A DNA stretch of 64,000 nt from Candidatus Latescibacterota bacterium (GCA_965215195.1 CBDCDC010000002.1:768001-832000), one strand, 5' to 3'. Counted from the stretch's first letter, positions 1 to 64,000 are shown. The notes: a model not told the origin generated them from the sequence alone. Translations and numbers: made by a program.

Positions 1-839
1 CCCAGCAGGCGGAAGGACTCGGCAAATCCGGGTTCGATTAGGATGGCCCGGCGGAAGCGAGCGGCCGCAGCCGCTAGGTCGTTTTGGCGCATCTGGATCC
101 GCCCCAGTTGCAGATGCGCCTCCGCGTACGTGGTGTCGGCCGCCAGCGTGCGCTCAAAGTACTCGGCCGCTCCCGCGTCGTCGCCCTCTTGCAGCCGAAT
201 CTCCCCCATCGCATAGAGCGCACGTGCGTTCTGCGGCCTTGCCACCAAGACCTGCTGCAGGGCCTCGCTGGCGTCTGCATAGCGGCCCAAGCCCGCGTAC
301 ACCAGCCCGAGGTTGAAGCGGGTGTGGAGGTGTTCGGGCCGCAGCGCCAAGGCGCGCTCGTACTCGTGGGCGGCGTCGCCCAGCCGTCCCTGCTTGCTGT
401 ACACGGCCGCCTTGTTGCGCCGCGCTGGCGCGTACGTTGAGTCCAACGCTAAGGCCGAGGCAAACGCAGCGTGGGCTTCGTCGTAGCGGCTCAGCTTCAG
501 ATGCACATTGCCCAAGGCGACGAGCCATTCAGGCTGGTCGGATTCGAGGGCCACGGCCATTTCGTAGAATTGGGTCGCCTCTTCGGGCCGGCCCAAGGCC
601 AAGTGGATGCGGCCCAGCGTGGCCAGCACCTCGCCCGACTGCGGATGGCGCTTCCGCGCTTGTCCGTACACCGCCAGCGCGTCCGCGTAGCGCTTCTGCT
701 GCAACAGGGCGCGCCCGACCAGCAGCGGATCCTCAACCGGAGGAGGCTGCCCTACAGGCTGCGAGGCCGGAGCTTCCGGCGCGGTCTCGCAGCTAACTAC
801 CAGCGCAACGCCCAGCGCGCATGAAACCCATGTAATCAC
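1..839 (-). CDS. TPR-repeat lipoprotein (3' end runs off the window)
   Basis: Manual translation from GTG at 839, which overlaps the upstream stop (GTGA): MITWVSCALGVALVVSCETAPEAPASQ...GRALLQQKRYADALAVYGQARKRHPQSGEVLATLGRIHLALGRPEEATQFYEMAVALE. This shows a lipobox-like VVSC and TPR helices. Not in the ORF track because it has no stop in the window. Confidence 0.8.
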   Translation of the reverse strand, partial: MITWVSCALGVALVVSCETAPEAPASQPVGQPPPVEDPLLVGRALLQQKRYADALAVYGQARKRHPQSGEVLATLGRIHLALGRPEEATQFYEMAVALESDQPEWLVALGNVHLKLSRYDEAHAAFASALALDSTYAPARRNKAAVYSKQGRLGDAAHEYERALALRPEHLHTRFNLGLVYAGLGRYADASEALQQVLVARPQNARALYAMGEIRLQEGDDAGAAEYFERTLAADTTYAEAHLQLGRIQMRQNDLAAAAARFRRAILIEPGFAESFRLL

Positions 840-2461
840 CGACTTGTACCTTCCTCTATGTCCACGTATTGCCGCCCGGGCAGGGCTTCCACGACTTGGA
901 CGGCACCGGACGGCCAGCGAATCTCGACCCGCTCGGCGACCTCGGCGCTCCCGAGGCCAAAGAGCACGCGCGGGTCGTTCGACGACAGATAGCTCGCGCT
1001 GCGGCGAACCTCGCGCACGAGGGTGCGGCCGCTGGTCGTCAGCGCGATCCGCGCCCCAATGGCGTCGCGGTTGCTCGCCGCACCCCGCAACCTAAGCCCC
1101 AACCATCCACCGACATCTGCGTCGTTGCGCAACAGGGCCGGCCGGTCGTTGGAGTTGTTCACTGCAATATCTAAATCGCCGTCGCCATCGAGGTCGCCAA
1201 AGGCGGCCCCGCGACTGACCTGCACCAGTGCGAGGCCCGGGCCGCGGTCGCCGCGCTCTACAAAAGTGCCCGCGCCGGCGTTTTCCAAAAGCTGATTGCG
1301 CTGCGCGTACTCGGCCGCCCGATCGACCTTTTCCACGTTGTCGTACACGTGGCCATTGGCCACGAATAGGTCGAGGTCGCCGTCGTTGTCCCAGTCGAAA
1401 AATCCCGTGCCAAACCCTAAAAAGGCCATGCTGGCGCGGGTGATGCCCGACGCTGCGGTCGCGTCGGCAAAGAACCCCCCGCCCAAGTTGTTGTACAGGG
1501 TATTGCTCTCCCACTGGAAGTTGGTCACGAACAAATCCAAATCCCCGTCGCCGTCTGCATCGGCCATGTCAACGCCCATCCCGGCCTCAGCGACCCCTGC
1601 GCCGTTGAGGCTGGTGCCGCTGGCCAGCCCCCGATCGACAAAGCGCGCGCCGTCGTTGCGGTAGAGCATGTTGGGCACGAGGTCGTTGGCCAAGTACAGA
1701 TCGGGATCGCCGTCTTGGTCGTAGTCGCCAAAGACGACTCCTAACTCCTTGCCGGCTGTGCTGACCAAGCCGTACTCAGCGGTGCGGTCGGCAAAGGCGC
1801 GGCCCTCGTTGATATAGAGGCGATCAACTTGGCCGTCGAACTTGCGCGGGTCGCAGTAGAGCCGCTCCTCCCTGTTGCCGATCCGGCACACGAGCGGATC
1901 TTCGGTCGGGTAGTCGAGGTAGTTGCCGACGAATAGGTCCAAATCCCCGTCGAGATCCACGTCGGCAAAGGCCGCGCTCGTCCCCCACCCCGGACAGCCG
2001 ACGCCGGTTGTGGCCGTGACGTCGGCAAAGCGGCCTTGTCCGCGATTGTGAAAGAGCGCGTTGGCCCCAAAATTGGTGACGTAGAGGTCGGCGCGGCCGT
2101 CGTTGTCCCAGTCGCCAACGGTCGCGCCCATGCCGTAGCCGCGGTCGCCAACGCCAGCCCGCGCCGTTTGCTCTGAGAAGCGGCCCGCACCGTTGTTGCG
2201 AAAGAGCGCGTTGGCCGCTGCGGGCGCGTTCGATAGATGGGGCAGCCGCCCGGCGTTGACCAAGTAGAGGTCGAGTGCGCCATCGCCGTCGAAATCCAAA
2301 AACGCGGCCCCAGAGCCATAGGTCTCGGGCAAATAGCGCGCACCGGCCGCGCCGCTGCGGTGGACGAAATCGACCCCAGCGGATTGCGCGATATCGACAA
2401 AGCGCGCTTCTGCGGCCGCACTGCAACACAGCATCAAGACCATCGCGTAGCGCCCCTTCAC
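836..2461 (-). CDS. CRTAC1-family protein (FG-GAP/VCBS repeats + ASPIC/UnbV domain)
   Basis: Signal peptide, repeated D-x-D-x-D-G-D-L-D-L-(Y/F)-V motifs, C-terminal NRDAIGARI...SYLSSND.R..FGLG...EIRWPSG. Confidence 0.92.
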   Translation of the reverse strand: MKGRYAMVLMLCCSAAAEARFVDIAQSAGVDFVHRSGAAGARYLPETYGSGAAFLDFDGDGALDLYLVNAGRLPHLSNAPAAANALFRNNGAGRFSEQTARAGVGDRGYGMGATVGDWDNDGRADLYVTNFGANALFHNRGQGRFADVTATTGVGCPGWGTSAAFADVDLDGDLDLFVGNYLDYPTEDPLVCRIGNREERLYCDPRKFDGQVDRLYINEGRAFADRTAEYGLVSTAGKELGVVFGDYDQDGDPDLYLANDLVPNMLYRNDGARFVDRGLASGTSLNGAGVAEAGMGVDMADADGDGDLDLFVTNFQWESNTLYNNLGGGFFADATAASGITRASMAFLGFGTGFFDWDNDGDLDLFVANGHVYDNVEKVDRAAEYAQRNQLLENAGAGTFVERGDRGPGLALVQVSRGAAFGDLDGDGDLDIAVNNSNDRPALLRNDADVGGWLGLRLRGAASNRDAIGARIALTTSGRTLVREVRRSASYLSSNDPRVLFGLGSAEVAERVEIRWPSGAVQVVEALPGRQYVDIEEGTSR

Positions 2462-4149
2462 GGCCCCGGCCTCGGCACCGGCCCAAACCCCTCGGCGACA
2501 AGGCCTGCGCCGCGCCGGATAGTGACCAGCCGGTTGCCCTCCACCCGGTCGATGCGCTCCTCCACCCCATCGGGCCAGCGCACCACGAGACCGTCGGCCG
2601 CAGTCGCCTCCCCCAAGCCGAAGTGCAGCCGCAGGTCGTCCTGTGACAGGTAGCCCGTGCCCGCGCGCACCTCCCGCATCTGCACCGCGCCATTCACCGA
2701 TACTGCAACTCGCGCACCAATGGCGTCCGCATTGCCTCCAGCGCCGAGCAGCCTCACCATCAGATAGTTGTGGCGATTGCCCCCGTCGTTGCGCAGCAAG
2801 GTCGGGGTGTCGTCGATATTGACCACCACAATGTCCAAGTCGCCGTCGTTGTCCAAATCCCCGAAGGCCGAGCCGCGACTCGACTTTTCCACTGCTAGGC
2901 CCGGGCCCGCGGCCGCACTGACCTCGGCAAAGGCGCCGCCGCGATTTTCAAACAGGTGGTTGCGCTGGGCGTAGCGGGTCCCCAAGTCGCGGCGGTCAAC
3001 AGCCGGGTACACGTGGCCGTTGGCCACGAACAGGTCGTCGTCGCCATCGTTGTCGCAATCGAAAAAACCCGTGCCCCACCCTAAAGAACTAATGCTTGCA
3101 CGGCCCAAGACCGAACTGAAACTGGCGTCGGTAAAAAACCCCCGGCCATTGTTCTCGTAGAGCGCGTTGTTGTCGTGCGAGAAATTGGTGACGAAGAGGT
3201 CGAAATCGCCGTCGCGATCGTAGTCGCCGCCGGCCAAGCCCATGCCGCCCTGTTCGCGGCCGTCCTCGCTGTACGCGGTCGCCGACAGGAGCGCTACGTC
3301 CGCAAACGCACCGCGGTCGTTGCGATAGAGTACATTCGGCGTCGAATCATTGGCAATGTAGATGTCCAAGTCGCCATCCCCATCCCAATCTCCAGCCAGC
3401 GCGGCAAAACCATAGTACTCGTAATCGGCAATGCCAACCGCCGCACTCGCCTCGGCAAAGGTCCAACCCGCGCCGGGGCCATCGTTGCGATAGAATCGAT
3501 CCCGCTCGCCCGGCATCCCGCGCGGGCCGCAGAATACGTCCAGCCCGCGCCAAGTGCAATAGCTCGGATCAACCGGGCGAAACGCCGGGTCAAAGTCGAT
3601 GTAATTGGCCAAGTAAAAGTCCAAGTCGCCGTCGAGGTCGTAGTCGCCAAAGGCCGCAGACGAGCTCCAGCCGCCAAAATCCACGCCCCGCTCAGCGGCC
3701 ACATCGACAAACGTGCCATCGCCCTCGTTTTCGTACAGGGCATTGGGGCCGTAGTTGGCCAAGTACAGATCGGGCCACCCGTCGGCATTGTAGTCGGCCG
3801 CCGCCGCGCCCATGCCCCAGCCCGCGTGGGCGACGCCAGCCTCGCGGCCAACGCCGGTAAAGCACCAAGCGCCTTCATTGCGATACAGCTCGGCGCGGGG
3901 TGCGCGGCCCGGGGCGTACCCGGCGAGGCGCGTACCGTTGACGATAAAGATATCCACGTCTCCGTCTAAGTCGTAGTCTAAAAGGGCCGTCCCGCCCGTG
4001 TTACATTCGACGATGTGCTCTTTTTGCGGCGTTCCAGATACTGTGCGCAAGCGAACGCCCGCTTCGTCAGCCACATCCACGAAAACGGGCCGCACCTCCT
4101 CGCTCCCGCACCCGACCAACGCCCAAATCGCGGCTAGTGCAAACCGCAT
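2458..4149 (-). CDS. CRTAC1-family protein (FG-GAP repeats + ASPIC/UnbV), probable lipoprotein
   Basis: LVGC lipobox, DxDxDGDLD repeats, C-terminal AIGARV...GYLSQDDLRLHFGLG...VRWPDG. Confidence 0.92.
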   Translation of the reverse strand: MRFALAAIWALVGCGSEEVRPVFVDVADEAGVRLRTVSGTPQKEHIVECNTGGTALLDYDLDGDVDIFIVNGTRLAGYAPGRAPRAELYRNEGAWCFTGVGREAGVAHAGWGMGAAAADYNADGWPDLYLANYGPNALYENEGDGTFVDVAAERGVDFGGWSSSAAFGDYDLDGDLDFYLANYIDFDPAFRPVDPSYCTWRGLDVFCGPRGMPGERDRFYRNDGPGAGWTFAEASAAVGIADYEYYGFAALAGDWDGDGDLDIYIANDSTPNVLYRNDRGAFADVALLSATAYSEDGREQGGMGLAGGDYDRDGDFDLFVTNFSHDNNALYENNGRGFFTDASFSSVLGRASISSLGWGTGFFDCDNDGDDDLFVANGHVYPAVDRRDLGTRYAQRNHLFENRGGAFAEVSAAAGPGLAVEKSSRGSAFGDLDNDGDLDIVVVNIDDTPTLLRNDGGNRHNYLMVRLLGAGGNADAIGARVAVSVNGAVQMREVRAGTGYLSQDDLRLHFGLGEATAADGLVVRWPDGVEERIDRVEGNRLVTIRRGAGLVAEGFGPVPRPGP

Positions 4150-4150
4150 T

Positions 4151-5395
4151 TTACTGTTGCGCCCTCAACGCCGCAGCCTCGGCGCGCGCTGCGCGGCCCT
4201 CTGCCACGCGGCCCTGCTGGATCAGGGCGGTGCCCAAGCCTTCGAGGGCCGAGGCCATGCTCCCGTCGAGAGCTAAGGCGCGGCCAAACGCGAGGGCCGC
4301 GGCCTCGTACTCGCCGAGGGCCAAGCTGTTGTTGCCTAGGTTTTCAAAGGCCAAGGCGTAGTCGGGCTTGTGGCGCACCGCACGCAGCAAGAAGGGCCGG
4401 GCAACCGCGTGTCGCTCTTGCTGCGAGTAGATCACCCCGATGTTGTGGCTGGCCTCCGCGTAGGTGGAATCGAGGGCCAAGGCCGCCTCGAATTGCTCAA
4501 GAGCCGCTGCTAGCTCCTTTCGGCGCAAATAAACCAGTCCCAAGTTGAAGTGCGTGGCCACCCGCTTGTCGTCCGCCAGCGGCACGGCCTGGCGATAGAG
4601 CAAGCGGCGGTAGTGATCCTCGTCCATGGTCGCGCTACTCAACTGCTGAAAAAGCTCGATCATCCGCGCCCCCTCAGCGACGCGGTCCAAGCGCGCATAG
4701 AGCGTACCCAAGCTGTAATAGGCCGAGGTGTACCCCGGGTCTGCGGCGATAGTCCGCTCCATGGCCGCCATGGCCTGCAGATCGTCCTGCAAGCGCAAGT
4801 AGATCAGCGCCAAGTAGTAGTGGGCGTGGGCCAAGCCGGGGTCGAGCTCAATCGCCTTGCGCAGCGCAGTCTTGGCGTTTTCATTGTCGCCGCGCGAACA
4901 CAGCACAAAGCCCAACACGAAGTGCCCATAGCCGCTCTGCCCGGCCAGTTGCAGTCCCTTTTCAGCCATTGCAATGGCCTTTGCGTACCCGTCGCCGCGC
5001 TCGTTGTACAGCAGCGCCAAGGCCCAGTATACCTCGGCAAAGGCCGGCGCTTTTTCGAGTGCATGCTTAAAGGCGGCTATGGCCTCGCTCTTGCGATGCT
5101 CCTTGGCGAGGGCAACCCCGAGGTAGTAGTGGGCATCCACGTCGTCGGGCGCGGCCGCGACCCGCTCGGACAGCACGGCGACGGCGCGGCGCGTGCGGTC
5201 CTTTTGCAGGTAGAGCCACCCCAAGGTCAAGAGCACCTCTGGGTCTGCGGGGTTTTGCTCGTAAGCGCGCTGGTAGAACGCGAGGGGCTGGGGCGCAGCA
5301 GGCTTTTTGAGGACGTGGCGTTCCGGGGAACCGCAGCCGATCCCTCCGAGGAGGCCGACCAGCCCTATCCACATCACGGCAAGGCGCATGTCCAT
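4151..5395 (-). CDS. TPR-repeat lipoprotein
   Basis: Start moved to the MDMRLAV ATG (5395, or 5389). Hydrophobic signal with GIGC, then many TPR units (AHYYLGVAL, THFNLGLVY, ASHNIGVIY). Confidence 0.85.
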   Translation of the reverse strand: MDMRLAVMWIGLVGLLGGIGCGSPERHVLKKPAAPQPLAFYQRAYEQNPADPEVLLTLGWLYLQKDRTRRAVAVLSERVAAAPDDVDAHYYLGVALAKEHRKSEAIAAFKHALEKAPAFAEVYWALALLYNERGDGYAKAIAMAEKGLQLAGQSGYGHFVLGFVLCSRGDNENAKTALRKAIELDPGLAHAHYYLALIYLRLQDDLQAMAAMERTIAADPGYTSAYYSLGTLYARLDRVAEGARMIELFQQLSSATMDEDHYRRLLYRQAVPLADDKRVATHFNLGLVYLRRKELAAALEQFEAALALDSTYAEASHNIGVIYSQQERHAVARPFLLRAVRHKPDYALAFENLGNNSLALGEYEAAALAFGRALALDGSMASALEGLGTALIQQGRVAEGRAARAEAAALRAQQ

Positions 5396-5474
5396 GTTGT
5401 TGGGCAGTAAAGCGCCCGGCATCTCCGCTAGAGAACGCCGGGCGCTTTGGATCCACAAGGAAATAGTGCCGCCC

Positions 5475-8105
5475 CTACTCTTGGAGACCCGCGAAGACCC
5501 GAACGAAGAGCAGGGAGTTGGTTTCGGTCGCTTCGGCAAAGGCCCGGCGCTCCCAGCGAAAGCCCGTGTTCATGGTCAGCGAATAGCCGAGATACGCCGA
5601 CTTGTTGGAAAGCTGCAAGGCCAGCACCGAGCCCGTGAAGTCATCGACGTACCCGGGCGGTAAAATTTCCGGGCGCTCTTCGAGGTTGCGGAAGAGGTTG
5701 AGCTCAACGCCGTATTCGATAAAGGTCCCGGGCAGGATGAAGTACTTCGAGGTCAGCATGTAAAACTGCGACCACTCGGTGATGTCGAGATCGGTGCTAA
5801 AGGTCGGGTTGATCTTGCGGAAAACGCTCTTGTAACGCGGCCAGAAAGACAGGTTGTCGGTAATCGGCAGCGGATAATCTACCTTGTTGATCGCGCCAAA
5901 AAAGAGGCGGTCGTCTTTGACCTCGGCCTGCTCGCCGCGCTGCCTAAACCAATCGTACTTCACTTTGTTGTAGATGTTCAGGTTTTGCAGGCGCAGGTAA
6001 TCGAACGTCAGATAGCCGGTCCAGACAAAGGTGTCTTGGGCGATCAGGGGGTCGATGGTTTCGCGGAATCCATCTGGATCGACCCATTGGATCACATCGT
6101 CTTCAATGTCGTCTTGCACCGAGCGGGCGTATTGGAAAGCCCGGGCCTCAATACCAGGCCAGCTCCACTGGCCGGTGAGTACCGCATAGCTCATCTGCGC
6201 ACTGCGCTTGGAGCTTGTTTCGTCGGCTGCGGAGTAGCCTACCGTCATCTTGATGGCTTCGGTCAAGTGAACGCCGCCGTACACGTTGTACCCATCGCGA
6301 TCGTGCCGGTAGGGGTAGTCGGCTAAGGTATCGTTCTCAAAGCGGTCGATGACGTTGTTGTTGTTCATGTCAACGCCAAAGAGGAACTCGGGCGGATCGA
6401 TGTTGTAGCGCAGAAACGGCTCGGCGAAATCCGGCTGGCCGTTGTCGTTTTGGTTGAAGTCCGAGATGAAGTCCGCGTTCTCGTCGTACCCAGGGAAGAC
6501 CTGCGGGTCGGCTGCGCCGCCGGTGCCAAAAGGCGATTCGCGAAAGACGAAGTCGCCGTTTTGCCACAGGCGTTTCCAGTCGGCAAAGCGGTCTTGGTCG
6601 TCGTTGTCGTCAACCGCCTCAAAGGAATAGCGCTCTGGATGTTCGTAGTCGATAAAACCCCGCGCATCCGAGATAAACGCATTGGTCTGGTATTCGGGCT
6701 CTAGGCGGTAGAATTCTCCGTACGCGAAGAACGGATACGCGTCCTGTGAAGCCGTGAGGTAGTAGGCCAAGCCATCGTCTTGGGCGAGGGTGTGATCTTG
6801 GAAGTTCTGGTTGGGAAAGCGGCGAAACGCCCGGCTGAGGGCAATCTCCGAGCGCATATTAAAGCCCTTAATATCGTCTATGTCGAAGTTGAGGCCGATG
6901 ATGTCCTTGCCGGTGGGCAGGCCGTATTCAAAGCGGATGAAGCGCTGATTGGAGCCATCGCTGACGTTGCCGTGGGCGCGCTCAACCTCCAAGAACACCG
7001 GCTCGCCTTGGGCGTTGACTTGGAGATTTGAGGTGATCTCGATTCGGTAGTCGTTGGCGATGACCAACTCAAACTCAATTTCGCGGATCTCCTGAAACGT
7101 GGTGATCTCGTCGTCGGGCTGTTGGCGGAAATCGCGGGCGATGTTGTAGGTCAGCTCCAACGTTTCGGCCCCATTGGCCTCGATGACGCCGGCGCGCCGC
7201 ACCCCGCCGCGCGGCGAGGGGACGATTTCGGGGTGATCGACTCCGTCGATGATAATGCGCTCGGCAAAAAGCTGGGCACCGCCTACGCCGTCTTCGGGCG
7301 AATCGTCGGACAGCCGCAGGACGATGGTCTCGACGTTGCCGCCGTTTTGGGCTTCGGTCAACACGCCTTTGAGCGAGTTGTCGCCCAGTTTGCGACCTGT
7401 GGAGAAGTTGGCAATGTTCAGATAGGTAAAGCCCAGTTTGGAGAAATCCCCGAGTTGCACTTTAGTGTGCGCACCGAAGAGATTCGTCATGTCGCCTAAA
7501 ATTTGGCCGATCGAGCTTTCATTATCTACGCGCGTACCCGGGGAGGCCAAGCGCGATGCCAAGAGAGTCATCTGGTACTTGTCGGCGGCAAAGTCCCACT
7601 GCACCCCATTGAAGGTTGGCTTGGAAAAGGTCAGGGGCGTCAGGGTGGTGCGCAGGGCCTCGCCAATGGTCATTGACGAGTAAAACTGCCCCTTGGACAT
7701 GGCCGAGACGAGCACACTGTTAAACCACGACGAATACTTAGGTCCTTTGCGCACCGTGCTGCCCGAAGTCACTGGACTATCGACCGACCAGTTGTACACC
7801 TCAAAGCCGCGCGTGATGTAGTTGCCGTACAGGTCGTAGGTGCGAAATCCCTCTAGCTCGGTCGCTACGTAGCGCTCGTAGTTTTGGCGGGCGTAATTGC
7901 TGTATTCTTCGCCAGTCCAGCGATAGAATTGGTACAGGCTTTGCGGATACTGCCACTTCCGCTGCGCCGGCGTCATCGCCATCTCATAGACATCCACGCC
8001 GCGCGGTTCGCGTCCGGTGAGAAACCCGACCCGTTGGGCAAAAGCCGCATCGCACAGGAGTGCGACGCCGGCTGTGACAACTGCTGCGTAGAGCATGCGA
8101 CTCAC
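5475..8105 (-). CDS. Large secreted/outer-membrane protein with Ca-binding Dx[DN]xD loops and beta-strand-rich C-terminus
   Basis: Signal peptide (AFAQ), motifs DDNDDQDRFAD, DENADFISDFNQNDNGQPD and DMNNNNVID, amphipathic aromatic strands ending LLFVRVFAGLQE. Function unknown. Confidence 0.7.
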   Translation of the reverse strand: MSRMLYAAVVTAGVALLCDAAFAQRVGFLTGREPRGVDVYEMAMTPAQRKWQYPQSLYQFYRWTGEEYSNYARQNYERYVATELEGFRTYDLYGNYITRGFEVYNWSVDSPVTSGSTVRKGPKYSSWFNSVLVSAMSKGQFYSSMTIGEALRTTLTPLTFSKPTFNGVQWDFAADKYQMTLLASRLASPGTRVDNESSIGQILGDMTNLFGAHTKVQLGDFSKLGFTYLNIANFSTGRKLGDNSLKGVLTEAQNGGNVETIVLRLSDDSPEDGVGGAQLFAERIIIDGVDHPEIVPSPRGGVRRAGVIEANGAETLELTYNIARDFRQQPDDEITTFQEIREIEFELVIANDYRIEITSNLQVNAQGEPVFLEVERAHGNVSDGSNQRFIRFEYGLPTGKDIIGLNFDIDDIKGFNMRSEIALSRAFRRFPNQNFQDHTLAQDDGLAYYLTASQDAYPFFAYGEFYRLEPEYQTNAFISDARGFIDYEHPERYSFEAVDDNDDQDRFADWKRLWQNGDFVFRESPFGTGGAADPQVFPGYDENADFISDFNQNDNGQPDFAEPFLRYNIDPPEFLFGVDMNNNNVIDRFENDTLADYPYRHDRDGYNVYGGVHLTEAIKMTVGYSAADETSSKRSAQMSYAVLTGQWSWPGIEARAFQYARSVQDDIEDDVIQWVDPDGFRETIDPLIAQDTFVWTGYLTFDYLRLQNLNIYNKVKYDWFRQRGEQAEVKDDRLFFGAINKVDYPLPITDNLSFWPRYKSVFRKINPTFSTDLDITEWSQFYMLTSKYFILPGTFIEYGVELNLFRNLEERPEILPPGYVDDFTGSVLALQLSNKSAYLGYSLTMNTGFRWERRAFAEATETNSLLFVRVFAGLQE

Positions 8106-8144
8106 GCTGGAATCCTCCCTTTTGGATTTTTGCCGATCAGCACA

Positions 8145-10100
8145 TCAATAGGCCACGCCGACGACGCCAACCCGCCTGAAGTTGCCGATCCCGCTGTCAA
8201 CCGAGAGCGAGACCACGTAACTGCCCGGGGGCACGGCCTCGTCGGCATCGCTGCGCCCATCCCACATCTCGGTGTAAATCCCGCCGATCTGCTCGCGGTC
8301 GGCCAGCACGCGCACCAGCCGCCCCGCCAAGTCGTAAATGGCGACCTCAATGGGCTTGGGCTCGGAAATCTGAATTACGGTGTACTGGATGGCGATGCGG
8401 TCGTTGATGCCATCGCCATTCGGGGTGAAGACCGCGGGATTAAACTCTATGGCGCGGACGATTTCGCCCACGGATTTCTGGGTCAGGGCCACGCGCAACG
8501 AGTTGGTGCTGACGGCGAAATTGGCATCGCCTTCGAGTACGGGCTGGCCGAGAATATCGGACTGAGTATCCCAGACCGTGCCGGTGAAAATCGTGCCGAA
8601 TACCACAGCCGATCCCTCGAAGAGCACGCGCAGCGGCACATTGTTGTCAAAGGTTATCTTGTTACTGGTGAAAATCACTTCGAGGCTTCTATCGCCCGCG
8701 CTCACGCGATCCGCCTCCACGGGCACGAGCGGATCGCCCATCTGCAAGCCGACAAAGCGCACCGGCGTCGGCGTGTCGATGCGCAAGGCATCAAAGCCGT
8801 TCTGGTTGGCATTGCTGATTACGGCCCGCACGTCATAGGCGAAGAGCACCTCTTCACCCCCGTCGATACTCGGCAGCACAACCGCATCGTCTTTGTCGAT
8901 TACGCCGATGTCGGCCGGCGGATTGGGCTCATCGGCCAAGGAGATCTCGCCGACGACCGCCGCGGCCGGGGGCAGCGAATGCTCAATCCGCAATGAGTCG
9001 ATGCGCACCGTCTGGGTCACGGATTGGCTCTCCATGACGATCTGTAGCTGAAAATAGGGACGCGGGCTAGGCAGGGGGATCAATTGCCCGGATTCGAGCG
9101 GCAACGACCAAGGGCTCCAGTTATCGGAGTCGTCCTCAATGTCGCCCTTCTGGCCCGAGGGCAGCTTGTTGTAATCTGCTTCCGAGACCACCACTTGGCT
9201 CACGGCCCGCGTTTCGTTGTCAATGACCTTTTGGAAGTGAACCAGCGGGCTGTCGTCTTGGCCTGTCTTCATGCGCACCGCAACCGAGGTCTGCCCCTGA
9301 TCTGGCAGCTCGATCAACTCGCCTTCTACCAGTTCCAGAGCGCGCTGGGCCCAAGCGATGGTGCCGTAGTTGGAGACCTCGCCCAAGTCGATGACTTGGC
9401 TCCGATACGTGGCCCGCGGCACGAAGCCGTTGCCGTAGAGCTCAAATTCGGCGATCTCAAAGGGATTCCGCGACCCGACCCGCAGCAGAATAAAGCGAAT
9501 GAACTGCTGGGGGAATTTCATGGTGAAGACGCTGTTGGAGTTAATCGGAATATCGCGCAGCAAGGTGAAGAGCGGCTGCTCGTTCACATAGGTCAGCCCG
9601 TCGCTGACGGAAATCCGGTGCTTGCGGACAAAGTCGGCGCTAAAGGGCTTGCCGTTGGCGTACGTCCCCTCCTGCCGGGGAAAGAAGACCAAGCTGTCGG
9701 CTGGCACGCGCGAGCCCATATCTAAAAAGAACGTGCGCCCGTCTTGATCGACGCCCGCGGTTTTGAAGAGGTCTGCGGTACTCGTGGTGTCGTCGCCATC
9801 GACGATCGACAACGAAATGGAATTCTTAGCCGCGGTATTGTCCCACAGGGCCGCATTGCCCTCGCTGACCAAGTCGTTGGGCTTGCCGTATTTCCAAGAG
9901 AGTGAGGTGATGATGTTCTCGTCGGGCGTAAAGCCGCGGATCTGAATCGCGCCCGAGCTGCTCTCGTCGTCGATCTGGGCGCGGACCTGCACGAGCTCCC
10001 CCCAAGGAAACCCATGCCCCCCGAGCACCCATTCGTCGGCGGCGAGCCCCTGCGCACAGACGCACAACAGCGCCGCAATGCGGGCCGTCCGCGGATTCAT
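8145..10100 (-). CDS. Secreted protein with C-terminal CHU_C/FlgD-Ig-like domain
   Basis: Signal peptide, discoidin-like segment (RFILLRV...FEIAEFELYG), C-terminal FTPNGDGIND...IYDLAGRLVRVL...WDGRSDADEAVPPGSY. Confidence 0.78.
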   Translation of the reverse strand: MNPRTARIAALLCVCAQGLAADEWVLGGHGFPWGELVQVRAQIDDESSSGAIQIRGFTPDENIITSLSWKYGKPNDLVSEGNAALWDNTAAKNSISLSIVDGDDTTSTADLFKTAGVDQDGRTFFLDMGSRVPADSLVFFPRQEGTYANGKPFSADFVRKHRISVSDGLTYVNEQPLFTLLRDIPINSNSVFTMKFPQQFIRFILLRVGSRNPFEIAEFELYGNGFVPRATYRSQVIDLGEVSNYGTIAWAQRALELVEGELIELPDQGQTSVAVRMKTGQDDSPLVHFQKVIDNETRAVSQVVVSEADYNKLPSGQKGDIEDDSDNWSPWSLPLESGQLIPLPSPRPYFQLQIVMESQSVTQTVRIDSLRIEHSLPPAAAVVGEISLADEPNPPADIGVIDKDDAVVLPSIDGGEEVLFAYDVRAVISNANQNGFDALRIDTPTPVRFVGLQMGDPLVPVEADRVSAGDRSLEVIFTSNKITFDNNVPLRVLFEGSAVVFGTIFTGTVWDTQSDILGQPVLEGDANFAVSTNSLRVALTQKSVGEIVRAIEFNPAVFTPNGDGINDRIAIQYTVIQISEPKPIEVAIYDLAGRLVRVLADREQIGGIYTEMWDGRSDADEAVPPGSYVVSLSVDSGIGNFRRVGVVGVAY

Positions 10101-10846
10101 TACGGCGTCTCCGCACGGGGATGAAGCGCGTAGTAAACTTCGCGTTGGAATTTGAATGCTAGATCAATGGTCTCCACCGGTTCGCCCTTGTAGTCGAAGC
10201 GCAAGGCCATGTCCGGCACGTTGACGGTGAAGTTACTCACGTCTCGGTGCAAAACCGGAAAGACGATGTACCCGGCTGACTCCTGGCCGGAAAAGACCAT
10301 GTCGGGCGGATAGACGGTGCGTTTGAGCAGGTCGGTGGTAGCCTCAAACTGCTGCCGCTGGTTGCCGGCATACGCCCGCAGATACGGGCTGAAGTGATCT
10401 TCGAGCAGTCCGCTGTCGAGCGCGTTGTACACTCGGTTGTTCGACGCAACGATCGCGAGCGCCTTGGGATCGATGAAAACCTTGGGATACTCGTAGTTTT
10501 TGACCTTCAGCAAAACCACGGTAAAGCGCTCTGGGGTCCAGTCTTGGCCCCAAGGCTTCCAATTGCCATAGGTGTATGGATTGGTCGATTCAGCGCCCTT
10601 CCGCGAATCGGCCGCAAACTGGCGGTTGAGGAATCCGTCATCCAACACCTGCAGCGAGATCTCCAAGCGATCTTTGGCATAGACGATCGCGCCGTCGTCG
10701 AGGACGGTCATGGCCTCGTCTTGTTGCGGAACGGGCTCGGGGAACGTTGCAAAGCGCCGCAGCCCCACCTGCGAGATGCACCCGGCAAGCACAAACAGAT
10801 AAAGGGCCGACAAAAGCCCGCTCGTTGCGATGTTCCGTATCCTCAT
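10100..10846 (-). CDS. Hypothetical lipoprotein
   Basis: ATG at 10846 after AGGAAGG; signal ending in the LAGC lipobox. Confidence 0.75.
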   Translation of the reverse strand: MRIRNIATSGLLSALYLFVLAGCISQVGLRRFATFPEPVPQQDEAMTVLDDGAIVYAKDRLEISLQVLDDGFLNRQFAADSRKGAESTNPYTYGNWKPWGQDWTPERFTVVLLKVKNYEYPKVFIDPKALAIVASNNRVYNALDSGLLEDHFSPYLRAYAGNQRQQFEATTDLLKRTVYPPDMVFSGQESAGYIVFPVLHRDVSNFTVNVPDMALRFDYKGEPVETIDLAFKFQREVYYALHPRAETP

Positions 10847-10883
10847 TGAGAATGCCTTCCTGAAAGCGGTGCAGCGGCGATAG

Positions 10884-10919
10884 ATAAAGAGAGATGAAGT
10901 CGCCCTCACCTCTCTTTAT
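10884..10919 (-). terminator. Stem-loop (terminator or mRNA stabiliser) after the first gene of the secreted cluster
   Basis: ATAAAGAGAG (10884-10893) pairs with CTCTCTTTAT (10910-10919), 10 bp perfect. Confidence 0.5.
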
Positions 10920-10969
10920 TTACCTGCCTGCGCACAAGGTGCGATCTAGCAAAACGCGCCAAGGTGCGC

Positions 10970-11875
10970 TTATTGGATCATATAGCCTTTGATCCGACCC
11001 CAGCTATCGGCCTCGACAGCCGTATCTTCCGCCGTGCCGCCCGTGCCGCCCGTAGCACCTTCGGTCTCCACCGTGATGAAGTCCGAGCCGTTCGAGTTGT
11101 CTTGGAAGGCACCGTTGACCGGCGTCGTGCCCGGCTGCTTCTCGCGGCCTACCTCGGGATTCTCGGTCTCGTCAAACTGGAAGGTCAGACCGATGATCTG
11201 GTCGGGGGCAAAATTGTGGCGCGCACTGCCGTCGGGACCCGTCTTGTCGTGGAAGGTCCACACGGCCTGCTTGACCTCGTAAGTATAGGTCACCGAGCTA
11301 CCAGCGGGCTGCTCCAGCGGACGGGCGTCCGGCGGATCGAGGGTCCACTCATAGACGAACCAAGGACGCTCGGTGGACCACAGGATGCTCTCCTGCGGCA
11401 CGTTGAAGATCCAAGTGTCCTTCTGACCAGCAGCGGGCAGAACGCGGATGCCGTACTGCTGTCCAGAGGTCATTTCGGTCTCGTTGAAGTTCTCGCTCGA
11501 GTGGTCGGCATCGACGATGATTTCCAGCGAGTCGTCCTTCCAATACTCCTGCGGGTTCTCGACGAAGAGGCCCAGCGAGTCATCGGTAACTCGCGAAAAG
11601 TAGTAGAGCGAATTGTCCGGTGCCGAGCTCCAAGCCACGTAGAGAATGCAGTCCCAGTCGTCCTTGGCTGGGGGCCACTCGCTGCCGAGAATTTCGAACA
11701 TGGTGTCCGGGTTGATGGCAAAAGCCGGATCAATCCAACCCCAGTCGTCGTCGTTGCCGTCGATGACCATGTTGTCGGGGTTGGGAATCTGCGGCATGAA
11801 ATAGTTAGCTTGGTGCGCGAAAGCCGCCGAAGCAGCCAGCACCGCGACCAAGGAGAGAAGAGTCAGTCTCTTCAT
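10970..11875 (-). CDS. Secreted acidic protein, CBM9/DOMON-like sugar-binding fold, C-terminal TAVEADSWGRIK motif
   Basis: Strong GGAGG RBS, signal peptide, IDGNDDDW...LYVAW...LYYFSRVTDD...WKDDSLEIIVDAD pattern resembling CBM9-like domains, Gly/Thr linker before the tail. Confidence 0.7.
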   Translation of the reverse strand: MKRLTLLSLVAVLAASAAFAHQANYFMPQIPNPDNMVIDGNDDDWGWIDPAFAINPDTMFEILGSEWPPAKDDWDCILYVAWSSAPDNSLYYFSRVTDDSLGLFVENPQEYWKDDSLEIIVDADHSSENFNETEMTSGQQYGIRVLPAAGQKDTWIFNVPQESILWSTERPWFVYEWTLDPPDARPLEQPAGSSVTYTYEVKQAVWTFHDKTGPDGSARHNFAPDQIIGLTFQFDETENPEVGREKQPGTTPVNGAFQDNSNGSDFITVETEGATGGTGGTAEDTAVEADSWGRIKGYMIQ

Positions 11876-11937
11876 TAGGAAACCTCCAATGGGTGAGATG
11901 GAATGGATTAGGATAAATGGCCACCGAAACTCGGCGG

Positions 11938-12106
11938 TAAAAATAATTATCGGTAATCTATGGAGTTTCAGGTGGGCCGAGTACCTCAGAGTAAATGGTG
12001 CAAAACCTCCTTTGGCAAAAATTATTTGCGAAAAATAGGAGGTTCAATTTATGGGCCATCCGCATGACTGTCAAGGCATTTCACTTAGTACCGATAATTA
12101 TTTTTA
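11938..12106. promoter_or_regulatory. Perfect 18-bp inverted repeat pair in the divergent intergenic region
   Basis: TAAAAATAATTATCGGTA (11938-11955) and TACCGATAATTATTTTTA (12089-12106), with an inner AACCTCCT...AGGAGGTT pair. Confidence 0.6.
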
Positions 12107-12206
12107 TAAATAGTTATTGCTTCCGCTCCCACCCTGCCCGCATTGACAATCCCGCTTTTTTTTTTACACTTGGCCTTTTCGCCTCGCATCCTCAACGGGT
12201 TTTTCT

Positions 12207-13916
12207 TTGCGCGATCTATCTACGACCCTCGCCGTCCTCGCCCTGATCTTGGTCGGCTGGTACGCCCTCAACCGCTGGGTCTTATCCGTCTATCCAGACG
12301 ACCCGTCCGCTGGCGGCGAGTACACCGTCATCCGCTGGGCCTCCGACCCCAATCCGGCGCGCACCGAACAAATGGCCCTCTTCAATCGGCTCTACGAAGA
12401 CAAGAAAGTGCGCGTCGTCCTCGACCCGAGCGCGGACGTGCAAAAGATCCTCACCCAAGCGGCGGCTGGCTCCGGGCCGGACGTCTTCGACATCTACAGC
12501 TATGCGACCTTCGCGCTCTACGCCTCCAAGGGCGTCATGGTCGAGCTGAACGACTACATGCGCGAGGCCAAGCTGAGCCTCGACGACTTCTGGCTGCACC
12601 GGCGCAACGCCCTCGCCGTGCCCGTGGCCGACGCGCCGGCCGCAGCCGACGAATACGAGCGCTTTCGCATCTTTGCCGTCCCCAACAACGTTACCACCAG
12701 CGTCACCTTTCTCAACCGCTCGCTCTACGACGCAGTCGCGCGCGAGCGCCAAACGCACAACTTGGCCATGCCGCCCCTGCCGTGGAACCACTGGACTTGG
12801 TGGGACTACGTCCTCTTGTGTCAGGCCCTTACCAAAAAGAGTGCCGATGGCCGACGCTACGAGACCTTTGGCTCGGGCGGGCCGGGCTTTGGCGGGGGGC
12901 TGAACAACTTCATCTACCAAGCCGGCGGCAGCCTCCTCAACGGCGACGGCACCGAGATCGCCCTCGATTCTCCGGCTGGTGCCGCAGCCGCCCAATATCT
13001 GTACGACCTCGTCAACACCTTCCACGTCGTGCCCTCGGCCGAAGACCAGTCCGCGCAAACAGGTGGGGGTGGTTGGGGCGGGCAATCCATCCTAGGGCTG
13101 TATTCGGCGGGCAAATTAGGCACCATCCTCATCGGCCGCTGGGGGCTTATTAAGGTGCGCCGCGAAGCCCGCTTTACCACTGAGATTTATCCCATGCCGC
13201 GCTACGTGCCCTACGAGGAGTGGGAGCGCTGGATGAGCGACCCCGAAATGCGCACCAACCCGAGCCGGCGCGACGGCCCTTGGGGCGAGATCCGCGAGAC
13301 TGGCCGCGACCGCGGCAAGGCCGCCGAGATGGGCGGGCGGGTGACGGCCATCCGCAAGGGCACCCAGCACGAGCGGGAAGCCTTTTACTTTTTGGAATAC
13401 TTGTCCAGCCCGGATTTCAACAACTTGTTGACCAAAGACGCGGATGCCTTTGGCAGTCGCAAGCAGTTTTCGGTGCGCTATTTCTCTCGGCCCGATCCCG
13501 AGTTCCCCGACGAGGACCAACACCGCTCGGCCCTACTCGACGCCATGGAGCACACCGTCGCAGAGCAGGCCGCGGCCTACGGAGCTGCCTTTGCCATCAC
13601 CCGTTTGCAGGGTGCGCTGAGCACCAACCTCATCAACGCGGCTTACCAACCCGCCGACTCAACGGCCCGCCAGACCTACCGATTCCTCGGCCGCATGCCC
13701 GACCAGAGCGCGGTGAGCAACCCCGCGATCGGCCGCGCGGCGGTCGCCGAAATGTCCGCCCGCATGCGCGAGTCCCTCGCCAAGGCCAAGCGCAACCGCA
13801 CGCTCTCCAGCCGCAGCCACGCGCTCGACCTCCTCGGGATCGCGGCCCTCCTAGTGGCTATCGGCGTCGGCCTAACGTTGTACGCTCGGCGGCAACGCAC
13901 GGAGATGGACGCTTGA
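12207..13916 (+). CDS. Carbohydrate ABC transporter solute-binding protein with an extra C-terminal TM helix
   Basis: N-terminal anchor, GPDVFD, FAVP, WTWWDY and GGSLLNGDG motifs of CUT1 binding proteins; hydrophobic LLGIAALLVAIGVGLTLY followed by RRQR. Confidence 0.85.
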   Translation: MRDLSTTLAVLALILVGWYALNRWVLSVYPDDPSAGGEYTVIRWASDPNPARTEQMALFNRLYEDKKVRVVLDPSADVQKILTQAAAGSGPDVFDIYSYATFALYASKGVMVELNDYMREAKLSLDDFWLHRRNALAVPVADAPAAADEYERFRIFAVPNNVTTSVTFLNRSLYDAVARERQTHNLAMPPLPWNHWTWWDYVLLCQALTKKSADGRRYETFGSGGPGFGGGLNNFIYQAGGSLLNGDGTEIALDSPAGAAAAQYLYDLVNTFHVVPSAEDQSAQTGGGGWGGQSILGLYSAGKLGTILIGRWGLIKVRREARFTTEIYPMPRYVPYEEWERWMSDPEMRTNPSRRDGPWGEIRETGRDRGKAAEMGGRVTAIRKGTQHEREAFYFLEYLSSPDFNNLLTKDADAFGSRKQFSVRYFSRPDPEFPDEDQHRSALLDAMEHTVAEQAAAYGAAFAITRLQGALSTNLINAAYQPADSTARQTYRFLGRMPDQSAVSNPAIGRAAVAEMSARMRESLAKAKRNRTLSSRSHALDLLGIAALLVAIGVGLTLYARRQRTEMDA

Positions 13917-15064
13917 AGTCGCGCGAAAAGAGAATTTTGCGCTGGGCGCTGCTCTTCCTCGCGCCCAATCTGAGCGGATTTTTGATCTTCACGTCCCTGC
14001 CGGTGCTGTTCTCCTTTGGCCTCGCGTTTTTTCAGTGGGACACGTTCTCCTCGCCCCGCTTCATCGGCTTCGACAACTTCATTCGGCTGCTGACCGATCC
14101 CAAACTCTGGTTCTATCTCTACAACACGGTCTTTCTCATGCTGGGCCTGCCCCTGTCCATCGCCGGCTCGCTCCTATTGGCCATCGTCCTCTCGCAAAAG
14201 CTGCGCGGCATCATCGTCTATCGCACGGTCTTTTACCTCCCCACCGTCACCAATGGGGTCGCGCTGTTCTTGCTCTGGAAGTGGCTCTACAACCCCAAGT
14301 ACGGCCTCGTCAATTCGGTCCTACTACCCGTGCTCTCGTGGCCCTACTTCTCGCTCGCCGTGCGCGTCGCAGTCCTCGTGCTGGTAGGCTTGGTCCTGCA
14401 ATCTCTGGCGCGCAAGGCCGCGCGACCGGCCCAAGTCCTGTTCGCACTCCTCGCGGCCGCTGCGCTCTACTGGGTCGTCAGCGGCCTATACGAGTACGGC
14501 GGTCCTTGGGCTTGGCTGTCGGGGCGCTTAGCCCTCCTGTCCGGCCTCGACAGCATCGACGACTTGCCCAACTGGCTTTCGAGCAGCATCGACTTGGGCT
14601 GGCTCTCTTGGCTCGGCCTAGAGCAAGCGGCCTATTGGGCCAAGACAGCCATCATCTTCATGGGCATCTGGGCGTCTATGGGCGGGGGCAATATGATCCT
14701 CTACCTCGCGGCCCTCGCCAATGTGCCCGAGGAGCTATACGAAGCCTCGGACATCGACGGCGCCTCTAAGTGGCAGCAATTTTGGCACGTCACTTGGCCG
14801 ATGATTGCCCCTACTACCTTCTTTATATGCGTTATGTCCATTATCGGCGGGCTGCAAGGGGGCTTTGAGATCGCCTACTTGATGACCAATGGCGGCCCGG
14901 GCAAGGACGGGGACAACACGGTCACGCTCGGCTACTACATCTACCGCTCGGCCTTTGAAAACCTAGAGTTCGGGTACGCGGCCGCCGTGGCTTGGTTTAT
15001 GTTCGTCATCATATTTGTCATCACCTTGTGCAACTGGCGCTTCGGTCGGGGCGCGGTCAACTGA
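13913..15064 (+). CDS. Carbohydrate ABC transporter permease (MalF/UgpA-like)
   Basis: TTG at 13913 overlaps the SBP stop, with GGAG upstream. EAA loop ELYEASDIDGASKWQQFWHVTWPMI; FIGFDNF motif. Confidence 0.9.
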   Translation: MKSREKRILRWALLFLAPNLSGFLIFTSLPVLFSFGLAFFQWDTFSSPRFIGFDNFIRLLTDPKLWFYLYNTVFLMLGLPLSIAGSLLLAIVLSQKLRGIIVYRTVFYLPTVTNGVALFLLWKWLYNPKYGLVNSVLLPVLSWPYFSLAVRVAVLVLVGLVLQSLARKAARPAQVLFALLAAAALYWVVSGLYEYGGPWAWLSGRLALLSGLDSIDDLPNWLSSSIDLGWLSWLGLEQAAYWAKTAIIFMGIWASMGGGNMILYLAALANVPEELYEASDIDGASKWQQFWHVTWPMIAPTTFFICVMSIIGGLQGGFEIAYLMTNGGPGKDGDNTVTLGYYIYRSAFENLEFGYAAAVAWFMFVIIFVITLCNWRFGRGAVN

Positions 15065-15076
15065 GGGGAAAGGCGC

Positions 15077-16579
15077 ATGGCCAAAGTCGCGCGCACGACC
15101 GCGATCCACTCCCTGAGCCACGGGCTGCTCGTCCTCTTTGGCTTCACCACGCTCGTGCCGTTCTTGTGGATGGTGCTCACCTCGCTCAAGAGCGAAAACG
15201 AGGTCTTCCAGAGCCATATCTGGCCCCAAGAAGTGCGCCTCGGCAACGAAGGCGACCTGCTGAGGACCCGCGATGGCCAAGCCCTGCTCAACCCCCAAGG
15301 CGAGCCGATCCGCATCACCCTCGGCAACCCGGTGATACTCGGCGCTCCCGGCGACCCGATCCGCGACCAGCAGGGCCGCCTGATCTACGACCCGGACGGC
15401 CAGCCCATCCCCGGCAAAAACGTCGAAGAGCGCGGCGGCATTGCCGTGTACAAAAACCGCTGGAACCCGGTCCTCGTCGATGGTGCCCCTCTGCTGCTGA
15501 GCGAAATCCTGCGCGACAAGTGGCAAAAGCGGCTCGTACAGCAGCGCCAGAGTTGGCGCACGACTCAGCGGAGTGCGCCGCAGTCGGCCGAGCAACTGCC
15601 ACCGGCCTCGGTCGCGCTGGCCGACGGCACCCCGCTGCTGCGCGCCGACGGCACGCCCTATACCTACCGCGACATTTCTTGGGATCGCGTTGGGGATCCA
15701 GTTTTGGACATCCACGCTCAAGAGCCGATTCTCGACGCCAACGGCAACGCCATTCCCTTTCGCGCGGCCTTTCCCCTGCTCCGAAGCGACAACGACCCCC
15801 TGATGCGCAACGGCGTCGACGTCCTCTACGCCCGCTTCCCCGGGGAGGACGAGCCGCGCATCGCGTACGGCAGCGACGTGTTGCAGATCAGCGAGCCGCG
15901 CTTCATGTGGTCCAACTACATCCGGGTCTTGCGCGACAAGGACATCAAATTCTCGCTCTACGGCTGGAACAGCCTCTTCGTCGCCGTCTGCGTGATGGTC
16001 GGCCAAGTGGTGACCTCGGCCATGGCCGGCTTTGCCTTTGCCCGCCTCGAATGGCGCGGCCGCGACGCGGTCTTCCTGCTCTACTTGGCCACCTTGATGG
16101 TCCCCGGGATCGTCACCTTGCTGCCCAACTACGTGATCCTCAAAAGCCTCGGCTGGCTCGACTCGTTCCAAGCGCTCATCATCCCGGCCATGTTCACTGC
16201 TTTTGGCACCTTTATGATGCGCCAGTTTATGACCGGGCTGCCCAGAGGGCTCGAAGAAGCCGCTGAAATCGACGGGGCCACTCTTTGGAAGACCTTCTGG
16301 AGCATCGTCATGCCCCTGTCCAAGCCGGCGTTGATTACCCTGTCGATCTTCTCCTTTATGGGCACTTGGCAGTCCTTTACGTGGCCGCTGATCGTCACCC
16401 ACTCCGAGCACATGCGGGTCCTGCCGGTGGCCCTGCGCTACTTTGATTCCTCGCAGGGGACCAACTACTCCCTGTTGATGACCGGGAGCGTGCTGATGAT
16501 GCTGCCGATGATCGTGCTCTTTGTCTTTGGCCAGCGGTTCTTCGTGCGCGGCATCCAGCTCGGCGCACTCAAAGGCTGA
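15077..16579 (+). CDS. Carbohydrate ABC transporter permease (MalG/UgpE-like) with a large soluble insertion
   Basis: PFLWMVLTSLK, AGFAFARL, LEEAAEIDGA motifs; roughly 220-aa insertion after TM1. Confidence 0.9.
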   Translation: MAKVARTTAIHSLSHGLLVLFGFTTLVPFLWMVLTSLKSENEVFQSHIWPQEVRLGNEGDLLRTRDGQALLNPQGEPIRITLGNPVILGAPGDPIRDQQGRLIYDPDGQPIPGKNVEERGGIAVYKNRWNPVLVDGAPLLLSEILRDKWQKRLVQQRQSWRTTQRSAPQSAEQLPPASVALADGTPLLRADGTPYTYRDISWDRVGDPVLDIHAQEPILDANGNAIPFRAAFPLLRSDNDPLMRNGVDVLYARFPGEDEPRIAYGSDVLQISEPRFMWSNYIRVLRDKDIKFSLYGWNSLFVAVCVMVGQVVTSAMAGFAFARLEWRGRDAVFLLYLATLMVPGIVTLLPNYVILKSLGWLDSFQALIIPAMFTAFGTFMMRQFMTGLPRGLEEAAEIDGATLWKTFWSIVMPLSKPALITLSIFSFMGTWQSFTWPLIVTHSEHMRVLPVALRYFDSSQGTNYSLLMTGSVLMMLPMIVLFVFGQRFFVRGIQLGALKG

Positions 16580-16585
16580 CCAGCG

Positions 16586-17389
16586 TCACAGCTCTGCTTG
16601 GGGAATCTGCTCCCAGTCCAGCTCGTCCTCGTCGATGTCCCAATCGTCGCTGCGCACGGCCGGCCGGTTGCAATAGGTGTGAAATTCGCAGCGGGCGCAC
16701 TCGCTCTCGTCGTCGGTCTTGGCGAACGCATCCGCGTCTGGCAGGGCCTCAATGGCGGCGATCGCCTCCGCCAACAGCGTGCGCGCCCGCTCGTGTTCGG
16801 CGGCCGAATAGGCAATCGGCTGCAGGGCCTGCGGATACTGAGCGTGCCAATAGACCAACATCACGTCCTCGGGCGCGAGTGCGCGGCCCTCGTTCAAGAC
16901 CGCGCCGGCCTCGGCCAAGACGAAGCGATAGACCAGCGTTTGCCAGCTTTGGGAGAATGCGGCTTGCGCTGGCTTTTTGCGGCCGGTCTTCCAGTCGAAT
17001 ATCCAAGCGCGGCCATCGTCGGCCAGTACCACGCGGTCAAACTTGGCCACGAGACGCCGGCCAGCTAGGGGCACGGAGAGCATGGTTTCCCCAAACACCG
17101 TCCCTGTGGGCACAACCGGCGGCTGCTCGCGCCAATTGCGCCACCAAGCGGCCAACAGCCGGTCGCGGCTCGGCTGCACGGCGTCCTCCACATCCATGCC
17201 CAAGCTCTCCTGCAGCACGAGCTGGTGGAACGCCCGCCCTCGGCTGGCCGCGGCCTCCCACTCGTCGAGCTGGTCGGTCAGCGGCGCTGGCCATGCCAAC
17301 CGCTCGACATAGCGCAACAGGAACTGCCGCCGACAGCGCGCAAAGGCCGTCAAGCTGCTCTGGCTGTACTTGAATCCTTGGGGTATCAT
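16586..17389 (-). CDS. Stand-alone PD-(D/E)XK nuclease, RecB/AddB/Cas4-like, probable Fe-S cluster
   Basis: YSQSSLTAFARCRRQF, GRAFH, E..L, KFDRV, IFDWKTG, QTLVY, CARCEFHTYC (1+3 Cys staple), acidic tail. Confidence 0.88.
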   Translation of the reverse strand: MIPQGFKYSQSSLTAFARCRRQFLLRYVERLAWPAPLTDQLDEWEAAASRGRAFHQLVLQESLGMDVEDAVQPSRDRLLAAWWRNWREQPPVVPTGTVFGETMLSVPLAGRRLVAKFDRVVLADDGRAWIFDWKTGRKKPAQAAFSQSWQTLVYRFVLAEAGAVLNEGRALAPEDVMLVYWHAQYPQALQPIAYSAAEHERARTLLAEAIAAIEALPDADAFAKTDDESECARCEFHTYCNRPAVRSDDWDIDEDELDWEQIPQAEL

Positions 17390-17432
17390 CGGCACTGGTT
17401 ATTTTGCCGGTCGCTTGCGAAGCGACCGGCGA

Positions 17433-17852
17433 TCACGCAGGCCATGGGTTAATTACTTTAATGCCACAGCGCTCGAAATGCCCAACATTTCTGGTAGCAA
17501 TGACCGCCCCGCGACAACGGGCAATGGCGGCCATCTGACAGTCCGCGGTGCTGATCGGCAGGCCAGCGGCCCGTCGGCCAGCACCGATCTCGGCATAGCT
17601 GCGCGCGGCCTCACTATCAAAGGGCAGAATGCGGCGGGCGAAATCTTCTTGCAGCATATTCTCGACTGCGGCAGCGATCCGCTCGCGGCGGCGGCCCGCT
17701 GGCAGGATGGCGACGCCATAGCGCAACTCGGCCTCCGCGATCACCGAAAGGAAAACATTGGTGGCGGGCAGATCAGCAAGCCACGCCGCCACGCCGGGGT
17801 CGGGCTTGGGGCGCATCAACTCCGAGACAACGTTGGTGTCGAGCAGGATCAT
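17433..17852 (-). CDS. vapC: VapC/FitB PIN-domain toxin
   Basis: MILLDTNVVSELMR...EAELRYG...ADCQMAAIA...ATRNVGHF. Confidence 0.93.
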   Translation of the reverse strand: MILLDTNVVSELMRPKPDPGVAAWLADLPATNVFLSVIAEAELRYGVAILPAGRRRERIAAAVENMLQEDFARRILPFDSEAARSYAEIGAGRRAAGLPISTADCQMAAIARCRGAVIATRNVGHFERCGIKVINPWPA

Positions 17853-17860
17853 CCCCAAAC

Positions 17861-18103
17861 TCAACCGAACTGGGGTGGCTCGCGCATTGGCTCGCGCGGC
17901 GGTATGTCCAGTTCCACGCCGCCCAAGGGCGCGAATCGAGCGCGTATGGCGCGTACCAGATTGGCGGGGGGCGCAGGCTCGGTGAGCGCCGCACGCAAAA
18001 TCAACCGCGCTTCCTCCTCCATCGAATGGCCGTGCTCGGCCGCTTGGATGCGCAGACGGTGCTTTACGTCGTCGCCGAGGTTGCGGATTGTCATGCTGGC
18101 CAT
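17861..18103 (-). CDS. FitA-like ribbon-helix-helix antitoxin
   Basis: MASMTIRNLGDDVKHRLRIQAAEHGHSMEEEARLIL; GGAGGTG RBS; directly upstream of the PIN toxin. Confidence 0.9.
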   Translation of the reverse strand: MASMTIRNLGDDVKHRLRIQAAEHGHSMEEEARLILRAALTEPAPPANLVRAIRARFAPLGGVELDIPPREPMREPPQFG

Positions 18104-18190
18104 GTTTTTCACCTCCGATTGCGACAAAATATGATTGTAGTCAATGACATCAAAGTCCACGACCTGAGAAGAGTCAGTTGACCCGTTTTT

Positions 18191-18430
18191 TTAACGATTG
18201 CGAACAATGCTCGAGTATAGCATCTCGGGGGCGACATCAGCACCATTGGGCCAAGCGATAGTGCCGCCTTCTATGGTTGCCTGCCTAAACAACTCCTCGT
18301 CCCTCAAAGGAAGGAAAACCGGCCCTTTGTGCAGGTATTCGGCAAAGTCAATGTCTCCCGCCACACCGTTGTCGAACTCAATGTGAAAAGTATAGCCTTT
18401 CTTATAATGAATTCTCGTTACGTCGTTCAT
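18191..18430 (-). CDS. DUF2442-family protein
   Basis: YTFHIEFDNG..GDIDF..YL..GPVFLPLRDEELF...GTIAWPNGADVAPEMLY. Confidence 0.85.
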   Translation of the reverse strand: MNDVTRIHYKKGYTFHIEFDNGVAGDIDFAEYLHKGPVFLPLRDEELFRQATIEGGTIAWPNGADVAPEMLYSSIVRNR

Positions 18431-18456
18431 ATTCCACGTGGTCGCGTCCTCATGTT

Positions 18457-20673
18457 TCACTGTGAATTTCGGTTTTGGCCCTGCTGCTGGCAATATATCT
18501 GCAACTGGCGGAACACCTCGGCCATGGGCACGACCTGCGGCCGCGTGGCGCGCGGAATTTGGCGGCTCCAGCTCAGGACCAAATAGCGCCGGGCGCGGGT
18601 GATGGCCACGTAGAGCAGCCGCAGCCGCTCGGCGATCACCTCGGCGTGGGAGCGATCGGTGGCCGACAGCCGGCTCGACCCGATCTCGCCGATCAGGTCC
18701 AACAGCTCAGCCCGCGCATCTTCGCAGGGATCGCCGCCTAAGAACTCGTATTCGCCCAAAAACCGCGCGTCGAGGTCGTGGGGGAACCAATCGCCATCAA
18801 CTCCCATGACATAGACTAAATCCCACTCCATCCCCTTGGCTTTGTGCATAGTCGTCAGGAAAATCCGCCCGGGCTGGGGTGCCAATGCGTCCTCTGCTTC
18901 GGCCAGCGCACCCGCCCGGCCCTGCACCGCTTCGCTCAGCTCGCGCACCAACTCGGGCAATTGCCATTCTGCGTTTTGGTCGGCGCGCGTACGCACATAG
19001 ACCGCAAGTTGCTGCGCCCGCGCCATATCCCCTTCCTCTACTAGCAGATCTTGGGCGACCGTCATCAGGAGCTGATCTACCGGCAGCGCGACCGCCCGCA
19101 GCCAGCGCCGCAGATAACCACACAGCAGGCCGATGGCTTCCAAATCCTGCGGCTCAATGCGCTCCACCGGGGGCAGGGCCGCTTCCATGCGCTGGCCGGC
19201 CTCCGGGTAGAGCAGTGCTTCGGGCCGATAGCAACTGCGCAGCAGCATGGCCACAGCCTCCTCGCTGCCCGACCCACTCGGCCCGGGCCAAAAGCCGACC
19301 AAGGCGCGGTAGGCCCGCTCCAGCTGGTTGCGCTGCAAAGGGTCGGCGAGAAAATTCAATACCGCGCATAAGGTCTCGCCCACCCGCCGCGCCGAGCGCG
19401 GGCTTTGCAGCACCTCGTCGAAATCCGCTCCGGCTTGGCGCAAGCGCTCGGCCATGTCGTAGCCGATGCGATTGGTCGGCACCAGCACTGCCACTGTCAA
19501 GCGCGGATTGCGCTCGGCAAAGCCCTTGGCCCGGCGCGCGATGCTGTCAAATTCATCGTGGCGGTTGTTGTACTCGCGGAACCCTATGGCGCTGTCGGCG
19601 TCCGCCGGGTTTTGCTGGGGATCGCCGCGCTCGGTGGGCTGCATCCGCTGGGGCCGGAAAGCGCGTTGGCGCACCTCGGCCAGCGGGTGTTCGACCGCGG
19701 CCCACTCGACCAAAAAGTTGGCCAAGTCCATGATCTTCGGGGCGCAGCGGCCGGAGATCGCCATCTCGGCGACCGCGACGTCATCGCGCTCCAAGAAGCG
19801 GCGCAAATAGCGCGGGTCGGCCGCGGTGAAGGTGCTCATAATCGCCTGATTGGGATCGCCGACCCGGATCCAATTGCCGCCCGGCCCCACCAACAGCGCG
19901 ATCAGTTCCTCCTGCAAGGGGACGCTGTCTTGCGCCTCGTCCTCCAAGACGAAGGGCCAACGCCGGCGGTAGCGGCCACACAAATCCGGGTATTGCTGCA
20001 ACATATCTACGGCCATCCACACCAAGTCGTCGAAATCGAGCCCGCCGATGGTCTCAACTTGCTGCTGGTAGAGCCGGTAGATTTCCGCGCCGATCCGCAA
20101 AAACGGGCTGCCGTCCTCCCGGCCGCCGATCCGCGCCAAGAGGTCCTCGGCCCGCAGCCGGCGGTTTTTGGCCGTGGTGATGACCGTGCGGGCGACTTTC
20201 CGCGCAATGTCGCGCCACTCCTGCTCCCACCGCTGATCCACGTATTCCCCAGGCCCCAACCGGCCCCACACCCCCTTGTTGTCATCGTTCCAAGCCCGCA
20301 CCGCCTTGTCGAGCAAACTCTCGCTGGCGCGCTCGTCGAGCACCACAAACTCGGCCGCGGCTCCCACCAGCCCGGGATTGGCTTGGACGATGCCATAGGC
20401 CAAGCTGTGCAAGGTCCGCACGTCGTACCCGACCTGCAGCAGGTCCATCTCTTGCAAGCGCTGGCCGATCCGGGCGCGGACATTATCCACGGCCGCGTTT
20501 TGGTAGGTCACGATCAGCACCTGCCCCCCCTCGGCGCGCCTTTCGGCGATCAGCCGAGTCGCCAAGGCGACAATCGCGGAGGTCTTGCCGCTGCCGGGCA
20601 CGGCCGACACGCCCAGCAGGCCGCCTTGATAGGCCAAGATCTCGCGCTGTCCCGTGCGCGGCTCAAAAATCAA
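18457..20673 (-). CDS. UvrD/Rep-family SF1 DNA helicase (AdnB/AddA-like motor without a nuclease domain)
   Basis: AVPGSGKT, VLEDEAQD, VGDPNQAI, SGRC, TMHKAKGMEWD, RLLYVAITRARR. Probable TTG start at 20673. Confidence 0.92.
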   Translation of the reverse strand: MIFEPRTGQREILAYQGGLLGVSAVPGSGKTSAIVALATRLIAERRAEGGQVLIVTYQNAAVDNVRARIGQRLQEMDLLQVGYDVRTLHSLAYGIVQANPGLVGAAAEFVVLDERASESLLDKAVRAWNDDNKGVWGRLGPGEYVDQRWEQEWRDIARKVARTVITTAKNRRLRAEDLLARIGGREDGSPFLRIGAEIYRLYQQQVETIGGLDFDDLVWMAVDMLQQYPDLCGRYRRRWPFVLEDEAQDSVPLQEELIALLVGPGGNWIRVGDPNQAIMSTFTAADPRYLRRFLERDDVAVAEMAISGRCAPKIMDLANFLVEWAAVEHPLAEVRQRAFRPQRMQPTERGDPQQNPADADSAIGFREYNNRHDEFDSIARRAKGFAERNPRLTVAVLVPTNRIGYDMAERLRQAGADFDEVLQSPRSARRVGETLCAVLNFLADPLQRNQLERAYRALVGFWPGPSGSGSEEAVAMLLRSCYRPEALLYPEAGQRMEAALPPVERIEPQDLEAIGLLCGYLRRWLRAVALPVDQLLMTVAQDLLVEEGDMARAQQLAVYVRTRADQNAEWQLPELVRELSEAVQGRAGALAEAEDALAPQPGRIFLTTMHKAKGMEWDLVYVMGVDGDWFPHDLDARFLGEYEFLGGDPCEDARAELLDLIGEIGSSRLSATDRSHAEVIAERLRLLYVAITRARRYLVLSWSRQIPRATRPQVVPMAEVFRQLQIYCQQQGQNRNSQ

Positions 20674-20680
20674 CGCCAGA

Positions 20681-20788
20681 CTACACACTTTTTCGTTTTC
20701 TGTATTTCCTGAATACTCCATAAACAGCCAGAAGTAGAATACTGACAGCAATCAGTGGATTTTCTGGATCACCTAGCCCGAACAACAT
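20681..20788 (-). CDS. 35-aa single-TM small protein
   Basis: Manual translation MLFGLGDPENPLIAVSILLLAVYGVFRKYRKRKSV*, with GAGGAAG 5 nt upstream of the ATG. Confidence 0.55.
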   Translation of the reverse strand: MLFGLGDPENPLIAVSILLLAVYGVFRKYRKRKSV

Positions 20789-21240
20789 AAGAGCTTCCTC
20801 GACAACTGGATACACCTTACTCTTATCTTGCTCGTAAGGAAATTCTGTGTTTAATGGCTAACTCGTCACGTGGGGGGCCCAGCAGTTGAAAGCGGATGCT
20901 TGGGAAATATGGAACTGGCGCACTTTATTTATAATGTCGCGCTCGTATGGCCTCTAGGGTCTTTTGCGCTGCAACTCGATTGCTATACGTACCATTTCTT
21001 GGGTGTCTATATTCATCCTGCGCGGCTATCGTCTCCAATAAGGGCATGACCGACTCGTCTCCAAAAACTTCCAACGCCCGCAAAGCACCCCGTCTAACGA
21101 CGCCATTCTCATCCCCTAAGCTTTCAGTAAGACGAGTGCGTATTAAACTCAACTCCTGCTGCGTGAAGAAATCTGGCGCCTCCTCGGCCAGATTTCTCAA
21201 GTTCTGCATGGCTCCTGTCCTTCTACTAACATCGCTACTA

Positions 21241-22125
21241 ACCAATGGTGCTAGTGGGCTACAAGCTAAATTCCGCGATGGACAAGCGGACGAATCCATT
21301 TTCATCGGGTTGCAACCCGTGCCACTGAACCAGCAGGTTGAAGGTGGCCATGGCAAAGCTCAGATGCGCTCTAAAGTAGGCCCAGGCTCGATGGGTCTGT
21401 CGCTTGAAGTGCCCGATGCGGGTCAGCATGGAAAAGACGGTCTCGATGACCATACGCTCGCCCCACGTTTTGCGGGGACACACTTTCAGATTGGCCGGAT
21501 CACCGGCTTTGGCATGAAAGCCTTGGTCGCTGAGGAGGATCATCTGCTCTTCGTAGCGGCCAATCATCGGGTGAAAGACCGTATCGTGGACATTGGCGGT
21601 ATTACAATCCCAATCGACGATCAAGCCCCATTGGTTGACGATCAAGCCCAGCTTGCCGCCGACGATCCAGCGGTGATTGGACCGCCCTTTCCGGCCGATA
21701 GGGTGAGCGGAGCGGCCTTCGCGTACTGGATGGATCAACTCGATGCCATAGCTATCGATCACGCCTAAAGGGGTGGGGTCCGCTCGAAAGCGATCGGTCC
21801 AGTCCGCATGGGCGGCAAACAGGCGGAACAAGCGGGTGCGCTCGGGCAGGCGCGGAAAAAAGGCGCGCCAATCGCGCGCTACCCAGCGATAAAACGCCCG
21901 TTTGCCGCCCCCTTTGAGCGCATACAGAACCGCCAAGGTCACCGTTTCGCTGGGATATAAGGCGGCTTGGGGGTGTTTGGGCACATCGCCCATCTGGTGG
22001 TCGATTCGACAGAACAGGGCTATTATAAACTCGGCCGTGGTCATGGGACGCTCCTTCGCTGAAAGGGGGGATACCCTCAGCGTAGGAACTACCTTGACCA
22101 CGGTCAACTCACTAGCACCATTGGT
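21241..22125 (-). mobile_element. IS982-family insertion sequence (885 bp)
   Basis: Perfect 16-bp TIRs ACCAATGGTGCTAGTG (21241-21256 and 22110-22125), 5'-AC ends, 5-bp target duplication TACTA (21236-21240 and 22126-22130). Confidence 0.9.
21259..22044 (-). CDS. IS982-family DDE transposase
   Basis: FFPRLPERTRLFR, VIDSYGI, GGKLGLIVN..G, ANVHD, LSDQGF, RMVIETVFS. Confidence 0.87.
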   Translation of the reverse strand: MTTAEFIIALFCRIDHQMGDVPKHPQAALYPSETVTLAVLYALKGGGKRAFYRWVARDWRAFFPRLPERTRLFRLFAAHADWTDRFRADPTPLGVIDSYGIELIHPVREGRSAHPIGRKGRSNHRWIVGGKLGLIVNQWGLIVDWDCNTANVHDTVFHPMIGRYEEQMILLSDQGFHAKAGDPANLKVCPRKTWGERMVIETVFSMLTRIGHFKRQTHRAWAYFRAHLSFAMATFNLLVQWHGLQPDENGFVRLSIAEFSL

Positions 22126-22486
22126 TACTAAGGGATAGAGAATCTACAAGAGCCGGTACAATAGAATGACCAATCACTAAAAACCCCTTCCACATATTAG
22201 GACTGTATTTCACCCCTTCAAGAAGGATATCCTTGCTACGCATATCACCTATCCTATTCAGCAATCCAAGCAGAGACAAGCCTCCTTCTCCATCGCCTTC
22301 CGTTCTCTGATCTGGAGGTATGGCTCGATTTTTTCTGTATCGATAGATTAAAGCCGGAACCGCATCCCGCACCGCATCTCGACCCTTGAGCGTTAACAAT
22401 CGACTAACGTTCATTTCCATCCTTGAAGAAGAGTAGGGATCTGCATGCATAATAATCAGTGCATCTTCCTCAGAAAACACCCAAGC

Positions 22487-22597
22487 CTCCAACTCCGATG
22501 TCGTCAGCCGCAGTCGCCCTACAGGGTAGGAGTCTATACGACAGAGAGGGATTGGAGAGGGCTCCAATTCCGATGTCGTCAGCCGCTCTCGCCCTAC
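22487..22597. repeat. Imperfect 36-bp direct repeat, period 75 bp, in frame within the TPR/HEAT gene
   Basis: CTCCAACTCCGATGTCGTCAGCCGCAGTCGCCCTAC (22487-22522) versus CTCCAATTCCGATGTCGTCAGCCGCTCTCGCCCTAC (22562-22597). Confidence 0.8.
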
Positions 22598-23211
22598 TAC
22601 CTGGACAATAATGTCCCTAAACACGCTTCTTCTATAAAAGAGTTTTCCCAAATTCTTAACAGTGCGTTTATCATTTTCATCGGTGCTATTGAGTAGGTTT
22701 TTATAAATTATTGCCGCCTCTCTATACTTCCCTTGCCCGATCAACTCGTCCACTTCCTCAACGGTAGCCCAAGAGCCTTCGTTTACAGGAAGCGTTTTAA
22801 GCCGTCTTTTTGCATATATGGCCCAGTGGCTATTCGGATGGTCTGTAAGAAGCTTATTATAAAAACTCCTCGCTCCAGCATAATCACCTAGTGCTCTCCG
22901 CTGGCCGGCCATGCTATAGTAAATTTTATCTATATATTCGCTTTCAGGATAGCGCTCTAATACCTTTTGATAGTATTCGAGTGCCTTCTCATGATAGCTT
23001 TGATTGGCGTATGTATCCCCTATGCCCATCAGTAACCACGAATCCTCACTTTGACTTAGCCTAGTCTCGTATATCTTTTCATCTTGGGCATAAAGCATGA
23101 GAGGCGCGAGTACAACAATAATAGTTGGCAAACCGATTTTGATTTTCATCTTTTACCTCCAATAATTCTTACATAAAAAGATTCAAAAATTTGCCAAAAT
23201 CGCTCAGCCAA

Positions 23212-25278
23212 TTATTCCTGCAAAACCTGCTGCACCGCCATCATCAGCGGCCCGTCCTGGGCCGAGCCGCGGCCTTCCGAGTCGCTGGCGCAGAGGTAAA
23301 TCCCGTCGCGGCAGCGCAGGCACAGGCCCCGCACCAAGCGGTAGAGGTTGCGGTTGCGGATCGAGTAATCCACGGCGTCGGTCCAGCGGTCCTCCGGGTT
23401 CCAGCGCCGGGTCAGCACGTAGTGGTTGGTCAAGGGCTGGTGCAACGGCTCCCACCAGTTGGCCGAGCCAATGTCCAGCCAGAACTGGTAGCGCGCCACG
23501 TGGCCCGAAAGCAAGTAGGTATAGACCGGCGCGACGAGGGCAATGGACTCTGGGGCCTCGTCGAGATCCACATCGGTCAGGTATTGGGCGGCCACGACCC
23601 CAGCCCCTATCATCTCGACGTAGCGCTGGCCAATGGCCGCGCCCTCTAGCGCCATAGCCGGGGCGACCTCGCGGAACGAGGCGGCCGAGGCGATCAGCTT
23701 GCTGTACACTTCGGCGTCTTCGGGCTCCAGCGCGGCATGCGACAGCACCTCCCCGAAGAGCCGGCGCAAAAAGTGATCCCACGGGTCGGCCGCGCCGCTG
23801 CGATACGCCTCAATCCAAGCGCGTAGAGCCTCGTAGCGGGCGAGCGCGGCCCGGCCTAATCGCTCGCCCATAGCAGCATTTAACGCGCTCGCAGGGTTGA
23901 GCTGGCCTGAGCGCGGGTCGTACAAGTGCCGCGCCATCAACTCGGCCCGCAGCCGATCGAGCGGCTTGAGCGCCCGCTCCAACGCCCCGGACAAATCGAA
24001 CAGCGACAGCCGCTGTCCCCAATCCGGGTGGGCGAGAATGGCCAGCGCCAGACAGGCGCGCACCACCGGCTCTTCGCGCAAGGTCTCGTAGCGCCGCACC
24101 ACCGCAAAGGGAATGTCGGCCGCGCGAAAGGTCTCAGACAAAAGGAAGCGCAACACCCCGTCGGCGTGCGGGGCCACGACCGCGATTTCGCCCGGGGCCA
24201 CGCCCTCGGCGATCTTGTGGACGATCCGCTGGGCCACGGCCTCGATCATCTGCCCGCGGTAGCGGGTCTGCACCACATCCGCCACGGCCAGCCGCGGCGA
24301 CCCGCCCGAGACTCCGCCGGTCATCTGGCCCAACTGCACGCCAATGCGGTCGGCAAAGGCCACCATGTCCCGGGAGGCACACGCCTCCGGCACCACGGTG
24401 ATCGTCTCCTTGCACTGCTGCTGTAGCTCGGTGGCACCGGGCGCATCAACGCCCAAAAAGATGCGGAAGCCGGCTTGCGCGTCCCCACCCAACAGGGCCG
24501 AGTCGCACCGCGGCAAGAGCCGCTTCACCAGATCGCCGCCCGCCGGCACCAGTTCCTCGGCCGAGTCGATCAAGAGGTGGCGATAGCGCTCGGTGAAGTA
24601 GCGCCAGAACGCCTCTTGCGCGATCAGGTGGCGGTTGCACACCTCAAAGACCAGCGACGCGTCGAGCAACCCGTGCCGCAGGCAGTGGCTGCGGTAGCGT
24701 TCAATGCACGTCTGCACCTGCTCGTACACGCGCAGGCGCTGCTCTTCCCCGGCCCAAGCGCGACTCAGGCGCGGCCCCACCTCGGCGAGCGCGAAATCCG
24801 CTACGGCCGCCTTGTTCAAATTGTCGAGCAGTTGGGAGAGGATGCGTTGGGGCCGCAGGTACAGGCCCTCGAAATAGCCCTCGGCGAGCAGCGGCTCAAC
24901 CACCTGCCCCATCAGGTATTGGGCGGCCTCGTAGTTGAGGAAAACCGGCGGCCGCGCCGGCGCAGCAAAGCCGGCCTTGCCAGCCACCAGCGGCCAAAAC
25001 AGCCGCACCAACCGAGCCGCCAGCCCGTAGTACGTCTGTAGATCTACAGAGCTGTACGGACCTAGGTCGAGCCGATCTACTGCTTGGCGAAAGCGCCGCG
25101 CGGTCGCCCGGTCGGGCAACAGCACCAAGATCGCGTACCCGGGCACCCCAGCTGAGAGCAAAACCCGCAGCCGCTCAATTAGGGCCTGCCGCTGCCCGGC
25201 TACGAGCGGCCCGGCGAGAAAGCACGAGTGCCGCCCGAATGAGGGGGCGTGTACCGCCCTAGCGAATGCTGGAACCAT
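23212..25278 (-). CDS. Inactive SF1 helicase-like protein (AdnA/AddB-like scaffold, no nuclease domain)
   Basis: Degenerate Walker A (FLAGPLVAGQRQ), ILVLLP, degenerate Walker B (LLIDSAEE), GVAPGEIAVVAP, C-terminal LVRGLCLRCRDGIYL mimicking motif VI. Confidence 0.72.
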   Translation of the reverse strand: MVPAFARAVHAPSFGRHSCFLAGPLVAGQRQALIERLRVLLSAGVPGYAILVLLPDRATARRFRQAVDRLDLGPYSSVDLQTYYGLAARLVRLFWPLVAGKAGFAAPARPPVFLNYEAAQYLMGQVVEPLLAEGYFEGLYLRPQRILSQLLDNLNKAAVADFALAEVGPRLSRAWAGEEQRLRVYEQVQTCIERYRSHCLRHGLLDASLVFEVCNRHLIAQEAFWRYFTERYRHLLIDSAEELVPAGGDLVKRLLPRCDSALLGGDAQAGFRIFLGVDAPGATELQQQCKETITVVPEACASRDMVAFADRIGVQLGQMTGGVSGGSPRLAVADVVQTRYRGQMIEAVAQRIVHKIAEGVAPGEIAVVAPHADGVLRFLLSETFRAADIPFAVVRRYETLREEPVVRACLALAILAHPDWGQRLSLFDLSGALERALKPLDRLRAELMARHLYDPRSGQLNPASALNAAMGERLGRAALARYEALRAWIEAYRSGAADPWDHFLRRLFGEVLSHAALEPEDAEVYSKLIASAASFREVAPAMALEGAAIGQRYVEMIGAGVVAAQYLTDVDLDEAPESIALVAPVYTYLLSGHVARYQFWLDIGSANWWEPLHQPLTNHYVLTRRWNPEDRWTDAVDYSIRNRNLYRLVRGLCLRCRDGIYLCASDSEGRGSAQDGPLMMAVQQVLQE

Positions 25279-25293
25279 GGTTTTGCGCTGCGC

Positions 25294-25758
25294 TCAGCCC
25301 GGGGGTGGGTTGCGCGTAAAAATATCGACGACCTCAGTCGCATCTCCCGCTTGCAACAAGCGCTGGCGCACTGCCTCTTGCTGCAAGCGCTGCGACAGGG
25401 CCGCCAGCAGCGCCATGTGCTGTTTTTGGTGTTTGCGCGGCGTGACCAGCAGCGCGACGATGTGGACGGGCTGGCCATCGGGCGCGCCAAAGTCAATGCC
25501 GGCCTGCGAGATGCCGATGGCCAAGAGCTGGCGCTGGATCCCATCCTCGTGCGCGTGGGGCACGGCCACGCCCTTGCCAATGCCCGTGGAGGCCTGTTTT
25601 TCGCGCTGAATCAAGGCCGCCAGCAGGTGCTTCTGGTCGAGCACGACCTCGTCTTGCCACAGCGCGGCGACCAATTCGCGGATGGCGTCGAAGTTGCGCT
25701 GCGCCGCTAAGTTTAGGACGACCTTATGCGGATTGAGTATGCGTCTTAACTTTTCCAT
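25294..25758 (-). CDS. PTS EIIA domain protein (PtsN/Fru-type)
   Basis: REKQASTGIGKGVAVPHA (phospho-His), GIDFGAPDGQPVHI. Confidence 0.9.
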   Translation of the reverse strand: MEKLRRILNPHKVVLNLAAQRNFDAIRELVAALWQDEVVLDQKHLLAALIQREKQASTGIGKGVAVPHAHEDGIQRQLLAIGISQAGIDFGAPDGQPVHIVALLVTPRKHQKQHMALLAALSQRLQQEAVRQRLLQAGDATEVVDIFTRNPPPG

Positions 25759-26708
25759 GGCAGCAACCGCAGTTTGTGGTAGAACAATTCCTCGGTGAAC
25801 CGGCCCCACCCTTCCTCGGTATGCAAGACTTCAAACAGATCGAAATCCACTATCCTCATGTCGTTCAATTCTGCCCGCATGGCATCCGTGACCACACCTA
25901 GTATCGCAATGTTCTCCGTCCGGGCAGGGGTTTGATCAAAGCTCTTCTTAATGGCCCCCAACCGTTCCAAGGCACCAGCCGGGTCGATTCCGCCCTTTAT
26001 CTCAATGGTCACTACTGGGGTCCAAGCCCGCGTCTGCTCGTCGTATTTTTCAAACACAATATCAGGCTCAGACCCGTAGGCCATGCGGACGGTTTTTTCC
26101 GCGCCCAACACGAACCATTGGCCTTGTTGTTCACGGGAAATTTCCACGTCCGCAATCCATTGAGACAACTTGTCGCGAATCGCCTGCTCTGCTTCTCGAC
26201 CGATGATGTTGCGCACCTTCCCGTCCAAACGAATGCCAATGGTCGCCAAGATGTTGCGGTAGCCGTTTTCCAGCGTCCACGCATCTGTTCCTTCGATAAT
26301 GGAAGAAATTACCGCATTGTAGAGCCGTGCGACCTTGAGGATCGCATTTGGTTGCGGAGCTCGCCGTTTCTTTGCTGTCGGGTTTTCCCACGTATCCACA
26401 TCTGTCGCAATGTCCCTGACCCGTTTCAAGGATAACGTGGCAATCCCCCGATAATAGAGCGAGGCTTGGGGATGTTGCCGCAGTAATTCAGGATGGGCAA
26501 ATACCATTTTAGGTTCGACTGTTAACCGCTGGACGCAGGCCCACGCTTTATCCGAGATTGCGAGTTCTTGCAGTCCATATCCCCGGTAATCCAGTTCGCC
26601 AGTAAACTCCTCGACCAACGCACGGACGCGCACGTCGTCGCGGCGTTTGATGGCTTTCGTCAAGAGCAAAGCCCGGGCTTGGGCACCGCTAAGTTGTGCG
26701 TCAACCAT
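25746..26708 (-). CDS. Type II restriction endonuclease, XcyI/BsoBI-like
   Basis: YYRGIA, GKVRNIIG, YGSEPDIVF, IEIKGGIDPAGALERLG; overlaps the methyltransferase gene. Confidence 0.75.
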   Translation of the reverse strand: MVDAQLSGAQARALLLTKAIKRRDDVRVRALVEEFTGELDYRGYGLQELAISDKAWACVQRLTVEPKMVFAHPELLRQHPQASLYYRGIATLSLKRVRDIATDVDTWENPTAKKRRAPQPNAILKVARLYNAVISSIIEGTDAWTLENGYRNILATIGIRLDGKVRNIIGREAEQAIRDKLSQWIADVEISREQQGQWFVLGAEKTVRMAYGSEPDIVFEKYDEQTRAWTPVVTIEIKGGIDPAGALERLGAIKKSFDQTPARTENIAILGVVTDAMRAELNDMRIVDFDLFEVLHTEEGWGRFTEELFYHKLRLLPWKS

Positions 26709-28095
26709 CGACCTTGATCCATTGATACACGCACTTCCGAATCTCGCGCCGACCGAATTTGCCCATCTGCTGGCTGGAATTTCCCTTGCCTCGCTGCAAC
26801 ATCCATATTGCGGCGCAGCGGAACCCGGTCTGTTCGGCGAAGTCGGACAAGATCAGATCCACGGGCACTTCTTCCCCGTGATAGCGCACATTGTCGTTGA
26901 CCATAAACACGCTGCCCCCTGACCGCACGACGCGCCCAAGCTCCTGCACGACGACAGCCATTTCAGTGAAATAATTTTCCAACAGAGAAATCACATTCCG
27001 ATTGCTTAGTTCGGCCGCGCAATCCCGCAATACGGAGAGGACCTCTTGCAATGCGGCCTGTTCGTCAACCATCCGCAAGGTGTTGCGATAAGCGGTGCCG
27101 AAGGTGGCGCGTTTAGAGCGGTTCTCTACGGTTGCCGACAACAGCGCTTGTCGCAACGCCTTGAGCTGGGCGTCGTCGTAGTTGAGATAGACGAGTTCGA
27201 GCGCATACGTCCGCGTGTAATCGTAGCGATTCGCATACGGAGGCGAGGTGACGACGCAATCAAAAGCTCCCTCGCGCAGCTTCTTTAATTCCGTCAAGCT
27301 GGAGCTGGTGATGAACGTCGGGGCCGGGCCTGCATACCGCTCTTTCAGCGGGGCAAAATCCTGCGCCATCTGCTGCAACCGGGCTGCGAGAGCCGTTGCA
27401 AAAGACGGCAGTGGTCCCTTGTCCAGCTTGGTAGAAACGGTTCGCCCCGAGCGCGGGTCCCAGCGCAAAAACTGGCCGTCCTTGCGGGTGTAGCTAACCT
27501 CTTCTAGCACACTCAAACAGGCGACGTTCAGCATCGCCGCAAGAGCCGGTTCAGTCATCTGGGCAATGAATTTCCGCGCCTTTGCAATCTCGCGTCCCGT
27601 GCCCGCGGGAAAAGCTCCTTTTGTAATGGCAGCGTGTTTGAGCGCGTACTCGTCGGCGCGGTCCCGCTCGGCAATAGCGTCCAGCAAGGCTTGCGCGGCG
27701 GCGCGGAACGCGCGCACCGGCAACCCGTTTGCAGCGTCCGCTACGGCTTGCGCGGCCATGTTTCCGAGAGGCAAAATCTCTATGCCCGTTCCCGGCACCC
27801 CCATGCCCATCGCCGTCAGCACCGTCGTTCCAGCTCCTGAAAACGGGTCCAACACCTGCGTCCCTTTCCCGGCCTCAATGAGCTGCCGGACGAGCGCAGT
27901 GGAGAACCCCTCTTTGTATTTCATCCAGCGAAAGCCGACAGCCCCCTTATTGCCCTGATAGGACACCAACTGGCGGGTCAGGTACGGGTTCACCTGTATC
28001 CGGCTTGCAAATCGCTGATGCAGGTCCGCACGATCTGGGCCGCTGTGGGGCATACGCGGAGCGGACGTCACTTCATCATGGAATAAGGTCTGCAT
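26701..28095 (-). CDS. N4-cytosine DNA methyltransferase (alpha motif order, AvaI/BsoBI-like)
   Basis: WMKYKEGFS, VLDPFSGAGTT, VTSPPYANRYDY, RGKGNSSQQMG. Confidence 0.9.
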   Translation of the reverse strand: MQTLFHDEVTSAPRMPHSGPDRADLHQRFASRIQVNPYLTRQLVSYQGNKGAVGFRWMKYKEGFSTALVRQLIEAGKGTQVLDPFSGAGTTVLTAMGMGVPGTGIEILPLGNMAAQAVADAANGLPVRAFRAAAQALLDAIAERDRADEYALKHAAITKGAFPAGTGREIAKARKFIAQMTEPALAAMLNVACLSVLEEVSYTRKDGQFLRWDPRSGRTVSTKLDKGPLPSFATALAARLQQMAQDFAPLKERYAGPAPTFITSSSLTELKKLREGAFDCVVTSPPYANRYDYTRTYALELVYLNYDDAQLKALRQALLSATVENRSKRATFGTAYRNTLRMVDEQAALQEVLSVLRDCAAELSNRNVISLLENYFTEMAVVVQELGRVVRSGGSVFMVNDNVRYHGEEVPVDLILSDFAEQTGFRCAAIWMLQRGKGNSSQQMGKFGRREIRKCVYQWIKVDG

Positions 28096-28214
28096 ACCCA
28101 ATCGCCGCGTTAGGTCCCTCGTTATTCAATAATGCAAACACACTATTGATCTGGGGAAAAAACCCTGCACTCCTGCTCCAATTAGCCAGAACAAGGACGG
28201 ACCATGCACCCAAG

Positions 28215-30059
28215 TCAAGGCGTTTTCCCTAGCTGATTGGCCTTTTCGAGCAGTTGTCGCGCCTCCGTATAGCGGCCCTGTTCGCGCTCGATATGCGCCA
28301 TCAAGCGATAGGGCGTAGGCCGCCACGGGTCAATGGCGGCCGCGGCCGCGGCATGCTCCATAGCGCGATCCACCTCGCCGAGTTCAAACAACTTAAGCGC
28401 CGCGTTAAAGCGCACCGTGCGCGAGTCGCAAGCAAGGGCCGCGGCATGCTCGTACGCAGCCGCGGCCGCGGCCCGATCCCCGGCCCACAGGCGCTCCTCG
28501 CCGGCCATAAAATAGTAATTGCTCTGGATCTTCCGCACCCACGGATCGCGAAAAAAGCCCGCGGCCAACGCGTTGCCCATCTCGATCTGCCGGGCGGCCC
28601 CGGCGCTATCGTCGGGTGCTTGCAGGCGATAGACCAAGCCGGCCGGCACAAACACCCATCCCGCAATCGGCGCACGGCGCGGGACCAAATAAAAAAGGGG
28701 CCGACCCCCCCGGGCCAAGGCGGCCTCGCGTCGCCAGCGCACGCGCTCCTGCCGCACCGGCGGCAGCGCGTGCTCGCCCCAGTCGAGCACATCCGTCCCC
28801 CGTCCCAAGCGGTTGTACAGGGTCACATCCGGGCGCAAGCCCTCTATCCGCAACAGGTAGTCGAGCACAAAGGCCGCATCGTCCCCCTCGGTAATCAAGA
28901 TCGCGTCCTCGGGCAAGTCGGCGAGAATGTCGCGGCCATAGCGGTCAGCGACCCAATTTTCGCTGCGGTCGGAGTCCGCGTAGTGCGCGGTCAGCACCAA
29001 GGCGACCACGAGCGCGGCGAGCGGAATCGAGACGGCCGGCCGCACCCGGCCAGCCAGCGCGTCCAACCCCATGCCCAACCACACTGCCAACCCCACTACG
29101 CTGAGCAGGTAAAACACCGGCAGGCCATTGGGATCGCGGTGGTAGTTGAGCGCGGCGATTAGGTTGCAGGCGATTGCCCCTCCAACCAAGACAAACGCAC
29201 TGCGATCGCCGCGCCAAGCCACCCACCCCCCCCAAGCGATCAACGGCACTACTGTGAAGTGGAACTCGCCGGCCGCCTGCGCCAGCCAGCGCTGGGCGTT
29301 GAGCAGCATGCCCTCTAAGGGCAACGAAAAAAACGACGAGCGATACAGCGCGCCGCTCAAGTGCTGCCACAGGGCCGCGCCATCGTCGAGCGGCCCCCAG
29401 TGAAACCCCGCGCCCCGGCCATTGCGCAGCGGCAGGTACGCCACCAAGCTGTACCCTGCCAGCGCAGCGAGCATTCCCTGCGCCAGCAACAGGGGCCGCC
29501 GCCACAGCGCGGGCCAGCGCCAAGCCAAGACCGCGACCACGCCCGGCCACACGAGCACCTGCATCAAGTGAGCCGTGAGACCCAAGCCCATGAGCCAGCC
29601 CAAGAGGAGTATCTGGCGCGGCTCCTTGCGCTCACACGCTCTAAGGGCTTGGGCCAGCACCAAGACCACCAGCAGCAAGGCCAAGCCATAGACTTCGGCG
29701 ATGACGGCCTGAGACCAAAAGGTGCGCGAAAACGCCAACGCCAAGGCCGCGGCCAAAGCCACCACGGGCCGCACCCCGCGCCCGCAGAGCACGGCCGCCA
29801 AGGCCCCGCAACAGGCCGCGGCAAACAGGGCCGATGCGGCATTGACCGCCAGGGCCGGGCGGACCCACGGCAGGGCCAGCGCGAGCAAGCGGCTGCTGAG
29901 GCAGAACAGGGGATACCCGGTCGGATGCGCCGTTCCCAACCCGTACGCCGCGCCGATCAGCTCGCCGCTCCCTTCTACGTACACGGTCGGGCACAGGGTC
30001 GTCCCATAGACCGCGAGCGCAGCGACCCCTCCGGCCAACCCAACGATCCCGGCCGTCAC
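28215..30059 (-). CDS. DUF2723/TMEM260-like GT-C glycosyltransferase with C-terminal TPR
   Basis: LCPTVYVEGSGELIGAAYGLGTAHPTGYPLF, FWSQAVIAEVY, YLPLR, LPEDAILITEGDD. GTG start overlaps the upstream stop. Confidence 0.85.
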   Translation of the reverse strand: MTAGIVGLAGGVAALAVYGTTLCPTVYVEGSGELIGAAYGLGTAHPTGYPLFCLSSRLLALALPWVRPALAVNAASALFAAACCGALAAVLCGRGVRPVVALAAALALAFSRTFWSQAVIAEVYGLALLLVVLVLAQALRACERKEPRQILLLGWLMGLGLTAHLMQVLVWPGVVAVLAWRWPALWRRPLLLAQGMLAALAGYSLVAYLPLRNGRGAGFHWGPLDDGAALWQHLSGALYRSSFFSLPLEGMLLNAQRWLAQAAGEFHFTVVPLIAWGGWVAWRGDRSAFVLVGGAIACNLIAALNYHRDPNGLPVFYLLSVVGLAVWLGMGLDALAGRVRPAVSIPLAALVVALVLTAHYADSDRSENWVADRYGRDILADLPEDAILITEGDDAAFVLDYLLRIEGLRPDVTLYNRLGRGTDVLDWGEHALPPVRQERVRWRREAALARGGRPLFYLVPRRAPIAGWVFVPAGLVYRLQAPDDSAGAARQIEMGNALAAGFFRDPWVRKIQSNYYFMAGEERLWAGDRAAAAAAYEHAAALACDSRTVRFNAALKLFELGEVDRAMEHAAAAAAIDPWRPTPYRLMAHIEREQGRYTEARQLLEKANQLGKTP

Positions 30060-32416
30060 GACCCCACCCCTAGCCGCAGGCGTTCGAGCCACCCGCTCCA
30101 CAAAGGCCCTTGCGTGGCTATGGCGTGAATTACGACGATCAAGACGCCCAGCGCGGCCCGGACCTTCCACTGCGCCCCCGCGTCCGCCGGCATATTCTTC
30201 ACCAGCGGCAAGATCAGCCGCCGGCCGCCCCAAGCCAGCCCCAGCCAAAGCGCAGCCGCGGCCACGCTGACCAGCAAGCCATAGCGGAAACTATTCGGCT
30301 CGTACGAAAAGACGACCTCGCGCGCCCCGGCCGGGACCACTACGGCGCGGAACACGTGATTGGCGCGGAGGATCGGCCGCTCAACCCCATCGACAAAGGC
30401 CCGCCAGCCCGGGTAGTAGGTATCGCTCAAGACCAAAATTCCCCCAGCCGAGTCGGCGAGAGCCACGGCGACTTCTTCGTCCTCGTAGCGGACGATCCGC
30501 GCCGCGCCGCCCGGTCCAATCGCGGCGGCCGGGGCTTCCTCCAATACTACTTCGCGCCGCATGGGAAACCCGCGAGCCATATAACTCAGCCCGGCCCGCG
30601 GACTAGTGGCGAGGTGGAATTGGCCCACTGCGTACGCCCGGGGCAAGGCCGCGGGCAGACGTTGCACGTCCATGTCCCCGCGGCCGTAGCGCACCGCGTA
30701 TTCCACCCCGGCCAAGGCGGCAAACGCCGGATAGCCGCGGGCGAATTCCCCGTGGCGATACAGGTGCAGCGGACTCCATCCCGGCAGGGCGTTGGCCACT
30801 CCGTACAGCCCCCCCGAATACATCCGCAAGGTTTCGTTATAACGCCGATAAGACGCCAAGTCGTAGGCCCAGCCGCCGTGCCAATCAAAGGGCGAGTTCC
30901 GCTCGGTGACCAAGCTGACGATCCGCGGCGGCGCAGCAGCCGTGTGGTCGGCCAAAATCGCGCCCGCCGTGGCCGGGGTCTCGGTGTACGCGGCTGGCTC
31001 TATGGTGCCATTAAAATCCGCGCCAAAGCTGTACAGCTCGGCAAAAATGGCCACGGGCGCGGCCCACGCTGCGGCCCGCCGCGCCCGCCGCCCGAGCAGG
31101 TACGCGCCGATTATCAACGCCCCTATCAGCCGCAGGCCGTCGCCGCGCAAGTGGTGGATGTAGCGCGTTGGTTCTGAACCGTCCCCCAAGAGCGCGACCC
31201 CGCTGGCCCACAGCAGGCCCACACTGGCCGCGCCGAGGACTATGGCCAACAGCCAGCCATTTGCCGGCCGGTGCCGCTGGCGGCGCAACACTTGGTCGAG
31301 CCCGAGGCCGCAGAGCACGGACGCCCCCAAGGCAAACCACAACAAAAAGCGCGTTGGGATGCGGAACAGGCTAAACCCCGGAATTTCGTAAAAAAGGGAA
31401 AAGATGGCCGTGTATTTGCCCAGCGCGAGCACCAACCCGGCGAGCCCGAGCACCGCGAAAAAACCGACTTGGCCGTCCGGCCGCTCGCGCAGGGCCGCCC
31501 AAGCCAAAAACAGGGGCACCACGCCGACGTACGCGCAGAGCTGGATGAAGAAGCCCACCTCCCGGCTCCCGTACGTGCCGTGCGCCGAATTGCCGAAGAA
31601 GTTGGGCCACAACAAGGTAGCCAGCCGCTCGGGCGGCAGCGACATCGCGACAAAGCTGGCCCACGACAAGCCGGCCCCGCGATTGGATAGCTGCACTAAT
31701 TCGGCAGTAGGCCCTAGCTGGACCGCGGCGAGAGCCGCGCCCAGCACGAGTGCGCCGGCCAGCGCCAGCCAAGCCGCCCACCCCGCGCCCTGCACCCAGC
31801 TCCGATAGAGCCAGTAACCCGCAACGGCGACAGCTCCGTAGAGGGCAGCTTGGGGATGGCCGGCCAGCAGTTGCAGGCAAATCACCAGCGCAAAGAGCAG
31901 CACGTAAAAAAAGTGCCCTCGGTTCAGGATGCGATCGACGAGCCAAAACAGCAGTGGCAACCAAGCGCATACGTCGATGAAGTTGGGCGACATGGCCCGC
32001 ACGACCATGTACCCGCTCAGGGCGTAGCACAGCCCGGCGCACAGCGCGGCCGGCCGCACCGCACCAAAGGCGCGCACCAGCGCGTACATGCCCACGCCGG
32101 CTAACCACAAATGCAAGACAATGTTCCAATTCAGCGCGGCCCATGTGGGCAAAAGCAGCGCCAAAATCACATTGGGCGGATACAGGGGCCCGGCCTGGCC
32201 TTCGGCAAACAGGGGGAAGCCGCAGTTGATGGCCGCATTCCACAGCGGCAATTGGCCCTCGCGCAGGGCGCGGGCGAAAAACTCGCGGAACGGGTGGTTT
32301 TGCACCATCACGTCCTGCACGAAAAACGCCCCCTCTAGCGCGGCGGCCGGCCAAAAGAAAATGGCCACCGCCGCCCCGAGCAGCCCCACCGCCCCCAGAT
32401 CCTTGCGCCACTCCAC
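30056..32416 (-). CDS. YfhO-family membrane protein (GT-C fold)
   Basis: GQLPLWN...GFPLFAEGQAGPLYP, LAGHPQ, FRIPTRF, LVLSDTYYPGWRAFVDG...ANHVFRAVVVPAG. Confidence 0.88.
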   Translation of the reverse strand: MEWRKDLGAVGLLGAAVAIFFWPAAALEGAFFVQDVMVQNHPFREFFARALREGQLPLWNAAINCGFPLFAEGQAGPLYPPNVILALLLPTWAALNWNIVLHLWLAGVGMYALVRAFGAVRPAALCAGLCYALSGYMVVRAMSPNFIDVCAWLPLLFWLVDRILNRGHFFYVLLFALVICLQLLAGHPQAALYGAVAVAGYWLYRSWVQGAGWAAWLALAGALVLGAALAAVQLGPTAELVQLSNRGAGLSWASFVAMSLPPERLATLLWPNFFGNSAHGTYGSREVGFFIQLCAYVGVVPLFLAWAALRERPDGQVGFFAVLGLAGLVLALGKYTAIFSLFYEIPGFSLFRIPTRFLLWFALGASVLCGLGLDQVLRRQRHRPANGWLLAIVLGAASVGLLWASGVALLGDGSEPTRYIHHLRGDGLRLIGALIIGAYLLGRRARRAAAWAAPVAIFAELYSFGADFNGTIEPAAYTETPATAGAILADHTAAAPPRIVSLVTERNSPFDWHGGWAYDLASYRRYNETLRMYSGGLYGVANALPGWSPLHLYRHGEFARGYPAFAALAGVEYAVRYGRGDMDVQRLPAALPRAYAVGQFHLATSPRAGLSYMARGFPMRREVVLEEAPAAAIGPGGAARIVRYEDEEVAVALADSAGGILVLSDTYYPGWRAFVDGVERPILRANHVFRAVVVPAGAREVVFSYEPNSFRYGLLVSVAAAALWLGLAWGGRRLILPLVKNMPADAGAQWKVRAALGVLIVVIHAIATQGPLWSGWLERLRLGVGS

Positions 32417-32419
32417 GGG

Positions 32420-33541
32420 CTAGGGCCTCCGCAAATGTGCGCAGAGCCGCTCGGCCGCCAAGGCGTGGCCGGCCGCGTTCCAGTGGCTATCGCGCCAATA
32501 CAGGGTTTGGGTTTGGGCCTGTTCCCTGAACTCGTCGAGCAAGTCGATCAGGGCGAATCCGTACTCTTCGGCAAAGCTGGCGAGTTTGGCATTGGGCTTG
32601 CGCAGGTCGAACTCGCCAATCAGGCCGTACAGCGCGCGCTTGGCGCGCCAGTTGTCCTCTTCTACTTGGACGATCGACGGCACGTACACAACGGTCAGGC
32701 GAGCGCCGTGCTGCTCAACGCTGCGCTTAAAGGCCGCGAGGATGCGGCCCGTCAGTTCCCAAGCCGGGGCAAAGCGCGCGTCCGCGCCGTACAGGCCGGC
32801 GTAAAAATCCTGCTGCTGCCCGCGCGGCACCTCCGGCTGCCACGCCTTTTGCGCCAGCCGGTACAAGTGCCAGTGCTGGGAGAAATAGCCCTGCAACCGC
32901 GCCGCGAGGGGCAACGAATTTGCGGGCTGTCGCCAAAAGCTTGACTCCTTTACCGGGCTGCCCGCGAGCGCGAGCTGCCCGTTGCTCCGCACCCGGAAGT
33001 AGGGCTTGAAGCCCCGCTCAGCGCCAATGCCCCGGCGCGAAGCATTGTTCCACAGGTCGTTGCCGTAAAAAAAGAGCACCACTTCATCGGCCTCAAAGCG
33101 CGGCCCCTGTTGCTCGAAAAACAGCAGTGCTTGGTCGGTGCCGTAGCCAGCCACCCCGAAGTTAGCTACCTCCACGGCGGCCCCCTCCCGCCGGAGACAG
33201 GCTTCGAGCTGGCGGCTGACCGCGGCCTCTATGGGAACGCCCCACCCCTCGACAAACGAGTCGCCGAACAGGGCCACGCGGCCGACGCCCGCGGCCTTTT
33301 CTGCCGCGAACTCGCGGTCGCGCAAGCCCATGCTGTTGATCTGCATTTCCACGTCGAATTCCGGGGTGACCAAGCGGCCGACGCGGCCTGGGATGTGGCT
33401 CCAACCCAGCTCGGGATCGTAGCACCAGACCGGGGGCCGGCGGAAGAGCTGCGGGTGCAGGAAGCTCAACGCCAGCTCGCACAGGGCGATCCCGATAATT
33501 AAGCTGACCAGTGCGAGGGCTATCTTGGGCGCGTAGCGCAT
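32420..33541 (-). CDS. SGNH/GDSL hydrolase, AlgJ/AlgX-like
   Basis: INSMGLRD, FGDSFVEG, NFGVAGYG, GND, DSHWNAAGH. Confidence 0.88.
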   Translation of the reverse strand: MRYAPKIALALVSLIIGIALCELALSFLHPQLFRRPPVWCYDPELGWSHIPGRVGRLVTPEFDVEMQINSMGLRDREFAAEKAAGVGRVALFGDSFVEGWGVPIEAAVSRQLEACLRREGAAVEVANFGVAGYGTDQALLFFEQQGPRFEADEVVLFFYGNDLWNNASRRGIGAERGFKPYFRVRSNGQLALAGSPVKESSFWRQPANSLPLAARLQGYFSQHWHLYRLAQKAWQPEVPRGQQQDFYAGLYGADARFAPAWELTGRILAAFKRSVEQHGARLTVVYVPSIVQVEEDNWRAKRALYGLIGEFDLRKPNAKLASFAEEYGFALIDLLDEFREQAQTQTLYWRDSHWNAAGHALAAERLCAHLRRP

Positions 33542-33681
33542 GCTCTGTTTCGTCCGTTCAATTTCACTGCGACCTCTGAAAATCCGCACAACAGCGATTT
33601 TCTGTCAACCGCGACGCCCTTGGCCGGGATACCGCGCTTTATCTAACCAGGTGGGCCGCCGACCTATCTTGCCCCGATCTG

Positions 33682-34009
33682 GCCGATAAGGTACTTTTTT
33701 GCCACCTACCTAGAACGCGCCGCAAGGCCAACAAGGAGATCGACATGACCGAGCCTGTAACGCAAGCCCAAGACCACGACCGCCGCATTGGGCGTTTAGA
33801 AGGAATTGCCGAGCAGTTGGACCGCCGCTTGGACTCCATTGAAAAGCGGATTGATGGCGTTGAACGCGCTGTCGCCGACCTATCCCGCCGAATCGACGCG
33901 CTAACGCGCTGGTTGGTCGGGATGCAGGTAGCAACCCTTATCGCACTGGGCACACTGATACTAACCCGCTAACCTTAATCCACCGCCCTAGCTAGCCGAT
34001 AAGGTACTT
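33682..34009 (+). repeat. 15-bp direct repeat flanking a small gene
   Basis: GCCGATAAGGTACTT at 33682-33696 and 33995-34009. Confidence 0.75.
33745..33972 (+). CDS. Small coiled-coil protein with C-terminal TM helix (DUF1640/CCDC90-like)
   Basis: AAGGAG RBS, heptads LDRRLDSIEKRIDGVE, tail RWLVGMQVATLIALGTLIL. Confidence 0.75.
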   Translation: MTEPVTQAQDHDRRIGRLEGIAEQLDRRLDSIEKRIDGVERAVADLSRRIDALTRWLVGMQVATLIALGTLILTR

Positions 34010-34100
34010 CAGCCCCCAACGACGGCGACGATATAGACAATCTGTCCTTTTTGCAGCGCCTTCTTCAATTTGTTCACTCTAAAAACCCCTGCCCCAACCC

Positions 34101-35216
34101 ATGCGCCACATCCTAGTCACAGGCGGCGCCGGCTTTATCGGCTCGCACACCGTAGATCGCCTCGTCGCCGCGGGCTACCAAGTCCGCATCCTCGACTCCC
34201 TCCAGGAGCGGGTTCACCCCCAAGGCTGGCCCGCCTATCTGCCCGCGGGCGTGGAAAAGATGCGCGGCGACGTGCGCCAACGCGCCGACTGGCTGGCCGC
34301 GCTCGACGGCATCGACGGCGTCATTCACCTAGCGGCCTACCAAGACTACATGCCGGACTTTTCCACCTTCCACCACGTCAACGCGGTCGGCGCGACCCTG
34401 CTCTACGAACTGATCGTCGCGCACAAATTGCCCGTGCGGAAAGTGGTCTTGGCCTCGTCGCAAGCCGTCTATGGCGAGGGCAAGTACCGCTGCGGCGAGC
34501 ACGGCATCATCTATCCCGACGCCCGGCCCGACGCCCAGCTAGCCAGAGCCGAGTGGGAAGTCGGCTGCCCCCATTGCGCCGCCGCCCTCGCACACCAGCC
34601 GATCACCGAAGACACCGTCAACCCCCATACCCCCTATGGCATCTCCAAATACGCAGCCGAGCTAACCTCCTTCAGCCTCGGCCGCAAATACGACATCCCC
34701 ACGGTCAATATGCGCTACTCCATCGTCCAAGGGCCGCGCAACTCCTTTTTCAATGCCTATTCGGGCATTGGCCGCATTTTTGCCCTCCGCGTCCTGCACG
34801 GCCAGCCCCCGGTCTGCTACGAGGACGGCCAATCCCTGCGCGACTACGTCCATGTCGGCGACGTGGCCCGCGCCAATGTCCTCTGTCTCGAAGACGAGCG
34901 CGCTGATTTCCGCTCCTTCAACGTCGCCGGACAGCGCGGCACCACCGTCCTCGAATACGCCCAACTCGTAACGCGCATGGCCGGGCGCACCATCGAACCG
35001 CTCATAAGCGGCGAATACCGCTTTGGCGACACCCGCCACACCGTGTCCTCTGGCGCGGCCCTGCAAGCCCTTGGCTGGCAGCCCGAGATCTCACTCGAAC
35101 AGACCATTGGCGAATACATCGAGTGGATCAAAAGGCAGCCCGAGCTCGCGGACTTCTACGCGGCGGCTCAAGCGAAGATGCGGGCGGCCAACGTCCTCCG
35201 CCGGGCTAGCGCGTGA
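34101..35216 (+). CDS. NAD-dependent nucleotide-sugar epimerase/dehydratase
   Basis: VTGGAGFIGSH, ASSQAVYGEG, YGISK, RDYVHVGDVA. Confidence 0.92.
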   Translation: MRHILVTGGAGFIGSHTVDRLVAAGYQVRILDSLQERVHPQGWPAYLPAGVEKMRGDVRQRADWLAALDGIDGVIHLAAYQDYMPDFSTFHHVNAVGATLLYELIVAHKLPVRKVVLASSQAVYGEGKYRCGEHGIIYPDARPDAQLARAEWEVGCPHCAAALAHQPITEDTVNPHTPYGISKYAAELTSFSLGRKYDIPTVNMRYSIVQGPRNSFFNAYSGIGRIFALRVLHGQPPVCYEDGQSLRDYVHVGDVARANVLCLEDERADFRSFNVAGQRGTTVLEYAQLVTRMAGRTIEPLISGEYRFGDTRHTVSSGAALQALGWQPEISLEQTIGEYIEWIKRQPELADFYAAAQAKMRAANVLRRASA

Positions 35217-35932
35217 AGGCAATGGTCCTAGCGGCCGGGCGCGGTACGCGCCTGCGTCCACTCACCGACGCGATCCCCAAGGCCATGGTCCCCTTTGCCG
35301 GCAAACCCCTGCTCGAATACGTCGTGCGCCTGTTGGCCCGGCACGGATTCGACGACCTCGTCATCAACCTCCACCACTTGCCCCAAGTCATCGCCGACTA
35401 TTTCGGCGATGGCCGGGCTTGGGGGGTGTCGATTGCCTATTCGCTGGAGGACGACCTGCTCGGCACGGCTGGCGCTGCGCGGCAAGTGGCCGACTTCTTT
35501 GACGGGCCTTTTTTGCTGTACTACGGAGACAACCTGACCAACTTCGACCTAGGCGACTTGTGGCAAAACCACCAGCGCGAAGGCGAGATCGCCAGCATCG
35601 GGCTCGTGCGGCTGGACGACCCGACCACGCGGGGCATCGTCGGGCTCAACGCGCGCGGCCGCATCGACCGCTTCGTGGAAAAACCGCGGCCCGACCAAGT
35701 ATTCGACAACTACTGGGTCAACGCCGGGATCTACGCCCTACAACCCGAAATCCTCGACCGCATCCCGCCCGACGCCCCCTGCGATTTCAGCGAGGTGTTC
35801 GCCGGCTTGCGCGCGGCCGGCCGCTCCCTGCTGGGGCATCCCCTGCGCGGTCAGCTCCTTTCGACCGATACGCCGGAACGCTATGGCCGCGCCTGTCAGC
35901 GCGTGGACTCGGGCGCGTTTGCCCTTCCTTGA
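35213..35932 (+). CDS. Sugar-1-phosphate nucleotidyltransferase (HddC/GMPP-like)
   Basis: LAAGRGTRLRPLT..PKAM, LGTAG, YGD, FVEKP. Confidence 0.9.
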   Translation: MKAMVLAAGRGTRLRPLTDAIPKAMVPFAGKPLLEYVVRLLARHGFDDLVINLHHLPQVIADYFGDGRAWGVSIAYSLEDDLLGTAGAARQVADFFDGPFLLYYGDNLTNFDLGDLWQNHQREGEIASIGLVRLDDPTTRGIVGLNARGRIDRFVEKPRPDQVFDNYWVNAGIYALQPEILDRIPPDAPCDFSEVFAGLRAAGRSLLGHPLRGQLLSTDTPERYGRACQRVDSGAFALP

Positions 35933-35944
35933 AACGAGGCTAGT

Positions 35945-36934
35945 TTGATCCTCACCAGAGCGCCCCTGCGCATTCCGCTCGGCGGCGGCGGCACCGACTT
36001 AGCGTCCTATTACACCCACTACGGAGGATTCGTGCTCAGCGTTGGCATCGACAAATACGTCTATATCCAGCTCAACGACCTCGAGGTGGAAGACTTCATT
36101 CGCGTCAAGTACTCGCAGACCGAAAAGGTGGATGCGCCCGGCCAGATCCAACATCCCCTGCTGCGCGAAGCCCTGATCTACGCCGGGATCGACGGTGGAA
36201 TCGAAATCAGCGCGATGTCCGACGTACCCGGTCGCACCGGCCTAGGCTCTTCGGGCGCGTTTACCGTGGCGCTTATGGCCGCGCTCCACGCCTATAAGCG
36301 CGAACACCCCGCTCCCCAAGTGCTAGCGGAGGAAGCCCACTATATCGAAGCGGTGCGGGCCGCCCAGCCAGCCGGCAAACACGACCACTACTTGGGGACC
36401 TTCGGCGGCCTGACTTGCCTCGACATCGATCCCAGCGGTCGGGTCGCAGTCGCGCCACTGGCGATCTCCGCGCCCACGGCCGAGGCCCTCGCCGCCAACA
36501 TGCTGGTCTTTTTTACCGGCATCCGGCGCGAGAGTTCGGACATCCTCGCACGGCAAAACCAAGACACCCAACAAGGCGACGACCGCGTCCTAGACAGCCT
36601 GCATCAGACCAAGCAGATCGGCTACCAGATCAAGGAGGCACTCGAACAAGACGCACTCAACCGCTTCGGCGAATTGCTCCACGAGCACTGGCTGGCCAAA
36701 AAGCAGCGGGCGCAGCAGATATCCAATGCGGACATCAACCGCTGGTACGCGGCCGGCCGCGCGGCCGGGGCCCTCGGCGGCAAGCTGCTGGGGGCCGGCG
36801 GCGGCGGTTTCCTCATGTTCTATTGCCCGGCTGAACGCCACGCCACGCTGCGCGCAACCATGGCCCAAGCGGGCCTGCGCGAGATGCGCTGCCAATTTGC
36901 CACTGAGGGCGTCAAGGTCCTCGTCCGCACCTGA
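35945..36934 (+). CDS. GHMP kinase, heptose-7-phosphate kinase (HddA)-like
   Basis: RAPLRIPLGGGGTD, PGRTGLGSSG, GGKLLGAGGGGF. Confidence 0.88.
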   Translation: MILTRAPLRIPLGGGGTDLASYYTHYGGFVLSVGIDKYVYIQLNDLEVEDFIRVKYSQTEKVDAPGQIQHPLLREALIYAGIDGGIEISAMSDVPGRTGLGSSGAFTVALMAALHAYKREHPAPQVLAEEAHYIEAVRAAQPAGKHDHYLGTFGGLTCLDIDPSGRVAVAPLAISAPTAEALAANMLVFFTGIRRESSDILARQNQDTQQGDDRVLDSLHQTKQIGYQIKEALEQDALNRFGELLHEHWLAKKQRAQQISNADINRWYAAGRAAGALGGKLLGAGGGGFLMFYCPAERHATLRATMAQAGLREMRCQFATEGVKVLVRT

Positions 36935-37779
36935 TGCACACCCTCAACCTAGGCCATGCCGAGGCCGTACACCTGCCCGGCGGCGATTTTCGCCTCGACG
37001 GCGGGACCATGTTCGGCTTGGTGCCCAAGGTCCTGTGGCAGCGCGAGTGCCCCCCGGACGAGCACAACCGCATCCGCCTGTCGTGCAACTGCCTGCTCCT
37101 GAAAACGGGCCGCGCGCTCGTGCTGCTCGACGCCGGCTTTGGCGAGCGCTTCTCCCGGCGCGAGCGCGCCCTGTACGGCATGGACGGCGCACCTGCGCTG
37201 CGCGGCTCGCTGGCCGCGGCCGGCGTGGCCCCGGAGGCGATCACCACCGTCGCGCTCACCCACCTGCACTTCGACCACTTCTGCGGCTGTCTCGTCGAAG
37301 GGCCTCCGGGTCTAGCCCCGCTGTTTCCCAATGCCGTCCACGCGGTGCAGCGCGGCGAGTGGGACGACGCCTTGGCCGGCCGCAGCACCATGCGGACCAG
37401 CTACCGGCCCGAGGAGCTGCACGCCCTCGCCCGCCAAGTCGAGATGCGCTTTCTCGACGGCGACAGCGAATTGGCCCCCGGGCTGACGGCTTTTGTCACC
37501 GGCGGCCACACCCGCGCCCATCAGGGCTTTCGCCTCGCGGCCGGCCGCCACACCCTCGTCTATCCCGGCGAGCTGATCCCCACGCGCCTCCATCTGCGGC
37601 CCTATTGGAACATGGCCTACGACATGTTCCCCTACCAAACCTTGACCCGCAAACAGCGCTTTGCCGCCGAGGCCGCCGCCCGGGGGTGGATCGTGGCTTG
37701 GGACCACGATCCCGACGCCCTGTGGAGCCGCATCGTCCAAGACGGCGAACACTTTGTCGCCCGCGAGGTGGAACTTTGA
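36934..37779 (+). CDS. MBL-fold metallo-hydrolase (YtnP-like)
   Basis: LDGGTMFGLVPK, THLHFDH, GGHTRAHQ, HDP. Confidence 0.9.
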   Translation: MHTLNLGHAEAVHLPGGDFRLDGGTMFGLVPKVLWQRECPPDEHNRIRLSCNCLLLKTGRALVLLDAGFGERFSRRERALYGMDGAPALRGSLAAAGVAPEAITTVALTHLHFDHFCGCLVEGPPGLAPLFPNAVHAVQRGEWDDALAGRSTMRTSYRPEELHALARQVEMRFLDGDSELAPGLTAFVTGGHTRAHQGFRLAAGRHTLVYPGELIPTRLHLRPYWNMAYDMFPYQTLTRKQRFAAEAAARGWIVAWDHDPDALWSRIVQDGEHFVAREVEL

Positions 37780-37814
37780 CCGCGACTAGGCCATGCGTTA
37801 CCTTTAACGCCACT

Positions 37815-38060
37815 ATGTCCTTGGAAGTCATTGAAATTCCCGCCGCGCACCGCGACTTGCTCAACCGCCTGTCCGAGCTAATTCCCGACCTCGAACCAGA
37901 CTCGCCGCAGAGCTTGCAGCGGATCTTCGGTTTGGGGCTGATCGCTTTAACCATGCAGATCGCCAACAAGGCCCGCGCCCAAGATCAAGCGGCCCTAGTC
38001 GCTGAGTTGGGCGATCTCGCCAAGTCCATGGTCGAAGCCGAAGGCTGGTCCTCCCTGTGA
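37815..38060 (+). CDS. Small hypothetical protein (81 aa)
   Basis: MSLEVIEIPAAHRDLL...AEGWSSL fills the gap, and its stop overlaps the next start (GTGA). Confidence 0.65.
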   Translation: MSLEVIEIPAAHRDLLNRLSELIPDLEPDSPQSLQRIFGLGLIALTMQIANKARAQDQAALVAELGDLAKSMVEAEGWSSL

Positions 38061-38839
38061 TGATCCCACCCTCCGCGCTCGACCTCTTCAGCCTCAAGGG
38101 CCGCACGGCCTTGGTGACGGGCGGCAGCAAGGGCCTCGGGGAAGCCATGGCCTGCGCCCTGTCCGCGGCCGGTGCGGCCGTGGCTCTCACCAGCCGCAAT
38201 GCCGAAGAAGCCCGCGCCGCAGCCGCGCAAATCAGGGCCCACACCAACGGCCGCGTACTCGCCTTCCAAGCCGACGCGGCCGACCGCGCCCAAGTGGAAG
38301 CCTCGGTCCGCCAAACCAGCGACGCTTTGGGGCCCATCGACATCCTAGTCAACAACGCCGGCATCAACATCCGCAGCCCCCTCGTCAAGCTGCGCGACGA
38401 GGATTGGGACGCGGTCCTCGCCATCAACCTCACCGGCCCGATGTACTACTGCCGCGCCGTGGGCCCGCAGATGATCGAGCGCGGCTACGGCCGCGTCATC
38501 AACCTCGGATCTACAGTGTCTCAGGTCTCAATCGCCGACCGCACCCCGTATGCCTCGAGCAAGGGCGGCATCGTCCAGCTCACCAAGACCCTCGCCCTCG
38601 AATGGGCACGGCACGGGATCACCGTCAACGCCATCTGCCCCGGCCCTTTTATCACCCCAATCAACGCCCCCCTGCTGCAAGACCCGGCCAAGGCGCGCCA
38701 AATGATCGCCAAGGTCCCCATGGACCGCTGGGGCGAACCGGCCGAGCTGGCCACGGCCGTTCTCTATTTTGCCTCAGAAGCATCGGGCTTTACCACCGGG
38801 GCGACCCTGGTCGTCGATGGCGGGTACACCGCTCAGTAG
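38057..38839 (+). CDS. SDR oxidoreductase (gluconate 5-dehydrogenase-like)
   Basis: TGGSKGLG, NNAG, YASSK, VDGG. Confidence 0.92.
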   Translation: MMIPPSALDLFSLKGRTALVTGGSKGLGEAMACALSAAGAAVALTSRNAEEARAAAAQIRAHTNGRVLAFQADAADRAQVEASVRQTSDALGPIDILVNNAGINIRSPLVKLRDEDWDAVLAINLTGPMYYCRAVGPQMIERGYGRVINLGSTVSQVSIADRTPYASSKGGIVQLTKTLALEWARHGITVNAICPGPFITPINAPLLQDPAKARQMIAKVPMDRWGEPAELATAVLYFASEASGFTTGATLVVDGGYTAQ

Positions 38840-38845
38840 CGCGGT

Positions 38846-39646
38846 CTAAAGCCGACGGCAAACCCTCCTAAAAGCGAACCGCGTCAGGCGGGGCAAGTGC
38901 TGGCGCAGCTTGATCAGCAAATGCGCGGCCGCGTCTGGGACGCTCTTGCGCTTACCCGCAGCTACGGCGTCTGCGATGGCCTGGGCCACTTCCTCGGCCG
39001 ACTTGGCGAACTTTTCCTGCACCGGCAGGTGCTGCGTACCGGCCCGCGCGGCAAACTCGGTATGCACCAAGCCCGGCTCCACGAGGTGGACGCCAATGCC
39101 TTGGGGTGCCAGCTCGTAGTCGAGGCTTTCGGCCAAGCCGCTCATCGCGAATTTGGTCGCGCTGTACACGGCGTGCTTGGGCACGGGGAACTCCCCGACA
39201 ATACTCGAGATGAAGACCAACCGGCCCCGCCCTTGCGCCAGCATACCCGGCAGAAACGCTCGGGTGCAGTAGATGACCCCGAGCAGGTTCGTTTGCACCA
39301 CAGCCGCGCATTCGCGCACATCCGCGTCGGCAAAGGGGCCGTAATGCCCCCGACCCGCGTTGTTGATCAGCACGTCGGCCCCGCCCCATTGCGCCTCCAC
39401 TTCGGCGTGCAAAGCACCGACTTGGGCCAGATCGCCGACGTCGCACACCACCACGAGCGGCCGCCGGCCGCCGCTTTCTTCAATCGCCGACCCCAGTTCT
39501 GCTAAAGCCTCGGCGCGGCGCGCCACCAACGCCAAGCGAGCCCCGCGCTCGGCTAGCACGAGGGCCAAGGCGCGGCCGATGCCGCTGCTGGCCCCGGTCA
39601 GCACGACCCGCAGGTTATCCCAGTTCACAATCCCGTTTTTTTTCAT
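38846..39646 (-). CDS. SDR oxidoreductase
   Basis: TGASSGIG, NNAG, YSATK, PGLVHTEF. Confidence 0.92.
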   Translation of the reverse strand: MKKNGIVNWDNLRVVLTGASSGIGRALALVLAERGARLALVARRAEALAELGSAIEESGGRRPLVVVCDVGDLAQVGALHAEVEAQWGGADVLINNAGRGHYGPFADADVRECAAVVQTNLLGVIYCTRAFLPGMLAQGRGRLVFISSIVGEFPVPKHAVYSATKFAMSGLAESLDYELAPQGIGVHLVEPGLVHTEFAARAGTQHLPVQEKFAKSAEEVAQAIADAVAAGKRKSVPDAAAHLLIKLRQHLPRLTRFAFRRVCRRL

Positions 39647-39837
39647 AATAAGAATTACACCTATTTTTTGTCTTTTAGAGAAAATTTCACAAACCCATTA
39701 TTTTATTAAACTTATATATATTATTTGACTCGTTTTTGCCGTCGTATTTTCACTATGGGAAAACACCTGTTTATTGCTGCGCGGCAAGGGAAAGCGTAAG
39801 TTCTTTATAAACAAAACCCTAGCAAAATCTCCGCCCC

Positions 39838-39855
39838 TTGGCACAAACTTTGCAT
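39838..39855 (+). promoter_or_regulatory. Sigma54 (-24/-12) promoter of groES-groEL
   Basis: TTGGCAC-AAACT-TTGCAT matches TGGCAC-N5-TTGC, preceded by a long AT-rich tract. Confidence 0.7.
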
Positions 39856-39899
39856 ATAACATCCCAGAGCCATTTTACCCCAAAAAGGAGGAGCCACTC

Positions 39900-41838
<1,939 letters not shown>

Positions 41839-41864
41839 GGGGAGCTTGGCGCACGTGCGAAAGC

Positions 41865-41905
41865 GAAAGCGGGCGGGGTGTTTCATCCCGCCCGCTTTCT
41901 TTGTT
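41865..41905 (+). terminator. Intrinsic terminator after groEL
   Basis: GAAAGCGGGCGGG...CCCGCCCGCTTTC followed by TTTGTT. Confidence 0.85.
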
Positions 41906-42015
41906 GAATTATATACATGAGTGTCGATAATCAAGCCACGACCATTCGATTCCAACGAGAAGTTCTATGACCCTACGCTGAGCAAATTCGCCGTGGGCAA
42001 TCTGCGAGGAAACAG

Positions 42016-42444
42016 ATGGAAAAAGTGAAAAACTATTTTGATCGAGAACGAGTAGATACCGTAGGAGCATTTCTATCTTTTTCGTGTGCGATCCACTGCG
42101 TGGCAATGCCGCTTTTAGTAACAATTCTGCCGTTATTGGGGCTTGGGTTCCTCGCAAGCGAACGCGCGGAATTAATCATTATTGGAGCCGTTGCACTCGC
42201 ATTAGGTAGCGTCGTTTGGGGGATTAGGCATCACAGAAGTTGGCGAGCATTTCTCATCCTCGTAGTGGCAGTAGCGTTCATCGCCACCGCCCACATTGCT
42301 ACTGAAGGAATCTTTGAAGTAGTCCTCCATGCAACAGGAGGCCTCCTCCTCGCAGCAGCACATCTCCTAAATCGGCACCTATGTAAAATATGTCCTGCAT
42401 GTGAACGCGAACATCCGGGTGATTTCCACTCGCTGCGGCATTGA
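42016..42444 (+). CDS. MerC-domain membrane protein
   Basis: DTVGAFLSFSCAIHCVAMP, GIRHHR, AAHLLN, Cys/His tail CKICPACEREH. Confidence 0.85.
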   Translation: MEKVKNYFDRERVDTVGAFLSFSCAIHCVAMPLLVTILPLLGLGFLASERAELIIIGAVALALGSVVWGIRHHRSWRAFLILVVAVAFIATAHIATEGIFEVVLHATGGLLLAAAHLLNRHLCKICPACEREHPGDFHSLRH

Positions 42445-42579
42445 CAGCCATCGTCGTTTGCTTGAAAGTTTAGCGGCTGAAGATTCAGCCGCTGTCCCAG
42501 CTATTTGGGACACGCAGGTATATAATTCCCTTTCGTTGGATACGCGATTTCAGTCCACTACTTCCCCAAGGACCTACCC

Positions 42580-43698
42580 ATGCCCACCCTGTACCAACGC
42601 CTCGGCCTGCGCCCCTTCATCAACGCCCGCGGCACCATCACCACGCTCGGCGGCTCCATCATGCCCGCGCCCGTGGTCGAGGCCATGGTCGAAGCGTCGC
42701 GCCAATTCGTCCACCTCAACGAGTTGCACGAAAAGGCCGGGGCCCGCATTGCCGAGTTGACCGGGGCCGAAGCGGCCTTTGTGTCTGCGGGCGCGGCCAG
42801 CGGCATGCTCTTGGCCGGTGCGGCCTGCCTGACCGGCATGGACGCCCGCGCCATTGCCCAGCTTCCCGAGGTCGAAGATCGGCCCAACCAGTTCGTCATC
42901 AGCTTGGTCGATTCGCATTCCTACGTCCATCAGGGCTTTCGCGTCAGCGGCGGCGAGCTGGTCAAAGTCGGGAGCAAAAAAGCGGTGACGCTCGACGATT
43001 ACGTCGCCGGTATTGGCCCCAAGACTGCGGCTGTCGTGTACTTCCTCGGCAGCCAGCCCCTGTCCGAGCTGCCCGCGCTCGTCGCCGCCGCCCACGAGCG
43101 CAACGTGCCGGTCATCGTGGATGCGGCCGCGCAACTGCCGCCGCGCTCCAACCTGACCGACCTGCCGGCCATGGGCTGCGACCTGTCGGTGTTCAGCGGC
43201 GGCAAGGGCCTGTTTGGGCCGCAGTCATCGGGTCTGATCTTGGGACGCCAAGACCTGATTGCCGCCTGCCACCTCAACTCCAACCCGCACTCGGCCATTG
43301 GCCGCGGCATGAAGGTCGGCAAAGAGGAAATATGCGGCTTGGTGCGTGCGGTCGAACTGTTCTTTGAAATGGATGAGGCAGCGCAAGTGGCCGAGTGGGA
43401 GCGCCGCTGCCGAGTCGTGGCCGAGGCCGTCGAAGGCCTCGCCGGCATTGAGGCCCGTTTTACCAGAGCCTACGAGAACAAATTTCCGCCGGCCTCGCCG
43501 CTGGTGCATCTGCACTTTGGCGACGCGCAAGTCGCCGACGCGGTCGCCCGCGCCTTAGAGGAAGGCGAGCCGTCGATCCTCGTCAGCGGCAGCGACACCG
43601 CGCTCAGCATTGGGCCGCAGACCCTCTTAGACGGCCAAGCCGAAATCATCGCCGACCGCCTCCAGCACATCTTAACCACAGGAGCCAATCCGCCATGA
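42580..43698 (+). CDS. SelA-like/DgaE-family PLP-dependent enzyme
   Basis: INARGTITTLGGS, IVDAAAQ, FSGGKG..GPQSSG, IGRGMKVGKEE. Confidence 0.88.
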   Translation: MPTLYQRLGLRPFINARGTITTLGGSIMPAPVVEAMVEASRQFVHLNELHEKAGARIAELTGAEAAFVSAGAASGMLLAGAACLTGMDARAIAQLPEVEDRPNQFVISLVDSHSYVHQGFRVSGGELVKVGSKKAVTLDDYVAGIGPKTAAVVYFLGSQPLSELPALVAAAHERNVPVIVDAAAQLPPRSNLTDLPAMGCDLSVFSGGKGLFGPQSSGLILGRQDLIAACHLNSNPHSAIGRGMKVGKEEICGLVRAVELFFEMDEAAQVAEWERRCRVVAEAVEGLAGIEARFTRAYENKFPPASPLVHLHFGDAQVADAVARALEEGEPSILVSGSDTALSIGPQTLLDGQAEIIADRLQHILTTGANPP

Positions 43699-44000
43699 CC
43701 GAAGACAAAACCACCCTCAGCGCCGCCGAAGTAGATGCCGAATTGCAAACGCTCGCAGGCTGGAGCCGCGACGGCATCATCATCTCGCGCGACTTCGTCT
43801 TTGCCAACTTCAAGGACATCACCTCGTTCCTCAACCACCTGACCCGCACCATCACCGAGCAGAATCACCACCCGGACTTCTCCTTGGACACCGGCAAGCG
43901 CACCATCGCCGTCTCGGTAACAACCCACAGCGAAGGAGCCGTCACCCGCTCGGATATCCTCTTCGCCCGCACGCTCAACGAGTGGCAGCCGGGGAGCTGA
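43695..44000 (+). CDS. Pterin-4a-carbinolamine dehydratase
   Basis: NHHPD, TTHSEGAVT..D. Confidence 0.9.
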   Translation: MTEDKTTLSAAEVDAELQTLAGWSRDGIIISRDFVFANFKDITSFLNHLTRTITEQNHHPDFSLDTGKRTIAVSVTTHSEGAVTRSDILFARTLNEWQPGS

Positions 44001-44065
44001 ATGACCCAAACGGAAGAACCTTCGCACTGATGCAGGACGTGAACCCGTGCGGCAATGGGCTGGAT

Positions 44066-44863
44066 TCAAAGTACATAGGCGAGACTGATTCCCACGAGGA
44101 GGGATGCGATGAGCTTGCCGCGATCGTGGCTGTGGAAATGGATCTCCGGTAACAGGTCGCTCAAGGCAATGCACAAGAACGCGCCCGCCGCAAAGGACAG
44201 CACATAGCCGATCACGGTCCCTTCTTCCGGGCCAAGCAATTCCACCCCCCCAAAGCTCGCCAGCGCCACGACCGGGCACAGCATGGCAAAGCCGACATTG
44301 GTCAATGTCCGGGCGCGCTGGCTGTGCCCGGCGTACTTCATCATGCTGACAATGGAGTACGCATCAAGCGGCTTGTGCAGCAGAATGACGAGGAATACCC
44401 CTAGGCCCGCCAAGGCGACTCCGTCTTCATACGGCGATTCCAACCTCATGCTGGTACCCAACGCGATCCCTTCGGTCGCGGTATGTACCCCTAGGCCGAG
44501 GGCCACGCCGAACAAACTCGGCGAATGGACGACACCGTGGTCGTCATACAGATCGCTCGCCTCGCGGCTGAAGTCGTGCTGGTGAAAGTGAAAGATATGC
44601 TGTAAGAGAATCATCAACACCATGCCTAACACCATCCATCCCACGGCTTTTTCTATGGCGCTAGGTCCAGGAATGTGATCGAGGCTATCGGGTAGCAGGT
44701 GAAACATGGCGATGCCGAGGATGAAGCCGGCTACGAGACTCATCACGACCTGAGTGCGCGTATGCGTCATGGTGCCCAAGGCCGCCAATTTGCCGCCGAG
44801 CAGGGAAGCGGCAAAGATGGCGGCTGAGTAGGCCGACAAAACCAGTAGAGCGTTTGCATCCAT
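44066..44863 (-). CDS. ZIP-family metal transporter (copy A)
   Basis: HLLP, HFHQH, GVHTATEGIALG, LHKPLD, DLLPE. Confidence 0.9.
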   Translation of the reverse strand: MDANALLVLSAYSAAIFAASLLGGKLAALGTMTHTRTQVVMSLVAGFILGIAMFHLLPDSLDHIPGPSAIEKAVGWMVLGMVLMILLQHIFHFHQHDFSREASDLYDDHGVVHSPSLFGVALGLGVHTATEGIALGTSMRLESPYEDGVALAGLGVFLVILLHKPLDAYSIVSMMKYAGHSQRARTLTNVGFAMLCPVVALASFGGVELLGPEEGTVIGYVLSFAAGAFLCIALSDLLPEIHFHSHDRGKLIASLLVGISLAYVL

Positions 44864-44879
44864 GACGACTATACTTTGT

Positions 44880-45920
44880 TCATCCTATCCGCCAAACCGT
44901 CGCGCCACCCCGCGCGTCGAGCGCGGCAAGCGCGCGCCCGTCAGGCCGCCAGTACAATTCGGCCACTGCGTCCGCCACAACCGCGGCCCCTATCGGATCG
45001 CCTTCTCCATCTCGCTGAAGCGACCACACAACCACAGCACCATCGCGGCCTCCCGATGCCAAGCGCATCGCGCCGGGAGCGAAGGAAAGCGTCGTGACGG
45101 GTTGAACATGAAACTCTAGAACGCCGGGCCGCGTACCTTCGGGACCCCCTCTCTGGAAGCTCCAGACCGTCACCGCCTCCCCTCCGCCAGTGGCCAAAAG
45201 GGTGCCGGTGTCATCGAAAGCCAAGGCCGACGGCTTGGCAGGATATCCGGACATCATGGAGTCCTCCTGCGTGGAACGACGCCAGAAGTGTACCGAGTTG
45301 TCTTGGCTGCCGCAGGCCACGATATCCCTGTTCGGGCTCAGTGCCATCGACACCAAGGATCCCTGCCACTCCAGCTTCTGGCGAAGCTCGCCGGTGGGCG
45401 CGTCGAAGAACGTCACTCGACCGTAACAGGCCGTCGCCAGCTCCCCTACGCTCGACCAAGCGATCGCGCTGACGGTGCTGGGATGATCATCAGATCGCCA
45501 AACCTCCGCGCCGTCCGCGCCATACGCGCGAACCTGCCGGGAGCAGGAGGCCGCCAACCATTGGCCGTCCGGCGACCACGCCACGTTTTCTACCCAACCG
45601 CTTCCGACGTCGATAGCCCGGCTTACCTGACCTTCGGCGGCACTCCAGATTAAGACTCGGCTGTCCTGGCCGGCCGTAGCGAACGCGGTTCCGCTTGGGT
45701 GGATCGCCACCGCGAGCACACCACCTTCATGAACCCCGCGCCGCTCCCAGGCGGTCGCGCCAGACTTGCCGTCGAATGCGTAGACGCCACCCGCAGCATC
45801 ACCGACCATCAGCACCTCACCGCGTAGGCTCCAACCCCCGGCGATGGCGTAGTCGCCAACCGCCGCAGACCAGCCCCGGCGAAGATCGCCCCTCGGGCTA
45901 CCGACATTCAAATCAGACAT
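44880..45920 (-). CDS. WD40-repeat protein associated with COG0523
   Basis: ATAGQDSRVLIW, WSPDGQWLA, GSQDNSVHFW, LASGGRDGAVVVW. Confidence 0.9.
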   Translation of the reverse strand: MSDLNVGSPRGDLRRGWSAAVGDYAIAGGWSLRGEVLMVGDAAGGVYAFDGKSGATAWERRGVHEGGVLAVAIHPSGTAFATAGQDSRVLIWSAAEGQVSRAIDVGSGWVENVAWSPDGQWLAASCSRQVRAYGADGAEVWRSDDHPSTVSAIAWSSVGELATACYGRVTFFDAPTGELRQKLEWQGSLVSMALSPNRDIVACGSQDNSVHFWRRSTQEDSMMSGYPAKPSALAFDDTGTLLATGGGEAVTVWSFQRGGPEGTRPGVLEFHVQPVTTLSFAPGAMRLASGGRDGAVVVWSLQRDGEGDPIGAAVVADAVAELYWRPDGRALAALDARGGATVWRIG

Positions 45921-47311
45921 GCTTCGAACTCCTGCCGCATGCTCTGCTCATCGAGGTTGCGGCCGATGAAGACGAGCTGATTGTGGCGGGGCGCGTCCCC
46001 CCATTCGCGATCCGGCTGGCCGTCAAAGAGCATGTGAACCCCCTGGAAGACGAAGCGATGCGACTCACCTGCGAGGCTGATGAAGCCCTTCATTCGGAAG
46101 ATGTCCACCCCGCGCTCACCAAGCAGTTTGCCAAGCCAAGCGTTGAGCCTGACGAGATCGACGTCGCCGTCCCTCTCGATCGCGATTGAGCCCACCTCGT
46201 CGTCGTGCTCGTGCTGTGCGACCCAGGTTCGCTCGACCTCGACGGGAACCACCGCTCCCTTGATGCGCAGGGCGCCGGTCTCTGTGGAGGCAAGATTGGA
46301 GCGCGGACTGTCTCCATCCGCGTTCGTCAGTTGGAGATCGAACTCCTCCGCGAGGTGCTGGGCGTAGAGGCCAACCCGCACCTGCGTATCGACCTCCAAG
46401 AAGAACGACTTGCGCCCTCGGGAATCGAGCCGGAGGTTCACATGCTTTCCGACCGGAATATCTTCCCCCGGGCGAATGAGCTCCGCAGGTTCGGCGTACC
46501 GCCGCACACACCACTCCGCACCCTCGCGGAGGGCAGCGTCATCTATGCCTTGGTCGGACACGACGACGAGCGACATCGCCGGGTCCGGTCCATCAGCGAG
46601 GCTGAGTTCGTAGCGGCCCATAGCGAGCGAATAGACTCCAGTCCATTCGAACGGATACTCCGGCTCGAGGAAGGTGGGGCGACGCTCGAGCGCCTGGTCC
46701 AAGTTGAAGGCACCGAGGTTGAGTACTGTGTCGACGGAGACATGCGCCCGCTCGCTGCGCACGACTCGCGCCATTCGGTTCATGTCTCGGAGCCGAGCTT
46801 CGAGCCTGTCGAGCACCTCGCCATTGACGAGGTCCGTCTTGTTGAGCACGAGAACATCTGCGAACGCGATTTGCTCCGTGCTTTCGTCGCTTCGGCCGAG
46901 CTGCTGCTCAATGTGGGCTGCATCGACGAGCGTGACGATTCCGTCAAGCGAGAACTCCGCGCGAATCTCGTCGTCCATGAAGAAGGTCTGAGCGACCGGA
47001 CCGGGATCGGCGAGCCCTGTGGTCTCCACCAACACATAGTCGAACTTGTCGCGGCGCTTCATGAGATTGCCGAGCACGCGAATCAGGTCTCCGCGCACCG
47101 TGCAGCAGATGCAGCCGTTCGACATCTCAAAGATCTCCTCGTCAGCGTTGATGACGAGCGCCTGATCGATGCCGACTTCCCCATACTCGTTTTCAATCAC
47201 GGCAATGCGCTTGCCGTGCTCCTCACTCAAAATCCGGTTGAGTAGGGTCGTCTTGCCAGAGCCGAGGAAGCCGGTGAGGATGGTAACAGGTACTTTTCGC
47301 GGCGTATTCAT
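45908..47311 (-). CDS. COG0523/CobW-family metallochaperone GTPase
   Basis: GFLGSGKTT, ENEYGE, GCICC, ETTGLADP, NKTD, RMKG, FQGVH, LVFIGR. Confidence 0.95.
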   Translation of the reverse strand: MNTPRKVPVTILTGFLGSGKTTLLNRILSEEHGKRIAVIENEYGEVGIDQALVINADEEIFEMSNGCICCTVRGDLIRVLGNLMKRRDKFDYVLVETTGLADPGPVAQTFFMDDEIRAEFSLDGIVTLVDAAHIEQQLGRSDESTEQIAFADVLVLNKTDLVNGEVLDRLEARLRDMNRMARVVRSERAHVSVDTVLNLGAFNLDQALERRPTFLEPEYPFEWTGVYSLAMGRYELSLADGPDPAMSLVVVSDQGIDDAALREGAEWCVRRYAEPAELIRPGEDIPVGKHVNLRLDSRGRKSFFLEVDTQVRVGLYAQHLAEEFDLQLTNADGDSPRSNLASTETGALRIKGAVVPVEVERTWVAQHEHDDEVGSIAIERDGDVDLVRLNAWLGKLLGERGVDIFRMKGFISLAGESHRFVFQGVHMLFDGQPDREWGDAPRHNQLVFIGRNLDEQSMRQEFEACLI

Positions 47312-47338
47312 CTAATTCTCCTTTAACGTGAGTTCGAG

Positions 47339-48574
47339 TTAAGACTTGCCACTGCTGAGGTCCCGATCGCCCATGCTGGACCGGAAGCGAAGATTGAGTA
47401 GCATATCCTCGTAGCCACGGCGCAGGGCACCGGCGCGGAAGCGCCAGACGATCAGGGCGATGAGGAGCAAAGCACTGCCCCATTGCAGGAGTTGAACGGC
47501 TGGCGTATGGGAGGCGTCGAGGTTCACGGAAATTGCCAGACCAACGGCTAGCAGCAGCGCATCGATGGCGATGCCGAGAACGACTGTAACCGCGATGACT
47601 GCGGCGACGTAGATGGATGCAAAGCGGGAGCCGAAGCGGCTGACGATGATCGCGATGGTGCCCGTGTTGGTAGCCGGTCCAGTCATCAGAAAAATCAGTG
47701 CCGCGCCGGGGCTGACTCCATTGGCAACTAGCGCGGCGGCGATTGGAGTACTGGCGGATGCGCAGATGTAGAGAGGGATGCCGATCAGCACCATGACCGG
47801 ATAGGACAGATAGCGGGCGTACTCGTGCGCCATCAGATCGCTCGGAAGCGCCAGAAAGAGCACGCCGCCCAGCACGACCCCCACCAGCAGCGCAAAGAGA
47901 ATGTCGTCGGCTATCTCAATGAAGCCATGGCGAAAGACGTGCCTGACCAGCTTTTTGAAGTCAAGCTCTTGATTGTCGGTGGGGACTTCTGCGGTGGATT
48001 GTCGGCCAGCGATTCCCTTCAACCAGTTGACCAGTTGCGAAGGGCTGACATAGCAATCATCCCTGTCGGCTATGAGGGATTGGTGATGATCGTGGCTACA
48101 TTCATGGTAGTGATCGTGGTCGCTTGCCTCGGCTTCATCTCGGTCGTCTCTTATCAGTCTGATGCAAAAAAGCCCGGCGACGACCGCGGTGATGAAGCTG
48201 ATGACGGGCCGCACAATGGCAACGATGGGTCCGAAAAAGGCGTTGGTGACTAAGATCGAATCCGCACCCGTCTCCGGCGCGGTGATCAAGAAAGACATGC
48301 AGGACGAACGGGACGCGCCCTTATTGCGCATCTCAGCGACTACCGGCACGACCGAGCAACTGCACAGGGGCACGGGTACGCCAATAGCCGAACTCATGGT
48401 CACGGATTTTAGGCTGTCGTCGCGGAGCCAGCGGAGAATGGCCTGACGGGAGATAAACACATGAATCAGGCCGGAGAGGAACAGCCCCAGCAGCAGCATG
48501 GGGGCTAGCAGTAAAAAGGAAGCCCAGAGGAAGGCAAAAAAACTGGTTAATATCCCAAGAAAATCAAAGGTCAT
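47339..48574 (-). CDS. DUF318/SO_0444-family metal permease (copy A)
   Basis: PLCSCSVVP, PETGADS, His loop DHDHYHECSHDHH, YICASASTP, GPATN. Confidence 0.88.
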   Translation of the reverse strand: MTFDFLGILTSFFAFLWASFLLLAPMLLLGLFLSGLIHVFISRQAILRWLRDDSLKSVTMSSAIGVPVPLCSCSVVPVVAEMRNKGASRSSCMSFLITAPETGADSILVTNAFFGPIVAIVRPVISFITAVVAGLFCIRLIRDDRDEAEASDHDHYHECSHDHHQSLIADRDDCYVSPSQLVNWLKGIAGRQSTAEVPTDNQELDFKKLVRHVFRHGFIEIADDILFALLVGVVLGGVLFLALPSDLMAHEYARYLSYPVMVLIGIPLYICASASTPIAAALVANGVSPGAALIFLMTGPATNTGTIAIIVSRFGSRFASIYVAAVIAVTVVLGIAIDALLLAVGLAISVNLDASHTPAVQLLQWGSALLLIALIVWRFRAGALRRGYEDMLLNLRFRSSMGDRDLSSGKS

Positions 48575-48617
48575 TCTGTGCAATCCCATCGTCCGGTGAG
48601 TAAATTCAGACGAATTC

Positions 48618-50855
48618 TTAGAAGAATATCTTGTGCAGCAGGCGCAGATTGCGGCCTGGCTCGGGCAGGATCTCTTTGACGCGGTTGAGGTGATTGCGGT
48701 ACACCGCGTCGGTAGCGTTTTCCAAGGTCAAGGAGAAGGTGTGCAGACGTCCCCCCCACTGCGCGTAGTACTGGCTCGAAAGATCCAGCACTGCGTAGCC
48801 TTCCGTAGGCTCTTCAAACTCACCGACCTGGTCCTGTTCCGCAGCCAAGCGCACGTCAATGGTCGCACTCAGCGCCTCGGTGGGTTCGCAGGTCAGGCTC
48901 AGGTGCCCTTGCAGGGGCGGCAGACGCGGCAGGGGTTCGCGGTTGCGGTCAGCGAGGTGGCCGCGCACATAGCTGAGGGAGCCAGCCGTTTTCCAGTGCT
49001 TTGCCACGTGCCAATCGAAGGTGGCTTCGGCACCGTGCATGAGGACGCGCTCCCCCACAGTCTGGTAGAGAAAGAGATCGGCGCGGCGCAAGCTGCGCTC
49101 GCCGCTGTTCTTGGGGAAAATGTACCCGTCAATGGCGTTGCGGAAGATGGCCAAGTGCAGATGGCCTTCTTCGCGGTGATAGTCGGCAAACAGCTCCAAC
49201 CCCAAGCCGCGCTCGCTGTCGAGAGCACCATTGCCCACCTCGTACGCATAGGCGGCCAAATGCGGTCCTTCGGAGAACAGCTCTTCAATGCCGGGAGCGC
49301 GAAAAGTGCGCATCAAGGTCGTGCCCAACGTCAAAGTCGAACTGGCGCGATAGTGATTGGACAAACCGGCAGACATCCCGGCAAAATCGCGCGTCTGGAT
49401 GCTGCCGACCCGGCGCGAATAGCGCTCCTCGCGTGGCTCGACGCGGCGGGCGTCAACGCGCAGGGCCGCATTGGCTGCCCAAGGCCCATGCTGCCACTCT
49501 TGGTACGCGAACAAAGCACCGGCATATTCCTCGGCCGGCGGCGTATAGTTGAGCCCGGCCGCGGCATAGTTGCGGTACTCGTACCACAGACCAACCGCGC
49601 CGTTTTCAAAAGGCCCCATGCGATCCAAGTGAGCTAGCGCACCGCTGTTGTGCGTGAGCACACCGAACTCCAGCCCCAAGGCACCGCTAGCTTCGAATTC
49701 GCCGTGCTGATAGCGCGAAAACGAGTGGTGCAATTCTAGGCGCTGGAGCCAGTCCGGCCCGGTGACAATTTCGCCACGCCCTTCGAGGTGCTGGCGCTGG
49801 AGATCAATGGATATGCCGTGCGGGTGGCCGCCCTGCGGATCGGGGGGAATGCCGTAGTCGGAGTTGTACAAGCTACCGGACGCGCCCACGTGCCCCCAAG
49901 GACGCACCAGACTCAGGCCGACCGAAGCATTGCCGGTGCGGATATCCGTATTGGCGAGTACCCCACGCGGCGTGGCAATATCGTCGGCATTGCGCAGACT
50001 GCTGTCGAAGCGCAGGGCCAGTGGGCCGAGCGGCTGTTCAAGAGTCAGGCCGCCGGACAAACCGCGATTGACGCTCTCCCCCTGATACGTCACAGATCCC
50101 CCCAAGTCGTCGGGCCGCTCGGAGGGCACGTACCCGCGCACCACGTTGACGACCCCGGCTAAAGCATTAGAGCCGTAGAGCAAGGTGTGGGGGCCGCGCA
50201 CGACCTCGATGCGCTCGGTGGTCATCGGCTCGATAGCCACGGCATGGTCTGAGGAAGTGCCGGACAAATCGCCGGTGCGCTCGCCGTCTTCGACCATCAG
50301 CAAGCGGTCGCCACCCAGCCCGCGCAGCACCGGACGCGCCGGCGCGGGCCCCATCGAACGCTGAGCAATGCCCGGCTCGTAGGCGATGGTCTCGGCGATG
50401 GTGCGGCTCAAGTTCTGCCGCAGCTTGCTACCGCTGAAGACAATTTCGGGTGCTTGGAGTGGGGAAACAGGGCTCCTGTGTTCGCCTTCGATGAGAATCG
50501 CCTCTACGTGCAGGGACTCGTGGCCGATAACCAGATCGACGTGGGTGGTATCCCCGGCCACGACCTCGACCTCAAAGCGGGCCTCGCGGTAGCCGACGTG
50601 TAGGCTTTGCAAGACGTGCGCACCAGAGGGTACGTTGGCGAAAAAGAAGTACCCCTCGGCATCGCTCATCCGCGCCCGTTCGAGCCCCTCGATGACGACG
50701 GTAGTCCAAGCGACGGATTGGCCGCTTTCGGCGTCGATCACATGACCGGCTAGCGAACCGGTCTGGTCGCCCCAAGCGGAACTTACTGCTAGGCCGAGTA
50801 CAGGGGCGAACCTCAAAAGCAGCCGGGACCAGATTCTACGGCTTGCGTTTTTCAT
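48618..50855 (-). CDS. TonB-dependent receptor, ZnuD-like metal uptake
   Basis: ATG at 50855, CarboxypepD-like N-domain, RPVLRGLGGDR...DHAV...IEVVRGP..LLYGSNALAGVVNV, ELFSEGPH, PGRN, C-terminal Phe. Confidence 0.92.
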   Translation of the reverse strand: MKNASRRIWSRLLLRFAPVLGLAVSSAWGDQTGSLAGHVIDAESGQSVAWTTVVIEGLERARMSDAEGYFFFANVPSGAHVLQSLHVGYREARFEVEVVAGDTTHVDLVIGHESLHVEAILIEGEHRSPVSPLQAPEIVFSGSKLRQNLSRTIAETIAYEPGIAQRSMGPAPARPVLRGLGGDRLLMVEDGERTGDLSGTSSDHAVAIEPMTTERIEVVRGPHTLLYGSNALAGVVNVVRGYVPSERPDDLGGSVTYQGESVNRGLSGGLTLEQPLGPLALRFDSSLRNADDIATPRGVLANTDIRTGNASVGLSLVRPWGHVGASGSLYNSDYGIPPDPQGGHPHGISIDLQRQHLEGRGEIVTGPDWLQRLELHHSFSRYQHGEFEASGALGLEFGVLTHNSGALAHLDRMGPFENGAVGLWYEYRNYAAAGLNYTPPAEEYAGALFAYQEWQHGPWAANAALRVDARRVEPREERYSRRVGSIQTRDFAGMSAGLSNHYRASSTLTLGTTLMRTFRAPGIEELFSEGPHLAAYAYEVGNGALDSERGLGLELFADYHREEGHLHLAIFRNAIDGYIFPKNSGERSLRRADLFLYQTVGERVLMHGAEATFDWHVAKHWKTAGSLSYVRGHLADRNREPLPRLPPLQGHLSLTCEPTEALSATIDVRLAAEQDQVGEFEEPTEGYAVLDLSSQYYAQWGGRLHTFSLTLENATDAVYRNHLNRVKEILPEPGRNLRLLHKIFF

Positions 50856-50958
50856 TTGTCGGCTATCCAATTGACCTTGACATAAGTACACGGGACCGGA
50901 GTTTGCGTCCGCTCTCGCGTCGCTTTTACCTATGAAGGCCGCAGCAGCTCTAACCATT

Positions 50959-51465
50959 TTACCCCTCCTCGTCGTGCTCGTCGTGTTCCTCACCGGGTCC
51001 GTCCTCGCTGACGTGAATCTCAATCTCCGGCGAGACGAAATCGGCGTGGCCTTCGTGGTTGACCTTGAGGCGGATGGTAGTCGCGCCTTCCTCTAAGCCG
51101 AGGATGTGAAAAGCCCAAGCCCCGTCCTCGGCGTGATGCTCAACTTCGGCGATGCTCTCGTCGGCAATTTCCCAACCGAGGGAGAAATCATCGGCTTCGT
51201 CTGGGGTGAAGAGATCGCCGTCTTCGGCGATAAAGCGCACGGAAAGCAGCGCGGTTTCCTTGCCGTGACCGACTTCAATTTCGCCGGTCACTTGGCCGCT
51301 TTCAACCCGGACGATTTCAGCGCCGCTATCGCGCACGATCAGACCGACAGCCTCGGCGTGTTCATCATGGTGGTCAGGATCGACGGGATTATCGTCGTCG
51401 CCGCAGCTAGCCATAAAGAGGGCTAAGGCGAAAATGCTCAACGCAGACATACTTCTTTTCAGCAT
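50959..51465 (-). CDS. His/acidic-rich lipoprotein (copy A), putative metal-binding
   Basis: TGGAG RBS, MASC lipobox, DHHDEHAE, HEGHADF, EEHDEHDEE. Confidence 0.85.
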   Translation of the reverse strand: MLKRSMSALSIFALALFMASCGDDDNPVDPDHHDEHAEAVGLIVRDSGAEIVRVESGQVTGEIEVGHGKETALLSVRFIAEDGDLFTPDEADDFSLGWEIADESIAEVEHHAEDGAWAFHILGLEEGATTIRLKVNHEGHADFVSPEIEIHVSEDGPGEEHDEHDEEG

Positions 51466-51580
51466 GGTGCTAGTCTCCAATGGTTTGACCGTCCACGCGC
51501 ATTTCACCTAAGGCGTTGTGCGCAGAACGGGAATTTAATGGTACGCGAATTGGATCTGGAGAGAGGCACCCACGCACTAA

Positions 51581-51732
51581 GAGGCGGTCTGAAAACGCAC
51601 GTCAGGCCGTTAGGGCCTAGGAGGGAGGGCGTCTCGCCCTCCACCCTGCGAGGGCAAGAGGCCCTCGCACCCAAGCTATGGGCCACACGAGGGGTTTGTC
51701 ACGCCTAAAGGCGCGGTGAAGCAGACCGCTTC
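51581..51732. mobile_element. MITE-like element containing a REP-like hairpin doublet (copy A)
   Basis: Ends GAGGCGGTCTG / CAGACCGCTTC flanked by TAA on both sides; inner hairpins GGAGGGCG-TCT-CGCCCTCC and TGCGAGGGC..GCCCTCGCA. Confidence 0.55.
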
Positions 51733-51758
51733 TAAGGCAGTTTACCAGCGTGGATGCA

Positions 51759-52073
51759 CTAGCACCGGGGCGGGCCGCGGTTGAGATGGGTAAAGCGAGG
51801 GGTAAAAAGGAGTAACGGTACTGTGCGCAGAGTGGACGGATTTGGCTCTGAGGCATTCAGCACCACGAGCGCGAGCGCCAAGCCCCAAAAAAGGAGCGAT
51901 AGGCTGCTCTGCAACAGGCAAGCTGGGCAGTTCTCAGGCTCGACGTGGCTCTCGTGGCAAAGCTGGTGGCCGAAGGGTAAGCCGCAGCTTACAGCCGCAA
52001 AGAGCACGGTCAGCACCAGCAGAGCCAGCGAGGACGCCGAGCCTATCGAGATGTCCGTTTTGCGCGTTAGCAT
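51759..52073 (-). CDS. DUF2946-like leader protein (copy A)
   Basis: Hydrophobic N-terminus, HQLCHESH...CPAC, Pro-rich linker, C-terminal RGPP. Confidence 0.78.
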   Translation of the reverse strand: MLTRKTDISIGSASSLALLVLTVLFAAVSCGLPFGHQLCHESHVEPENCPACLLQSSLSLLFWGLALALVVLNASEPNPSTLRTVPLLLFTPRFTHLNRGPPRC

Positions 52074-52081
52074 GGTCTTTG

Positions 52082-52109
52082 ATTTTAGTGGTTTGGCAAA
52101 AAAACGCAA
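52082..52109 (-). promoter_or_regulatory. Sigma70-type promoter, likely leaderless transcript (copy A)
   Basis: TTGCGT-N16-TAAAAT, with ATG 8 nt downstream. Confidence 0.55.
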
Positions 52110-52179
52110 CTTCAACCCCAGCAGGCTTGCCCTTTTTAAGCACTGTCCACTCAACGGGTTGGCCGCTTTCGGCGAGCAC

Positions 52180-52350
52180 CAGTCTGGTCGCCCCAAGCGG
52201 GACCTGCTGCTAGGCCAAGTACGGACGCAAGCCTCCAAAGCAGCCGGGCCAGATTCTGCGGCTTGCGGCTTTTGTCTGTCGGCTATCCAATTGACCTTGA
52301 CATAAATGCGCGGGACCGGAGCTTGCGTCCGGTCCCGCGTCGCTTTTACC
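52180..52350 (-). pseudogene. Degenerate remnant of the TonB-receptor 5' end and upstream hairpin
   Basis: Aligns by eye to ~50760-50931; the ATG is lost; hairpin CGCGGGACCGGA..TCCGGTCCCGCG. Confidence 0.7.
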
Positions 52351-52368
52351 TAAGTGGGTCTAACCGCT

Positions 52369-52875
52369 TTACCCTTCTTCTTCGTGCTCGTCGTGTTCCT
52401 CACCGGGTCCGTCCTCGCTGACGTGAATCTCAATCTCCGGCGAGACGAAATCGGCGTGGCCTTCGTGGTCGATCTTGAGGCGGATGGTAGTCGCGCCTTC
52501 CTCTAAGCCGAGGATGTGAAAAGCCCAAGCCCCGTCCTCGGCGTGATGCTCAACTTCGGCGATGCTCTCGTCGGCAATTTCCCAACCGAGGGAGAAATCA
52601 TCGGCTTCGTCTGGGGTAAAGAGATCGCCGTCTTCGGCGATAAAGCGCACGGAAAGCAGCGCGGTTTCCTTGCCGTGACCGACTTCAATCTCGCCGGTCA
52701 CTTGGCCGCTTTCAACGCGGACGATTTCAGCGCCGCTATCGCGCACGATCAGGCCGACGGCCTCGGCGTGTTCATCATGGTGGTCAGGATCGACGGGATT
52801 ATCGTCGTCGCCGCAGCTAGCAACAAAGAGGGCCAAGGCGAAAATGCTCAACGCAGACATACTTCTTTTAAGCAT
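52369..52875 (-). CDS. His/acidic-rich lipoprotein (copy B)
   Basis: Near-identical to 50959..51465, with only a few substitutions. Confidence 0.85.
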   Translation of the reverse strand: MLKRSMSALSIFALALFVASCGDDDNPVDPDHHDEHAEAVGLIVRDSGAEIVRVESGQVTGEIEVGHGKETALLSVRFIAEDGDLFTPDEADDFSLGWEIADESIAEVEHHAEDGAWAFHILGLEEGATTIRLKIDHEGHADFVSPEIEIHVSEDGPGEEHDEHEEEG

Positions 52876-52989
52876 GGTGCTAGTCTCCAATGGTTTGACC
52901 GTCCACGCGCACTGCGTTCACTAGGCGCACAGAACGGAGATTTAGTGGTACGAGAAATACGGATCTGGAGAGAGGCACCCACGCACTAA

Positions 52990-53117
52990 GAGGCGGTCTG
53001 AAAACTCGCGTCGGGCCGGGCCGTTAGGGCCTAGGAGGGAGGGCGTCTCGCCCTCCACCATGCGAGGGCAAGATGCTCTCGCACCCAAGCTATGGGCCGC
53101 AGTTTTCAGAACGCTTC
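52990..53117. mobile_element. MITE-like element containing a REP-like hairpin doublet (copy B)
   Basis: GAGGCGGTCTGAAAACT / AGTTTTCAGAACGCTTC (15/17 inverted match) flanked by TAA at 52987-52989 and 53118-53120. Confidence 0.6.
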
Positions 53118-53141
53118 TAAGGCAGTTTCAGCGTGGATGCA

Positions 53142-53456
53142 CTAACACCGGGGCGGGCCGCGGTTGAGATGGGTAAAGCGAGGGGTGAAAAGAGGCAGGG
53201 GTACTGTGCGCGGGGCGGACGGGCCTAGCTCGGGGGCGTTTAGTGCCACGAGCACGAGCGGCAGGCCCCAAAAAAGGAGCGATAGGCCGCTCTGCAACAA
53301 GTAAGCCGGGCAATTCTCCGGCTCAACGAGGCTCTCGTGGAAAAGCTGGTGGCCGAAGGGCAAGCCGCATAAGACAGCCGCCAAGAGCGCGGTCAGCACC
53401 AGCAGGCTTAGCGAGTGCGCCGAATGCGTCGAGAGGTCCGTTTTGCGCGTTAGCAT
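53142..53456 (-). CDS. DUF2946-like leader protein (copy B, reduced Cys/His set)
   Basis: Paralog of copy A with HQLFHESL...CPAY; RGPP retained. Confidence 0.78.
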   Translation of the reverse strand: MLTRKTDLSTHSAHSLSLLVLTALLAAVLCGLPFGHQLFHESLVEPENCPAYLLQSGLSLLFWGLPLVLVALNAPELGPSAPRTVPLPLFTPRFTHLNRGPPRC

Positions 53457-53464
53457 GACCTTTG

Positions 53465-53493
53465 ATTTTAGTGGTCCGGCAGCAAAAACGCAA
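53465..53493 (-). promoter_or_regulatory. Sigma70-type promoter, likely leaderless transcript (copy B)
   Basis: TTGCGT-N17-TAAAAT, with ATG 8 nt downstream; conserved between copies. Confidence 0.6.
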
Positions 53494-53559
53494 CTTCAAC
53501 TCCAGCGGCCACCCTGATCGAGGCTTGCCCTTTCTAGGAGATGTTTCCTTCTTATCACA

Positions 53560-54795
53560 ATGACCTTTGAATTTCTTGGGATATTGACCCGTTTTTTCGC
53601 CTTCCTCTGGTCATCCTTCCTGTTGTTAGCACCCATGCTTCTGCTGGGGCTGTTCCTTTCCGGCCTGATCCACGTATTCATCTCCCGCCAAGCCATACTC
53701 CGCTGGCTCCGCGACGACAGTCTGAAGTCCGTAACCACGAGCTCGGCCATTGGCGTACCCGTGCCCCTGTGCAGTTGCTCGGTCGTGCCGGTAGTCGCTG
53801 AGATGCGCAATAAGGGCGCGTCCCGTGCGTCCTGCATGTCTTTCTTGATCACCGCGCCGGAGACGGGTGCGGACTCGATCTTAGTCACTAATGCCTTTTT
53901 CGGACCCATCGTTGCCATTGTGCGGCCCGTCATCAGCTTTATCACCGCGGTCGTCGCCGGGGTCTTTTGCATTGGCCTCATAAGAGACGACCGCGACGAA
54001 GCCAAGGCGAGCGACCCCAACCAGTGCCACAACTGTGCCCACGACCACGGCTGGCACCAATCTCTCGTAGCCGACAGGGATGATTGCTACGTCAGCCCCG
54101 CTCAACTCAAGGTATTACTGGTCAACTGGATTGCTCGCAGACGATCCACCGGCGATGTACCCACAGACGCTCAGGGTTTGGATTTCGAGAAGCTGGTCAA
54201 GCACGTCTTGCGCTATGGCTTCGTCGAGATAGCCGACGACATTCTCTTTGCGCTGCTGGTGGGCGTCGCGCTGGGCGGGGTGCTCTTTCTGGCCATTCCG
54301 AGCGATTTGATGGCGCACGAGTATGCCCGCTATCTGTCCTATCCGGTCATGGTGCTGATCGGCATTCCCCTCTACATCTGCGCATCCGCCAGCACCCCGA
54401 TCGCCGCCGCACTCGTTGCCAAGGGAGTCAGCCCGGGTGCGGCCCTGATCTTTCTGATGACCGGACCGGCCACCAACACGGGCACCATCGCGATCATCGT
54501 CAGCCAGTTCGGCTCCCGCTTCGCATCCATCTACGTCGCCGCAGTCATCGCGGTTACGCTCGTCCTCGGCATCGCGATCGACGCGCTGCTGCTGGCCGCT
54601 GGGCTGACGATTTCCGCGGACCTCAACGCCTCCCATGCGCCGGCCATTCAGTTCCTGCAATGGGGCAGCGCTTTTGCCCTCATCGCCCTGATCGTCTGGC
54701 GGTTCCGGGCCGGTGCCCTGCGCAGCGGGTACGAGGATATGCTGCTCAATATCCGTCCCGGGTCCAGCACCAGCGACCGGTGTGGGGACACCTGA
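53560..54795 (+). CDS. DUF318/SO_0444-family metal permease (copy B)
   Basis: Close paralog of 47339..48574; loop QCHNCAHDHGWH. Confidence 0.88.
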   Translation: MTFEFLGILTRFFAFLWSSFLLLAPMLLLGLFLSGLIHVFISRQAILRWLRDDSLKSVTTSSAIGVPVPLCSCSVVPVVAEMRNKGASRASCMSFLITAPETGADSILVTNAFFGPIVAIVRPVISFITAVVAGVFCIGLIRDDRDEAKASDPNQCHNCAHDHGWHQSLVADRDDCYVSPAQLKVLLVNWIARRRSTGDVPTDAQGLDFEKLVKHVLRYGFVEIADDILFALLVGVALGGVLFLAIPSDLMAHEYARYLSYPVMVLIGIPLYICASASTPIAAALVAKGVSPGAALIFLMTGPATNTGTIAIIVSQFGSRFASIYVAAVIAVTLVLGIAIDALLLAAGLTISADLNASHAPAIQFLQWGSAFALIALIVWRFRAGALRSGYEDMLLNIRPGSSTSDRCGDT

Positions 54796-54998
54796 GCGGC
54801 AGTCGTTTCTTGCGGGCATCCTCTTCCCACCGCGCTAATGGACCTGCCGCAGGTATTCGCCTTTAGGCGTCAGCAGGGTGGTGCCGGCGAGCACCTTGGG
54901 CACTTGATTCATTATCTCCTCACGACTCTGTTTGACGACAGCGTACCCTTTTCGTTGAAGGGAACTGCGCTCGCAGATAGTTTCCGGTCCTAGCCATC

Positions 54999-55832
54999 AT
55001 GGACTCAAATTCTCTACTGATCTTGTTGGCCTACTCAGCCGCCATCTTTGCCGCTTCCTTGCTCGGCGGGAAACTGTCGGCCTTGGGCACCATGACGCAT
55101 ACGCGCACCCAAGTCGTGATGAGTCTGGTGGCCGGCTTCATCCTCGGCATCGCCATGTTTCACATGCTACCCCACAGCCTCGAGCGCATTCCCGGGCCTG
55201 ACGTGGTAGAAAAAGCCGTGGGCTGGATGGTGTGCGGCATGGTCCTGATGATTTTTTTGCTACGCATCTTTCACTTTCATCAGCACGACTTCAGCCGCGA
55301 GGCGAGCGATCTGTACGATCGGCACGGCCACGGTGGCGTCCATGCGCGGAGTTTGTTCGGCGTTGCCCTCGGCCTAGGGGTGCATACCGCGACCGAAGGG
55401 ATCGCGCTGGGAACCAGCATGAGGTTGGGGCCGCCGCACGAAAGCGATGCCGCGTTGGCGGGCCTAGGGGTATTCCTCGCCATTGTGCTGCACAAGCCGC
55501 TAGACGCGTACTCCATTATCGGCATGATGCAGTCGGCCGGTCACAGCCGGCGCGCCCGCACGGCGGTCAATGTCGGATTTGCCATGCTGGGCCCTGTGGT
55601 GGCACTGGCGAGTTTCTGGGGCGTGGGATTGCTCGGCCCGCAAGAAGGGGCGGTGGTCGGCTACGCGCTGGCCTTTGCAGCGGGTGCGTTCCTGTGCATT
55701 GCCTTGAGCGACCTGCTGCCGGAGATCCATTTCCACAGCCACGATCGCGGCAAGCTCATCGCATCCCTCCTCGTGGGAATCGGTCTGGCCTATGCCCTGT
55801 GCGTTGAATCCAGCACCATCCATGGGCATTAG
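54999..55832 (+). CDS. ZIP-family metal transporter (copy B)
   Basis: Close paralog of 44066..44863; ends STIHGH. Confidence 0.9.
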   Translation: MDSNSLLILLAYSAAIFAASLLGGKLSALGTMTHTRTQVVMSLVAGFILGIAMFHMLPHSLERIPGPDVVEKAVGWMVCGMVLMIFLLRIFHFHQHDFSREASDLYDRHGHGGVHARSLFGVALGLGVHTATEGIALGTSMRLGPPHESDAALAGLGVFLAIVLHKPLDAYSIIGMMQSAGHSRRARTAVNVGFAMLGPVVALASFWGVGLLGPQEGAVVGYALAFAAGAFLCIALSDLLPEIHFHSHDRGKLIASLLVGIGLAYALCVESSTIHGH

Positions 55833-55972
55833 TCCGGCCGCGAGCGTAGCCGCACTTGGACCGCAGTACATCTTTTATAGCTAGGGCCAGCGACGGCGGG
55901 AGCCGCACCGGCGATCAGTATCTTAGTTGTCGCCGATAAGTGAATGGCGGTTAGCCCGGCAGCGATCAAAAG

Positions 55973-56983
55973 CTATATCGCTATCTTCTGCCCCTTCTTC
56001 ACCGACTCAATTTCCTTCAAACACAATAGCAGGGAGTTCCGCGCGCTCTGACCGCCCAGCTCCTGCGATGCCCGGCCGTGCGCGATCGCATCCACCGCTT
56101 CCTGCAGCTCGCCGACGAAGCCGTCCTCGCCCGGCAGGGGCGGAGTGCAGACCTCGCCATCCTTGGTCAATAGTTGCGGCGGCTGGCCCCAAGACGAGTT
56201 GTACTTGAGCGTGGCCTCCTCAAAGTACACGTCGTAGCCGTGCTCAAAGGGACAGCCCTGTTGCGCCAACCAGCCGCCTTCGGCACTGATGGCCATTGGG
56301 CCGTCGTACTGGTAGTGGGTGTTGATGTACTCGACCGTCTCGCCCCGGCCCATGTACCCTTGCGCGCTGACTGCGGTGGGCATCCCAAACAAAAACTGCA
56401 CGAAGTCCGCGTCGTGGATGTGCAGGTCGATCGCTGGGCCGCCAGTCCGCTGCAAGTCTTCTGGGGCCCACCACGCCGGGCGCGAGATAATCCGCTTGAA
56501 GTGGGCGGCGAGCACCGGGCCGTGTTCTCCGCTGGCGACGCGCTCTTTGATCAGCCGGAATTCTGGAAAGTAGCGCAGGACGTGGGCAACCATAAACTGC
56601 CGCTGGTGTTCCTCGGCCGCCGCCACGATCCGGTCGGCATCGTCCAAGGCTAGTGCAATGGGCTTTTCCACGAGCACGTGCTTGCCGGCAGTTAGCGCAC
56701 GGATGCTGGCCTCAACGTGCATGGTCGTCGGCAGGCAGATATCCACCAAGTCGATCTCCGGGTCGGCGCACAGCTCGTCCAGCGTTTCGCAGCAGCGTAT
56801 GCCCGACAAGTCCTGCACCCCGCCGCTGTCGCCGAAATTGCCCTGAATAGTGCGCCAATCCCCGGCGCGCTTTTTGGGGTCGCGGGAGACGATGGCCGCG
56901 ACTTGGCCCCCTTTGACTTGGGCCATCGCCTTGTAGTGGGTCATGCCCATAAAGCCGATTCCAACAATGCCGATGTTGACCAT
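55973..56983 (-). CDS. Gfo/Idh/MocA oxidoreductase
   Basis: GIVGIGFMG, ICLPT..H, GKHVLVEKP, DLHIHD. Upstream AGGAGG and TTGACA-N18-TATTCT. Confidence 0.93.
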   Translation of the reverse strand: MVNIGIVGIGFMGMTHYKAMAQVKGGQVAAIVSRDPKKRAGDWRTIQGNFGDSGGVQDLSGIRCCETLDELCADPEIDLVDICLPTTMHVEASIRALTAGKHVLVEKPIALALDDADRIVAAAEEHQRQFMVAHVLRYFPEFRLIKERVASGEHGPVLAAHFKRIISRPAWWAPEDLQRTGGPAIDLHIHDADFVQFLFGMPTAVSAQGYMGRGETVEYINTHYQYDGPMAISAEGGWLAQQGCPFEHGYDVYFEEATLKYNSSWGQPPQLLTKDGEVCTPPLPGEDGFVGELQEAVDAIAHGRASQELGGQSARNSLLLCLKEIESVKKGQKIAI

Positions 56984-57293
56984 TATTTTCTCCTCCTCCT
57001 TGTGTGGAACCGCTAGAATAGGCCCCGCGCCCGACTGCTGTCAAGCCAATTGCACAGCGCGGCAAGCACGTGGCTAGCGCAAGGGCCGACGAGGTCTAGA
57101 CCAGACGGTCGCGAACTTCGACAGCATTGGCCGGTGGACCGGAGTTGCGCTCTGCGTCTGTTTCAAATGCGCCCTCTTTCGGAGGCGAGTCAACCAACTT
57201 GAAACATCGCGATTATAGAACGTGGTTGTATAGGTGAAACAGGCACTCCTGCCCTAGAAAAAGTAGCTGTCAAGCCTTCATAATTACGAGGAT

Positions 57294-57320
57294 AAAAGTG
57301 CGAATTCCGAGCACTTTTTT
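57294..57320. terminator. Terminator-like hairpin in a divergent intergenic region
   Basis: AAAAGTGC-GAATTCCGA-GCACTTTTTT. Confidence 0.5.
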
Positions 57321-57446
57321 AGCTCACCCGCCAGATTCCACTAACCGCTAAGTCGTCCTTTTGGCGATCATCCGCAGGACTGTTATACTATCTCACATGC
57401 CGGATGCTTGCCGGTGCGTCTCCATACGCCAACGAGGAACCATCCC

Positions 57447-58583
57447 ATGCCCGCTGAAACCTACGGCATGCTGCTGGTCAGCTTCAGCAAGCACAGCCAC
57501 CAACAGCACTTCGTCCCCCTGTACCAAGCCCATCCCCGCCTGCGCATCATCGGCGTGGCCGACTACCCCGACCTTGACCCGGACTTGCGCCGCTACAACC
57601 AGCAATGGGCCAGCCAACTCAACGTGCCCTACTCAGAGGACCTCAACGCGTCCATTGACGACCCGGCCGTCGATATTGTCAGCGTCGGCTGCGAGATCGA
57701 GCGGCGGTCCGCGCTCATCGTCCGTGCGGCCAAGGCCGGCAAGCACCTGTGGATCGACAAGTTTCCCGGGGCCACCCTCGCCGAGGCCGAGGCGTCGGCA
57801 GTCGCGGTTGAGCGCACCGGCGTCCAGGCGATCATCCCCGGCTACGCCTACGGCACCCTCGCCCAGCACACCCGCCGCGTCCTCGCCAGCGGCGACTTGG
57901 GCACCCTGCTCGGCGTCCACGTCGATGTGATGTTCGGCAAGGGCTGGCCGCGTCTCATAACCCAACGCCGTGCCTTTGTTGCACCCAACGGCCAGTGGAA
58001 ATACCCGGATATCAAAAGGGAGTTGCTGACGGTGGGCGCGTACGCGGTCGGCCTAATCCAAGAATGCCTCGGTCCCATCGGCTGCGTCGTCGGCCACGCC
58101 GGGGCCTTCTTCTTTCCCGAACACGCGGCCCACGGCTGCGACGATTTTGGCACCCTAACTCTGACCGACGCCGACGGCCGGGTGGCCACCTTGTGCGGCG
58201 GGCGCATTGGCGCGGCCTCCCATCCCCAAGGCGGGCCAGCGCGGGCGTACCTAATCGGCACCCGCCAGAGCGCCACCATCGACGGCAAAAGGCCAGCGCT
58301 GGACGCCTATCTGCGCGACTACAGCACCAGTTACGACTATCGGCCCAACCCCCAAGATCCCATGCAGTGGCACGGAGGGCCGCCCGTCCCAACCGCTTCC
58401 CTATCCGAGGATACAGCGGGCCTAGCAGCCGGGCTCGACGATTTGGTCGCCGCCATCGACGACGACCGACCGCCCCGCTATGGTGTGCGCCAAGCGCGGG
58501 ATTTGATGGAAATCATCCTCGCCGGTTACCGCGCTGTCGAGTGCAACGCGGCCATTGGCCTGCCGCTGGAGCAAGAACTATGA
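57447..58583 (+). CDS. Gfo/Idh/MocA-family oxidoreductase (divergent motifs)
   Basis: GAGGA RBS, DDPAVDIVSV, AGKHLWIDKF, GDLG..LGVH. Promoter TTGGCG-N17-TATACT at 57361-57389. Confidence 0.82.
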   Translation: MPAETYGMLLVSFSKHSHQQHFVPLYQAHPRLRIIGVADYPDLDPDLRRYNQQWASQLNVPYSEDLNASIDDPAVDIVSVGCEIERRSALIVRAAKAGKHLWIDKFPGATLAEAEASAVAVERTGVQAIIPGYAYGTLAQHTRRVLASGDLGTLLGVHVDVMFGKGWPRLITQRRAFVAPNGQWKYPDIKRELLTVGAYAVGLIQECLGPIGCVVGHAGAFFFPEHAAHGCDDFGTLTLTDADGRVATLCGGRIGAASHPQGGPARAYLIGTRQSATIDGKRPALDAYLRDYSTSYDYRPNPQDPMQWHGGPPVPTASLSEDTAGLAAGLDDLVAAIDDDRPPRYGVRQARDLMEIILAGYRAVECNAAIGLPLEQEL

Positions 58584-59416
58584 CCATCGCCCTCAGTGCC
58601 CATCCCACTCTCTCCCCACTCGTCGGCCAACTCGCCGCCGCCCTGCCAATCAAGGGCCTGTACTATCCAGCGCGTCGGCACTCCGGCATCGACCTGCCCT
58701 TTTTCAGCGACTTGCCGGCCATGCTCCAAGCAACCAGCCCCGGCGTCTGCGCCTTCCTCTCGCCTTATGCAGCCCTCTGCGACGACGTCCGCACCTGTCT
58801 CCAAGCCGGCGTGGCCGTCCTCTGCGCCGGGCCCGTACCCAAGGCCGACCTGCCCATCGCCAGCGGCGGTATCCATCGCGGGTCGCCCCTGTTTGCCAAG
58901 GCGCTCCAGCAGCGGCGCGATCCTTCGTTTGCCGAGCCGGTCTATTTGCGCCTCGTGGCCGGCGTCCAAGAGCCGGGATTGTTGCCGGCGTGGTGGGCCG
59001 CCTGTGGCCAGCTGGCCTTTGCCAGCGACCTGCTGGGCGAAACCCCTGCCGAGGTGCATGTTTGCGCCAACCGCCACGGTCGCGCCTACCAAGTCGTGCT
59101 GACCGCCGCGGCTCCCAGCGGCGCGGCACTCCAGTTAGTCGTCGCGCCCCAGCCGGCGCTCGCCGAACTGACCTTGCTGGGCCGGGGCGGCGCGATCTCG
59201 GCCAGCGCCGCGCACAGCGGGATCGCCTTGGCCAGCGCCAAGGGAACCCACGTCGTGCCGGACGCGACAGCCCCCCCGGCCGAACTGGCGTGGTTGCGCG
59301 ATTTTTGCGAAAAAAAGAACCCGCCCAGCGAGCACTCAGGCGATTGCGGCCAAGCCCTGCTCGGCGGCCTGCGGCGGGCGCTGAGGACGCGACAGCCGGT
59401 TTTGGTTTATCTCTAA
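58580..59416 (+). CDS. Degenerate Gfo/Idh/MocA-like protein
   Basis: ATG overlaps the upstream stop; FSDLPAML, CLQAGVAVLCAGP and FAEPVYLR resemble the fold without canonical motifs. Confidence 0.55.
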   Translation: MTIALSAHPTLSPLVGQLAAALPIKGLYYPARRHSGIDLPFFSDLPAMLQATSPGVCAFLSPYAALCDDVRTCLQAGVAVLCAGPVPKADLPIASGGIHRGSPLFAKALQQRRDPSFAEPVYLRLVAGVQEPGLLPAWWAACGQLAFASDLLGETPAEVHVCANRHGRAYQVVLTAAAPSGAALQLVVAPQPALAELTLLGRGGAISASAAHSGIALASAKGTHVVPDATAPPAELAWLRDFCEKKNPPSEHSGDCGQALLGGLRRALRTRQPVLVYL

Positions 59417-59607
59417 GCAGAGGGACTCCGTCAACAAGCGCCCAGCCCGCTTCTTTTATCTGCTCGTACCGGCACATCCAGTTTGGCCTCGGCTCGCGTC
59501 GCGCCCAAGGGCGTCTCTTGACAAAATCTTTCCGTCTTGCCAGTCTCAAACATATGGGAACCACAGATGGTCCCCTTAACTGGTTTAAAAAAAAAGGCGC
59601 GAGAGAT

Positions 59608-60303
59608 ATGAAAACCTTTAGTGATGAAGACCTAATTGACCTATTCAATCGGCAATTACCCGACCTGCTGGACCGCCGCCCAGAACTGGAGCCGCTGATT
59701 TACCAAGGCTTCTTGGGCGCGTTTGCCCGCCGCGAAGAGGTAGCCATGGTGCTGAAGGAGTTGCGGGCATTGCGGACTGAGATGGACCAACGCTTTGAGC
59801 AAGTCGATCAACGCTTTGAGCAAGTCGATCAACGCTTTGAGCAAATCGATCAACGCTTTGAGCAAGTCGATCAACGCTTTGAGCAAGTGGAGGCGCGTAT
59901 AGATGCGTTTCGCGAGGAAGTGAACCAGCGCTTTGATGAAGTCTTTCAGGCCATCGATCGGCTGGGGGGGCGCTGGGGCATCCGCAACGAGAGCGTGTTC
60001 CGGCGCACCATGGCCGCCCTGTTGGAGGAATCCTTTGGGGCCGCGGTCGAAGAGCGCGTCATCGAGGGCGAACAATTCGACGTGGTCATTGTCGCGCCCG
60101 ATCAGCACATCCTCGTCGAAATCGCCGCCAGCGTGGGGGCCTCAATCCAAGAGCGGCTGGAGCGCAAGCGTCGGCTGTACACCGAGGCCACCGGGGTGGC
60201 CCCGGCGCGGGTCCTGCTCGCCACGGCGGATATCTATAGCTATCGGGCGCAAGCCCTGCGCGAGGCGGGCATTGAGGTCATTGAACCCGCAGAAGGAACC
60301 TAA
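59608..60303 (+). CDS. Heptad-repeat coiled-coil protein with C-terminal PD-(D/E)XK-like domain (DUF3782-like)
   Basis: Five DQRFEQ(V/I) repeats, LGGRWGIRNESVFR, FDVVI..HILVEI. Confidence 0.78.
   Translation: MKTFSDEDLIDLFNRQLPDLLDRRPELEPLIYQGFLGAFARREEVAMVLKELRALRTEMDQRFEQVDQRFEQVDQRFEQIDQRFEQVDQRFEQVEARIDAFREEVNQRFDEVFQAIDRLGGRWGIRNESVFRRTMAALLEESFGAAVEERVIEGEQFDVVIVAPDQHILVEIAASVGASIQERLERKRRLYTEATGVAPARVLLATADIYSYRAQALREAGIEVIEPAEGT
59785..59889 (+). repeat. 21-bp coding tandem repeat, 5 copies
   Basis: Unit GATCAACGCTTTGAGCAAGTC with single-base variants. Confidence 0.95.
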
Positions 60304-60313
60304 GCCGAGTTGG

Positions 60314-60348
60314 CAAAACCCGTCGGGCTCTGTTGCTCGGCGGGTTTT
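60314..60348. terminator. Probable bidirectional terminator
   Basis: AAAACCCGTCGGGC..GCTCGGCGGGTTTT between convergent genes. Confidence 0.6.
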
Positions 60349-60544
60349 ATGCCCGTCGCCTTCGATAATATCTATGGACAGTTCCGCAATTTTCGCCGCC
60401 AAATAGTCTATGCGCTCGACGACAACCTTGTCCTCGTGGCGACGGCAAGCCGCTTTTCGTTAAAGGCCATTGCGCCTAGTTGTAAAGGGAGGTCGCTTTG
60501 TCCGCATCGGCAGTATCGCTACGGACGCTCCTCTCCTCCTAATT

Positions 60545-63500
60545 TTAAGAAGCGCGTTGCGCACACCACTCCGTCAACAAGTGTGCAGCCCGCTGCTTGG
60601 CTTGGACAGCCGACGCCTCTTTGACCTGCTCGTACCCGCGAATGCCGTCCGGCAACTCGGCGATTTCCACGGCCAGCCCATAGCTTTCTTCGGCCAGTGC
60701 CGGCAAGACCTTTTCGATCAACCCGCAGTACCAGCCAATCAGTTCGCGCTCCAAGCGGCGCGCTGGCGTATAGCCAAACACGTCAAACGCCGTACCGCGC
60801 AACCCTTTTAGCCGGCTCAGGAGCACCAGCGCCGGACGCAGGCCCTTGCCAAAGCCGATCTTGCCCTTGAGCAAGCGCCGCAGGGTGGGCGGATGCAACT
60901 GCCGGACGATTTCCACCTCTCCGTCGAACAGGGCGCGCAGCCGCTCTTCACTGCCGTTGCGCGTCGCCAACCGCGCGACCTCGTATTCGTCCTTGTACGC
61001 CATCAGCTTGTACAGGCCGCGCACCACCGCCCGCGTGAGCTGCAAGCCGTGCGACAAGCCCCGATCGACGGCCCACACTTGGCGCACAAACCCCAAGTAG
61101 CGCCGGGCATAGGCGACGTCCTGATAGGCGCACAATTCGGCCAGCCGCACCCCCACCTCCTTCTGCCCCTCCACCGCCAAACCCGCCAACGCCGCCAAAC
61201 CCTCGTCGAGCAGGGCCTGCGCCGCCGCGTCGTGCGCCAGCCGCGCCCGCACTTCCGCCAACGTTTGCACCGCGGACACTTGCTGAATGCCCAAAGCCCG
61301 CTCCACCCGCGCCGGATCGGCCACGGCCAAGCGCCCCCAGCGGAAAGCCTGCACATTTTTTTCCACGGCCTGCGCGTTCAGGGCGATGGCCCGCTCAATG
61401 GAGGCCGCTTGTAGGGGCACTGCACCGGCCTGGTACGCGGCCCCCAACAGGAGCATGTTGGCGAAAATCGCATCCGAGAACAGCCGCTCGGCCAGCCAGT
61501 ACGTATCGAGGTAGATGTTGTCCTTGCCCGTGCAACGGTCGATTAGGGCGCGCAGCCGGGCCGCGTCGGGAAAGGGCTGGGTGCGCGGGTTGCGATTCAT
61601 GGCCGCATTGGCGATTTCAGCGGTGCTGACGAGGGCGCGGGTGCGCTGGGGCGCGGCGTATTTGAGGTTGTCCGGCTCGGCCGCCCGCAGCAGGTCAAAC
61701 CCCAAGTACAGATCGACTTCCCCAGGGAAGAGGCGGTTGAACACCGGCTGCTCGGCCGCGCTTATCACAATCGGCGCTTCGACCGGCCCACCCTTTTGCG
61801 CCAAGCCGGTGTTGTTGGACAAATACACGTATTTGCCCTCCATCATGGCCGCGTACGCAATGAGATGAGAAATCGTCACCACGCCTGTCCCCCCCCGCCC
61901 CATGGCGAAGATCGCGTATGGCCTCTCCAGCGGGCACGCTGGCGGCTCGGGCAGCTCGTCCAAAGGCTCCGGCCGCCGGCGGCGCAAGCGCGTGCCCTTG
62001 GCCGGCTTGACCACGGCAAAGGACGGGCACTCGCCGTCGATGCACAGCCCGTCTTGTGCACACTGGGCCTGCCGCACCTGCGTCTTGTCGCCGAACTCGG
62101 TCGCCACGCTGTAGAGCGCGGCGCAGCCTTCGGACTGGGCGTAACAGTCGCCGCAGCCCTCGCATATCGCCTCGTCGATGAGCACGTATTCGTCGGGCGT
62201 CAAACCCTCGCGGCGGCGGCGGCGGCCTTTCTCGGTGGCGCATTCCTTGTCGAGGATGAGCGCGGTCGTCCCGGCAATTTCCTTAAATTGCGCCAAGGCT
62301 TCGGCGTGGCGCTCCAAGCCGAACACCTCGATTCGCTCCCCGTCCAAGTGGCGGTAGCGCACCGGGTCCTCGCTGACGATCCCAACCTTCACTACCCCCA
62401 GCCCCAAAAGCTCCTGCACGACATCCGACACCGGCCGCTGCCCCCCGGGCGTCTGCCCGCCGGTGAGCGCGACCGCCCCGTTAAAAAGCAGCAGAAAGGT
62501 GATGTTCACCTCGCCTTGGACGCAGCTTTGGATCGCGCCGCGACCGCTGTGGAAATAGCTCCCGTCGCCCAAGTATTGGTAGATGTGCTGATTGCCGTTG
62601 AAGGGGGCCCAACCGCTGTAAATGGATCCACCAGCCCCCATCGTGGGGATGTAGAGGACGCCGGAGTCGTAGGCTTCAATCGCCCGGATGGAGGAGCAGC
62701 CAATGGCCCCCCCGGGCTTTTCGCGCAAGTCGCGGAAGCTGTTGTACGGACAGCCGCCGCAGGACATGGGCGTGACCCCGGGCACGGCTGGATAGGTGCG
62801 GTCGAGCACGCGCTGTAGCGCGGCGCGGCGCTCGGGGGCTGCCCCCAGACGCGGCCCGAGCTTGAGCACCAATTCCTCGGGATCCACTTCGCCGTGCGCC
62901 GGAATCAGCGGCTGCCCGTCCTCGTCCCACTGGCCGTACACGGCCTCCACATCCGCATCCCACAGCGCGGCTTTGACGCCCTCTTCGACAAAAGGCCCAG
63001 GCTCCTCAACCACGTAGATGCGCCGCAAACCTCGGGCGAATGTACGCACAATTTCGTAGTCGAGCGGATAGCTCACCGCGAGGTGCAACACCGGGATTCG
63101 CAGCCCCAAGTAGGCGAGGGCCTGCCGCACGTCCGCGTAGCTCTTGCCCACGGCCACGATGCCGACCCCGCCCCCTGCGTCCGCATCCACGATGCGGTTG
63201 AGGTCGTTGGCCCGCACATACTCTTCCACCAGCGGCCACTTTTCCTCCACGAGTTGCTGCTGCATGGGCAATGCGCCCGTAGCCATGACGATCTGGTTGA
63301 ATCGCTTGGCAAACGCGCGCTCGGGCAAGGCGATGGCTGGGCGCACACAGCCCAAGTCAACCGTGCTCGCGCCATCGCACACCGGCGTCGCTAGCTTGAG
63401 CGCGGTCACTACGCCGGCGTGGCGCGACAGGGCGACCGCGTGCAGCCCCAAGCGAATGACGTCCTCAATGCTGGCCGGATAGAAAATCGGCACCATGCTG

Positions 63501-63970
63501 CTGCGCAACACCCAATCGCTGGCCCCGGGCGAGACCGAGCTTTTGGAGCGGTGATCTTCTCCCGACAGCAGGACCATGGCACCGCGAGCGCCAGTGCCGC
63601 TGAGATTGGCCAACCACACCTCGTCGGGAATCCACATTGTGCCGTGTGCCTTGCCGTACCAAAAGGCATCCACGTCCCCACTGGCCGCAAACTGGCTGCC
63701 CAACACGGCCGAGGCCGCGGTTTTCTCGTTGATGCCGAACTGATGCACCGTGCGCCCCAACTCGTTGAGCACGTCGAGCTGGGCGACTATCTTCAGGTCC
63801 AGCCCGCCCAGCGGCGACCCTTCATAGCCGGTGAAATAGGTCTGGTTGACGTGGCCAGCGGCTTGGTCGCGCTCCTGCTTTTCGCGCACGAGGCGCACAA
63901 TCGCCTCCATGCCCGTGAGAAAGACCCGGCCATCGCGCTGTAAAAATTTGTCTTGAATGTCCAGCTTCAT
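60545..63970 (-). CDS. Indolepyruvate:ferredoxin oxidoreductase family protein (fused alpha/beta)
   Basis: GYEGSPLGG, SCGGCP, GDGSYFHSG, CEGCGDC, GRGGTGVVT, GLAQKGG, YKLMAYKDEYEVARL. Confidence 0.95.
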   Translation of the reverse strand: MKLDIQDKFLQRDGRVFLTGMEAIVRLVREKQERDQAAGHVNQTYFTGYEGSPLGGLDLKIVAQLDVLNELGRTVHQFGINEKTAASAVLGSQFAASGDVDAFWYGKAHGTMWIPDEVWLANLSGTGARGAMVLLSGEDHRSKSSVSPGASDWVLRSSMVPIFYPASIEDVIRLGLHAVALSRHAGVVTALKLATPVCDGASTVDLGCVRPAIALPERAFAKRFNQIVMATGALPMQQQLVEEKWPLVEEYVRANDLNRIVDADAGGGVGIVAVGKSYADVRQALAYLGLRIPVLHLAVSYPLDYEIVRTFARGLRRIYVVEEPGPFVEEGVKAALWDADVEAVYGQWDEDGQPLIPAHGEVDPEELVLKLGPRLGAAPERRAALQRVLDRTYPAVPGVTPMSCGGCPYNSFRDLREKPGGAIGCSSIRAIEAYDSGVLYIPTMGAGGSIYSGWAPFNGNQHIYQYLGDGSYFHSGRGAIQSCVQGEVNITFLLLFNGAVALTGGQTPGGQRPVSDVVQELLGLGVVKVGIVSEDPVRYRHLDGERIEVFGLERHAEALAQFKEIAGTTALILDKECATEKGRRRRREGLTPDEYVLIDEAICEGCGDCYAQSEGCAALYSVATEFGDKTQVRQAQCAQDGLCIDGECPSFAVVKPAKGTRLRRRRPEPLDELPEPPACPLERPYAIFAMGRGGTGVVTISHLIAYAAMMEGKYVYLSNNTGLAQKGGPVEAPIVISAAEQPVFNRLFPGEVDLYLGFDLLRAAEPDNLKYAAPQRTRALVSTAEIANAAMNRNPRTQPFPDAARLRALIDRCTGKDNIYLDTYWLAERLFSDAIFANMLLLGAAYQAGAVPLQAASIERAIALNAQAVEKNVQAFRWGRLAVADPARVERALGIQQVSAVQTLAEVRARLAHDAAAQALLDEGLAALAGLAVEGQKEVGVRLAELCAYQDVAYARRYLGFVRQVWAVDRGLSHGLQLTRAVVRGLYKLMAYKDEYEVARLATRNGSEERLRALFDGEVEIVRQLHPPTLRRLLKGKIGFGKGLRPALVLLSRLKGLRGTAFDVFGYTPARRLERELIGWYCGLIEKVLPALAEESYGLAVEIAELPDGIRGYEQVKEASAVQAKQRAAHLLTEWCAQRAS

Positions 63971-64000
63971 AAGAGGCTCTTGGCGTTGTTTTTTGGCTTT

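Follow-up and report, generated by a model that had tools for sequence, protein, structure and literature searches.

To our knowledge, the sensing of a metal by a nascent peptide has so far been described for two studied proteins, both of them concerned with copper. In one of these, CruR, residues Cys90 and Arg139 lie 49 positions apart, a spacing reported to be conserved in more than 2000 DUF2946 proteins (PMC9426467), and the ribosome stalls when the Pro-Pro codons occupy its P and A sites (PMC12992588). Both RGPP and RAPP were reported to arrest translation in several contexts, and a class of RAPP/RGPP uORFs has been described 5' of TonB-related genes (PMC12992588). The pipeline of that study passed over uORFs followed by a gene of unknown annotation, and the lipoprotein reported here would fall under this rule. 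In the main texts of the 2022-2023 papers on CruR and CutF (PMC9426467, PMC9973294), the word 'zinc' does not appear.

Here we analysed a window of 64,000 nucleotides from Candidatus Latescibacterota bacterium (GCA_965215195.1 CBDCDC010000002.1:768001-832000; positions are counted from the first letter of this stretch), in which a sequence-only reading had proposed tandem leader peptides acting as a translational switch for a metal-uptake operon. The work establishes the features of the locus (Table 1) and how far they are conserved, along with the helices and the set of genes. On the strength of these sequence features, we consider it likely that the two units each act in cis to sense metal in the CruR/CutF manner, by means of nascent-peptide arrest.

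Tandem uORFs and their peptide family

Reading and translation of the minus strand yielded two 104-aa ORFs, uORF B and uORF A, both terminating in N-R-G-P-P-R-C-stop, which bears out the RGPPRC-stop end initially noted, with R-G-P-P at residues 99-102. The promoter-like layout described in the sequence-only reading, TTGCGT and TAAAAT with a 16 or 17 nt spacer ending 8 nt 5' of each ATG and lacking a strong Shine-Dalgarno (SD) sequence, was likewise found on reading the sequence: TAAAAT is separated from the ATG by 8 nt in copy B (CAAAGGTC) and in copy A (CAAAGACC), and in neither copy do these 8 nt include a GGAG-type SD. Nearly all the distinct upstream regions of the genus retained this arrangement, some of them with TTGCTT or TATACT variants. 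A consensus promoter scan called neither of the two uORF sites, because TTGCGT fits just 3 of the 6 positions of TTGACA. Given that the -10 element ends 8 nt from the ATG, the mRNA would carry little or no leader, and the uORF start is probably leaderless. In RNA-library data from a relative, two contigs stop at 52057, a position 16 nt into uORF A; this hints at best faintly at a start close to the ATG.

A different origin of the lipoprotein message, an internal spacer promoter driving the gene independently of the uORF from a start located 3' of the anti-SD and thus unmasked, seems very improbable. The sequence ACCAYTAAAT (51545-51534 and 52952-52941) is conserved, predicted to be unpaired and a repeat of the -10 region in the uORF promoter, but no acceptable -35 lies upstream of it, copy B reads TAAATC there and the promoter scan called nothing at this site. 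Moreover, RNA-library contigs of the relative (about 90% identical, one study) join uORF, spacer and lipoprotein, although contigs are no proof of a single transcript. Stretches that these contigs leave uncovered carry no information.

The C-terminal motif was strongly conserved. R-x-P-P (x = G, A or P) was present in all 44 uORF copies of the first 30 loci, followed in 42 of them by two residues and the stop, and in 18 of 20 further loci; with members from other phyla included, [R/K]-x-P-P was found in 37/37. Residues H36, H40, C49, R99, P101 and P102 were invariant among 24 diverse members, and H36, C49, P101 and P102 remained so in the set of 37, His40 being invariant within the order. The distance from Cys to Arg/Lys was 50 in 29 of these 37 members, 49 in 7 and 51 in 1, and in both copies 46 residues intervene between the Cys motif and the arrest motif, which fits the CruR/DUF2946 spacing (45, +/-1-2). 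Of the CxxC motif of DUF2946 proteins, the first Cys is invariant in the family but the pair is not kept: copy A has CPAC, copy B has CPAY, and the fourth position in the family may be C, Y, H, R, S, G or N. A hydropathy profile placed hydrophobic segments at about residues 14-34 and 53-73, and the length (92-109 aa), the two hydrophobic segments and the ligand residues were kept across phyla; the records of the family carry the names Gemmatimonadota and Calditrichota. Tandem paralogues held distinct ligand sets in the 13/13 loci with both copies resolved. Within the genus, one tandem sensor is ligand-poor, and its neighbour carries additional Cys/His ligands together with (E/G)SH repeat expansions.

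The suggestion that these are DUF2946-like sensors agreed with the arrest motif, the Cys/His motif and the CruR-like spacing, but not with the profile score: uORF A reached 19.7 bits (E 0.0015) against Pfam PF11162 (DUF2946), whose gathering cut-off is 23.7 bits, and uORF B gave no match to this model. Five of 24 family members matched at E <=1, all under the cut-off, and two of 35 distant representatives at E <=0.1 (22.0 and 19.0 bits), and a scan of the whole genome found no DUF2946 match above the cut-off. These weak matches span the C-terminal half of the model through its last position. Surveys based on Pfam would overlook this sensor branch because the scores fall under the gathering cut-off, and those based on downstream annotation because the first downstream gene is an unannotated lipoprotein.

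The conserved length, hydrophobic segments and ligands would also suit a stable membrane protein with two helices that serves the uptake machinery, for instance by passing metal to a transporter, and so would the distinct ligand sets of the paralogues. R-x-P-P would then represent non-regulatory slow translation, and the spacer structure a fixed damper on translation of the lipoprotein. We regard such a stable product as quite unlikely: RGPP and RAPP are reportedly strongly avoided in proteomes and arresting in many contexts (PMC12992588), the distance from motif to stop is fixed, three sequence versions exist of a helix joining the stop region to the next gene's start (see below), and CruR and CutF were described as undetectable as proteins and acting only in cis (PMC9426467, PMC9973294).

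Table 1 Features of the two units and of the downstream genes, with positions in the window
Feature	Position	Strand	Details
Promoter-like site, unit B	53465..53493	-	TTGCGT 53493-53488, 17 nt, TAAAAT 53470-53465
uORF B	53142..53456	-	104 aa, 'upstream type' sensor (HQLFH...CPAY); R-G-P-P codons 53162-53151, stop 53144-53142
P1 5' arm, unit B	53141..53149	-	GGUGUUAGU, partner 52884-52876; reading, fold, shuffle test
P2 hairpin, unit B	52975..53140	-	arms 53140-53131 and 52984-52975
Anti-SD CUCCA, unit B	52966..52970	-	partner SD UGGAG 52889-52885
Masked initiation region, lipoprotein B	52876..52889	-	SD UGGAG 52889-52885, P1 3' arm ACUAGCACC 52884-52876
Lipoprotein B	52369..52875	-	168 aa, lipobox Cys, His/Asp/Glu-rich ends; AUG 52875
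Receptor-gene 5'-end relic	52246..52352	-	88% identical to 50826-50932; repeat comparison and sequence reading
GC-rich hairpin 3' of lipoprotein B	52309..52339	-	perfect, 12 bp; terminator-like, weak U tail
Promoter-like site, unit A	52082..52109	-	TTGCGT 52109-52104, 16 nt, TAAAAT 52087-52082
uORF A	51759..52073	-	104 aa, 'downstream type' sensor (HQLCHESH...CPAC); R-G-P-P codons 51779-51768, stop 51761-51759
P1 5' arm, unit A	51758..51766	-	GGUGCUAGU, partner 51474-51466; reading, fold, shuffle test
P2 hairpin, unit A	51566..51757	-	arms 51757-51748 and 51575-51566; loop repeats about 51741-51577
Anti-SD CUCCA, unit A	51557..51561	-	partner SD UGGAG 51479-51475
Masked initiation region, lipoprotein A	51466..51479	-	SD UGGAG 51479-51475, P1 3' arm ACUAGCACC 51474-51466
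Lipoprotein A	50959..51465	-	168 aa, 98% identical to lipoprotein B
TonB-dependent receptor	48618..50855	-	ATG 50855
SO_0444-family permease	48589..47339	-	
COG0523 GTPase	47311..45908	-	
WD40 protein	45920..44880	-	
ZIP transporter	44863..44066	-	

Pairing of the uORF stop region with the lipoprotein start

The final uORF codons and the stop can pair with the 9 nt located 5' of the lipoprotein AUG, giving a 9-bp helix (P1). In unit A, GGUGCUAGU is fully complementary to ACUAGCACC, and the latter adjoins the lipoprotein A AUG at 51465. The claim that copy B keeps the pairing was confirmed, as a synonymous TGC>TGT change in its arm (GGUGUUAGU) yields a G-U pair. Shuffling of these two short segments matched the 9-nt Watson-Crick run of copy A in 20 of 20000 trials, and the 9-nt run of copy B, G-U pair included, in 399 of 20000. 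The helix between stop region and initiation region was also present in both minimum-free-energy folds (z -4.6 and -4.4), where only the 9-bp part of the longer pairing originally drawn was retained: UCCA lies in a second helix (P2) and UGGAG pairs with CUCCA, and the UCCA:UGGA extension, though complementary, is probably unused, judging from the folds and from relatives.

P2 starts one base past the uORF stop, and the anti-SD CUCCA sits just 3' of the P2 hairpin in the folds and in the relatives. Full pairing of P2 (10/10) was observed in 31 of 35 units of the genus, in all 3 nearby units and in 10 of 18 distant ones, a result obtained with shuffled arms in 0.25-1.8% of trials, and the pair types varied between clades. 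Among 30 aligned spacers, 95.5% of the cells could pair versus 28-48% when the partners were slid. In most relatives, the uORF and the lipoprotein are 106-170 nt apart, whereas the distance here is about 290 nt because dispersed repeats were inserted in the P2 loop (in unit B, an inserted repeat with inverted ends at 53121-53101 and 53006-52986); the long range originally pointed out is thus true of this locus, but it is an effect of repeat insertion.

The 9-nt run of P1 was found in 31 of the 35 distinct units of the genus, and three sequences from a nearby clade combine a uORF codon changed from Cys to Arg with a matching A-to-G change before the AUG. When the search in distant genera was restricted to the region upstream of the AUG, a P1-like helix was not detected above chance; the second and third helix versions were found once the start codon was included. 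The second version, present in other genera, pairs (U)CCUGAGCAU with AUGCUCAGG(A) on the start codon itself, with a run of 9-12 nt in 14 of 18 units, with a run reached by no more than 5 of 500 shuffles in 12 of the 18, and with compensatory C-G to U-A changes at two positions. The third was seen in two loci, and 4 of the 18 distant units had no helix of 9 nt or longer. Covariation, one of the checks suggested in the sequence-only reading, was thin within the genus, where double-sided changes affected one P1 pair and two P2 pairs, and where 6 pairs had changed on both sides against 3.2 expected (29 of 500 shuffles reached 6). Judged from these sequences, a stop-to-start helix recurs across genera in three sequence versions, always where a ribosome arrested at Pro-Pro could reach it.

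To position the arrested ribosome we relied on the toeprinting of CruR (PMC12992588). With the Pro codons placed in the P and A sites, the P1 5' arm of unit A falls within the predicted footprint. Thermodynamic models of the genus gave a cost of opening the ribosome-binding site (RBS) of 13.2 kcal/mol, which fell to 9.7 kcal/mol when the arrested ribosome blocked the stop region; of the 35 genus units, 28 showed a drop of 2 kcal/mol or more and 2 showed none, as did 5 of 21 units from elsewhere. At folding equilibrium, the anti-SD kept the SD paired whether the stop region was blocked or free (unpaired probability mostly <0.2), and about 10 kcal/mol of structure was left after the block. As regards the idea that a stalled ribosome melts the helix, P1 lies within its predicted reach, but the modelled drop is just about 3.5 kcal/mol and the SD remains paired. 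What the models do predict, and what a CutF-type switch would need, is an SD shielded by a conserved anti-SD together with a P1 inside the footprint of the stalled ribosome.

The partial opening of the RBS predicted by folding would fit control by attenuation, as in CruR, with the arrested ribosome mainly blocking Rho from a C-rich site at the uORF end; metal would free the arrest, Rho would terminate transcription in the spacer, and the helices would be secondary or act as pause sites. No other part of the 2.8 kb analysed has a C>G bubble as strong as that in the last 90 nt or so of the uORFs (about 53230-53150 and 51830-51770; C 42-52%, G 10-22%), and CruR, the closest studied controller of a TonB receptor, is reported to use Rho and such a bubble (PMC9426467). 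We nevertheless consider attenuation as the main mode of action rather unlikely, since the three helix versions always fall on the SD-AUG region, which RBS masking predicts and Rho does not need, and the spacer is highly structured in both units. The C-richness of the uORFs may partly stem from their Pro, Leu, Thr and Phe codons. Rho action could also be combined with RBS masking.

An Rfam search of 50500-54000 returned no significant family; its best match, tpke11 (26 bits versus a cut-off of 43), sits on the hairpin after lipoprotein B. The relic of the receptor 5' end marks the far boundary of the duplicated unit.

Downstream genes

A homologue of the lipoprotein followed the uORF in 44/44 copies of the first 30 loci and, in a separate search, in 19 of 20 loci. 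The protein has invariant His/Asp/Glu residues and His-rich tails. Neither Pfam nor NCBIfam gave any match for it, and an Atlas search retrieved only clusters of unnamed lipoproteins. Its AlphaFold model (pLDDT 82) is a generic Ig-like sandwich, uninformative on metal, with S-layer, Rib and Ig domains as best PDB matches (TM 0.4-0.46). The receptor, 70-90% identical in 19 of 22 loci, has ZnuD as its closest solved relative (E 8e-33; E 4e-13 for the copper receptor OprC), and its best NCBIfam match is the ZnuD model, at 175 bits versus a cut-off of 950. The uORF/lipoprotein/receptor triad also occurs in Calditrichaceae. By position, these uORFs head an operon as CruR does, a lipoprotein and a TonB receptor following in nearly all loci.

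The remaining genes of the operon, from the permease to the ZIP transporter, are separated by gaps of 28 nt or less or overlap (44066..48589, minus strand), and this tail is lineage-specific: permease, COG0523, WD40 and ZIP genes follow the receptor here and in 2 of 10 congeneric loci, and in none of 12 loci from other genera and one other family. Of the cargo listed in the sequence-only reading (lipoprotein, TonB receptor, DUF318, COG0523, WD40 and ZIP), only the first two, a His-rich lipoprotein and a ZnuD-like TonB receptor, thus constitute a conserved set. The proposal that this cargo points to zinc (or nickel/cobalt) starvation rather than copper was supported, for zinc, by the receptor, nearest to ZnuD and not to OprC, but the link to COG0523 and ZIP applies to a sub-lineage only. 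From its sequence relationships, the gene set is a probable zinc uptake system.

Proposed mechanism and comparison with known systems

We infer that the locus is a variant of the CruR/CutF principle, and this inference covers the arrest itself, which metal is sensed, which way the system responds and the absence of a leader at the start. A transcript with little or no leader would begin at the ATG of the 104-aa peptide, which would consist of an N-terminal membrane helix, a loop with His36, His40, Glu45, Glu47 and Cys49, a second hydrophobic helix and R-G-P-P two residues from the stop. The ribosome would arrest once the two Pro codons fill its P and A sites, occupying the last codons and the stop that are otherwise paired through P1 with the 9 nt before the lipoprotein AUG. 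Normally, a three-way structure would form, with P1 as a cap, P2 one base past the stop and CUCCA holding the Shine-Dalgarno (P3). Arrest would strip P1, the lipoprotein start would open more easily, and expression of the lipoprotein and the ZnuD-like receptor would rise, here together with the permease, COG0523, WD40 and ZIP proteins. Plentiful metal would bind the nascent peptide at its His/Cys loop; by analogy with CruR, this would lift the arrest, after which the ribosome would terminate and the RNA structure re-form.

The metal sensed would most likely be zinc outside the cytoplasm. At arrest, the metal loop would lie about 50 residues from the peptidyl-transferase centre, just beyond the translocon, and its metal-driven folding could pull on the nascent chain and free the arrest. 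Periplasmic zinc rather than copper may be recognised, through a His2-Cys(-Glu) loop between two membrane helices, and the two diverged tandem sensors could give a single uptake system two metal thresholds. On the mRNA side, a helix onto the next gene's start would have arisen anew at least three times as the counterpart of the arrest site. Putting these elements together, a branch of CruR/CutF sensors missed by Pfam, devoted to periplasmic zinc, with an mRNA helix invented at least three times and tandem sensors of two thresholds, makes a combined reading that is possible but that we propose only tentatively.

If true, the principle would extend to zinc acquisition and to phyla beyond Pseudomonadota. 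The family is compact, and its conserved His/His/Cys ligands, not CxxC, point to a different metal. The locus also supplies a defined structure for RNA output, of which compensatory variants occur naturally, and a natural side-by-side pair of diverged sensors. It would be a clean system to study how binding of an extracellular ligand reaches the ribosome, with a 49-51-residue ruler and a second membrane helix that are both testable.

Several known systems share part of this architecture. The RAPP/RGPP arrest peptides ApdA, ApdP and their SecM-like kin (PMC10987492, PMC12992588) also place the core motif close to the C-terminal end of a small protein, exported or in the membrane, that is encoded 5' of the gene controlled, but they are described as monitoring protein export and controlling sec/yidC genes (PMC12992588), whereas the present family has a conserved metal-ligand loop and a putative control over a receptor and lipoprotein pair. 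The likeness to ZnuD-type uptake lies in the best solved relative and the best NCBIfam model of the receptor, and in the COG0523 and ZIP genes that follow here, although the model score is far under its cut-off. CutF of Rhodobacter capsulatus (PMC9973294; bioRxiv 10.1101/2025.02.05.636593) is reported to use a PPP motif in an EF-P-dependent manner, instead of RGPP/RAPP, and to control a detoxifying copper oxidase by stalling in the presence of metal (PMC9973294); with an uptake cargo, the opposite direction of response would be expected here. Masking in CutF is described as relying on a local stem-loop, and here would rely on a three-way junction whose long-range helix spans 106-293 nt.

CruR (Bp2923 of Bordetella pertussis; PMC9426467) is similar in being a small uORF whose product begins with a hydrophobic segment and includes a metal motif with Cys, in the R-A/G-P-P located two to three residues from the stop, in the Cys-to-Arg distance (49 versus 49-51 here), in heading a metal-acquisition operon with a TonB-dependent transporter, and in the C>G bubble where the ORF ends. 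It differs in that the family described here scores under the Pfam DUF2946 cut-off, has His-x3-His and one Cys as ligands in place of CxxC, and has a second hydrophobic helix that separates the arrest motif from the metal site. The first gene putatively regulated here encodes a His-rich lipoprotein, and the receptor is ZnuD-like, not a copper transporter. Finally, whereas CruR is described as acting through Rho (PMC9426467), the present units combine a conserved structure predicted to mask the RBS with a probably leaderless start and two diverged sensors in tandem.

Tandem units and the conserved gene module

All elements named in a sequence-only reading of this DNA were found, each at its assigned position, and that observation is confirmed. 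Sequence reading and translation revealed two tandem units of ~1.4 kb, B upstream and A downstream, with all their features on the minus strand and each with a promoter-like site, a uORF, a spacer and a lipoprotein gene. Between the units lies a relic of the receptor gene, covering ~100 nt of its 5' end but lacking the start codon; as unit B ends in this relic, the duplication took the promoter, uORF, lipoprotein and receptor start. The hairpin following the lipoprotein gene is perfect after copy B and present as a degenerate copy after copy A, so that only unit A could read into the receptor. From unit A to the ZIP gene, intergenic gaps are of 28 nt or less, or the genes overlap. Copies A and B shared 97% identity in lipoprotein DNA and ~95% in the conserved spacer parts, but only 83% in the uORFs. 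The source records of the nearest homologues are proteins of metagenome-derived Gemmatimonadota genomes.

Features of the two units and their surroundings (window positions)
Feature	Position	Strand	Details
Promoter-like site, each unit		-	TTGCGT, 16 or 17 nt, TAAAAT; -10 element ends 8 nt before uORF ATG
uORF B	53456..53142	-	104 aa, C-terminus N-R-G-P-P-R-C-stop
uORF A	52073..51759	-	104 aa, C-terminus N-R-G-P-P-R-C-stop
Spacer B, uORF to lipoprotein		-	266 nt
Spacer A, uORF to lipoprotein		-	293 nt
Lipoprotein B	52875..52369	-	168 aa
Lipoprotein A	51465..50959	-	168 aa
Hairpin 3' of lipoprotein B	52339-52309	-	perfect, 12 bp
Receptor-gene 5' relic	52352-52246	-	after unit B; counterpart 50826-50932 (repeat comparison)
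TonB-dependent receptor	50855..48618	-	3' of unit A
SO_0444 Cu/Zn family permease		-	behind receptor; 329 bits vs cut-off 300
COG0523 GTPase, then WD40 protein, then ZIP transporter		-	behind permease
P1, unit A	51766-51758 with 51474-51466	-	GGUGCUAGU with ACUAGCACC
P2, unit A	51757-51748 with 51575-51566	-	GCAUCCACGC with GCGUGGGUGC; 10 bp, starts one base past stop
P3, unit A	51561-51557 with 51479-51475	-	CUCCA (within CUCUCUCCA, directly 3' of P2) with Shine-Dalgarno UGGAG
P2 loops	51577-51741, 52986-53121		dispersed repeats with inverted ends
ACCAYTAAA, -10 region of uORF promoters	52084-52095, 53467-53478		
ACCAYTAAA, spacers	51534-51545, 52941-52952		conserved, predicted unpaired
Regions matched by contigs X1-X3	51523-52057, 52338-52905		RNA library of a relative
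ArsP_1/SO_0444-type permease	53560-54795	+	divergent
ZIP	54999-55832	+	divergent

The divergent permease and ZIP genes are separated from uORF B by a 103-nt gap. In relatives both permease queries, or both ZIP queries, matched one gene, and the plus-strand copies of the window are thus recent paralogues of the permease and ZIP genes behind the receptor.

The cargo first listed for the switch, which also included permease, COG0523, WD40 and ZIP, is present here in full, but the conserved module consists only of uORF, lipoprotein and receptor. The four additional genes lay behind the receptor in only 2 of 10 further loci of the same genus. In other genera and one further family, all 12 loci lacked them over 12 kb of the same strand. 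A lipoprotein homologue was found 3' of the uORF in 44 of 44 copies in one locus set and 19 of 20 loci in another. Receptor identity was 84-90% for loci of the genus and 70-82% for those of other genera, and 20 of 22 loci gave a match over at least 95% of the query.

A DUF2946-like peptide family with two sensor types

Homologues of the uORF were detected in 50 of the 76 genomes of the host's order and in 26 of 30 within the genus, many with two copies, and a profile matched 55 of the phylum's 168 genomes, which fall into two families. Among 1.84 billion representatives the profile search returned only 52 matches at E ≤0.001, nearly all of ~92-117 aa save a few fragments and fusions. Leu32, Pro33, His36, His40, Cys49, Arg99, Pro101 and Pro102 were invariant in 24 diverse members, and Glu45, Glu47 and Pro50 nearly so. 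When distant members were included (37 in total), His36, Cys49 and both prolines were still invariant, with a motif [R/K]-[A/G/P/S]-P-P and a Cys-to-Arg/Lys distance of 50 in 29 members, 49 in 7 and 51 in 1. The ligand loop is flanked by two hydrophobic segments; a weaker alternative to an arrest peptide is a membrane protein that is stable and has a function of its own.

In CruR, 45 residues separate the CxxC (residues 90-93) from the RAPP (139-142), whereas in the present proteins 46 residues lie between the Cys motif and the arrest motif and the second Cys of CxxC is unconserved in the family. Weak Pfam DUF2946 matches run from the Cys motif to the model's last position, which, together with the spacing, points to distant homology with DUF2946. 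No family member reached the DUF2946 cut-off of 23.7 bits, and formally the family stands outside it; given this and the unconserved second Cys, we named these peptides DUF2946-like. In a different relation, two DUF2946 genes appear as down-regulated in the zur mutant table of a Caulobacter Zur study (PMC4176598).

Tandem copies differed in the same way in all 13 loci with both copies resolved, the upstream one carrying HQLFH...CPAY with three conserved ligands and the downstream one HQLCHE[S/G]H...CPAC with up to six. Tandem expansions, such as HESHESHESH, HESHGSHGSHGSH and HEGHERH, were seen in the downstream-type loops of four relatives' loci (L022, L023, L026, L019). They lengthen the peptide to 107-113 aa, changing the within-loop distance at constant Cys-to-Arg spacing.

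Calditrichaceae genomes hold a distant family member with the C-terminus KAPP-V-W-stop. In one Calditrichaceae record (L067, 6001-9819) a 93-aa homologue is followed by a lipoprotein homologue (two-domain, 39% identity), a receptor with matching architecture and an MFS transporter; in a single-sequence fold, its ~305-nt spacer is closed by a helix that links the stop region to a site ~25 nt 5' of the SD. Three separate uORF-family copies occur in some genomes of other genera (among G072, G067, G073, G074 and G098), and two extra loci of G072 (L087 and L088) each have a receptor of the same kind, with a lipoprotein detectable in one only.

Helices joining the uORF stop region to the lipoprotein start

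The 9-bp helix P1, which had been proposed to bring the uORF stop region onto the lipoprotein start, is exact in unit A and kept in unit B through a synonymous TGC>TGT change giving one G-U pair, and it was present in the minimum-free-energy folds of both units. When the 20 nt before the AUG were shuffled, a 9-nt Watson-Crick run was reached in 20 of 20,000 shuffles for copy A, and a 9-nt run including G-U in 399 of 20,000 for copy B. Folds and comparison contradicted the UCCA:UGGA extension of P1 in the sequence-only reading, as UCCA belongs to the 10-bp hairpin P2; P3 pairs the SD with an anti-SD, and the junction is closed by P1.

The ~290-nt range claimed for P1 is real in the window but made by insertions, to which the long spacers here are due. 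Spacers measured 106-170 nt in relatives, except where some repeat had inserted at the same place; the insertions are located in the P2 loop, the middle part of the spacer had 83 matches in its own genome on both strands, and an RNA-library contig of a relative was without 165 nt of spacer. The P2 loop of copy A contains an additional nested piece of ~47 nt, and other insertions occupy the same spot in relatives L013, L017, L018, L020 and L024, indicating that the P2 loop is permissive for, or a target of, small mobile repeats. Contigs X1-X3, from the metatranscriptome of a ~90% identical relative (one study), span uORF, short repeat-free spacer and lipoprotein, and two have an end at 52057, which is 16 nt into uORF A; such contigs cannot prove a transcript, nor their ends a transcript end. 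The ACCAYTAAA motif of the spacers may be an internal promoter or regulator site, and an internal promoter at this conserved, predicted unpaired ACCAYTAAAT of both spacers is a weaker rival explanation.

Among 30 aligned short spacers, 95.5% of the cells of P1-P4 were paired, vs 28-48% with the 3' partners slid. Variation was small, with both sides changed at one pair of P1 (U-A to C-G in three sequences, coupled to a Cys-to-Arg codon change) and at two of P2. P2 was fully paired (10/10) in 31 of 35 distinct units of the own genus, 3 of 3 of a nearby clade and 10 of 18 of distant genera, whereas shuffled arms paired fully in 0.25-1.8% of trials; its pair types vary between clades, and an anti-SD lay no more than 10 nt further on in 32, 3 and 9 units, respectively. 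Across genera, P2 has the better support.

The own genus's P1 sequence was absent from the distant genera. There, the 5' arm (U)CCUGAGCAU, formed by the last uORF codon, the stop and the next four bases, is complementary to the 3' arm AUGCUCAGG(A), formed by the lipoprotein start codon and first codons. The run measured 9-12 nt in 14 of the 18 units, with no helix of at least 9 nt in the other 4, and was matched by at most 5 of 500 shuffles in 12; C-G to U-A exchanges occurred at two positions. A third version, at two loci, pairs CRCGUUUYR with UGAAACGUG over a GUG start. These three differing helices are three sequence solutions to one geometry, and the P1 versions are, by sequence comparison, the strongest comparative result. 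At one single-copy locus of a relative (L032) the uORF continues beyond R-G-P-P as ALVHPRW-stop, an extension resembling a one-base frame change with the arrest site kept in place; a ribosome there would translate across the 5' arms of P1 and P2.

Proposed mechanism, candidate metal and known systems

Toeprinting has established that a bacterial ribosome shields ~15 nt beyond the first base in its P site. Counted from the arrest site, this footprint ends exactly at the end of the stop codon. In all three versions the P1 5' arm lies wholly or mostly within it and P2 begins just outside, so that an arrested ribosome would displace P1 but neither P2 nor P3. We propose that the ribosome would arrest at R-G-P-P with Pro-Pro in the P and A sites, as described for CruR (PMC12992588), opening P1 and making the lipoprotein start easier to open. 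Arrest by RGPP and RAPP has been reported in several contexts (PMC12992588). By analogy with CruR, metal would release the arrest and turn the operon off, a direction that would also suit an uptake system. In the arrested complex, 52-65 residues would separate the ligand loop from the peptidyl-transferase centre, and 28-48 the second hydrophobic helix, distances that would place the ligand loop beyond the translocon.

Partition-function modelling of the arrest gave lower costs for opening the lipoprotein start between -17 and +12: 9.7 instead of 13.2 kcal/mol in the genus, where 28 of 35 units dropped by at least 2 kcal/mol and 2 rose, and 11.0 instead of 13.4 kcal/mol elsewhere, where 13 of 21 dropped that far and 5 rose. 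As the SD was still paired in the modelled arrest state and the cost fell in part, the switch would be partial at equilibrium, and the models imply that kinetic effects or a second control layer would be needed for a strong response. The main rival is a CruR-like Rho mechanism instead of RBS masking: C is most enriched and G most depleted, for this region, in the final ~90 nt of each uORF, and both mechanisms may well act side by side. The earlier interpretation as a metal-sensing translational switch is partly supported.

The sensed metal would most likely be zinc. Among solved structures the receptor's best relative was ZnuD (E 8e-33, vs 4e-13 for OprC), and its best NCBIfam match was the ZnuD model, far below cut-off. 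The His/His/Cys/Glu ligand set of the sensor, the eight invariant His/Asp/Glu residues and His/Asp-rich tails of the lipoprotein, and the joining of COG0523 and ZIP to the operon in the host lineage also argue for zinc. Against certainty stand the restriction of this joining to a sub-lineage, a permease family named for Cu/Zn efflux and the generic Ig-like sandwich predicted for the lipoprotein.

Nascent-peptide copper sensing has been published for CruR, via Rho (PMC9426467), and for the CutF system, via RBS unmasking (PMC9973294), and a genome survey describes a RAPP/RGPP uORF class upstream of TonB-related genes (PMC12992588). The word 'zinc' is absent from the main texts of PMC9426467 and PMC9973294, and a literature search for RAPP arrest peptides with zinc gave, among the matches listed, unrelated archaeal hibernation factors only. 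New here are a branch below the Pfam threshold with its ligand set, whose members may already stand in the supplements of the cited papers, the lipoprotein and ZnuD-like receptor as cargo, a conserved module of hairpin and anti-SD adjoining the stop, a long-range helix that exists in three sequence versions, two diverged sensors in tandem and a start that is probably leaderless. Whereas CruR acts via Rho, the present system has predicted RBS-masking helices.
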